This document shows, piece after piece, positions 1 through 63,737 of a stretch of DNA of 63,737 bases (position 1 is its first letter; every line of letters starts with the position of its first letter). The position numbers were made by a program, and so were the translations under genes. Origin of the DNA: Leucoraja erinacea (lineage: Eukaryota); contig NC_073390.1 in NCBI RefSeq assembly GCF_028641065.1, positions 27,900,264 through 27,964,000 of the forward strand. The letters are read 5' to 3'. A model generated the notes under the pieces. It was not told where the DNA came from. It did no database searches and saw only the letters and a program-made list of their open reading frames with translations.

Positions 1-838
1 CTCCTCCCCCCCCCCCCCCCTCTCTCTCCCCCCTCTTCCCCTCTCTCCCCTCTCTCCCCCCCCTTTTTCCTCCCCCTCCCCTCCCCTCCATCCCCTCCCC
101 CACCGTCCCTCCCCTAAACCCCCCTGCCCTCGACACACCCCTACCCCCCTTCCCTCCACCCTCCCCCTCCCCCCTCCCCACCTCTCCCCCTCCCCTCACC
201 TCGCCCCCCTCTCAGCACACCCCCTCTCCCCCCCTCTCTCCCTCCCTTCGTCCAGCACACGTCTCTCTCTCTCCCCCTCTCTCCTTCCTGCGACCCCCTC
301 TTTCTCCTCTCTCTCTCTCTATCCTCCTTCTCTCCCCCACTCCCTCCATCCTTCACTCTCTCTCCCCCACCCCTTCCTTAGCCCTCTCTCCCTCCCTCTC
401 TCCCCCCTCTCAGCACCCCCTCTCTCTCCCCCCTCACTCTCACCCTCTCTCTCTCCTCCCCTGCTCCCCCACCTTTCCCCCCTCACCCACCCTCCCTCTT
501 CTCCTCCTCTCCACCCCCCCTCTCCCTCTTGCCCCTCTCTCTGTGTCTCTGTCTCTCTCTCTGTCTCTGCCCCTGCACTCTCTGCCCTCACTCTCTACCC
601 CCCCCCCCCCCCCCCCCCTCTAAATGTAACTGCAAGTTGGGGGCTATGCGTCAGTAGATAGGGTGGTTATGGGGTAAAAGGAGCAAATTAATAATATTAA
701 TATAATATCAAGGGGGGTAATTAGCGTGAGTGCAGGGGGGGGGGGGGGGATAGTTAGTGTGTGTGACGCTGCATGCCGCCTCCCCCCCCACAACCGCACG
801 TTGGGGGAACAGACCCAACGGGTCTGCACTTGGTCTAG
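1..838 (+). mobile_element. Non-autonomous Helitron-like element, 3' portion (with C/T-rich low-complexity interior at 1-620)
   Basis: Ends in hairpin CAGACCC-aac-GGGTCTG (810-826), then CTAG (835-838) followed by T, the canonical Helitron 3' end. The 5' end is outside the window. Confidence 0.55.
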
Positions 839-1162
839 TACAATATAAAATCTCTTTCAATACAGAATCACAGATTTTACATCCATGCCCATTAAATCAT
901 TCACCACTACTCAAAACTGCAAAAACAGAGATTAAGCACTGGCTAGATCAAGATGTCATGCCTATGGATTACATTATTAGGGTTGATTGAAAAGATATTT
1001 GAAATAACACATACAATAAAGCATTATAGTTCAAAACCTGGAGTAGTCTAATAATTATCAATGAAGTCAACCAAGTTATGCAGGACACCTAAATAAGTCT
1101 TTCCATTTTGATCCAATACATAATATTCTTCAGAGGAAAGATCAGGAGGAACTGTACTCTAC

Positions 1163-1305
1163 CTTTATCTTATTTTCCTCAGTTGCTATTGTTCCATCAG
1201 TCACCAGACCAGAGCTCATGACCTTCTCCACGAAACAACTAAGCTTCTCCTGATCATGGTCACTGTTGGACCCCGATGTTTCTATCAAAACGTAGAACGG
1301 TGCCT
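1163..1305 (-). CDS. D2HGDH: D-2-hydroxyglutarate dehydrogenase, coding exon 8 (143 bp)
   Basis: ttccag|AG...AAG|gtagag. Encodes [47 protein letters not shown]. Size and phase match the human exon. Confidence 0.93.
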
Positions 1306-2654
1306 CTGGAAGAGGGTGAATAGAACACAGTGAACATCAGTAACTTTGTCATATAATAAGAAGTAGGGATAAAGATAATATGTTCATATAAAATGAAATG
1401 AAGGGAGGGTGAATCAGGGGACGTGATTGGTAGAAACTCACTCTTGGGAGCTAACAAAAAGTGCACCAATAGAGCAACAACTATCCTTTTAAAACCCAGT
1501 TCTATTTAAGTCCATAGAACCAAATTTAACGAAGAAAGTGGCTGAAGGCAAAGATATGTGAACATTTTGTGTGGTTACATATTGTACAAAGCCATGGAGG
1601 TGTAAAGGTACCGAAAATGCATGAAACTATCTAATGCCAGACATGGTCTGAAAGAGTTATTCATAAACCTTCTGCATCACAGTTTTGTAAATACTGTTCC
1701 AATCAATCCAACCTGTAGCAAACCATTTCCTAATGTTTTATAGAACAAACAGCTGGGAGAGTAACAGTCTGCCCCTGGCTTATGAAGAGTGCTTAGGACT
1801 GCTCCCCACGGGAGAGTGGGATCTGCCTAGGGTCTACCATGGGTAGACCACTGGCCCATCTCCGGCATGCGTCTTTGACGTTTGCTCAAATACATACCAG
1901 GAAATCAGTAAGCAATTTGCAAAGGTCGGAATTTTAAGCCTAAAATGTTGCATCTCTTTCCTATACCTCAGGATATATTGCATTGCTGCTGCACATGTGC
2001 ACATTTAGGGACAATACCAAGGATGAGGGCCAACCCCAGGGAAGAAAGAACGTAGGGAAAAATAATAATTTGAGAAAGTAACAGAGATGCCAAAATGAAA
2101 AAGGTTCTCTCTATAAAGATAAATAAATAGTCATTTCTGATTAGTGAGAAAGTCAGACAAATAATCAGTACATAAACACCCATAAACACAAATTTAAAGC
2201 TAATTGTTATATTGCTGCCAGGTTACTGTAAAGCTTCAGGGCCAGAGTACAATGTATACGCTTGCTAAAAGACAAATATAAACATACCAAAGAATAAAAT
2301 GTACAGTACAGAAACAGCCCATTCAGTCCAATGCATCTGTGCCGGCATTTATGCTTCAGCATGGACTCCTCCACTTCTATTCACCTTAACTCTTCAGTAT
2401 AACCTTAGATTCTTCTTTTCCTTTGTGTCTTTTTAAAGCTTCTCATCAAACGTATCTATGTTGTCTCAACAACCTCTTATGGAAGTAAGTAATACACTCT
2501 ATAGGTAAATATATATAAGTGATTTATTTGTAACCATCTTATATTCATTGCTCTTATAAGTGGAACCATCAATCAAATCCTTTGGTGATTTTAAAGACAT
2601 TCAACAGGTCGCAATTCAAACTTTCCTTTTCTAAGAAACAAGCTTGTTCAATAT

Positions 2655-3850
2655 ATGGACACACAAGGGACTGCAGATGCTGGTTTATTAAAAAACCTCC
2701 TCACTCACATCCATTCTGGGACCCCAGCAATCCTTCCAGGTGAGATAGACGTTCACGTGCACCTCACTTAACCTCATCTACTGCAGTGACCTCCTTCACA
2801 AGCGTAGACTACGCGACCGTTTCACCAAACATTTGCACGCGGTCTGCAAGGTCTGCTGGATCTAACCATTTTAACTCCCCTTCCCATTCCCATAATGACC
2901 TTCCTCTCCTGGGCCTCATCCATCTCCAGAGTGAGGCTACACATAAACTGGGGAAACATCACCTCATATTCCGTTTAGGTAGCTTACAAGCTAATGGTAT
3001 GAACATTGAAGTCTTCAATTTTAGGTAACTATCCTAAAAACAATCCCACCTGTCCTCTCCCACCCCCTATTTCCCCTCTCATTCCAGTGCTGCACCTGGA
3101 TTTGCACCCTTTCTCCCCTCATGCACCTATAGTCCTTCGTTTGGCTCCGCAATTCGTACGTCTTCTATCTTTCTCGCACAGTTTTTGTCTTTTTTATCTC
3201 TTTGTCAAGAACCTTTACAAGGGATCCAGTTGCTGCATCAAGGTTGATTCAGGAAACACATCATTCGTCGTGACATTGTCACGGGGTAAGACAAGGTTAC
3301 CTTGAGGAAGATCCTGAAGACTAGCTACAGAGACCACATCACAAACGAGGAGATCTACCGTGAAACTGCAACAAAGCCTCTCAGCCAGGACATAGAGGTA
3401 CGCAGGATGAAATTTGCAGGACATGTACTCAGAATGTCACCAGAACGTGTACCTAAGATAGCAATGTCATGGCAACCTGAAGGAAGAAGGAAAAGAGGCC
3501 GACCAAAACTCACATGGAGGCGAACATTCCAGAAGAATTTGGAAGCCTGGGACGCAAGCCTAGCGAGGGTGGAAGACATCGCACATAATCGAACAGAATG
3601 GCGAAAGCTTGCCGCCCAATGCACTCAACAGTGTGGGAAGAAGTCTAAGTCTTTGTGCAAGCATCTGCCAATCAACTACCCTCCCTCCTCCACCTGTATC
3701 TACCTATAATTTGCATGGCTTTGACTTGCCCCAACTTCTCTTCCAGCTTTCCCCCTCCCCAACCACAATCAGCCTGAAGTAGCCCGACCCAAAACATCCC
3801 CTATCCATGTTCTCCAGAGATGCTGCCTGAACCGCTGTGTTCCTCAACCA
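2655..3850 (+). mobile_element. Penelope-like element fragment (GIY-YIG region and tail), interrupted by an RTE insertion
   Basis: Degenerate translation HFNSPSHSHNDL...HLIFRLGSLQANGMNIE, typical of the fish PLE C-terminus. Tail ccatgttctccagagatgctgcctga. Boundaries approximate. Confidence 0.6.
3300..3650 (+). mobile_element. RTE-clade LINE 3' fragment
   Basis: ORF 3302-3709 reads LRKIL..RDHITNEEIY..KFAGHVLRM..PKIAMSWQPEGRRKRGRPKLTWRRT, an RTE ORF C-terminus. Ends in a short gtctaagtct tail. Confidence 0.75.
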
Positions 3851-5886
3851 CTTTCTTTCTTTTCTTGTTCAATATTTGACGTTGGACAGAACCTCTCGCT
3901 ATGCACACTATTATGGCATCATCGTTGTCAATTTTTATTGCATTTTCCCCAAATGCCTCAATCCTTTGTACGATTACGAGGAGAAAGCACCGTGCATGGT
4001 ATTTTAAGTGTGATCTGACTGAGGTTCTGTATAAGTTCTGTATAATAACTGCTCCACTTTTCAATTTTATCTCTTGAGGTATGAATGTCAACACCCATTT
4101 GATTTTACCGGTGGTCTACTTGAGCTGCTTTTAATGATTTGCGATTCTGTACCCGATGATCCTATAATCCTTTGCCCCATCACAACACATTATTTGAGTG
4201 TGTGACCCTTTATTCTTTTTGCCCAAAACCATCACTTTTCACTTGGCATTCATTTGACAGCCAGACATCATTAAATAGGTTTATTCATGATTTCTGGTCT
4301 CTGGCATTTTCCTCACAATTAACTGCAACACAATTTGGTGCCATCGCAAATTTTGCACTTGTATTTCTAATTCCAGAATGGATTTTGTTTTGAGATAATG
4401 AACCTTGCAGAACTCCACCTAATATTTACCAATCTGCTCTTTCTTTGTCTTGTGATTTATTACCACTCCCTTGAATCCACATTTTCTAACCTTAGTCACA
4501 CATCTGTGAGGATTTGATTGAAGGCTTTACAAGTATTCCACATCTGCTACATTAATCTTATTTATGCTTTCTGTTTTCAGAGAGGTTGGTCAAGTATGAA
4601 TACACACTAATTGTTTTTATTATATTAAAATTTTTGTGTAAGGATTGCATTATCTGAAAAAGGGTATCGACACAAAACATCGCCTATCCATGTTCTCCAG
4701 AGGTGCTGCCTGACATGCTGAGTTACTCTAGCGCTTTGTGTCCCTTTATTGCATTGACTTTGCTGGCATCAATATTAAGCTAAAATTGTATCTGAACTTG
4801 TTCCATCTTCCATTTTAAATATATGAAACGCATTAGCTGCCCTGCCCTTGGCATTATTCCATTTTCAATGATCTTTTTAAAATGTTTTTTTTGGTAATAG
4901 TATTTCTGTTATCACTTCCATATCTAAAATCCATTAACACCGTGCACTTCATCCTTTCTACGTTGATCAGTTTATCAATTGTCCCCATCCTTTCTATACA
5001 ATTTGAGTTCCTTTTTCTAACTTTGTCCCCACTTTTAGTCCTTCTGGAAAATACTGAGGTAAAATAATGATTCACAGTATTGCTGCCATTTCACTGCACA
5101 TTTCCTTTTGCTATAGGCCATTTCAGACCAACAAGTCTATGCTGGCTCACAGAACAATTTCAGTCTACAAATAATATGTTCTGTAACCTATTCTCCCCAC
5201 ATTCCCAGATTCTTCCACTCATTTACACACTCGGTGCAATTTACAGAGGCCAATTAACCTACCAACCTGCATGTCTTTGGGATGTGGGAGAGAATTGGCA
5301 ATCCACAAGGCCATAGGAAATGTGCAAACTTCAAACAGACAGAGTCAGACATCAGGATTGAACCCAAATCTCTGGAGCTGCAAGACTCCAACTCCACTGG
5401 TTGCATCACTGTGCTGTCCACTTAGAGGCCCTGTCCACATTTTTCTTCACTTATTTACGATTCCATGCGTCATTATTATATTCCTTGATAATTGCATTGC
5501 AGTTTCACCTTGCTTTAATTGGTTTGGTTTAGCTTCTAGGAATTCACTTCTTTCTTTCAGTGCTATCTATGTATGTAGTGCATGTCTTCTTCTTTATGTC
5601 GAATTTGCTCCAAATGTTTGCTCCAAGATTTGTCCAAAGGAAACAAATATCCACATTGGGTTGAGGTCACTATTGTCATGGTGCCATTTAAATGGAAGGA
5701 AGTATGAAGTATAATCAGCTGTGATCTAATCAAATGGAAAAGCACATTTAGGGTATCTCCTTTTCTGATGAAAGCCAACTACCATAATAATAGTTATGGC
5801 TGTAGGAATAGTTGATTTCATGAACCCAGGTATCCTACTCGGAAACCTGTAATTAATCTTCTATAATCTTTCTTTTCCCATCTTAC

Positions 5887-6030
5887 CTCGTAACGGGTTT
5901 GTTAGTTTCAGATGTTCAGAGACAACCTCTCTGCACCCATAGTCCATGAACTCAAACGCAGAGAGAATTTCACCCAACATGCCTTTGGATTCCTTGAATA
6001 TGTCCAAGAGTTTGTCAAAACCATCACAAC
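5887..6030 (-). CDS. D2HGDH: D2HGDH coding exon 7 (144 bp)
   Basis: ttcaag|GT...CGA G|gtaag. Encodes CDGFDKLLDIFKESKGMLGEILSAFEFMDYGCREVVSEHLKLTNPLR. Confidence 0.94.
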
Positions 6031-6934
6031 CTTGAAACATAGATCAGATTGATATAGTTTATATAGTGTAGATAAATTAATGAATGATATTCTTAATATA
6101 GAGGAAATACAGCAGAGAATATATATTCCATGAAAGTGTAGTATATATTTTACAATCATAGTATGCTTATTATGCACATATCACATGCTTATTGTACAGG
6201 TCTTCAGTACTTTATACTAAATACTTAAAAAAATATTGGAGACAGACTTCATTCGACAATCACTGCAGTTCAGGTGGTGGTGATTCTCCCACTGTGCTGT
6301 TAGAAATGAAGTTCCAGGGACATGAGCCAAAAACATTGAAGAATGTGCAAGATATTGCAGAGCCAGGAAATTATGTCACTTACATGGCGTTTTAAGGCAG
6401 TTGCTTTTCCATGTGACCACTGTACTGGTCTTCGTAGATAGGGGCACAGGTTTGAATGGTGATGCCACAAAAAGCCTCTACGCATCTTGTATGTTGTAGC
6501 CGTAGCGTACTAATGATGGATGAAGTGAATACCTAAGGTGTGGATGGAGTGCCAATCAAGCTGACTGCTTTGTTCTGAGTAATACTGAGCTTGAAATTAT
6601 ACTGGACTTCACCCATCAACGATGATACAGATAGTTCCATCATTTCAGTGCAAGGCCATAAAGACAAAGATCAGAATGTGATTTCATAATGAACATTTCT
6701 TCCTGTCAATATTTGTTTGTTTTTTTCTCTTTCTTCCTAATACGGTCCAGCCTATTGGGCATGTCCCACAGCCTTACTACTAGAAACACGCAACACAAGC
6801 AGTGAAGTACAACAGGCTTCCAACTGCCTCACTGTCATTTCATCCTAGAGATATTCCTGTCTGTAAAGGATTACAGTATAATCACCAACATTGCATTTAG
6901 TTTTTTGTATAATTCTGTGGATATATTTTACAGG

Positions 6935-7305
6935 GCTGGAATACATGGATAGAGTAGACAGTCAGAACCTTTTTGCCAGGGTTGAAATGTCAAAGACGAG
7001 AGGGCATAGCTTTAAGGTCAGAAGGGGAAAATTGAAAGGAGATGGGTGAACAAGTTTGTTACACAGAGAGTAACAAATAAATTGTATTGTGTTGGTGGGT
7101 GCCTGGAATGCACTGCCAGGGTTGGTGGTGAAAACAGATAAGATAGTGGCGTTTAAGAGGCTTTTAAATAGGCACACCAATATGCTGGAAATGGAGGGAT
7201 ATGGATCATGTACAGGTAGAGGAGATTAGTTTAATAGCATCATATTCGGCACAGACATTATGGGCTGGAGAACCTGTTCTTGCGCTGTACTGTTTTATGT
7301 TCTAT
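6935..7305 (+). mobile_element. CR1-type LINE 3' fragment
   Basis: CR1 3' motifs (agagggcatagctttaaggt..., tggaatgcactgccagggttggtgg..., tgtactgttttatgttctat tail). Boundaries approximate. Confidence 0.7.
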
Positions 7306-7447
7306 ACACTCGCAAGCCAGGTCCATACACGGAAAACATTGTAACTCTTGGAAATTATCATGCTGTTGGAGACCATCTCAGCATAGCCACCAATCATAAT
7401 AAATTCCCAAACATTCTTGGTAAATATTATTATGTTCTTGCCTTTAC

Positions 7448-7616
7448 CTAAAAACACTACATTGACAGAGGCTGGCTTCCTTGGACACAGAATGGACACA
7501 GCTGTGATTATCCCAAGTGTGCCTTCAGATCCAATAAAAAGCTGTTTGAGATCATAGCCTGTGTTGTCTTTGCGAAGTGATGTTAGACAGTTCAAGACAG
7601 TTCCATCTGCGAGTAC
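7448..7616 (-). CDS. D2HGDH: D2HGDH coding exon 6 (169 bp)
   Basis: catag|GTA CTC...TTA G|gtaaag. Encodes [48 protein letters not shown] (FAD-linked oxidase motif). Confidence 0.96.
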
Positions 7617-8150
7617 CTATGAGCAGAAACAAAGTGTGAAGGAATGGTGTATAACAGTTCACAAACTACAAGACCAATAGATTTCTCACAGGAAATGCTA
7701 AAGAACTGTAATATTCTTGATGAGTAACGATGAAAAGTAATAGATTGTCATACTGCTACTAATGTTGTTACATCCTTCCTTAAATAAGAGTACCAAAAGT
7801 GTACATCGTTATGTGTACTTACTAAGCTACAGGGCTTACCGATGCCCAATAGAACTCAATTATAAGGTCATTATAAACTCACTCAAATTTTCCAGAAATA
7901 AACAATAACATTGTGTTAGCTTTCCTGAGCACGTACATAACAGCCATCTGACAATCATGCAGTTAGATGCCTAGATTCCTCTATACAATGAAGCTCTGCA
8001 ATCTCTCACTATCTAGATAATGTACCTCAAAGGGGAAAGTAGCGCGGGGAAGGGATCTGAAAATTAATCATTCATTTTTATGGAACTATATAATCTTTCT
8101 TAAAGAGGCCAGTTTGTTTCTCATAGACATCAATTAGCCTGGTTTCTTAC

Positions 8151-8344
8151 CACTTCCAGTCCAAGCACTGTTCCTCGCAGAGATCCATACCTCAACAGTC
8201 TTAATCCACCAGCATTGGTAGCCACATTCCCACCAATGTGACAGCTACCTTTAGATCCCAAGTCAAGGGGCATAATAAAATCTTGTTCAGCAAGGTAATT
8301 GTTCAAATTTTCCAAAATGCAGCCTGCTTGGCATATAAGTGCTC
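8151..8344 (-). CDS. D2HGDH: D2HGDH coding exon 5 (194 bp)
   Basis: tttcag|GA GCA...GAA GTG|gtaag. Encodes [12 protein letters not shown]...[41 protein letters not shown]. Confidence 0.96.
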
Positions 8345-8728
8345 CTGAAAAAAACAGATTTACACGAACAGTAAAATGTACCCTAATTATGATTGTTCTC
8401 CCATCACCGATGAGCTGGATATGCAGTGTGAACTGTCTATAATGCACGGCAGCAACTTGCCACATTATCTTTGATATTTTCCCAACCCCAAACACTATCT
8501 GAGGAGAACAAAGGGAGCAGGCATGCCCGAATACCATCGCTTGCAATTTTCCCTCCAAATCATGCAACTCTCTAAGTTGGATAACTTTACAATCATTGCA
8601 TCTATACTAGAACTCCCTGCATTCCAGAATAACAATCAATTGATCGTGGTCTACATCTTGGGAGATTGATTGTTGTTGAGATGTCAATACTTTTATTTAG
8701 AATGGTGAGTAAAGAAAGTTGCTCTCAC

Positions 8729-8868
8729 CTGTGTTCTTGTTGAAACTGATGATGTTATTCATTTGAGCTGTTGAGACAATGATCTCATCAAACACTGGCA
8801 CACTGCCCCCCACTAATCCCGTGTTGCCACCTTGAGGGTTCACAGCTAGGTTCCGATTATAACAATAC
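8729..8868 (-). CDS. D2HGDH: D2HGDH coding exon 4 (140 bp)
   Basis: ttcag|G TAT...ACA G|gtgag. Encodes [46 protein letters not shown]. Confidence 0.95.
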
Positions 8869-10149
8869 CTGAAGAAAGAAAACAGCCTATTATCAGTGCC
8901 ACCATAATTCTAACAAATGCTGAATACATTGGGAACATCGTGCCAAACTAACCACACATTAAAACCAATACACATCAGAATTATACTAAAGTAATCATAA
9001 ATAGAGTCATAACACAAATTGAAATAGAGTCGTAAACACAAATTGCAATTGGGATCAAATTCCTTTTCATACTTTAATAATGGGTTTGTGGGGAGAATGA
9101 CATGAGATTAAGTGCAGGATTAATGCAAATGGGTGCTTGATAATCCGTGTGGAGTAAGAGAGTCGGTGGGCCCGCTTCTGAGCTGCAAAGTTTGATCAAT
9201 GGCGTAATGGTGGAATGAAAAATAACAGAAGAGTGAAAACATAATCGGAAATGGAAAACAAATCAAAAGGTACATGTGACTACCTGTTTAGATGTTATTA
9301 CTGTGGTTGCTAACAAAGTCTGGTGGATTTCCAGGCACTCCTATGTTGCATTTCACATTACACATGAAAATTTATTTTGGTGCAATTGGGAACCACCATG
9401 AAAGAAGCAAATTAATCTATCCGTAAGTCATTTCACAAAAGACCCCTTACAGTGAGAATTCTGCTACACACACATAAACAGTTTTACAGTAATCGTCATA
9501 CAACAAGCCTTTTGGCCCACCATATCCATGTTAACTTTCAAGCACCCATCATATGTATAAATTCATTTGCCGGATAAATGACTCTAAAAATGAAATTATT
9601 GTGGCCTTGTCAAACATAAGGGTTAGCACTACACGCTACGAATCCCAGCTGTGGAGACACTGGTATCGTTGTCTCGTTGTAGGACATTGGTCATTCTTTT
9701 AATCTGGATTTTTAATTCATGTATTGTGTTTTTTTTTATATATATAATTTATGATGCTTTTATAAGTGATATACTAAGATTTTATATGTACTTTATGATA
9801 TTTTTTAATATGCAATGTATTTTAATGTAATGTTGCCCCTTGTCTGGACCTCGAGTCCGTAATAAAATGTATTATTATTATTATTATTATTATTTACTAA
9901 TCCCATTGGCCAGCACTTGGTCTATAGCCTTCTATCGCTTGACAATAAGCCAGTTCGGTATTCCGAAAAACGCAAGGAATCATGGGATTTCTTAAAGGTT
10001 AAACGCTATAAATAAAAATCGAACGAAGCGCTGTAGATACAGTGAGTATAGTTGTGTCCGATTTTTTGCCTTTTTCAAGTTTGTATTTGTCAGGGGGCAG
10101 ATACAAGTTGGAGACCGGGAGGGGGGGGAGAGACTGGAACGGCTTTCAG

Positions 10150-10790
10150 CAGCTGCACGGACACTGATCCACAGCCAGGATCGAACCCATCTACACACTT
10201 CCGCAGGCGCTGCCGAACCGCCACTGGACCGTCCCCAGTCGTCGTCTCCCCACCCCACCCCCCCCCCCCCCCCCCCACTCCACTCGAGTGTCCCATCCCC
10301 GTCGGACACCTGCCCCCAGGCCCAGCGCGGGGAAGCACCAACCCCAGCTCACCTCCGCCTCTCACGCCGGGCCAACCGTCAGCCCGGACCAACAACACCA
10401 GTGGCCCCAGGCCCACATGGTGGCTCCAGAAGAACCCGCTCCCCGATGGGCCGCTACAGCGACATGTGCCAGTTCGCCCACGGCCTGGCTGAGCTGCGCC
10501 TCCTCAGCCGCCACCCCTAGTACAAGACGGACCTGATACGCACCTTGCACACCACCAGCTTCTGCCCCTTCTCTGATCTTGCGGCTGGGCAAGGGAGGGG
10601 GAAGAGGTTACTGCTGCTGCCAGCACCACCAGCAGCTCCAGCGGGCGCCCGGCCTGCCCATGCCGGCAGGGGCCCGTCCGCAGACTCTCTCTCCGACCAG
10701 GACGACTCCAGCAGCAGCGGCTCCGAGTCCCCCGTCTTCAAGCAGGGCCGGCAGCTTCCCATTTTCAGCAGGATCTCAGTGTCAGTCTGA
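10150..10790 (+). pseudogene. Decayed ZFP36/TIS11-family (tristetraprolin/ZFP36L1-like) CCCH zinc-finger gene copy
   Basis: Frame from 10452 reads [39 protein letters not shown] (family consensus KYGDKCQFAHG..ELR.L.RHPKYKTELCRTFHT.GFCPY), with TAG at 10518-10520. It ends SLSDQD..SSGSESPVF..RQLPIFSRISVS*, the conserved CNOT1-binding C-terminus. 5' limit approximate. Confidence 0.8.
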
Positions 10791-13025
10791 GGGGAGGGGG
10801 GAGGAGGTTGAGGGCTGGCGGCCAACCTGGCGGTCTGAGGGGAGGGGAGGGAATATCGAACTCGCTTATTCAAGTGCTCATCTAGATAGTACTTCCACTC
10901 GTATTTCAATCACCGTCTGGGTGAAAACAATTCTTTCTCAAATCCTCAAATTAAATCTATGGCCTCTAGGTTTAAACACCACCGATATCTATACCAACTA
11001 TGCCCCTCAGAAGTTTGTATAGTCTGTCAGATCCCCCTCACCCTCCTCCAGTTCAAGGAAAGCAACACAGTCCATCCAGACTCTCCTCAAAACTGAAACA
11101 TTCCATCTGATGCAACATTCTGTTGAATTTCCTCTGCCTTAGGTTTTTTTTAAATAATTTGTGTCAGATCACAAACATGGTAAATAGGAAAAAGCTATTG
11201 TGCTTGACAAAAGCGCTTAGGTAAATGGTGATCCAGTTGTAAGTAATCTTTTCATACTTAATAACCATGAGAGCAAAAACTGGGAGGGATGGTGTAATGG
11301 TCAACATGGAAATTATGTAATGCGCAATTTCCTCTCTCCAGTTGCATCGCTTGGGAATAGTTCTCAAGATGCTCAAACCATTAACAGGCAAGCTACACGG
11401 TCTATGATTTCAAATGTACATTCCCAGATTTTTTATAGCAAAGCGTGAGTGGGACTCCTGGCTCTTAGTGATAAAGACTGCTCTTAATTCTGCTCCTTTT
11501 AAGGAGGTAGTGAATGTTGACATTCAGAGTGGTGCTGTATTCAAGCAAGCATAGAAATTGCAGCCAGTGACTGCAACCTTTTAGGAAGTGGGTTTAGCAT
11601 GAAAGTGTTTCTGCCACAGGATGTCTTTTACCAAGGATGTTAACTATTTGGTTGAATACTGGAGGTGGTTCCCTAAACACCTGCTGGATTGCAAAGCTTC
11701 TCGAGCCACAGAACTACTCGATCAGTTCCAAATTAAAAGCATGCTTTTTATTTTGCAAGCTTAAGCTCCAACTCTCTCACTGAACCAGTTGCAGCCCAGG
11801 AAAGTGAAGCAAACCAAAGTTTGCCAGTTTATATTCAAACTAAACTTCAATCTGGAGAAGGCTTGAATGTGCACTTGAAACCTATGATCCAAAACATTTA
11901 ATATACTTAAGTAGCCTAGATCACCTTTGAGTTGATTTTCCATTCAATGTTTGCAAAGAACCTGGGAACAATGGGGCTCCTAGACAATGCGTTGCAATTG
12001 CTCAGAACAATTTTCATGGAATGATTTGTTTTGGGTTAAAGCACAATGATTGATCCTCTACTTAAGGAGCAAACTTCTCAAACCTTGAGGATTACAGTTT
12101 AATCTTTAACTGTTTTGCACAGGTTGAAGATCAAATGCTAATGATTAAACTGCTATCCCTATCTGCTAAAACATACAAAGGTAATAGCACCAGAGTTCTG
12201 TAATGGGCAATGCGCTCAAGAGCTAGAATTAACCAAACATTTTTAATGTTGGTGCCGGTGCCCTTCCCAGTGAAAAGGTGAAATATGTATTCACCCAGAT
12301 TCTGGTCATTAATGACCAGAAACAAACAGTATTAGAGTCAAATGTTGTTATATCAACCACCATCTCTTTCAGCTCCATATATCCACCAACTTCTGAGTGA
12401 AAACATTGCCCTTCAGAAAACATTGTTAACTCTTGCCCCTATTACCTTAAAGCTCTGTCCTCTGGTTCTTGATACCCCTTTCCTGGGTAAAAGCATCTCT
12501 GCTTCCACCCTGTCTATTCCCCCCATGATCTTATACACCTCTATAGAATCACCCTTCCCTGTAGCTCAGTCCCTCGGGTCATGGCAACATCCTTGGAAAT
12601 CTTCTCTGCACCCTTTCCAGCTCTAATCGCATGAGTAAAGAAGGTTAAGAGGAGACGTGCAATGTATATCATTAGGAGCAGATTTAAAAAAATATAGGGT
12701 ATGTTTAAAGAATGCTTTTTTTCATAATCTTAAATATGAGCATCCATACTTTAAACAATGTTTTACTTATATCTATGTATATTTTAAATTAATTATCATC
12801 TATATATTTTAATATATTTTAAAATTTTATTATTTTGGTACTTAATTTAATACTAATTCGAATGGGTACATGTTGTTCTTTAAATTTAGTTGTGTTTACA
12901 GAAACTGAAAGTTGAGAAAACCTTTGATAACTAAAAATTAACAAGATACGAAAAACACTTTCAAACTAAACAAAAATTTAAACACACCAAATATTACATG
13001 AAAACGAGACTTAACGATGTAGTAC

Positions 13026-13083
13026 CTGAGGATCTGGGAGATCTCTTCTGTTGTCTGAGGCCGCAGTAATGTCTGGCTACGGC
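13026..13083 (-). CDS. D2HGDH: D2HGDH coding exon 3 (58 bp)
   Basis: ctgcag|GC CGT...CTC AG|gtact. Encodes GRSQTLLRPQTTEEISQILR. Confidence 0.93.
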
Positions 13084-13220
13084 CTGCAGTAAAAAAAACC
13101 AATAAACAATCATAATTACAGGTAATAAGTAGAATAAACCAAATCACAATATTCAAAATTTGTAATCAGCATTTTTTGTAATCTCCATATTATAAATTAT
13201 TACCATTTAATATTAACAAG

Positions 13221-13525
13221 GTGGAACAGCGGTGTAGCTGGTAGAGCTGCTGTCTCACAATGCCAGAGACCTGGGTTTGATCCTGACCTCGAGTGTGAAC
13301 TGTGTGGATTTTACATATTCTCCCTGTGACCGGGTAGGTTTCTTCAGGGTGTTCCAGCTTCCTCCCACATCCCATATGCGCATTTGGAGGTTACTTGCCC
13401 TCTTTAAATTGCCCCTAATATGTAGGAAGTGGATGTGAAAGTGGGATAACATATAACAAATGAGAACAGGTGAGAGTGGACTCAGTGGGCCAAAGGGTCA
13501 GTTTTCATGTTGTATCTCTAAACCC
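13221..13525 (+). mobile_element. tRNA-derived V-SINE (HE1/HER1-like)
   Basis: tRNA-like head with A/B boxes (gtagctggtagagc; gggtttgatcc) and V-domain core (ttctccctgtgacc...cttcctcccacatccc). Confidence 0.7.
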
Positions 13526-13529
13526 AACT

Positions 13530-13910
13530 TATAGAAACGTACAAAAGTCTTAAGGGGTTGGACAGGCTAGATGCAGGAAGATTGTTCCCGATGTTGGGGA
13601 AGTCCAGAACAAGAGGTCACAGTTTAAGGATAAGAGGGAAATCTTATAGGACCGAGATGAGAAAAACATTTTTCACACAGAGAGTGGTGAATCTCTGGAA
13701 TTCTCTGCCACAGAAGGTAGTTGAGGCCAGTTCATTGGCTGTATTTAAGAGGGAGTTAGATGTGGCCCTTGCGACTAAAGGTATCAGGGGGTATGGAGGG
13801 AAGGCAGGTACAGGATATTGAGTTGGATGATCAGCCATGATCATATTGAATGGCGGTGCAGGCTCGAAGGGCCGAATGGCCTACTCTTGCACCTATTTTC
13901 TATGTTTCTA
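13530..13910 (+). mobile_element. Young CR1 LINE 3' end
   Basis: ORF ...[40 protein letters not shown] is the CR1 ORF2 C-terminus. Tail gggccgaatggcct...tctatgtttcta. Near-identical to 59345-59690. Confidence 0.85.
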
Positions 13911-14332
13911 AAACAAAAACATTAAGAGTCAAGGGTCAAGAGAGTTTTATTGTCATATGTCCCAGATAGAATAACAAAATTCTTACTTGCTGCAGCACAA
14001 CAGAACACTTAGTACACTTTAAATAGTACTTAAATAATATGATAAACGAGAGAGAAAAAAATTCAGTGTGTATATATACTCATATTCACATATGTTTTTA
14101 TATAACATACATATATATATATACACATATACTCAAAAAAACAACAATAACAGTGCAATACTAAAAATAATAATAATAATAATAATAATAGTCTATTGGA
14201 GTTCAGAGCTTATGAGGTTGTTTAAGTGAAGTCAATGAAACTGTAGATGCTGGAAATCTAAAACAAAAACAGAAAATGCTGGAAATACTCAGCAGGTCAG
14301 GCCACATCTGTGGGAAGAGGACCAGTATCAAT

Positions 14333-14362
14333 CAAGGATCATACTTTGCTCTATGATCTTTG
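14333..14362. mobile_element. 30-bp micro-insertion with CAAGGATCATA/TATGATCTTTG termini and 8-bp TSD
   Basis: Flanked by the direct repeat GTATCAAT (14325-14332, 14363-14370). Confidence 0.7.
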
Positions 14363-15830
14363 GTATCAATGTTTCAAGTAGGACATTCGGACAAAGGATC
14401 TTTCATCTGAAATGTTGTCTATTTCTCTTCCCACAAATGCAACCTAACCCGAGTATTTCCAGCATTTCCCGTTTAATATTAGTTAGGAAACATAGCCCCC
14501 GCCGATACAATGTTCAGACAATTTCATTCTTACAGGATTTATCTAACCAGATCACCAACATATATAACCAATTATCAATGGTTAATACACAGGAATAATA
14601 ATTAAAATTAATTATTCCAGAATGTAACTCCATTCATAAGATCATGTGATAGGATAGGAGCAGAATTAGTCCATTCGGCCCATCAAGTCTACTCCACCAT
14701 TCAATCATGGCTGATCTATCTCTCCCTCCTTACCCCATTCTACTGCCTTCTTCCCAAAACCTGACACCCTCCTCATTGTCTAGTATGTAAACTACTTATA
14801 AGATCTCTCTCTGCCTGTAACCTGCTCACAGATATCAAATATTCTACATATAAATCCCATGAGCACTCACAACTGTAATTCACTCCCTAGTATGTGATAC
14901 TCTGTATGAACCTTGCTTCAATTCCTCAGTTAGATCGCTGCTCACAAATCAAACTGAAAACAGTGAATCGTCAATGACCACTGGGGCCATTGTGCATTCA
15001 CATTTCATTGTGGAAGTCTAGGTACTGCTGTCACCCATTCCTGCTCACTTTGCTCATTTGTGACTTTTCCCGGTGTAAACCTAAGGAATGATTGAAGACT
15101 TCAGCTATTTATGAAATATTCATGGCAAAAAATATACTGAAAATATGCTTTGTTGCACCGTGTAAATTAACTTTTAATGGTAACCGGCACATATTAAACA
15201 TCTGATGTTTATATACTCATACTCAAACTGGATCAACTAATCCAGTTTCATTAATGGATTATCAAATTCTTCAATTATTCCAAAATTATGAGCTATTGTT
15301 CATAACAGTTCAGCAACACCCTTAATTTAAAGTGTAGCTTTCTTAAACTTTAAAATGTTTACAAAGCAAATGAAAAATGGTACCTTTTATTTTCTGGTTT
15401 GCTGCCTGTGATCGGTCATTAATGGAGCTTACTGTTAGCCACTTGATATCATTATCACTGATATTGGAGATCTACTTGAGTTGAAATTGCATGCCAGGAG
15501 AAAAACAGACCCGGAGTTTCAATGTGCTTGCTGTTTTCCTATTCCTTTTTTTGTTTCAAGCCTTTATTATTCTTTCTGCACAGCTTTCTTCACAATGCAT
15601 GAGAACAGCTCAAGGCAAGTCTTCCTCTTTTATTAGAGAATTCCTAATCTTCATGACCTATCCATGCCCTCAAATTTAAATATAGGACAAATTAAAAGAT
15701 TTAAAATAAAAATAACAAAGGTCTTCAACCTGAAAAGTTAGCTTTAATTGGTGGGTATTGCCAACATTTTCTATTTTAAATTAACTTAAATGATTATCCC
15801 ATTTAAACCTTGCAGTAAATGCAATCCCAC

Positions 15831-16206
15831 CTCGTAACGTCCGCATCCAGTCTACGTTGCTGGCTTCCAACACATCAGGATCGGTTACCACACGGCCTGG
15901 CAGCAGATGTTCAAAGAACTTCAAGTCTTCTTTCGTGATAGATGCAAAGGCTAAACGCTGGACAGCGTACTGCATACTTGTGAACTCCACCTCACGGTTT
16001 CTGCAAGTGGCAGCCACGTGAAATGGCCTCCTCCATACTTGCAGCTGGTGATAGTAGCACTTGTAGGGTACGGGTGGCAAAGAGTGATAGGTTTGCACGT
16101 ACGGTTGTAATTGTCTGTACATAGATGAGCAGCGGGGCAACCCTCGTTCGAAAAGAGCTCTGTGGCAATGCATTGTACAGTGCAGCAGGACTTCTGAGCA
16201 GCCCAT
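15831..16206 (-). CDS. D2HGDH: D2HGDH first coding exon (exon 2, acceptor at 16212): presequence and start of the FAD domain
   Basis: ccttag|GTTCAC ATG...CGA G|gtggg. 376 nt, phase 1 as in human. Ends YAVQRLAFASITKEDLKFFEHLLPGRVVTDPDVLEASNVDWMRTLRG. The exact start Met is uncertain. Confidence 0.88.
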
Positions 16207-16329
16207 GTGAACCTAAGGCCAAAATAGAATAACACAATTCAGAACTTAATGGCCAAATATTAATAATCAACAACATACTACCTATCGGATGGTGAGTTAG
16301 CCACAGGGATGTAAGGATAATGATGGCAT

Positions 16330-16770
16330 CCTGTTGAGGTGGGGTGCAGGGGCAGAGGGAAATCCATCCAACCCAGAGATGGAGTGGGTGGACATATCAA
16401 ACCCAGGGACGGGGCAGGGGTCGTAGAGGGGTGGGAGAACCCTGAAACCAGGGACGGGGGGGGAGAGCCATGGATCCCAGAGACAGTGTGGAGGGGGGTC
16501 CATCAAACCCAGGGTGTGGGGAGAGATGCATCAAACCAAGGGACAGGAGGGAAGGAGGGCTATGGATCCTGGAGCAAGATGGAAGGACGACAGGGGGACA
16601 GAGAGGGAGAGCCATGGGTCCCAGGGACAGGGTGGAGGAAGAGCATGGGTCCCAGGGACAGTGTGGAGGGGGGTCCATCAAACCCAAGGACAAGTGGGAG
16701 GAAACGCCATGGACCCTGGAGCCAGATGGGGGGGGGGGCGACATCCATCAAACCCAGGGACAGGGTGAGG
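16330..16770. repeat. G-rich degenerate tandem repeat (ccatcaaacccagggac units) in D2HGDH intron 1
   Basis: Repeated motifs ccatcaaacccagg and gccatgggtcccagggacag, with internal duplication. Confidence 0.6.
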
Positions 16771-16899
16771 GTCAGACTTTGAGATCGCAATGACGGGTCG
16801 GATGGAGCCTCAGCCGGGAGCACTGCGAGGGTTTAAGCCGCGAACATCCGGATGGCGAAGATAGACACAAAAAGCTGGAGTCAGGCAGCGTCTCTGGAG

Positions 16900-17300
16900 A
16901 GAATGAATGGGTGACGTTTCGTGTCGAGACCCTGGGCGGGGACATGGCCTGGGACCTTGGGCGGGGGAGGACCAGCCCCGGGGCCGGGCAGGGGAGCGGC
17001 CCAGGTGGGTGTCCGCTGACCGGACCCACACACGGATCAGGGCCTCCCCCTGTTGCATGGAGCGGGACCCAGAGATCGGATCGGGCCGGGACAGTTCCCC
17101 CGACTGCAGCCCGGACCTGGGCCGAGACCGCGGCAGCACCTGTGAGCAGCTGGCGGGCGGACTCCCCCAGTCGGTGGCGCTGCCGCGGTCTCAACTCCGC
17201 GGCCTGGGCCCGAGTGAGAGGGAGGGACTGTAGGAGAGAGGACGGAGAGGAAGGGAATGTCGTTGCAATTTAACATCTAGGCAAATGGGGCGGGAAGTCT
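16900..17300 (-). promoter_or_regulatory. D2HGDH: CpG-rich D2HGDH promoter and putative non-coding exon 1
   Basis: Local CpG island upstream of the exon 2 acceptor. GC-box/ETS motif GGGGCGGGAAGT at 17287-17298. Possible donor cacag|gtgctg at 17140. Confidence 0.55.
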
Positions 17301-17483
17301 ATCTAACTTGACAGAGTTTATCGATACAGTAATGACATATAGTAATAAAGGGTCAAAATGAGGGCTATTTGGTATGTGTGGACATCCAGAAGGCACTTGC
17401 CATCAAGACTGACGGGCATGGGTAAAGGGGCAATGGCAGAATGAGGAGATATTCGGCAAAGTACAGGATACAGAGATTAGAAG

Positions 17484-17505
17484 CAAAGATCCTATAGGAT
17501 CTTTG
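17484..17505. mobile_element. 22-bp perfect palindromic micro-insertion CAAAGATCCTATAGGATCTTTG with 8-bp TSD
   Basis: Flanked by ATTAGAAG at 17476-17483 and 17506-17513. Confidence 0.75.
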
Positions 17506-17724
17506 ATTAGAAGTGTGTAAGGTTACGTTGCTAACTGAAAAAAAGTAGACAACAATGCAGCTCTCGAGGAATCAACAATCACAGAGAGAACTAATCACAG
17601 TGTCTCATTGATTTGGACCTCCAGTAGTTTCATACTTATGATTATTTTGGATTCATAAACTTAATGAGTTTGCAATTGGTGGCAAACTAGTACTTTAGAA
17701 TTCTAAAAAGCAATTCAGAATTTA

Positions 17725-18070
17725 TTGGGACAGAGGTGGCGTTGCTGCCTTCCAGTGCCACACCTGTGTCCAATCCTGACAACAGGTGCTGTCTGTACGG
17801 AGTATATACCAAAGATTATACGTTCTCTCTGTGACCGCGTGGGTTTTCTCTGGGAGCTCCGGTTTTCTCTGGGAGCTCCGGTTTTCTCTGGGAGCTCCGG
17901 TTTCCTCCCACACTCCTGTACAAGAGGTTTGTAGGTTAATTGGCTTTGGTAAAATTCTAATTTGTCCCTAGTGTGCAGGATAGTGCTAGTGCTAGTGCAC
18001 AGGGTGGTCGCTGGTTGGCAGGGACTCAGTGGAACGATGGGCCTGTTTCCATGCTGTATCTCGAAAGTCT
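17725..18070 (+). mobile_element. V-SINE (HER1-like) with an internal 19-bp tandem triplication
   Basis: SINE core plus ggttttctctgggagctcc x3 at about 17842-17900. 3' tail gggcctgtttccatgctgtatctc. Confidence 0.7.
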
Positions 18071-19811
18071 AAAGGGAGTTGGGAGATGGAATTAGGCGCA
18101 GACAAGTGAAACCCACATAGGGAAATAACAATTGAATGGTCTTGGAACCATTTAGGACAAAATTAAAGACCTGTTATTTCGTCAGTTTAAATGAGTGCGG
18201 AAATCAGGATAAAACTCCATTGGCCATTGGTCACATTCCACCTTGCTCAGTAAAATATAAATGAAACTTGATTAAGTAGATAGACACAAAGTGCTGGAGT
18301 AACTCACCGGGTCAGACAGCATCGCTGGAGAAAAGGAATTAGGTGATGTTTCAAGACAAGACCTTTCGTCAGATTGAGAGTCAGGGGAAATTAGAGATAT
18401 GAAAAGGTTTGGAACAAATCAGTCGGCACTGATGAGCAAGTAAAGGTGGAGCCCATGATGGTCCTTTGTTGGCTGTAGAAAGTGTGATAACGAAGGGATA
18501 TATGAATGCGAACAGTGGAATTAGAAGGACAACTAGGGTTGGGGAGGAGAGAGAGGGATTACTTGAAATTAGAGAAATCAATTTTCATACCACTGGGTTG
18601 TAAGCTGCCCAAGCGAAATATGAAGTGCCTCGCCTACAATATGCATGTAGCCTCACTCTGACAGGGAGAATCCCAGGACAGAAATTGGACCACAGGCTGC
18701 CCCGCCAACAGTCTGTCTGTTTTTTCGTCTTTATTTTATTTTTAGTGCGTTTTAAAAGTCTGTGTAAATGTTCTCTGGTTTGTTTTATGTGGAGGGGAGG
18801 GGGTCGGGGGAAACTTTTTTTCAGTTTCTTACCTTGCCGGAGACTCGATTGTTTTCCGGGTTGCATCTCCGGTCGCTCTGTGGCCTATCATCGATGGAGC
18901 TGGAGGCCTCCTCGGACTGACTTTGAGCAGGGCGTGGAATTAACATCACAGTCGATCCCTTGCCTGGGATCGCTCCAACCGCGGCCTGCGGATTTTACAT
19001 CGAGAGCTCGCAGTCTCAGGTGAGGCCGAGTCGGGAGCTCCGAATTGGACGCAGAGGCTCGACCAGCCCCGACGTGGGTTTTGATCGCCCTGCGTGGGGG
19101 AGCTGACATTCTCCCGATGCAGGAGCTGATCACCCCTATGCGGAGGGCCAAAACTTTGCCGGCTATGGGAGTCAAGATCGTCCTGTCAACGGAGGGCTCG
19201 AGGCCCCCGACCACAGGAGAGCAAAGAGAAGAGATTTGAACTTTTTTTCTCGCCTTCCATCACAGTGAGGAATGTGGAGGAGTTACTGTGGTGGATTGTT
19301 TATGTTGAAATGTATTTTGTGTGTTCCATTGCTTTTTATTCGTATGACTGACTTGGCAAATGAAATTCCTCGTATGTTGCAAAACATACTTGGCTAATAA
19401 AGTATTATTGCGATTTTGATTGTGAAAGGCAGTTTGGGAGATCACGTAGGCCATGGCGGACTGAGCGTAGATGTTCAGCGAAATGATCGCCCAGTCTGTG
19501 CTTGGTCTCGCCGATATATAAGATTCCACACTGTGAACAGATACAGTAGATGAAATTGGGGGAGGTACACACAAAATGCTGCAGTAACTCAGCGGGATAG
19601 GCAGTATCTTTGGAGAGAAGGAATGAGTGATGTTTCGGGTCGAGACTTTTCTTCAGACCGAAGACCGTCACAACAGGTCAACGGAGGATGCAATCTCATT
19701 GGCTCTCCACTCCGCACTGGACCACTTGGACAATAAAAACTTATGTCAGGCTGTTGTTTATAGACTACAGCTCGGCGTTCAATACCATCATCCCCTCCAA
19801 ACTGGTTACCA

Positions 19812-20347
19812 TACCCGAGCCGGCTGTCTGCCCCTTTTCCGGGGTTACGCCCGTGGGCCCAGGTGGGGTTAGGAAGGGTATACGCCCTGTCCACGGGCAC
19901 CCTGGGGGAGTTCCGGGACCGCTGGACTCTGCAAGGAGTGTAAGATAGCTGTATAGTAGTTTATTAAGGATATTTGTTTGTATTGTATTATGGTGGTGGG
20001 TTCTGGTTTGTTTTATTGTCGTGTAAAATTATTTAAAAAAAAAATTAAAAACTGGTTACCAAGCCAAAGATGTCCTGGTTGGGTTGCTCCTCAAGTTGGC
20101 TATCCACGAGTCACGGCGCCAGGCAGAAGAGTCCTTTGCCCGAGCCAGATGCTTGCCCCTTTTCTGGGGTGGTGTTAGAGAGACATAGTTGTATAGTAGT
20201 TATTTAGTATATTTGTAAGGATTTTAACATAGTTGTTTGAAAATTTAGTGTCCAGATAATTTGGTACTATGGTGGTGGGTGTTACCACGGTTTGGTTTTG
20301 TATCGTGATCGTAATTAAATAAATAATTTTTGGTACAAAAAAAACAA
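19812..20347 (+). mobile_element. Two tandem 5'-truncated Tx1/L1-like LINE 3' ends
   Basis: Both carry remnants of CLPLFRG.., a shared 3' UTR (tatggtggtgggt) and A-rich tails. Target AAACTG(G/A)TTACCA occurs three times (19799, 20049, 20348). Confidence 0.65.
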
Positions 20348-20560
20348 AAACTGATTACCAAGCTCATGGAACTGGGTCTCTGCACATCCCTCTGAAATTG
20401 GATCCTCGACTTCCTCATCCACAGACCACTGTCTGTTCGAATTGGCAGAAATACTTCTTCTCCATTAACAATCAGTACAGGAGCACCACAAGGCTGCATG
20501 CTCAGCCCTCTGCTCTACTCACTCTATACTCATGACTGTGTAGCCGGACATAGTGCGAAC

Positions 20561-21455
20561 CATGGGCGGAAATCTGGGGGGGGGGGGGGGTCACGTCCCT
20601 CCCATGTGTTGAGAGGTGGGGGACAATCCCCACCCCCCACGTGTTGAAATCTGGATTTTGAAATTTGGTGAAAAAAAAATTATTAAAATCTCGCGAGACA
20701 GTAGGGGGCGTTACTGTTAAGCGTTTGTTAAATGTCTCTATTAACATCGTATTAACACGATGTGCCACCAATTGTGTTTTGACCTTCAAGTATTACTGAA
20801 GGTATTCACGGAGAATTTCTTAAAAGCCGTCTGATGCAGGTACAATTACCATTTGAACTAATTGGATGTATTGGTGGATGGGAAGGATTTAAACGGGTAT
20901 CAGATTTAAATGGGTCAGGTCATTAAGGGCTCCGGTCAAATAGGTTTCCTGTCTGTCTTGCAGGTAAGTCACTCATTCACGGTCACTCACATTATTTAGT
21001 ATTTTTTCCCATCTCCCCCTCTCTCTCTCTCTCCCCCCTCCAAGGTTGGTACTTCTGTTTGCCTAAATTTGCTTCAGTTTAATTTGTTTAAGTGTTATTT
21101 ATCACATCGTAGCTTTTGAAAGATTCAAGCGGGTATCAGACGCTTTCTCAGGGCCGAATCGGCCCGTTCGCAGGCCTTTCATCGGCAGGCGCAGCTTAAA
21201 ATCAAACTGCTGCATCGAGGCGATTGAGGCTCCCGCTGTTGAAGCCCCCGCCGGCCAATTTTAAGCCACGCCGGGCGATGAAAGGTGCCGCTAACGGGCC
21301 GATTCAAGCCCTACTATTCGGGGTGGACGAAGCTGCTGTTGCTGGAGTTTGGATCGGTCACCGACCAGGTCAGCTCCCGATGTTACCGTCCACAGGACCC
21401 ACAGTCGAAGCCTTGTGTGTGTCCCTCCATGTTTTTATAGCGATTTCCGCCCCCG
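20561..21455. mobile_element. Non-autonomous hAT-like DNA transposon nested in Rex1
   Basis: TIRs CATGGGCGGAAATC / GATTTCCGCCCCCG. Degenerate 8-bp TSD gtgcgaac/atgcgaat. Confidence 0.65.
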
Positions 21456-22537
21456 ATGCGAATTCTACCTTCAGGTTCGCTGACACCACCGTTGTTGGAC
21501 GAATTACAGATGGTGATGAGTCAGAGCACAGAAGTGAGATCGACCGATTGACCAAACGGTGCCACCACAACAACCTTGCTCTCAATGTCAGTAAAACCAA
21601 TTAACTGATTGTGGACTTTGGAAGAGGAAGGATGAGGACCCATAATCCTGTGTATATCAATGTGTATATCTATGGTAGAGAGAATCAAAAACCTTAAATT
21701 CCTGGGCGTGCATATTTCTGAAGATCTTTCCCGGACCCAGCACACTGATGCAATTATAAATAAAGCACATGTGTATATCAATGTGTATATCTATGGTAGA
21801 GAGAATCAAAAACCTTAAATTCCTGGGGTAAAATAATAAAGTGCATATAAATTATCTGACAAAGATCTTTCCCGGACCCAGCACACTGATGCACATTATA
21901 AATAAAGCACATCTGCCTGAAACTTCCTGGGTGGGAGAGACGATTATATTCTGAGAACTGTGTAGGTCCTCCAAGGTATGACTGAGAGGATTATGGAGCG
22001 CTTTCTGAACTGCTACAGGTATGTACAGTAAAAGAGCAGCATCTGAGTGATTTGACTTCCTGGTTGCAGTCTCTGCTGGACCTGGTTCAGGCAACTTCAG
22101 AATGTCCCAGGAGCAGAAAAGACTGCACAAAAGTTGTGATCACCGTGCCTCACTTCCTTTGTCTGACCTCCACACCATCAGAGGGGTATTTCCCCCCCGG
22201 AGATCGGTAGTCACTTTGCCTCAGTCAAGAGGCAGCCGCAGCATTAGGCTCAGTGTGACACCCACTCTCTGGCTTCGACCCGACAGGAAGCTCCACGGGT
22301 GGAGTGTGGAAGTCCCACACACCAGTCATTTCACCCACAACCATCGCTGCTCCAGAGACAGAGCAAGAGCTACAGGAGCTTGAAAACTGTAAAGCTCCAG
22401 AAGTGATGTGATATGACCCCGTTCAAAAAGGCAGCCAGCATTATCAGACACCCACACCATCCGGGCCACACACTTTCACCACAACCATCGGGAAGAAAGT
22501 ACAGCTTCTTCCCTACAGCCATTAGGCTATTAAACAC

Positions 22538-22900
22538 TGGAGAAGCTTGTGTGGACCTGAGAGCGATGCCGTCTGGAGCTATGCTCCTGGTAGGGCCACC
22601 CATGGCGCTAAGGTCGAGGGGAAGGTCTCTGACAAAGAACAATCTAACCAAGACCTCAACAGTGGAACAGGTGGAGGACGATGGCTGACCTAAGTGGAGC
22701 TCCACAACGGCTGGGAAGGCAGGTGAAGTCTTGGACTCCATGCCACTGGATCCTGACCCAGATCTGTTAAGGACCGTGGAGTGGCTGTCTGTGCATCAGT
22801 CTCCCCACGTTAAACAAAGTCACGCATAGGCGTCATCCATATAGGGAATAGCACCCTGGAGACACCCATGGTCAGACATGACTGAAGGAGGCCTAAGAAG
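22538..22900 (+). mobile_element. RTE-derived non-autonomous element (BovB/Expander-like head)
   Basis: gcgatgccgt...agggccacccatgg...ggtc...tctgacaaa resembles the RTE 5' UTR. Ends in a gcctaagaag tail. Confidence 0.5.
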
Positions 22901-25037
22901 ACTTGTATGTGTATATATACACACTGAACTTTTTTTTCCTCTCGTTTATCAAATTGTTTACAATGTACTATGTTTACATATTTTGTTGTACTGCAGCAAG
23001 TGAAAATTTCATTGTTCTATCTGGGACAAATGACAATAAAACTATCTTTACTCTTGATTCCATTCGCCGCACAGATTCTGCCAGACTCATTGAGTTCCTC
23101 TGGTACTTCGTATTTTGTCATATGGAAGTTGTGGTACCGATCCCACAATGTGTGACTGAATTGGAGATCAAACTTGATACACAAAATGACCTATTCCTGT
23201 CCTTTTGTAAATGTGCACTGTATGACCTAATGACCTATCAGGGAAATGATTTGAAATATGCCCAGTAAACAAATTTATCCTGAAAGAGTATTAGCAATCT
23301 TATAATAGTTTCCTGTTATATCCTCTCATCTACATTTTGGAATATTTGGAAACAAGGGAGACACAGTGGCACACGTAATAAGCACCTGTCTCAATAGTCC
23401 TAGTGACCAGGGTTCAATCCTGACCTCTGGTAGTGCCTTTCTGGAGTTTGTACATTCACACTGTGACTGCAGTTTTCCCGCTCCATCCCAAGGACATGCA
23501 GATAGATGTTAGATTTGTTGGTAACTGTAAATCGCCCCTCTTATGTAGGTCAGTGGTGGAATCTAGGAACATTAATGAGAATGAGGACAGAAATAATCAG
23601 AGCCATTGTTCTCTTAACCTTACCTGTTAATTTCTAAAATGTTTTATGGATCTCCTATCTGGAAGAATTTTAATGGGCATCTCTGTGCTACTTACTATCC
23701 GGAGTCCAAAACGGAGCAGAATGATTCGATTGCAAAACCTTCACAGCACCATTGCAACATATGTTGGTACAAGAACTCGAATAAAGTATCCAGCCCCATG
23801 CAAATTGAATATCTAACACTGACCAAATCTCCTCAAGAAGCTGTATGGTCATACGTTACTGCAATTATATTTAAAAGACAATGCATTTTCCAAAAATACT
23901 TTATTTTGATACCATTACATCTAAAAATACAAATATACATAACTTTTCTTTAATGGTTCACATTCATTTTTCTTATCTATAATCTACATAGGACAAGATA
24001 AAGGCATTTTGAGCAACTGTGCAGTAGATTGCAGACCAGTGTTAGGTATTAAATTAGCCGAGGTGTCTTATAAACTGATAACTTAGCTCAGTCATATTTT
24101 TTCAAAGTACAGTCCAGACCCAAAGTATCCAGGTACCTCTTCATTACTGTATATGTATCCCTCTCAAATTGAACTGTACAGAAAAAAGACCACCAACATA
24201 GCCCATAGGACATGGACCATTCACTGCATTGCTGACTACAGTCTTACAATGCAATCTTCATAGCAAAGCATTTTCATCAAAAGTATGTACTCTTAATGAT
24301 TAACTAAAAAAACCTTGCAGTTATTTCAGCAAATTTGTTTTGTTAGCAAATAGTCTTTTGCTACAAATCAGATAGATTATAAAAGTTTGTGAATAATTAT
24401 TTTTACTAATTAAAGTGCTTGTAGACTTATCTGTAAAACAAAGTTCCAATCAAGAGAATTTTCTATAAAAAAGGTCTTCTCTCTCTTTAGAATATTGAGG
24501 TCTACATGAAAAACCTATTACAGGGTGAGAAATATATATATTATTTTTGCTGCATTGTTTTTATTTTATGTGAACATGCAGTTCAAACTACAGCAGTGGA
24601 TTTATATAACGGTCAGTTTCGTGAATGGTTGGCTGATTACACTATTGAATGCTTTCTGAAAAGGAAAGGTTGAAGGGTCGATCATTAAAGCATTACACAT
24701 TTTTTGGATGGGACATTGAGTTTTCACTGGTATTAGAAGATTAAAAGCTATAGATATAAAGTAAGTACCAACAATCGAATAGGGAATTCAGTAAAATAAA
24801 AAATTCCCCTGAAAAATGTGAGAATGTGGAACCACCATCACAGGGTGTGGAGGTGCTAAATGCATTAAAAGGGAGGTTTCAGAAGATGAGGAAAGATGGG
24901 AAGTGGCTTGAGAACAGCATGGACTGGTTGTGTTGTATATTGTAAGTAATTCTATAACTCTACGGGGTGGCAGTAGAGAAAGTAAGAACCAGAAAGTAAG
25001 AACAATAGTGTTCAATTATACACCACCAGTATGGTTA

Positions 25038-25724
25038 AGGGCCTGTCCCACTTAGGAGACCTCCACAGCAACCTCGGGTGACCTTGCCCGCCACCCATAG
25101 TTGCTGCAAGGTCGCCACGAGGTCACAGGAGGTTTTGGTCACTCAAGGGCACTCGTCTGGAAAGCCTCGAGCTGGATCGACCGGCCGCGTTGAAACCGCC
25201 TGCTGGATCGACCGAAGCGCGAGCTGCATCTACATACCGCACACACAAACACATCACAAAGGTGGGGGCCATGGAGTGCGGAGGAACGCTGTCTGCGCGA
25301 TGAAGATGAAGGTAAACGGCTGCCACAGAGAGAAGGGGGGGAGAAGGAGTGGAGACAGTTTTAAGGACTATAATAAAGTTTAGCTGGCATTTTACCTAGG
25401 TCTTCCAAGTCGTGAAACTCCAATGAGCCAATCAAAATCAGCCAATCAGCGAAGGAGATTGCCTACGGCTGTCTATAAGTAAATAGCTACGCTACTCCAC
25501 TGGCTTCGACCAAACGGCGACCTATTTTTAGTTGAGGCCGGTTTTCATCATGATGAAAAAAAGCAGCAACCTCAATGAAGCCTCGACCACTCGGAAACCA
25601 TTTTCGACCATTAGGGAGAGTGACCAGAACCTCCTGTGACCTTGTGGCGATCTTGCAGCGACCATGGGTGGCGGGCATGGTCTCCAGAGGTTGCTGTGGA
25701 GGTCTCCTAAGTGGGACAGGCCCT
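25038..25724. mobile_element. PIF/Harbinger-type MITE
   Basis: About 100-bp TIRs starting AGGGCCTGTCCCACTTAGGAGACCTCCACAGCAACCTC. TTA target duplication at 25035-25037 and 25725-25727. Confidence 0.8.
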
Positions 25725-28700
25725 TTACTGTGCATAAAGTTCTGAAATTTAACTGTGCTGTAGAAAGAATTGTGAAAGCAGCAATCTCTTGTAGGAGATG
25801 GGGTTTATTTATTTATCTTATTTTTTTTAATAGGAAAGGGTTAAAATTACGATTTTTTAAATAGTTGCGTCAAAACATGACTGCAACCTTACACAGGATT
25901 GAACTCTCAAAACAATTTTGTCATCCAAAATATGCCGACTGGTTTCCCATTCTCTGCCGTCAATTGCATTAGACTGCAGCTGGCTACAAATTATCAAAAG
26001 AGGAACTGATATTTGTTTAAACTGCCCTTTAAATTATACCTACAGGCTTATTTACATGTCTGTCCAATAGAAAAGGCAGTCTTATTAGTCACAAATACCA
26101 GATGCGAAAATACTAAGAAAACACATTGGCTAAAAATAATCAATGACCTGTGAGTCAGTTTACCACCCAAATATTTTTAGATTGTGATCATTCTTGGGGG
26201 GAAAAATAGGTTGATATTAGCTATGTATCAGCAGTTCACTCAGTTTCTCATGTTAGTCATTATCATTCACGGTACACATATCTTTATGATGTTTTGAACG
26301 TGCCACACTGATGTCAACCATTAGATTGATTCCTTGTGGGTTTTCTCCCTTTCTAACAACGTATTTTAGCTCCATTAGATGTTTTGCCATCTATTTTGCG
26401 ATAACAGTGAATACAATGTTTTGTAGAATTCATCAGTAGTAAGCTTTAAAACATGTTCTCAGTTGAAGAATGTTTACAATAGCAAATAATAAAATTTAAA
26501 AATCAGAATTACATTATCACTAGTAAAAATGGAATTAGGGACTTGTTATTTGACTTATCCACGTACATTCCCCAAATTACTGAAATCCCAAATTGTAAAT
26601 AACTCCATTATTTCTCTTTCCATTACTATACTTCCAGTTGTAGATTGTCCAACCTACATATCATTTAAATACAAGTTATTCTTGATACCTGTTCTGCTTG
26701 CTTCCATTTTCTCTTTCCAGGTTCTAACACTACTGTTCTTTGGCATGTTTTCATACATTATCAGTACCTTTTGGTATGTAAATGATTCCCTGAATGGAAT
26801 CCCATAGTAACCATCATTGTAGGCATACAATGTTAGTTTTTGTTAATCTTTCACATGTGGTTAGGTGCCTTCTTAATTGGAATAAAATTGGTTTTCACTT
26901 CTTTGCAGCATTTCAAATGTCTTTTTGTGGAAAGCTGATCAAACCAATACACAGCAGTGTGGTGAATTATAAAAAATATATAGAGGAATGGTGCCATTAG
27001 TATGTTCAATCAGCAAGCTCTGTGATTGTGAGTTTTGGGCCAATCAATACAAAATATTTTCCAACCAATTTATACAAATAATCTGAACGACATTAACTGT
27101 ATTAGGGCTATGCATTTCCAATCTTAATATTGTATGTGAGCAGTTAAAAGGGAATTGCAGGCAGCTGCATTCCTCCTCTTTCTCCTCTGGCTTGGAGAAA
27201 CATTTTCTGCTTTGAATACTTATGTAATGCACAGAGACCCAGCCAGGTCTGGAAAGATTATTTGCCTTCTGGAAGATGATCAAAAGCAATCCATTCTCCC
27301 TGGCAGCCTTGATAATCCAATGCCTGATGTAGGAAAGATTTATATCACTACAATGCAAAATTAGTGATGAACTAGCTGGGATCTGAAGCAACTGAGATTT
27401 ACCCCACTCAGCTTGCTTAAACCAATTGGTTAATGGGTAGAATATTTCCAGTCAAAAAGGAGTGCAGAGTTTATATACAATGATCTGCATATGTTTTGCT
27501 GGTTAAATTATAGACATAGTCCTGCATACAAGTTATAGTCCCACAGGCTCAATTTTCCACCCACACTAAAGCTCCACGGACTTAAGTAGAATGTCCTCTG
27601 TTGGATAAAAGTTGCTGCATTATGCAAGACAAACAGGATTTACATGTGTAGGTTTTTCCAGGAGTTTAATGTCTAGATTCTTCTCCACTTGACAAGTTTC
27701 CATGTGAAAGGCACAACTAGAAGTGGAAGGCTATGTCCAATTGACCAACAGATTCTATCAATCACCTGCAGGAAGCTTGTAGATGTTACAGAACTAAAGG
27801 CATAACATGCAAGTCTGAAAAACCTATAAACATTTATTTTGCACATTCACAATCTCTAAACTTTACCGCTTAACCCAAGAATTTTGGTCAGTTATTAGTT
27901 ATGCCAGCCATTTTGTGTTATTCTTTATTCATGATGGTAAGACTGAGTTCATATTTATGTTCAAGAGGAAAAACTGGTATACATTTTATTTTGGTTTTAA
28001 AATCTTTCTTCAATACTGAATAGGCTTAAGAATTCTTAAAAATATTCAAATGTATATATATATATATCACAAAACAAGTAATATAAGGTGTACACACTGA
28101 CAACAGTGGTTTAAAATATCACATTCTTGAAACGTGGGCTCTTTGGTTTACAAATTCTAACTTCAATGAGATACCTTTGAGTCTGTAAACCCTGCCACAT
28201 AATCCTTTCACTGGATAATCCTTTATGAAAGTATCAAATGGTTCTAAAAACCATAATATTGCACAATAAATGGACATTCCCATTTTCTTAAAACATCTTT
28301 TGTTGAAGTATAAAGTTTTTTTACCACTATCACAATCATATCATTTCAGAAATCAGTACATCCCAGTAATGATCAATTCTCTGTCATACCAAGATTTGCG
28401 AACCTATTTTTTTTTCTGAAGAACTTTTAACATTAGATTAACACCAAATCTACAATAATAGTTGCATGCATGTTTATTCTGCATAACTGCAAATGAGGTG
28501 CGTTGCTGGTACCTTCCTGGGTCCACAGAGAGCAATGGTTGCTTTGGTTAATGTTCCCTTCAGTACAGAGACTTGCAATTGCAATATCATTGCTCCATTG
28601 TCAGAACAGAGCTATGCGCACCCAGCTTCAATGTACTGGTATCCCGAGTGTGTAGAGATTAAACAATTTCCTAAAGCCAATGCTTATAGCTGTTATTTCA

Positions 28701-29096
28701 ATGTGGTGATTTCAAAAAAAGGGTTAAGAATTTTTGCAATAACTCCCAGTTCCCTAATTTCAACAAGAATCCCTATATATTTTCATGTCATTCCCATTCA
28801 CACAAAGTTGACCCTGGAATGGATCGCCAATCTTATGAAATAGAAATTACTGTGGTCCAAATTGTATATCATAGCTTAGTCAGTTGCAGAAGCCTTCAAT
28901 GTCCAAATAAGGATAATTTACCTGGAAATTAAATGTTGAAAACCTCAGTTTTCATTAAACCAGCTGTAGGAATGAAATAAATCAAAGCATCCCCCTAACA
29001 CACTCATGGTCCAGCAACAAATTTAGGGAAATTATATAAAATTGCAAAAGTGTGAACAAAAAGCACGAACGTGTAGGCAAGTGAGCAGATCTAGCT

Positions 29097-29136
29097 TCAT
29101 TTCTTTTTCCTTTCTTGGGTACATCGTGGACAGAAC
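29097..29136 (-). CDS. ING5: Inhibitor of growth protein 5, last coding exon 8
   Basis: acag|G TTC TGT CCA CGA TGT ACC CAA GAA AGG AAA AAG AAA TGA, giving (W)FCPRCTQERKKK*. Confidence 0.93.
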
Positions 29137-29253
29137 CTGTACACAAACAACAATGCTATAAAAACAGTTTATTTAATGTGTCTAGTATTGAATTCTTCAG
29201 CATTTCCATCCCTCAAATTTAAGAAATTCCTTAATCTCATTCCTAACTGCCTT

Positions 29254-29254
<1 letters not shown>

Positions 29255-29334
<80 letters not shown>
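29255..29334. repeat. 80-bp poly(C) homopolymer in ING5 intron 7
   Basis: Seen directly. The length may be an assembly artefact. Confidence 0.8.
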
Positions 29335-29699
29335 ACAAGATTAAGGAATTCCTTCATTCAGCACATTATGAATCTTTCAAATTCTCTACCTCAGAAGCAC
29401 AGTCATTGAGCACATACAAGACAGTGATCATCTGATTTTGCAAAATATGTCTATGGGATTTTGGCCGAACTTTGCAAAAGGCAGAGTAGGCTCAAAAGAC
29501 TGTGCAGCCTATTCTATGATTTAAGACTGTAGCTCACATTGCTTCTAATAGTGGCTATGCACCAAGAATGTTTTGCCAACAGGATCAGTCTTACTGTGGC
29601 CAAAAAAAACCTGTCTTCCAATGTTTGTGAATGTTTTGTCATAGATCTTCCAATTTCTAAGAAAGCTGTACAATATTTACGCTGTCCAACCTTACTTAC

Positions 29700-29761
29700 C
29701 ATTTCCCCTTTGGTTTTGTTGCGAGGTCCACGCAAGCAAAATGAAACCATTCAATTGGGCA
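29700..29761 (-). CDS. ING5: ING5 exon 7 (62 bp, PHD finger)
   Basis: gatag|TGC CCA ATT GAA TGG TTT CAT TTT GCT TGC...AAA TG|gtaag. Encodes CPIEWFHFACVDLATKPKGKW. Confidence 0.96.
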
Positions 29762-30633
29762 CTATCAGTAATAAAACAAAAAAAAAACATCCATGACTCA
29801 AATGTCAGAATATGTACCACATTCCTAGACATACCAAAATAATTATTTCAAGTCTGTATTAAATAGTTCACACAGCAAACGTCTATTGCTAATTTTATCA
29901 AATTAAAATTTGATTTTTCGGTATTAAGCCTTCAGAATTAATGAACAGTCTCATAGCATTTACTGTGGTACTTAAAATCCATCAGTAAACACATATAGTT
30001 GGTTGATTGGAGATAGCCAGATCGAGAGAAACTGCATACAACCTCATAGCACACAGCTGTGGAACATCTAGTGTTAAGAACAACATCTGCACAAGGCTAT
30101 GAAAATTAATCCTTTGTTCACATACTTGGTGGCAGATTGATACATCAGAAAGGAGGGAAAATCATCAAAAAATCCTACAAAGAAGAGGGAATGAGGGCAC
30201 AGCTAGAAAAAGAAAATGGCTGGGCCAACCATTTATTCAGATTGGTCAGGTGGCAATCACTCCTCCCTCTCAATAGTCTCCAACAGATGGTGCCACATTA
30301 AAACTAAGGTGTTACTTTTGCAAAGTAGGAATAGGAATACTTTATTGTCACATGTGACTAGGCACAGTGAAATTCTTTGCATGCATACACAATATAACTT
30401 CAAGGGATCTCATTATAAGCAAATATGGTTATAAAAACAAAGACAGTTTAAACAAGTCATACACAATTGACACTAGAAAATGCTAATCCGGTTTTCTTAT
30501 AACCCTATATGCTCCAAACAATTTAATTCAATAAGTTTGATACTCTGCCACCGTATCTCCAAGTATAATCATTAATTCACAATATATCCAATAAAATTAA
30601 AAATCCTTCAAAATCAAAATCAAACACACTTAC

Positions 30634-30769
30634 ATCTGGGTTATCGCAACCAATCATTTCTCCATACGAAACCTGGTGACACAAACAGTAGGTGGGTTCA
30701 TTGGGATCAACCGGCATGTCCAAAACATCAGATGGGTGCATTTTCAAAATGGAGTCAGAGTATTCTGCC
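30634..30769 (-). CDS. ING5: ING5 exon 6 (136 bp, PHD finger)
   Basis: tctag|G GCA...CCA GAT|gtaag. Encodes [45 protein letters not shown]. Confidence 0.96.
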
Positions 30770-30849
30770 CTAGAAAAGGAAGAATACAATTACAGAATAA
30801 ATAAAAGTTGATTTGAATTATATTTTCTGTTTAACACTTCAGTGACTGA

Positions 30850-31655
30850 TGGAGAAACTCAGCGGGTGAGGCAGCATCTATGGAGCGAAGGAAATAGGCG
30901 ACGTTTCGGGTCGAAACCTTCAGACTGATGTGGGGATGGGGGGCAGGAAGAAGAAAGGAAGAGGCGGAGACAGTGGGCTGTGGGAGAGCTTGGCAATCGC
31001 TTCGCCCAACACCTCTGCTCGGTTCACAATTTTTTTTTTTTTTTAAATTTCAAAATAGACTTTATTCAATTGATAAATATATACAATTCCTGAACCATTC
31101 AAACAAACAAAATTCATCCGACATTTTCGGAGACTATGCAAGTTTTTTCCAGTACAATTTTTTACATTTGTCAAATTTCACCAAACAGTCCCCCACCCGT
31201 GCCACTCTGTGGTCCCTGCTCGGTTCACAATAACCAACCTGATCTCCCAGTGGCTCAGCATTTCAACTCCCCCTCCCATTCCGAATCCAACCTTTCTGTC
31301 CTGGGCCTCCTCCATGGCCAGGGTGAGGTCCACCGTGAATTGGAGGAGCAGCACCTCATATTTCGCTTGGGTGGTTTACACCCCAGCGGTATGAACATTG
31401 ACCTCCAATTTCAGGTAGTCCCTGCTTTCTCCTTCTTTCCAGTCCCCTTCCCAGCTCTCCCACAGCCCTTTGTCTCCGCCTTTTCCTCTCATCTTCCTGC
31501 CCCCCCCCCCCCCCCCCCACATCAGTCTGAAGCAGGGTCTAGACACGAAACGTCACCTATTTCCTTCGCTCCATAGATGCTGCCTCACCCGCTGAGTTTC
31601 TCCAGCATTTTTGTCTACCTTCGATTTTTCAGCATCTGCAATTCCTTGTTAAACA
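30850..31655 (+). mobile_element. Penelope-like element with inverted tail, containing an antisense L1-type 3' end (31031-31215)
   Basis: PLE peptide PVAQHFNSPSHS..EEQHLIFRLG. Inverted copy of the tail at 30850-30990. The nested poly(T)-started insert is flanked by the 16-bp TSD CTGCTCGGTTCACAAT (31015-31030, 31216-31231). Confidence 0.7.
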
Positions 31656-32624
31656 GTTCCTTCTTATAATTGCACGTATCAATAGATGCGATTGCATTAC
31701 AATTTAAATGGCCACCTGCAGTGAAGCTGACAGACTGAAGAGACAATGGTGTCTGATTACTGCGGGGAGGTTACACGGAAAAAAAATGTTTTCCCCCCCC
31801 AAGACAGTTTTTTTTCTGCTCGTCACTTTCCAAAGCAACTTTTAAGTGGTTTTCTAGTTCCCGATAGTGATATAACTAATTTGGCCTGCATAATGCCTCA
31901 TTCATCAATTACATTATGTCCAATTTGGGCTATGGAAACAGGAGTTGGAGTAGAACTACCTGTGTGCGCAAGCAGAAGTGTGCAATAATCCGATCAACCC
32001 AAAGCAATCTCAAACTCAATCTGCCCCACTGTGACAGACTCTGCTGATCCTGCATAAAAATCTTCCTTATCATTATCAGACTACTATCATTGTGATAACG
32101 CCTCCGGAAAGTATGAACAGGACTAACTGGCTGAAACTGATATGGTACTGTAAGTATACAGAATTCTATAAATTACTATCAATAGCACATTAATAAAATT
32201 TCTGAACAGTATTCTGAACCCAGACCCTTTAGATGTTATTGCACCCCGCATTCTACTGTCTTATTCAAGACCATACTGATACAATAATACCACTGTTTAT
32301 TCTGATGCACAGAAAGTTCTTCAAACACATAGACCGTGATTTAAAGTAATTGATCTGAAGAGAGATACCATAGACTTATTAGGAAGTAAATTAGAAGTAA
32401 CATTTCAGGAATATAAACAGCATAATCTGATGATTTCCACCTCATACATGCTAATCTTTAATAAAACAGTATATGAGACGAGAAGGTATTTAAGATTCAG
32501 ATATCTCTAATAATTCACATTGAAGTTCAACATCCCAGGAACCCTTTTCAAATTATAGAATAGGTGAGGTTGGAGAGATTTATGGAGATGAAACATGAAA
32601 ATCAACATGTCATATGTAACCTAC

Positions 32625-32715
32625 CCTGATTTCTGCTTCTTCTTCTTTGGAACATCTTCTTCAGCTCGTCTACCACGGCCTCTGGACCCTCTTTTGTCTT
32701 TTTGCCCTCTGCCTT
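32625..32715 (-). CDS. ING5: ING5 exon 5 (91 bp, NLS region)
   Basis: tttag|AA GGC...TCA GG|gtagg. Encodes GRGQKDKRGSRGRGRRAEEDVPKKKKQKSG. Confidence 0.92.
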
Positions 32716-33481
32716 CTAAATGGAAAATATTTGCAGGTAAGAGGCTAAATATAGACAAATATGTAGCTCCATTTCACTCCGTTTCTGCATTATGAACTTC
32801 CCCTTTTCATACAAGAAGATAAAGCAAACCAAATACTTTGGAAATATATTGCTGGCCCTTCACTTTTGATGGATCTAAATCTTGAACTTCTTGCCCAATA
32901 GCACTGTGCTATACCTCCAGAATGACTTTAGCGGTTCAAGGTGACAGATCACCACCAGCCTCCTCAGAGCAATTGGGCTGGGGCAATAAACACTGGCCTA
33001 GCCAGCCATGCCAAGATTCTGAAAATGATAGTTAAGTAAAGAACAGAGGTAGAGAAGAGATAATGGGGTATCATAGATAAAAGAACAAAATAGGCACAGT
33101 ATGTTAAAGATAGTGGCACAAACACAAAAATAGTGCGTGGACAAGAAATAAAATATTGACATAAACGTGATGTAAACAACCACCTCAGAATTATTACTGT
33201 TAATTGCTGCCTAAATGGGAATGGAATGGGAAAGACTTCCAGTTTTCAAGACTTACATATGCTATGGAATCAATGCACTTTACTGGAGTTAAGTTCATTA
33301 AAATCAAATAATGAAACACAATAGGCCACAATAGTCTCAGAGGGACTGAAAGGATTTTTATATTTCTGTACACACAATTAAAACTAGTCTAAATTTCAAA
33401 ATAATTATATACAACAAACCAACTACTAGCATTACTTGTGTAGGAAGGAACTGCATATGCTGGATTACTAGCATTACTTAC

Positions 33482-33593
33482 TCTTACTACCTCTGCCTCC
33501 CGTGTTCTCATAGTCACTGGATTCCAACTTTTCCTTCAGATCAGCTTCAAATCTGGCCAGTTCAGCATCCAGCCGCCTGATGTGTTTATCAAC
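33482..33593 (-). CDS. ING5: ING5 exon 4 (112 bp)
   Basis: ttcag|GTT GAT AAA CAC...AAG A|gtaag. Encodes [37 protein letters not shown]. Confidence 0.95.
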
Positions 33594-35791
33594 CTGAAAT
33601 AACATACAAATTAATAGCAATATCTACAAGACATCTGAAATGTACACATATTCAAATATACATCACTGTGCCAAAGCACGTACAATAAGAGCTTTAATCA
33701 AAATAATCTGGGAGTAGGTGGGAAATATCACACGGTTTGGACACTCAGTTCTTGGCCCAATAATGTGGCACAAATGTTACTGCACCCAAGATTCTTGCTG
33801 GTTTGTTTAAAATTTTACATCTCTGACTCAGAGAAACATACTTTTTTTTAAGGCATTGATGCTTCCTACACAGCTAGACTTAACTGACAGTTTTCAATCT
33901 ATGTCTAATCTAAGCAAACCAGTACAATTTTGTCACGCCACCTTTGATTCTGAGCTGTCCTGAGAACTGAAAAGGCAATTGCTTTGAAACAGTGTTGCAG
34001 AAAACAGAAAGTGAATAAAGATGAAGTGAATAGCTGCTACTCTATTCAGCAGGAGAAATGTTGATGCCGAGATAAACGTACTATATCTCTAATTATTTGT
34101 GACCTGTCTGCTTAGCATAATGTTGTTTTTACTATTTCCAAACAGTTTTAATGTGTCAATTTAAAAGTTTTCCACTGAATATCTGACTACCCACATTCCC
34201 CTCCTGGCCCCCCCTGTTAATTGACAACATTATTAATTTTCTCTCGTCAGATTTTGTCTATTTCTTGCAGACTGACAATATAATCCCTCATCACGAATTA
34301 ACACTTTACCTCATTTCACTTAATTCCCATATCTAATCTCCATTACCTGTACACTATCTTCTTAATTCACACCAAGCCTTTTTTGAACTCATTGGCTGAA
34401 TCTCTCTATTCAAGTTTAAGCCCCAATTGCAAGACTAAAATAAGCCTTATCAAAATTTCGATTGAGCCTGTATGTAATCCTGATACAGGTAACTGAAGCC
34501 TCCTCTTTCTTCTTCTCTGCTTTCAATCTTTATTTAAATGACTGGAACTTCCTCCTCCAAAGCATATTGGCCATCCATCTGGGTGGGATTGCAGTCATAT
34601 GATTCCATTCTTATTTATGCTGCCAGATAATCACTGCAATGGCTTCCCTTCCCACACCTCTGGCTTCTCTTCCCACGCCTGCCATATCTCTGCTGCCTAC
34701 CAAACCTGAAATATCCTGTACCTCGCCCATCTATTTCTCATCAGTAGCTCTCCCCTCAACATCATCTGATTAACACCGTATCAGGTTACAAATGCAGTGA
34801 TGACATTCTGCTCTACCTCATGGCCATTCAAGCGAAAATGTCCTACCAAATTACTATTTGTTTAACATCCACTACTACAAGAGTAGAAATTTTATAGCCA
34901 CAGAAGGGAAGAAAAACAAAACAAATACAACAGCACATGTTACAATTCCATTCTGGAGCCACCCACTATCCCTCACCTTGGCAACCATTTGATTGAACCA
35001 GGCAGTTTTTACCCTGGTGTTATACATTGCCATACATTCACAATCCAATTGCACAATTGCTTTAGCTCAACTACTGGTATAACACTCATCCAGGGCTTTT
35101 CCTCTCGATTAACTAACCAATGCACTCTTAGCATCCCCCCTCACTCAACCTTCCATGAACTACGATAAGTTAAATAAAAATCTTCTGCTTCCCCCCCTGC
35201 CCCTTGTCCTAACTCAGTTCACCCATTAACTCCATTCTTGCTGACCTGAATTAGTTGTCAATTAAGCAACATTGTGCTTCTAAAATTCTCATAATCACTG
35301 ATGCTTTCAAATTCTTACAAGGTCTTGTCCTTCCCCATCTCTGTATTCTCCTCCAACCCTACAACTCCTTAGGATATGAATACGTTTCAATTCTGGCCTG
35401 AATCATATCTGAATTTTATCATTCTCATTACTGCTATGATTTTAGCTGTCGATCCCCCAGGCTTTTGAAAGTCTTCCCTACATCTCTTTTCTTGTATAAA
35501 TTGCTTCGTAAAACTTGTAATTTTAATCGGGCTTAATATCTCCTTGTGCATGTCAAATTTTGTTTACAGCGCTCTTGTAAATGCTCAGAAAATGTGTGTA
35601 GGCATTACACTCATGAAATCTGCTTTTTTTCTGTTTCATGTAATGTCTGTTAGGACTTGGGAAAATGCCAGATACAGACCTCTTATATTAAGGAAGTATT
35701 CCTTAAGGTTTTTATCATTGCATGTTCCATGATTAAATCATTGGCCATCAAATCCTGTACTTTCGAAGATTTTGTACGTGGTAGCTATTTA

Positions 35792-38308
35792 CAGTAAAAC
35801 TCAGATAATCTGGCACCTCAGGGGTTTGGTGGTGCTGGACGAGCAGATTTTCCGGACCATTGTATGTTACACCAACACGCTTTTATTTCACTTTTTTTTT
35901 TCACGTTACACAGTAGCATAATATTTGTAATACAGTAAATACATATACTTTATCTAATTTAATGTGGGCTACATAATATTGTAATACTGTACTGATTTGC
36001 CATAATAAAGTAATGATAGTAAAGCAATAAATTCCATATAATGTACAGCACCACGGTCTACTCACCAATATTGTAGAGATGACTTCAGAAGTTATCCATG
36101 GCAGCATATTAGTATGAAACTTATTTAACAGCATTTAAACAATAGTGTATACTGTACTTATCCATCAATCACAACTTAAACTATTTTCAGTTCATAATAA
36201 GTTACAGTACTGTGATCATACATAAAAATACACATTTTCAGTTCTGCTTAATGTACAGTACTGTACTTATAAAATAGAGAAAATTTAAATCCTTCAAACC
36301 AGCTGCACTACTATATCAGCCGCAAGCAATTGGTCATCAAGGTTGTCTTCAATATTCAGTCTTAGGCTCAATATCAGAAACAATAATTAGATCTGGTGTA
36401 GAAGAAGTCGAAGGAGTAGGGCTACATGGACCTGCTTTCTTGATTGCTTTCTTGAACATGTCTCTGAGGTCTGCCTGTTTATTTGATGCTGCTTTTTTCT
36501 CATAGAAATTGTTCAGTATAATATGCAAGTTCATTACTTCTGCAGCACTGTACTGGCTGTTGTACTCTGCAAATTCCACAAACTTTGTTATAAATTCTGT
36601 AGCCTGATGCCAGGTGTATCTAGTTCCTCCTTCTTGTCCCTCATAATTTTCCTCTTCTTCCATTACCTTGACCTTATTAAGATTAAAATCCATGTCAATT
36701 ATCTGTGCATCTGTTACAATTTCAACTACTTCTGGGTCCCCATCTTCATCAAACCATTCCTCCATTTCTTCTTCTGTAAGTTTGCTGACAGGATTCTCAG
36801 TTGGAGCCTCTTCCATTATTTTCAAAATGTCTCCGAGTCCAGTTTGTCTAGCACTGATTCCCTCAAACTCTTCTTCCTTTAAATAATATCGCCCAAATTT
36901 TACACTAGGCCATATTTTCCTCCACGATCTTTGCAAGATGATACTTGAGACATCCTTCCATGCTAAAGCTGCAGCATAAATAGCATCTTTAAGATTAAAT
37001 GAAGCTTGAAAATCTTGTACAATGCAATTAGAATTCAGCAATTTGCGAATGAAAGATCCCTTGTAAGCAGTTTTGAATCTCTGAATTACCCCCTGATCCA
37101 TTGGTTGGATGAGTGATGTGACACTGGCAGGCAGATACTCAGCAGAAATATTGCCACAAACAAGTTCTGAAGCAGGATGATGTGCCTTACAATTATCTAT
37201 TAGAAGAATAGCTGTACTATCTTCAGGCAAGCCCAGCCTTTTAAAATTTTCTTTGACCTCTGGAACAAAATGATGAAAAAACCACTCTTTGAAGAGCTCC
37301 GCAGTCATCCGGGCATTTTCTTGAGCATCATAGACAACGGGTAAATAAGTGATACCATTGAAAGCTCTAGATTTCTTGTATTTACCAACAACAAAAAGTT
37401 TCAGTTTATGTCTACCAGAAGCATTACCACAAACAAGGACTGCGATCCTGTCCTTATTTCGTTTAAAACCCTGAGCACATTTTTCATCTCCACCATCTAA
37501 CATACTGTTTGGCAAACAGCGCCATAATAGCCCTGTTTCATCCGCATTGTAAACTTGGTCGGGTGACAATTTATGTTTCTGAATTAACGGCTTAAAAAAT
37601 TCACCAAAGTCCTCTGCAAATGTATGATTAGCTGACTTGGGCTCTCCTGAAACAGACGGCTTACGAATACCATGACGATCTTTAAAGTTACGAAGCCAAC
37701 CTTCAGAAAATGCGCATTGCTCAGTTAGCTTCATTTCCTGATGAAAGTCTTTTGCTTTTTCAATGAGCATAGGTCCAGTTATTTGCTTCCCTTCAGAACG
37801 CTTAGTAAGAAACCACTTATACAAAGCGGAATCTAACTGAGACAACTTTGGCTTTTTCAAGGTATGCCGTGCATCAATTCCTTTAGTGGTATCAGACTCA
37901 GCTAGAAATAACTGCAATTCGCCTTTCCGTTTCTTGATGTCATATATTGTAGATGATCCAATGTTGTATTCTCCCATGATAACATGACGATTCTCACCTT
38001 CCTCAAGCCGTTTAATGATCTCCAATTTCTGATGTATTGTTAGAGTCACATGCTTCCTTTTTACACTTTTACCATCCCTACCATCATTACTCATATTAAA
38101 ATCCATTATGAATTGAGGGTGGCTTGAAAAAATAAAGATACGGCGTAAACTAAACAACACTCAGCAATGCACTTGGCATTTGGCAGCGCAGAAAATGTCG
38201 AAACAGACTAGAAAAGACTCATTCAGTTCCTGATGCTAATGAGTGAGCCAGTTGCTGAATAATCAGGACCTCCGAATAATTGGACACCGGATTACCAGAG
38301 TTTTACTG
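35792..38308 (-). mobile_element. Full-length Tigger/pogo DNA transposon (2517 bp) in ING5 intron 3
   Basis: TIRs CAGTAAAACTCAGATAATCTGG and CAGTAAAACTCTGGTAATCCGG (19/22 identical). TA duplications at 35790-35791 and 38309-38310. Contains a transposase ORF. Confidence 0.88.
36349..38106 (-). CDS. Intact Tigger/pogo (TIGD/jerky-like) transposase, 585 aa from the first ATG
   Basis: CENP-B-type HTH pair (KRKHVTLTIHQKLEII...SSTIYDIKK; LDSALYKWF...ITGPMLIEKA...FSEGWLRNFKDRHGI). DDE_1 triad NADETG / LIDNCKAH / QPMDQG with DD32D spacing. C-terminal PIP-like QADLRDMF. No stops or frameshifts. Confidence 0.85.
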   Translation of the reverse strand: MDFNMSNDGRDGKSVKRKHVTLTIHQKLEIIKRLEEGENRHVIMGEYNIGSSTIYDIKKRKGELQLFLAESDTTKGIDARHTLKKPKLSQLDSALYKWFLTKRSEGKQITGPMLIEKAKDFHQEMKLTEQCAFSEGWLRNFKDRHGIRKPSVSGEPKSANHTFAEDFGEFFKPLIQKHKLSPDQVYNADETGLLWRCLPNSMLDGGDEKCAQGFKRNKDRIAVLVCGNASGRHKLKLFVVGKYKKSRAFNGITYLPVVYDAQENARMTAELFKEWFFHHFVPEVKENFKRLGLPEDSTAILLIDNCKAHHPASELVCGNISAEYLPASVTSLIQPMDQGVIQRFKTAYKGSFIRKLLNSNCIVQDFQASFNLKDAIYAAALAWKDVSSIILQRSWRKIWPSVKFGRYYLKEEEFEGISARQTGLGDILKIMEEAPTENPVSKLTEEEMEEWFDEDGDPEVVEIVTDAQIIDMDFNLNKVKVMEEEENYEGQEGGTRYTWHQATEFITKFVEFAEYNSQYSAAEVMNLHIILNNFYEKKAASNKQADLRDMFKKAIKKAGPCSPTPSTSSTPDLIIVSDIEPKTEY

Positions 38309-38394
38309 TACTTTTGAGGGAAAGTCCTGCCTTTTTACTCCAAATCAAAAATGAATGCACCTTAGATTCCCCTGCAGTCCAATAGACCACCCAC

Positions 38395-38561
38395 CATTTC
38401 ATATGTCTCCATTGCTAGCTGCACTTTGTCATCACTATATTCTCTGCATTTATTGTAGGCTAGCTGAATCTTCTTCAGATGGTCCACTCGTTGATCCGAG
38501 GACAGGCTCTTGACGTTTGAAATATATTCAGTTGCCAATTTGTCGATCTCTACCTTTTTAT
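38395..38561 (-). CDS. ING5: ING5 exon 3 (167 bp)
   Basis: tgcag|AT AAA AAG...GAA ATG|gtggg. Encodes [56 protein letters not shown]. Confidence 0.95.
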
Positions 38562-40236
38562 CTGCAAACAGTAAGCATCATAATTAGACAGATTCAAGAA
38601 AGTAAACATTGGCCTCTTGTATACCATTTTTACCCACTCCTCTGTACACCTGCATTTCCCTATCCTCTAATTGGCAAGTTCTCGCACATTACATATTTGC
38701 CCTTCAGTTTAATGATGTAATAAAATTCTTCATAATCATTAATTTCCCTCTTCACCAAAAGTTGATGCCCTGCCAATAAGAGCCCTAGCTCACAACTGAG
38801 CTCAAATTAATATCAACTCCTTAACTTCCGATGGACACTGCAGAATGAAAATCATGAACAGAAACTGTGAATTAATCCCAACCCCGTCTAAATTTAAGAG
38901 TGCTAAATCCACAGTCATGTTTTAAACTGGTTCAAAATGTAACAGAATGTTTTAACTCAAAGGAGTGTTGGTGGACTACTTAACTTTGAAATACAAGAAA
39001 TGGTAACTGAAAGGGAATAAAGTACAGAAAAAGAAAACCATCCAATAGGTTTCCCCTTTTAAGGAAACCTATATATTCTCACCTTCCTCAAGCCATTTAA
39101 TGATTTTTAGTCACATGCTTCCTTTTTATACTTCTACCAATATATATATATATGTCAAGATAATGTTTTCATTGATAAATTAGACAATGACCAGCCAAGG
39201 TTTTTCCAAAATTATTGTCACTTGCAATATGATAACTCCTAATTTGTTACTACAATGGTTGAGATGAGCATTCTCTCTACATGCTGGTAAAACATTACTT
39301 TTAATTATCACTCAATCAGTCTTGCTCTCAATATGTACAAGTTTCCAAAGTACATATCAAAGGATTAATTTCCTATTTAATCAGCTCAAACCACAAATTA
39401 ACCTTCAGCACTGCCCTATCACCTCATTCTCTCCCTTGTGCTTTGGTCACAGAAGCACTGAATAATAATTTCATTGGTATAGATTGAAGGGATCAAATAT
39501 AAAAATCATTGTATCTGACTATACATGATTATCTCTCATTCTAGCATAATCTAGCTCATCACTGGCCTGTAAGAAATATTAAGAGGGAGTGGAAAAAACA
39601 AGATGGCCAAAGACATAAGATTTTAGGATAACCTCAATAGAAGATACATTTAATGTAGAATTGTAGAATATGGGTCTGTTTGGTGTTAAGTGTTGCACAG
39701 AAAGGCTTAGCACAGAAAGCACAGAAACATGGAAATATTTTTCAAGAATTAATTAAAGAGCAAGACTCAATCTCTGTTTGATTTGTTACATATGAATCTC
39801 TTGGTAGAACGTCCTTTAATAGAACAGAACTTCAGATTTCTGAACCTGAGGTCATCAGCAATAATACAAACCTGAGAACCACCGGCCTAATAAGTCATAA
39901 CCCTAAACTTCCTTACAATCTTGAAAAATAAAAGCCATTTAACACTTCTAAAAACCCACTGTCAAATGTAGGAGCATGATCATGTTTTCCAAGATTGAGG
40001 GAAGATAAAAATTGAATTGATGGCAAAAAAAATAATTACCAAGGCCAATTTATGAATTGCATTTTAAGAGGGACAATATTTCTCTGTGTAAATAAAACAC
40101 ATAACTAATATCCATTATTGCCAGATTTACGTTGGTGTTAAAAAGGACTACATCCCACTTTTGCATAACTACTGAGCTGCACAAGTCAAACTCATGAAAT
40201 TAGATGAATACATTTCCAAAAAACTACATGGATATA

Positions 40237-41892
40237 CAATGCCCTCCTTAATGTTTGGGACAAAGACCCTTCATTTATTTATTTGCTTCTGTACTCCACA
40301 ATTTGAGATTTGTAACAGAAAAAAAAATCACATGTCGTTAAAGTGCACTTTGTCAGATTTTAATAAAGGCTATTTTTATACATTTTGATTTCACCATGTA
40401 GAAATTACAGCAGTGTTTATACATAATCCCCCCCATTTCAGGGCACCATAATGTTTGGGACACAGGAATGTCATGTAAATGAGAGTAGGCATATTTAATA
40501 TTTTGTTGCATATCCTTTGCATGCAATGACTGCTATGAGTCTGCAATTCATGGACATCAACAGTTGCTGGGTGTCTTCTCTTGTGATGCTCAGCCAGGCC
40601 TGTATTGCAGCCATCTTTAGCTTATGCTTGTTTTGGGGGCTAGTCTCCTTCATTTTTCTCTTCAGCATAAAAAAGTCATGCTCAATTGGGTTCAGATCAG
40701 GTGATTGACTTGGCCAACTCAAGAATTATCCATGCTTTAGCTTTAAAAAACTCCTTTGTTGCTTTAGCAGAATGTTTGAGATCATTGTCTTGCTGTAGAA
40801 TGAACCATCAGCCAATGTGTTTTGAGGCATTTGTTTGAACTTGAGCAGATAGAATGTGTCTATACACTTCAGAACTCATAATGCTACTATCATCAGCAGT
40901 TGTATCATCAATGAAGATAAGTGAGCCAGTACCTTCAGCAGCCATACATTCCCAGGCCAGAACACCCCCACCACCTTGTTTCACAAATGAGGTGGTATGC
41001 TTTGGATCTTGGGCAGTTTCTTCTCTCCTCCATACTTTGCTCTTGCCATCACTCTGATATAAGTTTATCTTTGTCTCATCTGTCCATAAGACCTTTTTCC
41101 AGAACTGTGGTTGCTCTTTTAAGTACTTCTTGGCAAAATGTAACCTGACCATCTTATTTTTGGCGGCGACCTAGTGTTTTGCATCTTGCAGTGTAGCCTC
41201 TGTATTTCTGTTCATTAAAATTTCTGCAGACAGTGGTCATTGACAAATCCACACCTGACTTCTGAAGAGTGTTTCTGATCTGTTGGACAGGTGTTTGGGG
41301 ATTTTTCTTTATTATAGAGAATTTTTCTGTCATCAGCTGTGGAAGTCTTCCTTGGCCTGCCAGTCCCTTTGTGATTAGTAAGTTCACCAGTGCTCTCTTT
41401 CTTCTTAATGATGTTCCAAACAGTTGATTTTGGTAAGCCTAAGGTTTGGCTGATGTCTCGCTTAACAGTTTTATTCTTGATTCTCAGTCATAATGGCTTC
41501 TTTGACTTTCATTGGCACAACTTTGGTCCTCATGTTGATAAACAGCAGTAAAAGTTTTCAAATGTGATGGAAAGATTGCAGAAAAGACTAGGTGCTGAGA
41601 GCTCTCTTATACCTGCATTAAGGAGGCAATTAAACACACCTGAGCAATTGCAAACACCCGTGAAGCCATGTGTCCCAAACATTATGGTGCCCTGAAATGG
41701 AATGACTATATATAAACACAGCTGTAATTTCTACATGGTGAAACCAAAATATATAAAAATGGCCTTTATTAAAATCTGACAATGTGCACTTTAACCACAA
41801 TTGATTTTTTTCTATTAGAAATCTCAAATTGTGGAGCACAGAGGCAAATAAATAAATGATGGGTCTTTTCCCAAACATTATGAAGGGCACTG
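40237..41892 (-). mobile_element. Tc1-family (IR/DR type) DNA transposon with a defective transposase
   Basis: About 230-bp TIRs beginning CA(A/G)TGCCCT(C/T)C.TAATGTTTGGGA, with an inner direct repeat and TA flanks. Frameshifted transposase about 41533-40495 (WKKVLWTDETKIN; WPSQSPDLNPIEH). Confidence 0.9.
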
Positions 41893-41978
41893 TATTAGAA
41901 TAACAAAGCAAACATATAAAGTCTGCAGGACCATCAGTAGAAAGAAGTGTTGATTTGTCAGTGGCTCTAATACAAGTA

Positions 41979-42980
41979 CCGTATTTCCCAGCAATGAAGA
42001 TGATATTTTTTACCCAAAAATACGGCACGAATATTTACCTGCGTCTTGGAGGCCAAAGGTTTGGTTGTTAGCCAAAAAAGATAGACTTGGCTATCCCTCA
42101 GTACAGCAACATCAAGAACAATGTTGCTGTACTGAGGTATAGCCAAGTCTATCCCTCATTGTTGGCAGCTGATGGGAAGCGGCTATAAAAAGACAGCGCC
42201 GCTAAGGGGGGGGGTGGGTAGAGTTCCTTTCACAACCTGTGGGGAGTCTGGCCCAGGTCAGCTCGGCCAGAGCTGCACAAATTGGCTGGGCCACCAGGGG
42301 TAAAGTTGCGGAGAGGGCAGGAGCGTTGAGAAGGAGGGGGTCGAGATCACGCCAGCAACTCACCCACTCGCTGCTGCGCTCTGGGCGCATAGTCACCGCA
42401 TTGTGGCCGGAGATGGAAATAGCTCGGGAGGCTGCGAGCAGCCGCCGGGACCGCACAGCGGAACCGGCCACCACTGCAGCGCCTTCTGCCGGCCCGCCCG
42501 CCAGTCAGCCATGGTGTCCTTCGGCACAGGCGCAACTGGTGGAGTGGTGGTTGGCAGGTAATGGGCGGAAGGCCGGCTGCTCTGTCTCGGGCTCGTTCTC
42601 TCTCCCTCTCTCTCTCCCTCTACTAGTCCCGGGGCAGGCGACCTGGGCGCTACAGCCAGCCCCGGGGCAGGCGACTTGAGAACTGCAGCTAGTCCCATGC
42701 CTTGCAGGCGGCCTGGGAACTGCAGCTAGTCCCGGGGACGCGAGGGATCTGGGAACTGCAGCCAGTCCCGGGGACGCGTGGGATCTGGGAACTGCAGCCA
42801 GTCCTGGGGACGCGTGGGATCTGGGAACTGCAGCCAGTCCCGGGGCACGCCAGCGATGTTGCCGATCCCGGGACTAAAACAAACCCTTGATCCTGTCCGC
42901 CATCCCTTTTTCGAAATTTAGCAACTTAAATTGGGGGTGTGTCTTCGATGCAGGTGTGTCTTCATTGCCGGGAAATACGG
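41979..42980. mobile_element. Non-autonomous Tc2/pogo-like element
   Basis: TIRs CCGTATTTCCC(A/G)GCAATGAAGA with TA flanks. Interior has a 72-nt hairpin and a 36-bp minisatellite. Confidence 0.75.
42678..42845. repeat. 36-bp minisatellite (about 4 copies)
   Basis: Unit gggaactgcagccagtcccggggacgcgtgggatct. Confidence 0.8.
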
Positions 42981-44083
42981 TACTTTGCTTACGAAGTAAG
43001 ATATATTTAACATTATTGACATAATACATGTTATTCATGGTTTTAATAAAACGATATCTATGTCAAAGTCTCAATTTCATGCTTGTTTTTAAACATAGCT
43101 GATAGCCCAATGCGTCTGAGGCTCATGGGCTACAGTTGCAAAGAAGCATCTGCATCTGAAATATCTATTAATATTTGCCAGCATGCACAGAGCATGCAAG
43201 ACAATGTTTTTGGCAGAATATCAGTCAACCATCTATTCTGGTATATAAATGGAAAGGTACTAAAATTGCAGAGCCACAGCAGTTTTAGGAAAATGAAAAT
43301 AGCCAGGAGATCAAAGGAAGAATAAATCACACTCTAATATATGGTTAGATTTGCGGTAAGATTTAGGGGGCAGAGGATTTGTAACAGCTACACAGGCAGT
43401 TGCAAAAAGCGCATCGCAAATGGCTGTAAATAGTCAAGCATTTGTTGCTGCACCTTAAAGCACCTTAAAGCACAGGGTACAAGAACAAGGAGATAAGCTG
43501 AACTTGTATATGCTGTAGTTATTCCGGTTAGTCATCTATTTAATTAAAATTCATGATTTTATTTTATATTGTTTCCAATACTGAAAGGAGGATATCAAGT
43601 AAATTTGTGAAAATCACATTAGCAAATCTATGAATGTTTTATAGAAACAGTTTGTGTAATTGTTTGGAAAACCAAAGGTTATATTAAAAAGTAAGGGTAG
43701 CAAACAGCAAAATTGGAATTGCACTCATTGGCATATCAGGAGAACATCAGCACAGATTCAATTATAAATGCATGATTCTACTATAATGCCAATTGATCAC
43801 ATTATTTATTCTAATAGGTTGAAAAAGTTCATAGGACAATATAAATTGAAAAATATATTGGATAATTATTTCCTGAACTGCCCAGTATCCCTTAGAATGT
43901 TAAGTTGCGTTAGTTGGAAATCAACTTGAGGGACAAAATTAGAAGCTTAAAAATACAGTTTTACAGCTTTATGCTAAAATCTGCACGCTTACAGGGAACT
44001 GGTGCATTGCACAATAGAGGACAACAAAACCCAAGCTCTAAGCCCCAGTGTTTCTACATATTTCTTAGTTATGCTGCAAGCAC

Positions 44084-44155
44084 CTTCAGTTCTCTGATCC
44101 AAGTCCCGCATCAGATGGAAGATCCGCTGAAGTTCACAAGGAAGATTTTCAATAC
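44084..44155 (-). CDS. ING5: ING5 exon 2 (72 bp)
   Basis: gacag|GT ATT GAA AAT CTT CCT TGT...GAA G|gtgct. Encodes SIENLPCELQRIFHLMRDLDQRTE. Confidence 0.94.
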
Positions 44156-46639
44156 CTGTCAGAACACAGAAGCAAGTTTTTATTTTTACTGTAAGAACTT
44201 TATCAAATGAAACTCATCAGTTCACTGTACCAAGTTTTTCATAGCTTGAATTTGTCATTCTACATCTGTTTGTACAGGTTGAACACCGATATTCCTGCAA
44301 AGGATTGTCTGCCCACCCCTATAATCCAGACAAAATTACGAGAGCTCAGTAGAAATTCCCTGAGTGGGAGAGCTCAGTAGAAATTCCCTGAGTGGCCACA
44401 GGTGGCATTGCGAGTGGTGAAGTCTCTTTCCGGATGTGGCCCTCCATTGTGAAAGATTCAACTATACTCTCAATCTTCTCTCCTAACTGTTTTGCAAAGC
44501 CAATGTAGTAAACCCTCATTTTAACAATCCCCTTATAACAGATGTTATAAGATATAGCGGACAGACCCGCCAACCCATCTCTGGCTCGTACCATCTCCCC
44601 AGGTGTTTAGTCCCCCGTGTCCCAACCCCACTCTCGACTCGCAAGGTGCTCCCGCAAGTCCTTCTTCACCCACTGAAAGGACGCAAAGTGCTGGAGTAAT
44701 TCAACAGGTCAGGACCTCTGGAGAACACAGATTGGTGACATCAGGACCATTCCTCAGACTGATTCAGTCAGCTAAGTTACACCAGCATTTTCTGATGTTT
44801 CACTTTAAAACTAGGCGCTGATGCTGCTGGGCTACAAGCTAACCCTTCTTCTCTGGTTCTCATGGCTGTTTTTGCAGCTCACATTGTAGCCCCTGGCGAC
44901 TGCGCTTTCCTCAGTGTGCCCCCACTGACAGAATGCGCTCAGTCACCGTGGGGCCCCTTCACCTCTCACCTGCAGTCACTTCCAAGGGGCGGCAAGCCGA
45001 AGAAAGTGCTATCACCAGGGGCTAACAACGTGAGCCGTAACAACGTGAGCCGTTAACCCGTGAAGAGCTTGCTGTTGCAGACCAGCGGCATCGGCGCATA
45101 GCTTTAAAGTGAAAATACACAAAGTACTGGGGTAACTCAGATGATTGAATCAGTCTGAAGAAGGATCCCAATGTCACTATTTATGTTCCCCAGACCCACT
45201 GAATTACTCCAGCATCTTTGTGTCAGTCAAAATCAATGAGGCTTTTTCGTTACAATATAAAATTTATTTGGATATGCAGTAACACGGCACGGTGGCACAG
45301 CGGGTATAGTTGCAGTGTCAGAGACCCAGGTCCGGTCCTGACTGCGGGTGCTGTCTGTACGGAGTTTATACGCATTTGAACTGGTTGGTTTTCTTATGCC
45401 TGCCTGGCTAACTCTCTCCTCCACACATTTTCTGGCAATCTTCAGTGAACACAAAAGCAGATGCCTTCTTTATCTTTCTCCAGACGACCATGGAATCTTC
45501 CTGCACAAATGTTGTCCAAACATGATTAATGTTGCAAATCAACCTGATATAATCACAGATGTAATGTCTTCATCCCATATCTTGTGTCTGCACTTGAGGA
45601 CCCCTTTATTAATCCTAACAGAACTTCTGCAGATCCTTGCATGTGCTTATAACAACATTCACTACTACATATATTATGTTTTAGATCCGTCTGTAAAGTT
45701 CGAAATCTCATAGATTTGCAAATAATTTGCTGTAGGATTGTTTAACTCGTGGGGAAAGCACAAAGATTCTGTCTAGACAAAGGTTTGTTCTCTCCCCTGT
45801 TTATCCAGTATGCATTTTACTAGATCCTTCTATTATAATTGCCTGTTTAAATTACTGTGGACCTTTGATCACTCTACCGCAACAAAAAGCATCCACTTTC
45901 ACTGTTAAAAGCAAGCCAAGTTACTTCATAAAAACTTGATGAACAAGATGGTAGGCGAATGGAATGGTGTAAATATGGCATTGGATGAGCTGGTGCCAAC
46001 AGAGGATGGCCAACCGGAATCAGAACATTGGAAGGGTAGACCAAAATACTGCAGATGCTGTAAATCTACGTTCAAAACAAAAAATGCTAGAAATACTCAG
46101 GCAGCTACTGTGGAGAGAGAAAACTGACACCAATCAACAACCAATCATCAGAATTATTTTCACTGGGAGAATTTATGAAATGGATTCTGGAGATAAGACA
46201 GACATAGAGGAGGGTTTCAGTAGTTGATTATTTCAAGTAAAGAAAGAGGTGAATTATGTTATAGACATGGGCATACATCTCAATGTAACTTTCCTATAAT
46301 TTTGCCCTTGAGCTCCCACTCACAAATGTGCAAACTTTTTCCAATATCTTTGTTGCATGGTTTATTGTAGATCACTGCTTCTTTCTCCCACACTGCTGTG
46401 CATTACTATCCACCTGCACTGGTGCAGATCAATACAATATCCTCTCAAGTGTTATAAATCCGTGTTCATTAGGTCTGTCCCGCTGCCTGCAATTCTGAAG
46501 ATCACAACCTGTTACTCGGTCGTATTAACTTTTGCCTGCCTTGCGATCACTATCTAATGCTTCCCAGAGCAAAACACTACCTGGGCCACATGGATTTCCA
46601 GATAATTGCTTGTACTCAGACAACAGTTGAAGAGTTAAT

Positions 46640-47115
46640 ACATGCACCTCCTCCAACCTCATCTACTCATTCAGCTGTTCCAAGTATCGACTCCTGTATA
46701 TCGGCGAGACCAAGCGCTGGCTCAGCGATTGTTTTGCTGACCCACTCCGCTCAGTCCGCCTAAACCTAGCTGATCTACCAGTTGCTCAGGACTTTAACTG
46801 CCCCTCCCATTCCAAATCTGACCTTTCTATCCTGGGCCTCCTCCATTGACAGAGTGAGGCCCAGCACAAATTGAAGGAACAGCACCTCATATTTCGCTTG
46901 GGTAGCTTACAACCCAGCGGTATGAACATTGACTTCTCTAACTTCAAGTGGCCCTTGCTTTCCCTCTACTCCATCGCCTCCTCCTTCCCAGTTCTCCCAC
47001 CAGTCGTAGTGTCTCCGACTACATTTTTTTCTCTGTACCGCCCACTCCCCTGGCATCAGTCTGAAGAAGTCCATTCCTTCTCTCCAGAGATGCTGCCTGT
47101 CCCACTGAGTTCTCC
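46640..47115 (+). mobile_element. Penelope-like element fragment (GIY-YIG)
   Basis: Degenerate TSSNLIY...LLYIGETKR...KLKEQHLIFRLGSLQPSGMNIDFSNF. Confidence 0.7.
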
Positions 47116-48479
47116 ATTATTAACATACAACCCAATGGCATGAACATTGAATTCTCTAATTCCAGGTAGCAACCCCAACCCCTTTTTCCATCTAGACAGA
47201 AAGATCAGCATGGGAATGAGATGAGGAATTAAAATGGTTAGCAACAGTGAGGCCCAGCAAGCCGAGACGGAATGAGCACGTGTTCAGTGAAATAGTTGCC
47301 TTGGTCTTGCTGATGTAAAGGAGGCCACATTGGGAGCACCGAATGCTGTGAATCTGTCTCATCCGGAAGGGCTACTGGGGTATCTGGATGGATATGAGGG
47401 AGCAGGTAAAGGGACAGGTGTTACATCTCTTACAGTTGCAAGAGAAAGTACTTGGGAGGTTTGGGTTGGAAGGGAAAGGTGAAGCAAGAAAATGCGGAGT
47501 GTCTCTACAGGAAGTAGGAAAGGGTGGGGATTGAAAGATGTGACTAGTAATGGAATCATATTGAATTGTATGCCATAATGGAAACGAAAAATGTGTTAAC
47601 TCAAAAAAGTGATGAATCTTTGAAGTTGTCTATCCAACACATTCCCGGCTTAATCACTCATTACATTGAGAATAGATTGGTAGATTTCTGGTACTTTGAG
47701 GGACGCATAGATAAATGGTGGTGTTGGATCAGCATTGATCAAATTGAAAGGCTAGAGGGGGCAAATGGTCTGTTTGTTAAGCAGATCACTTGCATCTGAT
47801 TTTCATTGTTGACCACCAGTCAGTAACTCCTGCCCAAAATGAACCAGATCACTTACCCATGCACTGATAATTTTTAGCAACCTGTCCAGATTGTTACTGA
47901 TTAAAGTCCAGTAACACCTTGCCTATTGCAGATTATTGCCTAGTATTTTCCTGCTTGCACAGCTACCAATAAAAAAAAAAGATTTACAGGACAGGGTATC
48001 GTCAAGCCAAGATGAGTAATTGATGTAGGGACAGAATGTTTAGATGGTGAATTAGATACCAGTCTGAAAATGGCAGATTGTTTTTGTCTTGGATCGTGCG
48101 GGGCTGAAAGCACTCTGTTAACCTCCAGGTTGTACCTTATAGATGTTGGAAAGGTTTTAGGTGTAATCGCCGAGTACCCAGCCTTTAGCCTTCTCTTGTA
48201 ACCACGCCATCTACGTGGCTACTCTAGGCACGTTTCTAGTCACTGATGATCCTATAACAGCAACTGCGGAACGTCAACGCGTATAGTTTAAGAATCAACT
48301 GCTGGGGCTTAATTGCCTCCTGTGCATCCTGAACGTCATGCACGAGTTATCAGCCCAAACTTGAAGAGTGTCAGGACTCTTACATGCAGGCACTGGCTGC
48401 TTCATTATTTCTTCTTACCCCTCCCCCCGGGCCTTGAGCTGCCTGCCTGTTGCAGACTCGTTTGTTTATACTTTTAGCC

Positions 48480-48990
48480 TCCAGGGTGCGGAAGGAGAAG
48501 CCTCCACGCATGCGCAATGTTGGCCGCGGATGGCCGGAAACTCTCAAACCATCTATAAACTGAAGGAAAACTCCCTGGTGCGGCACGAAAAGCATTGTTT
48601 ATGTTGTCAATGATAATCGAGAAGCTTGGCCCTACGTGATTGTGCTCGGCACGATCACTCAGACGTGGGCCTCCAGTTATCACCTCCCCCCACCCCCTCG
48701 GGCTCGAGTAACGCCGACTGCAAACGGAAGCACGCCTGGGCCCATTACCCGGGGAATAAAGCGAACCGTTCGCTTTAACAGGTGCAGCGGCTGTCTGTGG
48801 TCCAGCGCCAGGTCAGCAGCCCGAGGTACTCACTGTCCAGGTAATGTTCCAGGTACATCGCTGTCGCCATCTTGTCATCCTCTCAGCCCTCCCGGCGTGC
48901 GCAGCACCGAGCATGCGCGTCGGCCGCCAACAGGCGGTGCGTTGTGATGGCAACCGCGCAAAATTACAGGACGGGCCCAGCAAGTGAGGG
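48480..48990 (-). promoter_or_regulatory. ING5: ING5 CpG-island promoter / first-exon region
   Basis: CpG-rich. NRF1-like CGCATGCGCA (48507-48516) and GCATGCGCG (48911-48919). YY1-like AAGATGGCG overlaps the ATG. Confidence 0.6.
48834..48870 (-). CDS. ING5: ING5 exon 1, coding part (37 bp)
   Basis: aag ATG GCG ACA GCG ATG TAC CTG GAA CAT TAC CTG GAC A|gtgag, giving MATAMYLEHYLD, as in the human ING5 N-terminus. Confidence 0.96.
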
Positions 48991-49678
48991 GGGAAATAAA
49001 TACCAAGCGCTGTAGTAACTCAGCGGGCCAGTCAGCATCCCTGGAGAACTGGTAGGTGATGGTATCCCACGCCATGGGGGGGCCACATGAGTGGCACGGG
49101 TGGGGGACAGACTTGAGAAATGTATAGACTGTATTGAACAAGGTGTAGGGCCTCCGAAAATGTCGGATGAATTTTTTCGCACGGTTCACGTATTGTATTT
49201 TTTTTTTTTTAATTTGAATAAAGTCTATTTTGAAATTTAAAAAAATGTTTCGGATCGGGACTCTTCTTCAGAATCGGGAGCCAAGCGATGAGTTCGATTA
49301 AACTGAAGAAGGATTTCGGCCAGAAACGTTGCCTATTTTCCTTCGCTCCATAGATGCTGCCGCACCCGCTGAGTTTCTCCAGCACTTTTGTCTACCTTCG
49401 ATTTTCCAGCATCTGCAGTTCCTTCTTAAACAGTTCGATTAAACTGTCGCGTAGCATGGCGGAGAGGAAAGAATGACCATCCAGCCACCACTCTCCTTAA
49501 TCATCCTCGCCTCGGCCCCCCCCCCCCCCTTTACTTGTTTAATTAACTTAATTTCAAATTAAATGTTAAGTTTTGGTTTGAGAGCAGTTGGAACGGCCTT
49601 CAAAATAATTGAGTTGAGAGTTATGAGTCCCTTGGGATTGTGGAACATTATCCTCCTTCATTGCACCTCAGTGGAGAT

Positions 49679-49716
49679 CAAAGATTATAGAGGAGCGCTC
49701 CGCTATATGATCTTTG
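49679..49716. mobile_element. 38-bp near-palindromic micro-insertion with 8-bp TSD
   Basis: CAAAGATTATAGAGGAGC-GCTCCGCTATATGATCTTTG flanked by GTGGAGAT on both sides. Confidence 0.75.
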
Positions 49717-50406
49717 GTGGAGATGGCTGGCCAAGCTCGCAGCCTCTGGAACTCGCAGCCCTTTATTGTGTGAAATTTAATAAGGGAGACTGAGTTCCTT
49801 TGCGTGTAAATCGTTCGCTGCCTCCAATAGTAGCAAAAGATTTGGCACAGGCATTAAATACTGCTGATGCTGAAAATATGCACAAAAACCAGAGCATTTT
49901 AAACAGCTTGTATTTGTATACTCTAGTGCATTTTTACAATACTGGAGAGATTTCAGCACAGTGTAGCGGCACCTGCTGGTGCTCGCAAGTATCGAACCCT
50001 GCGGTCGGAATCCGCGCGCACGTGACTCTGGGAGGTGTCGTGTTTTCGCGCGGTTTTCAGCAAAGATTATAGAGGAGCTAGACGCATGCAATCGCATGTT
50101 GGTGGGACAGACCCTTAACTTTCCTCTCACACACAGGCACACACATTCATATAAATATATATATATGTTAAATTTAATTTTGTGCACAGTGTGTGTTAAA
50201 GCAATAGAAGGGAAACTTGCACTATACAATGCAAGGGAAACTACGCAAAGGTGGCGGCTGGGGAGGAAAGATGGGAGGGAAATGGGGGAACAGGGGAAAA
50301 ACATTGACAATAAAATTAACTAAAATATGTGATGTGATGGATGCGCTAAATCAAACACTGTTCCCTACAACACCGATGACACCAGACGATAGAGCGTAGT
50401 GCACAG

Positions 50407-50432
50407 CAAAGATTATAGAGGAGCGATCTTTG
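50407..50432. mobile_element. 26-bp micro-insertion with 8-bp TSD
   Basis: CAAAGATTATAGAGGAGCGATCTTTG flanked by GTGCACAG on both sides. Confidence 0.75.
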
Positions 50433-50841
50433 GTGCACAGCGGGAGGCATAAACAAATGTTTAAGAGGGAACTGCAGATGCTGGAGAATCGAAGGTTACA
50501 CAAAAAAAAGCTGGAGAATCGAAGGGTTACACAAAAAAAAGCTGGAGAATCGAAGGTTACACAAAAAAAAGCTGGAGAAACTCAGCGGGTGCAGCAGCAT
50601 CTATGGAGCGAAGGAAATAGGCAACGTTTCCGGCCGAAACCCTTCTTCAGACTGAATCTGATCCCCTCCATAGCGTACTACACGTCAGTCCATTGCATTT
50701 AGCAGGAGTAGCCTATCTTGCTCTGCTATAGGATCTTTGCTACACGTCAGCCCATTGCATTTAGCAGGAGTAGCCTATCTTGCTCTGCTATAGGATCTTT
50801 GCTTCAGTCGTTGTGAGACCACCGTTGTGGTTCGTTGTGTT

Positions 50842-51400
50842 CAGTGGCGTAGCGTGGGGGGGCCAGTGGGGCGGTTGCCCCGGGCGTTAAATTTTTAGGG
50901 GATAATTGTTAAATTATTTTTTTTAAATTTGGATAATTTTTTTTAATAAAATTAAGAGGCCCGGGGAGCCATTGGAGCGAGGAGGGGTTACCTGGAGCTG
51001 TAAGTATAAAAACAGCGCGGGCCAGGCCGCCGCTGTCGTTGTCCCCGCTCCGAGGCCAGGCTGCCGCCGTCCCAGCTTCGTGGCCAGGCCACCCCAGCCG
51101 CTGCCGCCGCCATCCCAGCCGCCGTCCCAGCTCTGATGCCGGGCGGCCGCTGCCGCCGCCCCAGCTCCGTGGCCAGGCCGCCGCTGTCGCTGTCCCCGCT
51201 CCGAGGCCAGGTCGCCGCCGTCCCAGCTCCGAGGCCAGGCCGCCGCTGCCGCCGTCCCTGCTCCGAGTTCTGGTCGCCGCTGTCTGCCAGCTCCGAGGCC
51301 GCCAGCTCCGCCATTAGGCCTCGGCGCAGGCGGAGACGGGGGATACGACAAAAGAAGTCGCATCCCCCGATGGAAGAGACCAAAAACGTGTTCCTTCCCC
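50842..51400 (+). mobile_element. Non-autonomous hAT-like element, left part (same family as 62915-63729)
   Basis: Starts CAGTGGCGTAGCGTGGGGG. Shares GC-rich ccagctccgaggcc repeats and gggggatacgacaaaagaagtcgcatcccc with the copy at 63 kb. Confidence 0.6.
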
Positions 51401-51407
51401 TCCCCTT

Positions 51408-51492
<85 letters not shown>

Positions 51493-51539
51493 ACTCCCTA
51501 ACTGCCACCCCCCCGGGTTCCCACATCACCTCCGGCCAC

Positions 51540-54110
51540 CGCATTCCTTACACTATTATTCCCATAATACCACATCTCCCTTTCTTTGAGAACAAAGGGT
51601 GGACTACCTTTGTCTCTGCAGGTCTTAAGGGGTTTATTCTGCCCTTTTGCTGGAAGACCTGTCCCTGATTCAAGCATGCAAAATAGAAATAAAATAACTT
51701 CCGCGTTACCATACTGTGAACTATTACTTTAGCAGGCTGTGTTCTTCAAAACTTAAACTCTCAGGTTTCAGGTAAATGTACCAGGTTTACAGAACAATTT
51801 CACATGACATTTCACTCTCTTTTTCTTTATTGTAGAAAACAGATCAATAAATCACAAATCAAGTCTCTTCGGCTTTCTAACCTCTCTCCCACACCTGGTC
51901 CGCACAGTCTCTGTGGTGGGGCCCTCTCTGCTGGGTGATGTTGTCACTGGTGGAGCTGGCTCTGGTGGAGCTGAATCTTCTCCCACCGGTGGCTCATCAG
52001 CGTCGACTACCCCACTGTTGGTCTGCAGCGGCACCAAGTGCTGCCGTTCCTCCTCAGTGTGCCCTGAGGCACCTGGACGATATAAGAGCGAGGGGTATTG
52101 TGTGTAGATAGCACTTTGCCCTGGACTCGTGCATCGGTGATCCACACATCCTCCCCAGGTACTAGTGGCTCCAAAGGCTTTAAAGTGGCTACCTGAGAAC
52201 TGGGGCCCATTGTCACTTTTAAGAACTTCACCAATTCCATGACGAGAAAACATGGATTTCAGGTGTACCACCACATCTGTGGACCTTGTGGGTGACAGCA
52301 GCGCAACTTCCACATACCTTGAGAAATAATCTACTACTAGTAGATAAGTCTTGTCTTTCAGCGTGAATAGGTCAGCTCCCAAGGTTTGCCAAGGCCTGTC
52401 TGGCATCTCCGTTGGCATCAGCGGCTCTTTGACATTCCTTCTCTCTTGGATGCAGGTTCTACATTTCAGCACCATGTCATTCAGCTGTCTGCCTGCAGGT
52501 GCTCACGTAGGCTGCTCAGATAATCTCCACTGACAGGAATGTTGCTGATGACAGAGTCTACGTAGATGTTGGTGTCCTCTAATAGGCTTGTGTCTGTGTG
52601 TGTTCTTGCGGCTCTCAGAGGAGCACGCGATAAGGTGTTGGCTGTCCCCAGGCTTTTGCCAGGGACATGATTGACTGTATAGTTGTACCTCATGAGTCTC
52701 ATCCTAAATCTTTGGACTGTTGGTGGGAGGTCATCCAAAGCTTTCCCTCCCAGCAGACTCACCAACGGCTTGTGGTCAGTTTCCAGCTCGAATGGTCTTC
52801 CCAGGATGAAACAGCTGAACCTTTCACATGCCCACGTCGCAGCCAATGCCTCCTTCTCTACTTGAGCATAACGCTGCTCTGTTGGTGTCATTGACCTGGA
52901 CGCATATGCCACAGGTGACCACATGGCATCGCTTTTCTGCAGCAGGACTGCCCCCAGGCCAAAGGAAGAGGCATCAGCAGAGATCTTTAGAGCACTGTTT
53001 GGGTTGTATAATGTGAGCACTGGTGTGGATGACAGCTCTGTTTTTAACTGATCAAAGGCGGCCTGCTGCTCTGTCCCCCAGTACCAGTGGTTCTTCTTGG
53101 ACAGCAGGTCTCGTAGCACTTTGTCTTTTTCAGCCAGGTTAGGCAAGAAGCGGCCAAGCTGATTGACCATGCCCAGAAAACTCCTGAGTTCGCTGACATT
53201 TTTGGGTGCATCCATCTCTTGTACTGCGCTCGTCTTCTCTGGATCTGGCTTCACTCCATCTGCTGAAATCACATGACCCAGGAATCTGACTGTGTGGCGT
53301 GTGAGCTCACATTTGTCCATGTTGAGCGTAATGCCGGCCTTATGTGCCTTCTCTAGCACCGCATGTAGCCGCACATCATGCTCCTCCTGCGTCTGTCCCC
53401 AGACCAGGATGTCATCCATGTGACACAGTACCCCCTCCAGGCTACCGGTCACTTCTGTCATCATCATCCTTTGAAAGTGCTCGGGGGCTGATGCTATGCC
53501 AAAGGGTAGACGGTTAAAATAGTAGCGCCCAAAAGGCGTGATGAAGGTGGTGTATTTGGCAGACTCTTTTGTCAATGGTATTTGCCAAAAGCCCATGTTG
53601 GCATCTAATTTGCTGAATACTGTTGCGCCAGCTAGCATGCCCAGAGTGTGCTCGACAGAAGGCAGGATAAACTTTTCTCTGCATACTGATCCATTCATCA
53701 TTGTGAAGTCCACACAAATGCGAACATCACCTGTTTTCTTCGGCACCACCACCATCCCGGCACACCAATCAGTCGGCTCCTCAATCTTGGTGATTACGCC
53801 CATCTTCTCCATACGGTCTATCTCCTTCTTCACTTTTCCCATAAGCGGCAGATGGACTCTGCGTGTCGTGTGGAGAGAGAAGGGCACAGCCTCTGGCTTC
53901 AATTTAATTGAGTATGGCCTCCGAACAGACCCAAGCCGCTACACAGCTTCGGATATTGTTGTTTCACTGATTCCACGGTGATGCCATTAACCCTGCACAC
54001 AAGCTGAAGCCGTTCTATGGCAGGCCTTCCCAACAGTGCAGTGTGCAGGTCTTTTACTACAGCTTTTACTACATAAATGTTCTCTATGGCCTCAAGGCCG
54101 TGTTACTGCA
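51540..54110 (-). mobile_element. Gypsy LTR retrotransposon, internally deleted pol and start of the 3' LTR
   Basis: RT (LDANMGFWQI, LPFG, HMDD) and RNase H (DAS..GLGAVL, ETDHKPL) in ORF 52481-53902. Integrase (VVDYFSRY, SDNGPQF) in 51852-52475. PPT AAAGAAAGGGAGA followed by TG at 51574. Confidence 0.92.
52481..53902 (-). pseudogene. Gypsy pol fragment (RT-RNase H), open for 473 codons but truncated on both sides
   Basis: ORF track translation. Lacks intact gag/protease, and the integrase is disrupted. Confidence 0.85.
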
Positions 54111-54129
54111 CACGTTTGGGCTCAGTCAT

Positions 54130-54900
54130 CATGACCGTGCCGCAATGATCCTTCACATGGACGGTATGGGCGATCGAAGACCCTCCGCCCTGAGGGTCGG
54201 ATGCTGGCTTTGATGGATCGGCACCGTCGCTGCCTGCTTTTCGAGCAGGCCTTCCTCGAACAGGTGCCTGATGATATCCGCCTGATGCTCACTGGCGCCG
54301 ACTTCAACGATCCTCAACAACTCGCGGAGAGGTCTGACGAACTGTGGATGACAAGTCACCAGGAGGTCTGCGCCATCAGCCGCCCGGCTGCACCGGCTCG
54401 ACTACTGCCACGGTGGCCACAGGAGGAGGGCCTGCTACAGGAGGAGGGCCCTTCTGAGGAGCCGCCGCAACGTCCTGAGACCCGTAGTAGACACCACTGG
54501 TGCTACTATCACCTCCGTTTCGATGCGGAGGCTCGACGCTGCCAAAATCCCTGCACGTTTCGGGGAAATGCCTCGGCCGGTCATCTGTAGAGGCGACTGC
54601 GATCGGCCTGAACGAACGCCTCTACGTCCATGACCACCACACTGGCCGCTGTTTCCTCGTGGACTCCGGTTCCATCGACAGCATCTTTCCCCCGACCAGC
54701 CGCGATACCTGTGCTGGTAAGATGGGCCCTGTCCTCTCGGCCATGAACGGGAATGACATTTGAACGTACAGTACTCGGACCCTTGATCTCACTTTCGACT
54801 CCCACCCGTACAGGTGGAAGTTTGGCATCGCTAACGTTGCATAGCCGATCTTAGGGGCTAATTTCCTGCGTCCCTTATCGTGCACGTGTGTGGCGGTCGT
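54130..54900 (+). mobile_element. Second Gypsy fragment (CsRn1/Kabuki-like gag-protease)
   Basis: Gag with CHCC knuckle CYYHLRFDAEARRCQNPC. G GGA AAT slippery site at 54563-54569. Protease FLVDSGS in the -1 frame. Confidence 0.75.
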
Positions 54901-57520
54901 ATGATCCCGTTGTCAGACCTCTGCCCCGCCGCTCCGCGCAGCATACCCCCGCCCGACCTGCAACCCGACGACCAGGGACGTGCGGTCAGGGGAGGCAGAG
55001 CATCACCTGTCATACTTCCAATGAAAATAGCTGTTAAGAAAAGTAAAGAAAAATAATAATAAAATTAAATAAATATAAATATTTTTCCACTGATCTGTTA
55101 TAAATGTCATTTCTATATGAATCTAATCAATTTGTTTAGTCAAAATCACCAAACACAGGGAGAGATGAGAGGTGAGGCAGCGACGAGCTGAGCCTCCCCT
55201 CTGATTGCGCAACCCTCTGAAACTGGATGGAGCGCGGGCAATAAGCATGTGCCTGTTACTATCTGTATGTCACCAATTTAATGTTTGTAAACCCCTTCAT
55301 TACATGTCCTCACCTTCCAGGTAACTTATTTCACATATAAATATATTAAATTTATGCTCGCTGGTCTCGTCATAAAACTGCAATGAAACGGCACCAGGGG
55401 AGGCAGCGATCACATCTGCCTCACATGGGGGCATGTCTTGAGCCCAGTGGAGGGAGAGCAAGCGTCAATTACGTGGGCTGAGCCTCTCTCCCTCCACGTT
55501 AGCTAGCTTCAGCAGCGGCTGCACAGCACTGGATTCCACCGCAGGCGGCGTTGACCGTAGAACATCGCGGAGCCCTGGGATCCTTGCCAGGGTCGCCAGT
55601 GATGAATCTCCGCCCAGTTCGGCCTGTGGACTTAGGAAGCCATGGTCTCTGGCAGGAAGTGGCTGTTTCGGAGGCTCTGGGCATGAAGTGAGAGTCTCGA
55701 GTCATGGTCATCCTACATTTGGAACGGAACTGGAGAGTGACATGAAAGGTGGGATCATAACTATGAAGTACTTTTTAAAGCCTCCTCTGGTTACCCAGCA
55801 TGGGAAGAGGCCTGCCGAAAGTGATCCATCATAGACTGTCTCACCTAAACTATATTAATTAGAAATTGCATCCAGAAGAATACAGTTGAAATATGAAAAA
55901 TGTGCTTTGAATCCCAGAATCTGTGAACCTATTCTGAAATTCAACATGATGACAGACTTGATTTTATTGTCGCATGAAAAGTATAAGCTACTAGCCTCGT
56001 CAACTCATTATTCTAAGTAGTGCACCTGACACGTTCATATCCTGGCTAGCCATCGCACAAATCTGTAAGAGGGATAATCTTTTCCTTTTTTGGAGTTTAG
56101 GTTAGCACTTCATCTATGTCAGCAAGAAACTTTTTTGTTTGTAACATCAAGTGTCGAGGCACAGGCAGTGCTAATTGTGGCTAGGAGATTGTTGTCTGAG
56201 GAGTGGTGGAGGGTCATGAGATACTTTCTCGGTGCTTCTTTGTCCTCATTCTTTAATTAATGTGGTTTCCCTCCGGCTCTCAGATGGATCCTTCACCTGC
56301 ATCTTTTTGGTGTGCTGGAGTTCTGCCCTTGCTCCCTCGTCCCACTGATGCAACAACGACAGAGTTCCCTTGGTCCTCACCTTTCATCCCACCAGCCTCC
56401 GGTTGTTAGGTTAGAGATACAGCATGCAAACAGACCCTTCAGCCAACCGAGTCCGCGCCAACCAATGATTATCTGCACACTAGTTCTATCCTACACATTG
56501 TGGTCAATTTACAGAATTCACCTACAATCGTGCAAGTCTTTGAAACATGGAAGTCTTTGGAATACCACTAATCACATCTTCCCATCTCCACCTCTTTTTG
56601 CCTTCTACAGGCCTCATTGGCAAAGCATTCTGACCAATATCTGATTGATTTGTGGTTAAAAGTATTTTGTACAAACATTTCTTCAAGTGACAGGAGATAC
56701 AGCAGTGTCCAGCTGAATGGACATGGCAACAAGACAAAACCCATTTGTAGCACCGATAACAGAGGGAGTGTCAACGCTGAGCTTGATGCTGCTATAGACA
56801 AAAGTGTCATGGGGTGTGGGCCATGTTAGACACATTTCACCCCCTTTTCTCTGGAGATTTGTGCATTGTGTTTCTGCAGGCATGAGCCATTTTGGATTTC
56901 AAGGTGATATGGAAATGGCTCGGGCATCTGCTGCAGTGCAGAAGCAAGATTTTGAGCACGATCGTGCCTTACAGAACAACATCAATAGCATCACACATCC
57001 GATGACCAAGGTCCTTCCTGCATCTTTCGACCAATGCGGTTCCAAAGATTCCTGTTTCTGCATGGCCTTGGCTACACACTCAATAAAAAAGATAGATGCT
57101 GGTGTAAGTCAGCGGGTCAGGCAACATATCTAGAAAAGGCCTAGATTACATTTTGGGTCGGGATCCTTCTTCAGACTGATTGCAAATAAAAGTACTGGGA
57201 GAAAAGAGGGGACCAGACAAATCATGGCCAGGTAGATGACCTCAGGCGAGGGGGTTCCCTCTTGGGCCGATTGTTGGATTGAAGCAGATTTTTTCACAAA
57301 AATAAACACTTCAGAATAAAAAACTCCACGCACATTCTCAGTGTCGATACATTCAATAGTATTATACTCCGTAGTGTTCACATCTATCTTTACACAATCT
57401 TTAAAGAAAAGCCTAATGGCCCCTGGTGATATCCCTTCCTTTGTTTAAGGGAAAGGACTCTGCTAATCCAAGGCTGAAATGCGGAGGATGACGCTGACAG
57501 TGATGGCCAGTTATACAATC

Positions 57521-57639
57521 CAGCCGGATACACTACCTGGTCATACTTTGGGCTGTAATTTTCACTCTTACGGTCATTACATTTCTCACAGATTTACTCA
57601 GACTTGTGTGATTTGTTGATCTTACATTGATATTGACTT
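57521..57639 (+). repeat. 119-bp direct repeat, copy 1 (copy 2 at 58781-58899)
   Basis: cagccggatacactacctgg...tattgactt. The two copies differ at 3 positions, offset 1260 bp. Confidence 0.9.
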
Positions 57640-57739
57640 AGAATGTTGCTGCTAAACTTCAGGTCTTTGATGTGAGACTTTGTGTCTTAGATATGTGCTT
57701 GCAACATTGTCATTTTTTTCCTCTCTTTCCATTTTCCAG

Positions 57740-57830
57740 GCCAGTGATCCAAGAGAGGTTACAGAAAGGGATCACTGTCATTGTGGATAGATATGCATTT
57801 TCTGGACTTGCATTCACAAGTGCAAAATCA
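57740..57830 (+). pseudogene. DTYMK: Orphan copy of DTYMK exon 3 (91 bp), upstream of exon 1
   Basis: ttttccag|G CCA GTG ATC...AAA TCA|gtacat. Encodes PVIQERLQKGITVIVDRYAFSGLAFTSAKS (thymidylate kinase DRY..SG motif). Exon size and phase as in human exon 3. Confidence 0.8.
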
Positions 57831-58780
57831 GTACATATAATAGAACTGGGGAAAATAATATTTTGAACTGTAATCCAAGTGAATAACGAATTAATTAAAT
57901 ACCTACATTTTTAGATATAGAATATCTGCCTTTTACTGATGTCTACAATGCCAATGTGATTGGTCATTCATGTTTAAAGTTGACGGCCTAATTGTTTTTG
58001 AATTGGAAGTACATAGTATCTGTGGCGTGTGTGTATCCTTCAGAACAGGAGATTGGAGAATTAACAATTCCTTAATTTAGATCATTTAGTGTTCCATGTG
58101 AATCCTGGTCTGGCTTGGATTCTCTTTCTATTAGTATTGATAATGGCAGTATTAGCATTTATTCTTTATTTTCCTGGGAGTCTATGAGATGAATTAGAAA
58201 GACCATTTCCAGTAAAAGGCAGCTAGAACTGGGTGATACCTTCAGTACTGACCAAATTGCCAATGCCAGCAATTTAAAACTCTCATCATTTTTCTCAAGA
58301 TATTTCGATGGCTACATCTTGCCTTTCTCCTTTAACCTCCAGCCTTGCAACTGTCTGAGAACTCTGAACTCAAATTCTTGTCTCCTGTGTTGTTTACTTT
58401 GTCTCTCAGAAGAAGTTTACCAGAATGTTGACCAGGTTAGAAGGTATTAGTTATAAGGAGAGTTTAGACAAACATGGGTTATCTTGTCTGGATTGTTGGA
58501 CGATGAGGGAAGACCTAATAAAGTTTATAAAGTGGGAGGCACAGATAGAGTAGATAGTCAGGACCTATTTCCCAGGGTACAAAAATGTTAAAAACTACGG
58601 GGCATAGCTTCAAGGTGTGAGAAGGGAAAGTTAAAAGGTGGTGAGCAGGGCAATTTTTTTTTTTACAGAGAGCAGTAAGTAGTGATGGAAACGGATTCGA
58701 TAAAGGTGTTTGAGGCTTTTAAATTGGCACATGGATATGCAGGGAATAGAGGGATGTGGACCAAAGGTGTGGACCACATG

Positions 58781-58899
58781 CAGCCGGATACACTACCTGG
58801 TCACACTTTGGGCTGTAATTTTCACTCTTACGGTCATTACATTTCTCACAGATTTACTCAGACTTGTGTGATTCGTTGATCTTACATTAATATTGACTT
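58781..58899 (+). repeat. 119-bp direct repeat, copy 2
   Basis: Matches 57521-57639. Similarity stops abruptly just before the DTYMK promoter. Confidence 0.9.
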
Positions 58900-59050
58900 C
58901 TATCGTGAGATGGCAATGGTTTAATTTCATTGCACTGCTTTCATGAGCAACCGAATCGACTCACACACAGTGCGCTGCCCCTCTAATATATTTGGTAACG
59001 GCCAAGCGCTCGCTTTGACGCCATTGCGCACGGCGGCAGGCAAGCACAAG

Positions 59051-59082
59051 CAAATATCCCATAGGACCCCATAGGACCTTTG
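59051..59082. mobile_element. 32-bp micro-insertion with 8-bp TSD in the DTYMK promoter/5' region
   Basis: CAAATATCCCATAGGACCCCATAGGACCTTTG flanked by AGCACAAG (59043-59050, 59083-59090). Confidence 0.65.
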
Positions 59083-59164
59083 AGCACAAGTGACGCACTA
59101 ACACGCCCACCACCGTTTGAACTCGTCTTTCCTGCCAACCGGTGCAGAGAGCTGTCTCCTGCTA

Positions 59165-59294
59165 ATGGCATCCAAGCGGGGTGCGCTGATCGTGCTGGAA
59201 GGTGTGGACCGGGTGGGTAAGAGCACCCAATGCAAGCGGTTACATGAGGCCCTGCGGCAACAGGGGCGGCCCGTTGAGCTGATGTGCTTCCCGC
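59165..59294 (+). CDS. DTYMK: Thymidylate kinase exon 1 (130 bp coding)
   Basis: ATG...TTC CCG C|gtaag. Encodes [26 protein letters not shown]...FP with the P-loop. Confidence 0.95.
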
Positions 59295-59344
59295 GTAAGT
59301 GGTCGCATCTTAACTGTTGTGCCCTCGCCAGCCTCACCCAGGAT

Positions 59345-62250
59345 GCCTGGAGCTCTCCCATTTGCCCCGATGTTAGGGAAGTCCAGGACAAGGGGTCACA
59401 GCTTAAGGATAAGGGGGAAATCCTTTAAAACCGAGATGAGAAGAACTTTTTTCACACAGAGAGTGGTGAATCTCTGGAACTCTCTGCCACAGAGGGTAGT
59501 TGAGGCCAGTTCATTGGCTATATTTAAGAGGGAGTTAGATGTGGCCCTCGTGGCTAAGGGGATCAGGGGGTATGGAGAGAAGGCAGGTACGGGATACTGA
59601 GTTGGATGATCAGCCATGATCATATTGAATGGCGGTGCAGGCTCGAAGGGACGAATGGCCTACTCCTGCACCTAATTTCTATGTTTCTATAGAGGCAGAT
59701 CTGCAGAAACAATGTGCAGTTTAACCGACCCATTAATAACACTCAATTAATCTACAATAATACAATTTAGATGGATGAGAGGGTATCTTATTGAAGCATA
59801 TAAGATTATTAAGGGATTGGACACGCAGGAGGCAGGGAACGTGTACCCGATGTTCGGGGAGTCCAGAACATGGGGCCACAGTTTAAGAATAAAGGGTAGG
59901 TCATTTAGAACCGAGATGAGGAAAAACCTTGAAACCCAGAGAGTTGTGAATCTGTGGAATTCGCTGCCTCAGAAGGCAGTGGAGGCCAATTCTCTGGATG
60001 CTTTCAAGAGAGAGTTAGATAGAGCTCTTAAAGATAGCTGAGTCAGAGGATATGGTGAGAAGGCAGGAACGGGATACTGAATGTGGGTGATCACAGTGAA
60101 TGGCGGTGCTGGCTCGAAGGGCCGAATGGCCTACTCCTGCACCTATCGTCTATTGTCTATAATATATAATAACAATAATAGGTAACTAAACTTTAATAAT
60201 GCAAAACCAAAATCCATAGTGCAAGCAAAACAAAGTCCACAGTCTCGACCCGAAACATCAACTATTCCTTTTCTGGAATGCTCTTTGACCTGCTGAGTTA
60301 CTCCAGCTTTTTGTGTCTATCTTTGGTGTAAACCAGCATCTATAGTTGTTTCCTCACAGCATTTTTTACTGAGAAGATTAAGAAATTGAGATATATAAAT
60401 GATGATGTATTAGAACATGTACAAATTACAAAAGAGGAGGTGTTATTGGTTTTAAAGCACAAGGTGAATAAATCCCCAGAGTCTGACCGTGCATTCCTGC
60501 ACCTTGTGGGAAGCAAGGGAAGAAATTGCTTCCCTTGCAGAGATTTTTACATTATCTTTGGCCACAGGTGAAGTTCTGGAAGACTGGAGGATGGCTAATG
60601 GCGTGTCATTATTTAAGAATGGCAGTAAGGACAAACCAGAGAAATATAGGATGGTGGGCCTGATGTCAGAAGTGAGAAAGTTGTTGGATGAGATTCTGAG
60701 CGACATGATCTACCAACATTTGGTGAGGCAGGGACTGATTTGGAATGGACAGCAAGGCTTTGTGTATGAGAAGTTGTCTCCTAAATCTTACAGGTCACCA
60801 AGATGATTGATGAAGGAAGGAAAATGGACATTGTCTATATGAACTTTAGCATGCCGTTGACTAGGTCCAACATGGTGTGCTAGTCTGAAAGGTTAGATTA
60901 CATGGACTCTAAGGTGAGCAAGCCAATTGGATTCAAAATTGGCTTGGAGGAAGGAGTGGAGAGGTGGTTATGGAGGATTGCTTTCTGATTGGAGGCATGT
61001 GACCAGTGGTGTGTTGCAGGAATCGATGCTGGGTCCACTGACGTATGTTATCTATGTGATTAATCTGGATGACAATGTTAGTAAATTTGCAGGTGACCCC
61101 CAAATTGGTGGGATAGTGGACAGTGAGAAAGGATATATACATTTAGAACTGGATCTAGATCAGTTGATAAGTTGGACTATGTAAGAGCAGGAAACATGTT
61201 CCCGATGTTGGGGGAGTCCAGAACCAGGGGTCACAGTTTAAGAATAAGGGATAAGTTATTTAGAACAGAGATGAGGAAACACCTTTTCACACACTTGTGA
61301 GTCTGTGGAATTCTCTGCCTCAGGGCGGTGGAGGCCGGTTCTCTGGATACTTTCAAGCGAGAGCTATATAAGACTCTTGAAGATAGCAGAGTCAGGGGAT
61401 ATGGGAAGAAGGCAGGAATGGGGTACTGATTGTGGATGATCAGCCATTGAATGGTGGCGCTGGCTTGAATGGCCGAACGGCCTACTCCTGCACCTATTGT
61501 CTATTGTCAAATGGAATGTAACATTGACAAGTGTAAGGTGTTACACTTAAACGCGGGAGGACTTGCACAGTAAATGGTAGAGCCCTGGAGAGTGTTGTGG
61601 AACAGAAATATGTGAGAGCATATGTACGTGGCTCCCTGAAAGTGGCGATTCAGGTTGAAAAGGTAATGAAGAAGGCATATGCTGTACATGCGTTCATTGT
61701 GAAGGGTATGGAATAAAAAAGTTGGGACATCTGACACCGCTGTACAAGTCGTTGGTGCCACCACACTTGGAATTCTGATCACTTTTCTCTAGGAAGGTTC
61801 ACCAGAATAGATTCTCCAGAATTTTTACGTGGACTTGTGGGCTTAAGTTATAGGAAGAGGTTGGATAGGCTGGGACTCTTATTTATCATAGGAGTTTATG
61901 GAGTAACCTTATTTAAGTATGGAAAATCACGAGGAGCATGGATAAAGTGAACGGTCAGTCTTTTTCTCAGGGTAACGGATTCTAAAAGCAGAGGGCATCA
62001 GCTTAAGGTGAGAGGGAAGAGGCTCAAGAGGAAGCTCGGGGCAAACCTTTTCACTCAGTATATATTTGGAACGAGCTGCCATTGGAAGCTATAGAAGCGA
62101 ATACAATTACAACTTTCAAGAGTCATCCGGGCAAATATATGGATAGGAAAGCTATGGAGGGATATGGGCCAAATGTAGGGAAATGGGGCCAGCCCAGCCA
62201 TTGGACAAGTTGAGGTGAAGTGCTTGGTTTCTTGCTATATAATTCTATAA
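59345..62250 (+). mobile_element. Cluster of CR1 LINE fragments in DTYMK intron 1
   Basis: Three CR1 3' ends (59345-59690, 59775-60160, 61185-61505) and older RT segments (EDWRMAN..LFKNGSKDKPEKYRMVGL; VTSGVLQESMLGP). Confidence 0.8.
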
Positions 62251-62318
62251 ATGCAAGCTGTTTGCCAGGATCATTCATGACAGTGGGAGATCCTGATTTG
62301 TGTCTCATTTGGTTTCAG

Positions 62319-62427
62319 ACAGAGGAACTGAAATTGGGAAACTGATTAGCTTGTACCTGGAGAAGAAACAGAACCTGAATGATAACGCTGTGCACTTACT
62401 CTTTGCGGCTAACAGATGGGAACAGGT
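62319..62427 (+). CDS. DTYMK: DTYMK exon 2 (109 bp)
   Basis: tttcag|AC AGA GGA...CAG GT|gtaag. Encodes RGTEIGKLISLYLEKKQNLNDNAVHLLFAANRWEQV. Confidence 0.94.
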
Positions 62428-62914
62428 GTAAGGTGTTTTATTTAATGTACATGTGGAAATGAGGTGGACGATTCCTTTCTGAAGGAGTGTGGAGGAAACT
62501 GGCAAATAACATTTTATAATCTGTTTTTGATACCTCCTATTCCTTTTGGACTTTCTTGTGAACCTAACATGTAATTGGGATAAGTTTAAGTCGTGTTAAC
62601 TTGTGTTAGCATAGTGTACTAATCATCGCTTAAATTTAGTCAATTAACTAAATCTGGAATATAAAGTCAATAGTATCTATAACGATGACCATGCAGTAGT
62701 GCTATAGGCCATGAAATCATTTATGCTAATTCATGCAGTGTACATGGGACTCTCGAGCGAGTCCAATTTTGAACCCGTGAAGCACTCCCTACATTTGCAT
62801 TTGGTACCCGGGCACAACATCAGCTTCTGAGGCATGTATCACACTAAACAGTAAATTTGTCACTATTCAGTCATATGACAATGCTGAAGATTTCTTTCTT
62901 CAGTGTTATGAGAG

Positions 62915-63729
62915 CAGTAGCGTGGGGGAAGAGGGGCGGTTGCCCCGGGCGCTAAATCTTTAGGGGCGCAAAAATATTGTTGGATAAAAACAAATTATAA
63001 AATGGCAAAATAAATTGTTCTAAAGGCACGCTGCACCTCTTTGGCAGCCTTCCCCTGAATTATTGTAATAAAATGTAAATTCTTTTGCCATTTTATAATT
63101 TTTTTTTATCCAACAAATTTTTTGCGCCCCTAAAAATGTATCCAACAATTTTAACCAACCAGCGATCTCTGCGCCGAGGCCGCCGCCGCTGTCCCAGCCG
63201 CCGCTGTCGCCCGCTGGGCCAGCGGTCGGGTCGAGTGGCCGCTGCCACCGGAACGTGCCCCAGCTCCGAGTTCTGGTCGCCGCTGTCCCAGCTCCGAGGC
63301 CAGGTCGCCGCTGCCGCTGTCAAAGCCTCCGCTGGCGTTGCCCAGCTCCGAGTTCTGGTCGCCGCTGCCCCAGCTCCGAGGCCGCCAGCTCCGCCATTAG
63401 GCCTCGGCGCAGGCGCAGACGGGGGATACGACAAAAGAAGTCGCATCCCCCAAAGGAAGAGACCAAAAAAAAAAGAGACCCCCCCCCCCCATAATGAACC
63501 AAAAATCAACCAAACAGGACAAAAGAACAACACAAAAAAAAGAAGAAAAAAACAGACAGACTGCAGGCGAGCCGCAGCTGCTAAGGCAGCGCCGCCATCT
63601 TTTTGTTAGGTTGAGAAAATAAATACAAAACTTGGATTTATAACAGCTCATGGGCTATGGCTAGCCGCTAATGAGGAGGCGCAATATTTTAAACTGCCCC
63701 AGGCGCTCAAAACCCACCCTAAGCCACTG
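62915..63729 (+). mobile_element. Non-autonomous hAT-like element
   Basis: Termini CAGTAGCGTGGGG / CCCACCCTAAGCCACTG. 8-bp TSD tatgagag/tatgatag. Confidence 0.65.
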
Positions 63730-63737
63730 TATGATAG

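Follow-up and report, generated by a model that had tools for sequence, protein, structure and literature searches.

A complete, transcribed Tigger transposon in intron 3 of ING5 is probably a selected host gene of batoids

Does the uninterrupted transposase reading frame inside an intron of ING5 in the skate Leucoraja erinacea belong to a transposon that decay has so far spared, or to a gene that its host has kept? The frame lies in a 63,737-nucleotide stretch of contig NC_073390.1 (the window, to whose numbering all positions refer), and an earlier note on this DNA had proposed a domesticated gene driven by the ING5 promoter. The host gene is indeed ING5: all eight exons were located, and exon 3 matches chondrichthyan ING5 at 95%. 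On the minus strand, exon mapping places coding exon 1 at 48834..48870 and exon 2 at 44084..44155, both ending in phase 1, while ING5 protein comparison and RNA contigs place exon 3 (167 nt, ending in phase 0) at 38395..38561; exon 4 (33484..33593) is spliced to exon 3 in the normal mRNA.

Within intron 3, a complete Tigger element extends from 38310 to 35790 on the minus strand (2521 nt including both TA dinucleotides), in sense orientation to ING5. Repeat comparison places the 22-nt left terminal inverted repeat at 38287-38308 (38287..38310 with its TA target-site duplication) and the 22-nt right repeat at 35792-35813 (35790..35813 with TA). As the earlier note had reported, the repeats differ at three of 22 positions, and the element sits near the exon 3 donor on the same strand, its repeat beginning 86 nt beyond the exon end at 38395. 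TA flanks each repeat. Short terminal repeats beginning CAGT, together with a TA duplication, are a hallmark of Tigger elements, and CAGTA/TA is listed for a Tigger row in supplement 3 of PMC7386202. Between the repeats lie a 5' untranslated part (38107..38286), which holds two short upstream ORFs (ATG at 38222 and 38179) and an acceptor-like site before 38122; the transposase-derived ORF (36349..38106; 1758 nt, 585 aa), which runs from 38106 to 36349 with no internal stop; and a 3' untranslated part (35888..36348), into which RNA contigs from two runs extend as far as 35966. Past the ORF stop, where it had been described, stands a candidate poly(A) signal, AATAAA (35887-35882, minus strand), with an A10 run just upstream (35900-35892).

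The protein has the architecture of a Tigger transposase, with Pfam matches above cut-offs to CENP-B_N (residues 16-64), HTH_Tnp_Tc5 (89-149), and DDE_1 (218-395), and a DDxD catalytic triad of D189, D304, and D337, the last two of which are separated by 32 residues (DD32D). Both HTH domains and all three aspartates are thus present as first described, but several other near-invariant residues of the DDE domain are altered. The PIP-like motif, previously placed at the C-terminus, can be recognised by the general PIP consensus as QADLRDMF, but about 34 more residues follow it; Mobula hypostoma has N in place of its M. An AlphaFold model (mean pLDDT 73.7, pTM 0.58) gave its best matches to CENP-B on DNA and to Mos1 complexes. 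CENP-B (PDB 1hlv) is the best sequence match to the two-HTH DNA-binding region, which is alike in the two proteins (E 1.2e-6; TM 0.66 to the target), and the mariner-type DDE core of the model resembles that of Mos1, an active mariner enzyme (PDB 3hot, 4u7b, 5hoo), at 10-14% identity. Whereas CENP-B, which binds centromeres, has lost a recognisable triad (PMC7386202), the batoid protein keeps its own.

A DNA search of the 2.19-Gb genome yielded 41 matches (40 of 41 candidates scored), namely the ING5 copy itself, which is the sole full-length one, three internal fragments at two places (67-73% identical), and 37 short end matches; a protein search, with 75 of 118 candidates scored, yielded 74 matches, in which no other long match exceeds 38%. 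These counts are lower bounds, and the same kind of search did recover a young Tigger family (L032 and its relatives). DNA, protein, and repeat-pattern searches of the genome found no near-identical copies and no young non-autonomous elements with the same ends; the element is thus single-copy, as is expected of a domesticated pogo gene, and the earlier doubt as to a young active family falls away. Two sibling fragments (L002 and L003; L004 was excluded as a duplicate of L003) differ from the ORF at 98/366, 100/363, and 112/367 sites of codon positions 1, 2, and 3 (27, 28, and 31%, pooled by hand), with 13 gap openings in 1125 columns. Judged by their sequence, they are neutrally decayed copies of the same family, about 30% diverged, and the family itself appears long dead.

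Loss of the terminal repeats is a criterion commonly used for domesticated transposases, and here both repeats and both TA dinucleotides are still present. The repeat-pattern search of the genome returned 44 ends (reversed control, 0). Among 29 fetched ends besides that of the ING5 copy, seven have a partner repeat (at most five mismatches) at 263-557 nt; none has coding remnants, and their subterminal 60 nt are 46-48% alike pairwise. Across the 29 repeat-selected loci, with four poorly assigned ones kept in, the ING5 copy's ends are 72-78% identical to the family majority and the sister ends 56-58%. An earlier end comparison (92.5% versus 79.5% to the majority) was discarded, as its ends had been chosen by similarity to the ING5 copy and were therefore biased. 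The earlier argument from imperfect ends is weak by itself, and the ends of the ING5 copy are in any case better kept than those of its sisters.

The young multi-copy family, whose copies are 93-98.5% identical at the nucleotide level, shows that the searches do see recent families. It also bears on a role in defence, whereby the protein would occupy Tigger ends or poison related transposases, suppressing incoming Tigger families: skates and rays have seen an expansion of TcMar elements (PMC12361510, section 7), and the same idea has been put forward for CSB-PGBD3 (PMC2268245). However, the young family is just 36-38% identical to the ING5-intron protein, and none of its ends within 1.5 kb of its ORF matched this repeat; moreover, the element's own family is long dead, yet constraint persists on recent branches (see below). 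We regard defence as rather improbable.

Orthologs were recovered from other batoids. A 90% cluster of nine members comprises the ING5-intron protein, its counterparts in Amblyraja radiata (99.8% identical to the skate protein), Rhinoraja longicauda (96.4%), and Mobula hypostoma (90.8%; 587 aa), and five Logan proteins (99.5-100%). The three named orthologs contain no frameshift or stop, and their identities (90.8-99.8%) exceed the 74% above which domesticated pogo orthologs lie in PMC7386202. In M. hypostoma, the accessions of the transposase (XP_062902305.1) and of ING5 (XP_062902306.1) are consecutive, and both proteins are encoded on a 205,008,019-nt contig. RefSeq accession numbers run along the chromosome, and this copy therefore likely occupies the same ING5 locus. 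Of what the earlier note had proposed to check in relatives, an intact ORF was found in all three named batoids, and the evidence for a shared locus covers M. hypostoma at the level of accession records, the two other skates having been compared as proteins. No ortholog of 30-1024 aa is on record in Mobula birostris, Hypanus, Hemitrygon, or Pristis, though their ING5 is (15 of 33 ING5 cluster members were listed), and no shortened batoid ortholog (<321 aa) appeared among 108 matches. Three named relatives on record thus have the ortholog and four other batoids do not; in these four it may be lost, broken, or unannotated.

Outside the cluster, the closest match among the best 120 of 474 is 60% identical, and shark proteins among the same 120 reach 47-54% in local alignments and belong to other clades. 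In a quick IQ-TREE tree of 70 rows (66 fetched proteins chosen by hand and four from the skate genome), the batoid clade has a support of 100 and falls within a branch, supported at 98, that excludes mammalian JRK; its stem is 0.36 and its crown 0.04-0.06 long, and its branching follows the host order. Two candidate orthologies were rejected: mammalian JRK (a separate branch in the quick tree, ~40-47% identical) and the shark JRK-like genes (other clades, 45-47% over the alignment). The tree thus sets the batoid protein apart from both groups and favours an independent domestication, likely a batoid-specific one. The range proposed earlier, a chondrichthyan-specific gene, was too wide, the recorded range being batoid (skates and one ray).

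Published dates bracket the insertion. The shark-skate split is put at 286 Mya in PMC10115646 and at 259 Mya in PMC12361510, while the myliobatiform-rhinopristiform and electric ray-skate splits are put at ~188 and 212 Mya in 10.1101/2025.02.26.637739. We infer that the insertion postdates the shark-batoid split (259-286 Mya) and predates the separation of skates and rays, which lies at least 188 and probably ~212 Mya back. As a host gene, the element has likely persisted for at least ~190 million years. Separate landings, in skates and in Mobula, of an element recently active or transferred horizontally would account for the complete ends, the TA duplications, and DD32D, as well as for the patchy record among rays and for nearest relatives that include non-vertebrate ones; but the single copy with siblings that are all decayed, the M. 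hypostoma accession consecutive with that of ING5, and a protein tree that follows the host order, with damaging-looking changes shared, render this reading very improbable.

Has the ORF been under selection as a protein? We examined where amino-acid changes fall, at the protein level, relative to neutral mutation of the skate coding sequence, using 164 columns conserved at ≥80% among 119 homologs. Between the skate and Mobula, five of 54 changes fall in such columns, against a neutral expectation of 15.0 +/- 3.2 (0 of 1000 simulations as low); with 41 mammalian-JRK-like rows removed and a CpG boost added, the expectation rises to 16.4-16.6. The mean conservation of changed sites is likewise low, both on the deep branch (0/1000) and on each of the two short skate branches (P 0.009-0.026), although on the latter two the number of changes in highly conserved columns was not significant (P 0.18-0.47), nor was a BLOSUM test for Mobula (P 0.13). 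Eight differences require at least two nucleotide changes where 1.3 are expected, suggesting that hits pile up at tolerant sites; in a crude estimate of omega from such multi-nucleotide changes, no uniform model fitted. In simulated neutral decay, at an assumed indel rate, the frame stayed intact in 11 of 2000 trials at 0.05 per site and in 0 of 2000 at 0.10. By this protein-level proxy, the earlier suggestion of purifying selection is supported, and the sequence comparisons point to purifying selection on the transposase, of moderate strength, as ING5 itself is 97.9% identical between skate and Mobula and the ORF 90.8%.

The locus may in part simply mutate slowly, its ends being well kept and third positions being little more diverged from the siblings than first and second positions. 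This leads to a further alternative, a neutral relic in a slow-mutating transcribed intron, where the target of any selection would be the poly(A) signal or a truncated ING5 isoform rather than the transposase. The well-kept ends and small third-position excess agree with it, as do the slow evolution of skates (PMC10115646), the four batoids with no ortholog on record, and the position of the ORF behind a long upstream frame. It fails to explain, however, why changes avoid conserved columns to a degree reached in none of 1000 simulations, why multi-nucleotide differences are in such excess, and why two lineages separated for at least 188 million years show no stop or frameshift, and we consider it quite improbable. 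Constraint on the protein would imply that the frame is translated.

Transcription of the element was evident in assembled contigs from two runs, which we presume to be RNA and which hold spliced ING5 joints. Element depth is ~7, and depth is zero at 34083-35204, 38571-39692, and 43059-43619; the element is thus expressed within an otherwise silent intron, answering the earlier call for RNA coverage. In run X1, the exon 3 contig (38393-38561) has a depth of 14.2, a contig that crosses the donor (38107-38422) 6.7, the contig of the element (35966-38133) 7.2, and the spliced exon 4-5 contig 8.7; the exon 3 depth may be compared with spliced (8.7) plus read-through (6.7) forms, with the proviso that contig depth is a poor expression measure and that contigs drop rare forms. 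Run X2 gave two contigs over the element, 36282-38289 and 35966-36181, besides a spliced contig of exons 3-4 (depth 10.1). The read-through contig holds 28 exon letters and overlaps the contig of the element by 27, not 30, letters; its start at 38422 presumably marks a branch of the 31-letter graph at the donor. No joint was seen in raw reads, the mapping of which over 16.8 kb is dominated by repeats. Raw single-cell reads (run X24, of which about 1 in 100 was read) are on the sense strand, with a peak at 35766-36326 (6.67 versus 0); with 3.67 in the adjoining bin, 35205-35765, some reads may have been primed from A-rich stretches of the intron. In run X22, which holds poly(A) reads from another species, the level was low, at 1.39 in one bin. 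Among the runs listed as holding the sequence, none is recorded as RNA, which weighs neither for nor against expression. Taken together, the contigs of two runs and the sense reads of X24 show the transcription expected of a domesticated pogo gene.

The earlier link to the ING5 promoter appears to take the form of read-through at the exon 3 donor, and not of splicing or fusion; such read-through is likely the main source of the mRNA. The contigs run unspliced past the donor, GTGGGT, through the start of intron 3 (38311..38394); the ING5 frame stops 10 codons into the intron, and the transposase ORF starts ~256 nt later, after the two short upstream ORFs. An early stop with no later junction is not expected to cause NMD decay. 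An in-frame ING5 fusion was rejected, given that exons 1-3 end in phases 1, 1, and 0 and that, of two pyrimidine-rich acceptors, one opens on a stop and the other needs phase 2. No ING5-transposase fusion protein was found among the best 120 of 474 matches (321-1024 aa) or among 58 exon-3 matches; in the RNA read mapping, which shows just the best joints, rare ones may have escaped notice. A splice into the acceptor at 38122 is unsupported: no RNA evidence for it was seen, and the run X2 contig 36282-38289 crosses the site unbroken. Were ING5 exon 1 or 2 (both phase 1) spliced to 38122, the frame would end at a TAA sharing bases with the transposase ATG (TAATG, 38108-38104), a stop-restart arrangement. 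The annotations of a skate and of Mobula birostris include an ING5 isoform of 210-211 aa that begins at the Met of exon 2 (P0226, P0236); a first exon of this kind would shorten the frame ahead of the transposase ORF.

What the protein does is less easily read. The DD32D aspartates are invariant in all nine members of the 90% cluster, and the DDE region is the least changed relative to Mobula (13/211, or 6.2%, versus 6.6-10.2% for the HTHs). At the same time, W266R, P310H, P246S, and K298T are common to all batoid copies, at columns that are 94-97% conserved (W266R occurs in 0 of 118 homologs), and batoid copies depart from consensus in 12-14 of the 164 conserved columns, where the homolog median is 8. 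From this pattern we infer a phase of early damage, followed by constraint; transposition has probably been lost, while residual nuclease activity may persist. A gene domesticated but kept for cutting, as a nuclease or recombinase that is site-specific and still active on DNA, would fit the three invariant aspartates and a DDE domain as conserved as the HTHs, which argue against a non-transposing role, and also the retained repeats and TA dinucleotides and the match of the fold to Mos1 complexes. Retention of cutting activity has been argued for SETMAR and PGBD5. On the other hand, the four substitutions and the excess of departures speak against it, the genome searches recovered neither young copies nor young MITEs bearing these ends, and mammalian JRK keeps DD32D/E too (PMC7386202, passage on Table 1). 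We consider this alternative unlikely, and a DNA-binding, non-transposing role is predicted with modest confidence.

Domestication itself, as first proposed, is very likely, being supported by the single copy, decayed siblings, intact orthologs, expression, and protein-level constraint. The fuller reading, a complete, single-copy, transcribed Tigger (pogo) transposon that has been a selected, DNA-binding and non-transposing host gene since before the split of skates from stingray-type rays, we hold to be reasonably probable. Under this reading, the element would have entered ING5 intron 3 on the batoid stem, after the shark-batoid and before the skate-ray split. Some transcripts from the ING5 promoter would bypass the exon 3 donor and terminate at the poly(A) signal that the element supplies. 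The resulting mRNA would carry first a short ING5 frame (~102 codons, without the PHD finger) and then the transposase ORF, the latter translated through re-initiation or leaky scanning. Both CENP-B-type HTH domains are predicted to bind the family's terminal repeats, both its own and those of scattered relics, and the DDE fold may be retained as a scaffold or weakened nuclease. A bolder version deserves little credence at present: the two-frame mRNA would take about half of ING5 transcription, the ends, TA, and a working DD32D would have been kept for ~200 million years, and the protein would bind its own left repeat, 86 nt past the exon 3 donor, set the balance of full and truncated ING5, and so connect a histone-acetylation subunit with Tigger relics that form a batoid-specific network.

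Domestication of pogo transposases is already known to recur, and the batoid case alone overturns nothing; published cases are, however, nearly all tetrapod or mammalian. JRK, JRKL, TIGD2, TIGD5, TIGD7, and CENPBD1 likewise derive from a whole transposase with CENP-B_N, HTH_Tnp_Tc5, and DDE_1 (PMC7386202). The batoid protein shares DD32D with JRK (DD32D/E; PMC7386202), but is ~40-47% identical to JRK, lies on another starred branch, is confined to batoids and to ING5 intron 3, and retains its repeats and TA. RefSeq names the batoid proteins 'jerky protein' or 'jerky-like', an annotation that covers the ORF but misstates its origin. For cartilaginous fish, the parts of PMC7386202 consulted list whale shark and elephant shark JRK-like sequences alone, as pseudogenes, and neither its passages and supplements (six names, two class terms) nor passages of PMC7325037 name a skate or ray. 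The shark JRK-like proteins of Chiloscyllium (GCC36032), Rhincodon (XP_048474049), and Pristiophorus are also intact Tigger-derived ORFs with DD32D-type spacing, but at 45-47% identity and in other clades they are not orthologs. The closest parallel in arrangement is PGBD3, in intron 5 of CSB/ERCC6 (PMC2268245): both are sense-oriented domesticated DNA transposons in an intron of a chromatin gene that supply an alternative 3' end, and both have non-autonomous relics elsewhere (hundreds for PGBD3). The PGBD3 transcript is about as abundant as that of its host, the batoid counterpart being a rough contig-depth estimate. PGBD3 is, however, a piggyBac element of ~43 My that forms an in-frame spliced fusion protein (PMC2268245), whereas the batoid element is a Tigger of at least 188 My, with unspliced read-through and no in-frame fusion found. 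The literature searched, with subscription papers outside its scope, yielded no published ING5-transposase link or skate or elasmobranch Tigger domestication. The batoid gene would be a dated, lineage-specific case, at least as old as JRK and CENP-B; the whole element is still readable, so that the steps of insertion, early damage, and later constraint can be traced; and it appears to divert a large share of the transcripts from the chromatin regulator ING5, in a group of fishes whose body plan is being actively studied.

Several further observations were made. Two metagenome scans gave no batoid DNA (51 pattern matches, 0 confirmed; 37 loci, best 57%). In the nearest known clade (56-60% identical), N replaces the first catalytic D (metagenome contigs L091, L092, L094, and L095/L096; P0002-P0004). 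Its loci are 88-93% alike across 5.6-7.7 kb, flanks included, with one repeat-like end found, and by sequence this clade is likely another independent domestication, at one locus in a group of related hosts. A pair of shark JRK-like proteins (Chiloscyllium P0046 and Rhincodon P0164) forms its own clade, with a support of 100, beside the JRK-containing group, and is possibly a shark domestication. In the skate genome, the young family (L032-L040, L042-L045, L050, L052, L054, L058, and L060) has a few intact frames of 591-596 aa. Six other intact Tigger-derived ORFs of 540-565 aa (L041, L049, L055, L046, L047, and L053), four of which have cluster members in other skates and none a member listed from a ray, are candidates for further skate domestications.

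Elsewhere in the window, the neighbouring elements are broken, as the earlier note had stated. The element in intron 2 (40234-41895), which we take to be a Tc1 on the basis of its motifs, has inverted repeats of ~230 nt that are 89% alike and a broken frame, with no open stretch longer than 134 codons on the minus strand; a Pfam search of a 114-aa piece gave no match, and the element is heavily covered by reads from other copies. In the Gypsy-like element (51852-54590), pol is split into separate frames of 453 and 207 aa, with reverse transcriptase/RNase H and integrase apart. Exons at 8130-16206 match FAD_binding_4 and likely belong to D2HGDH, a gene that adjoins ING5 in human too.
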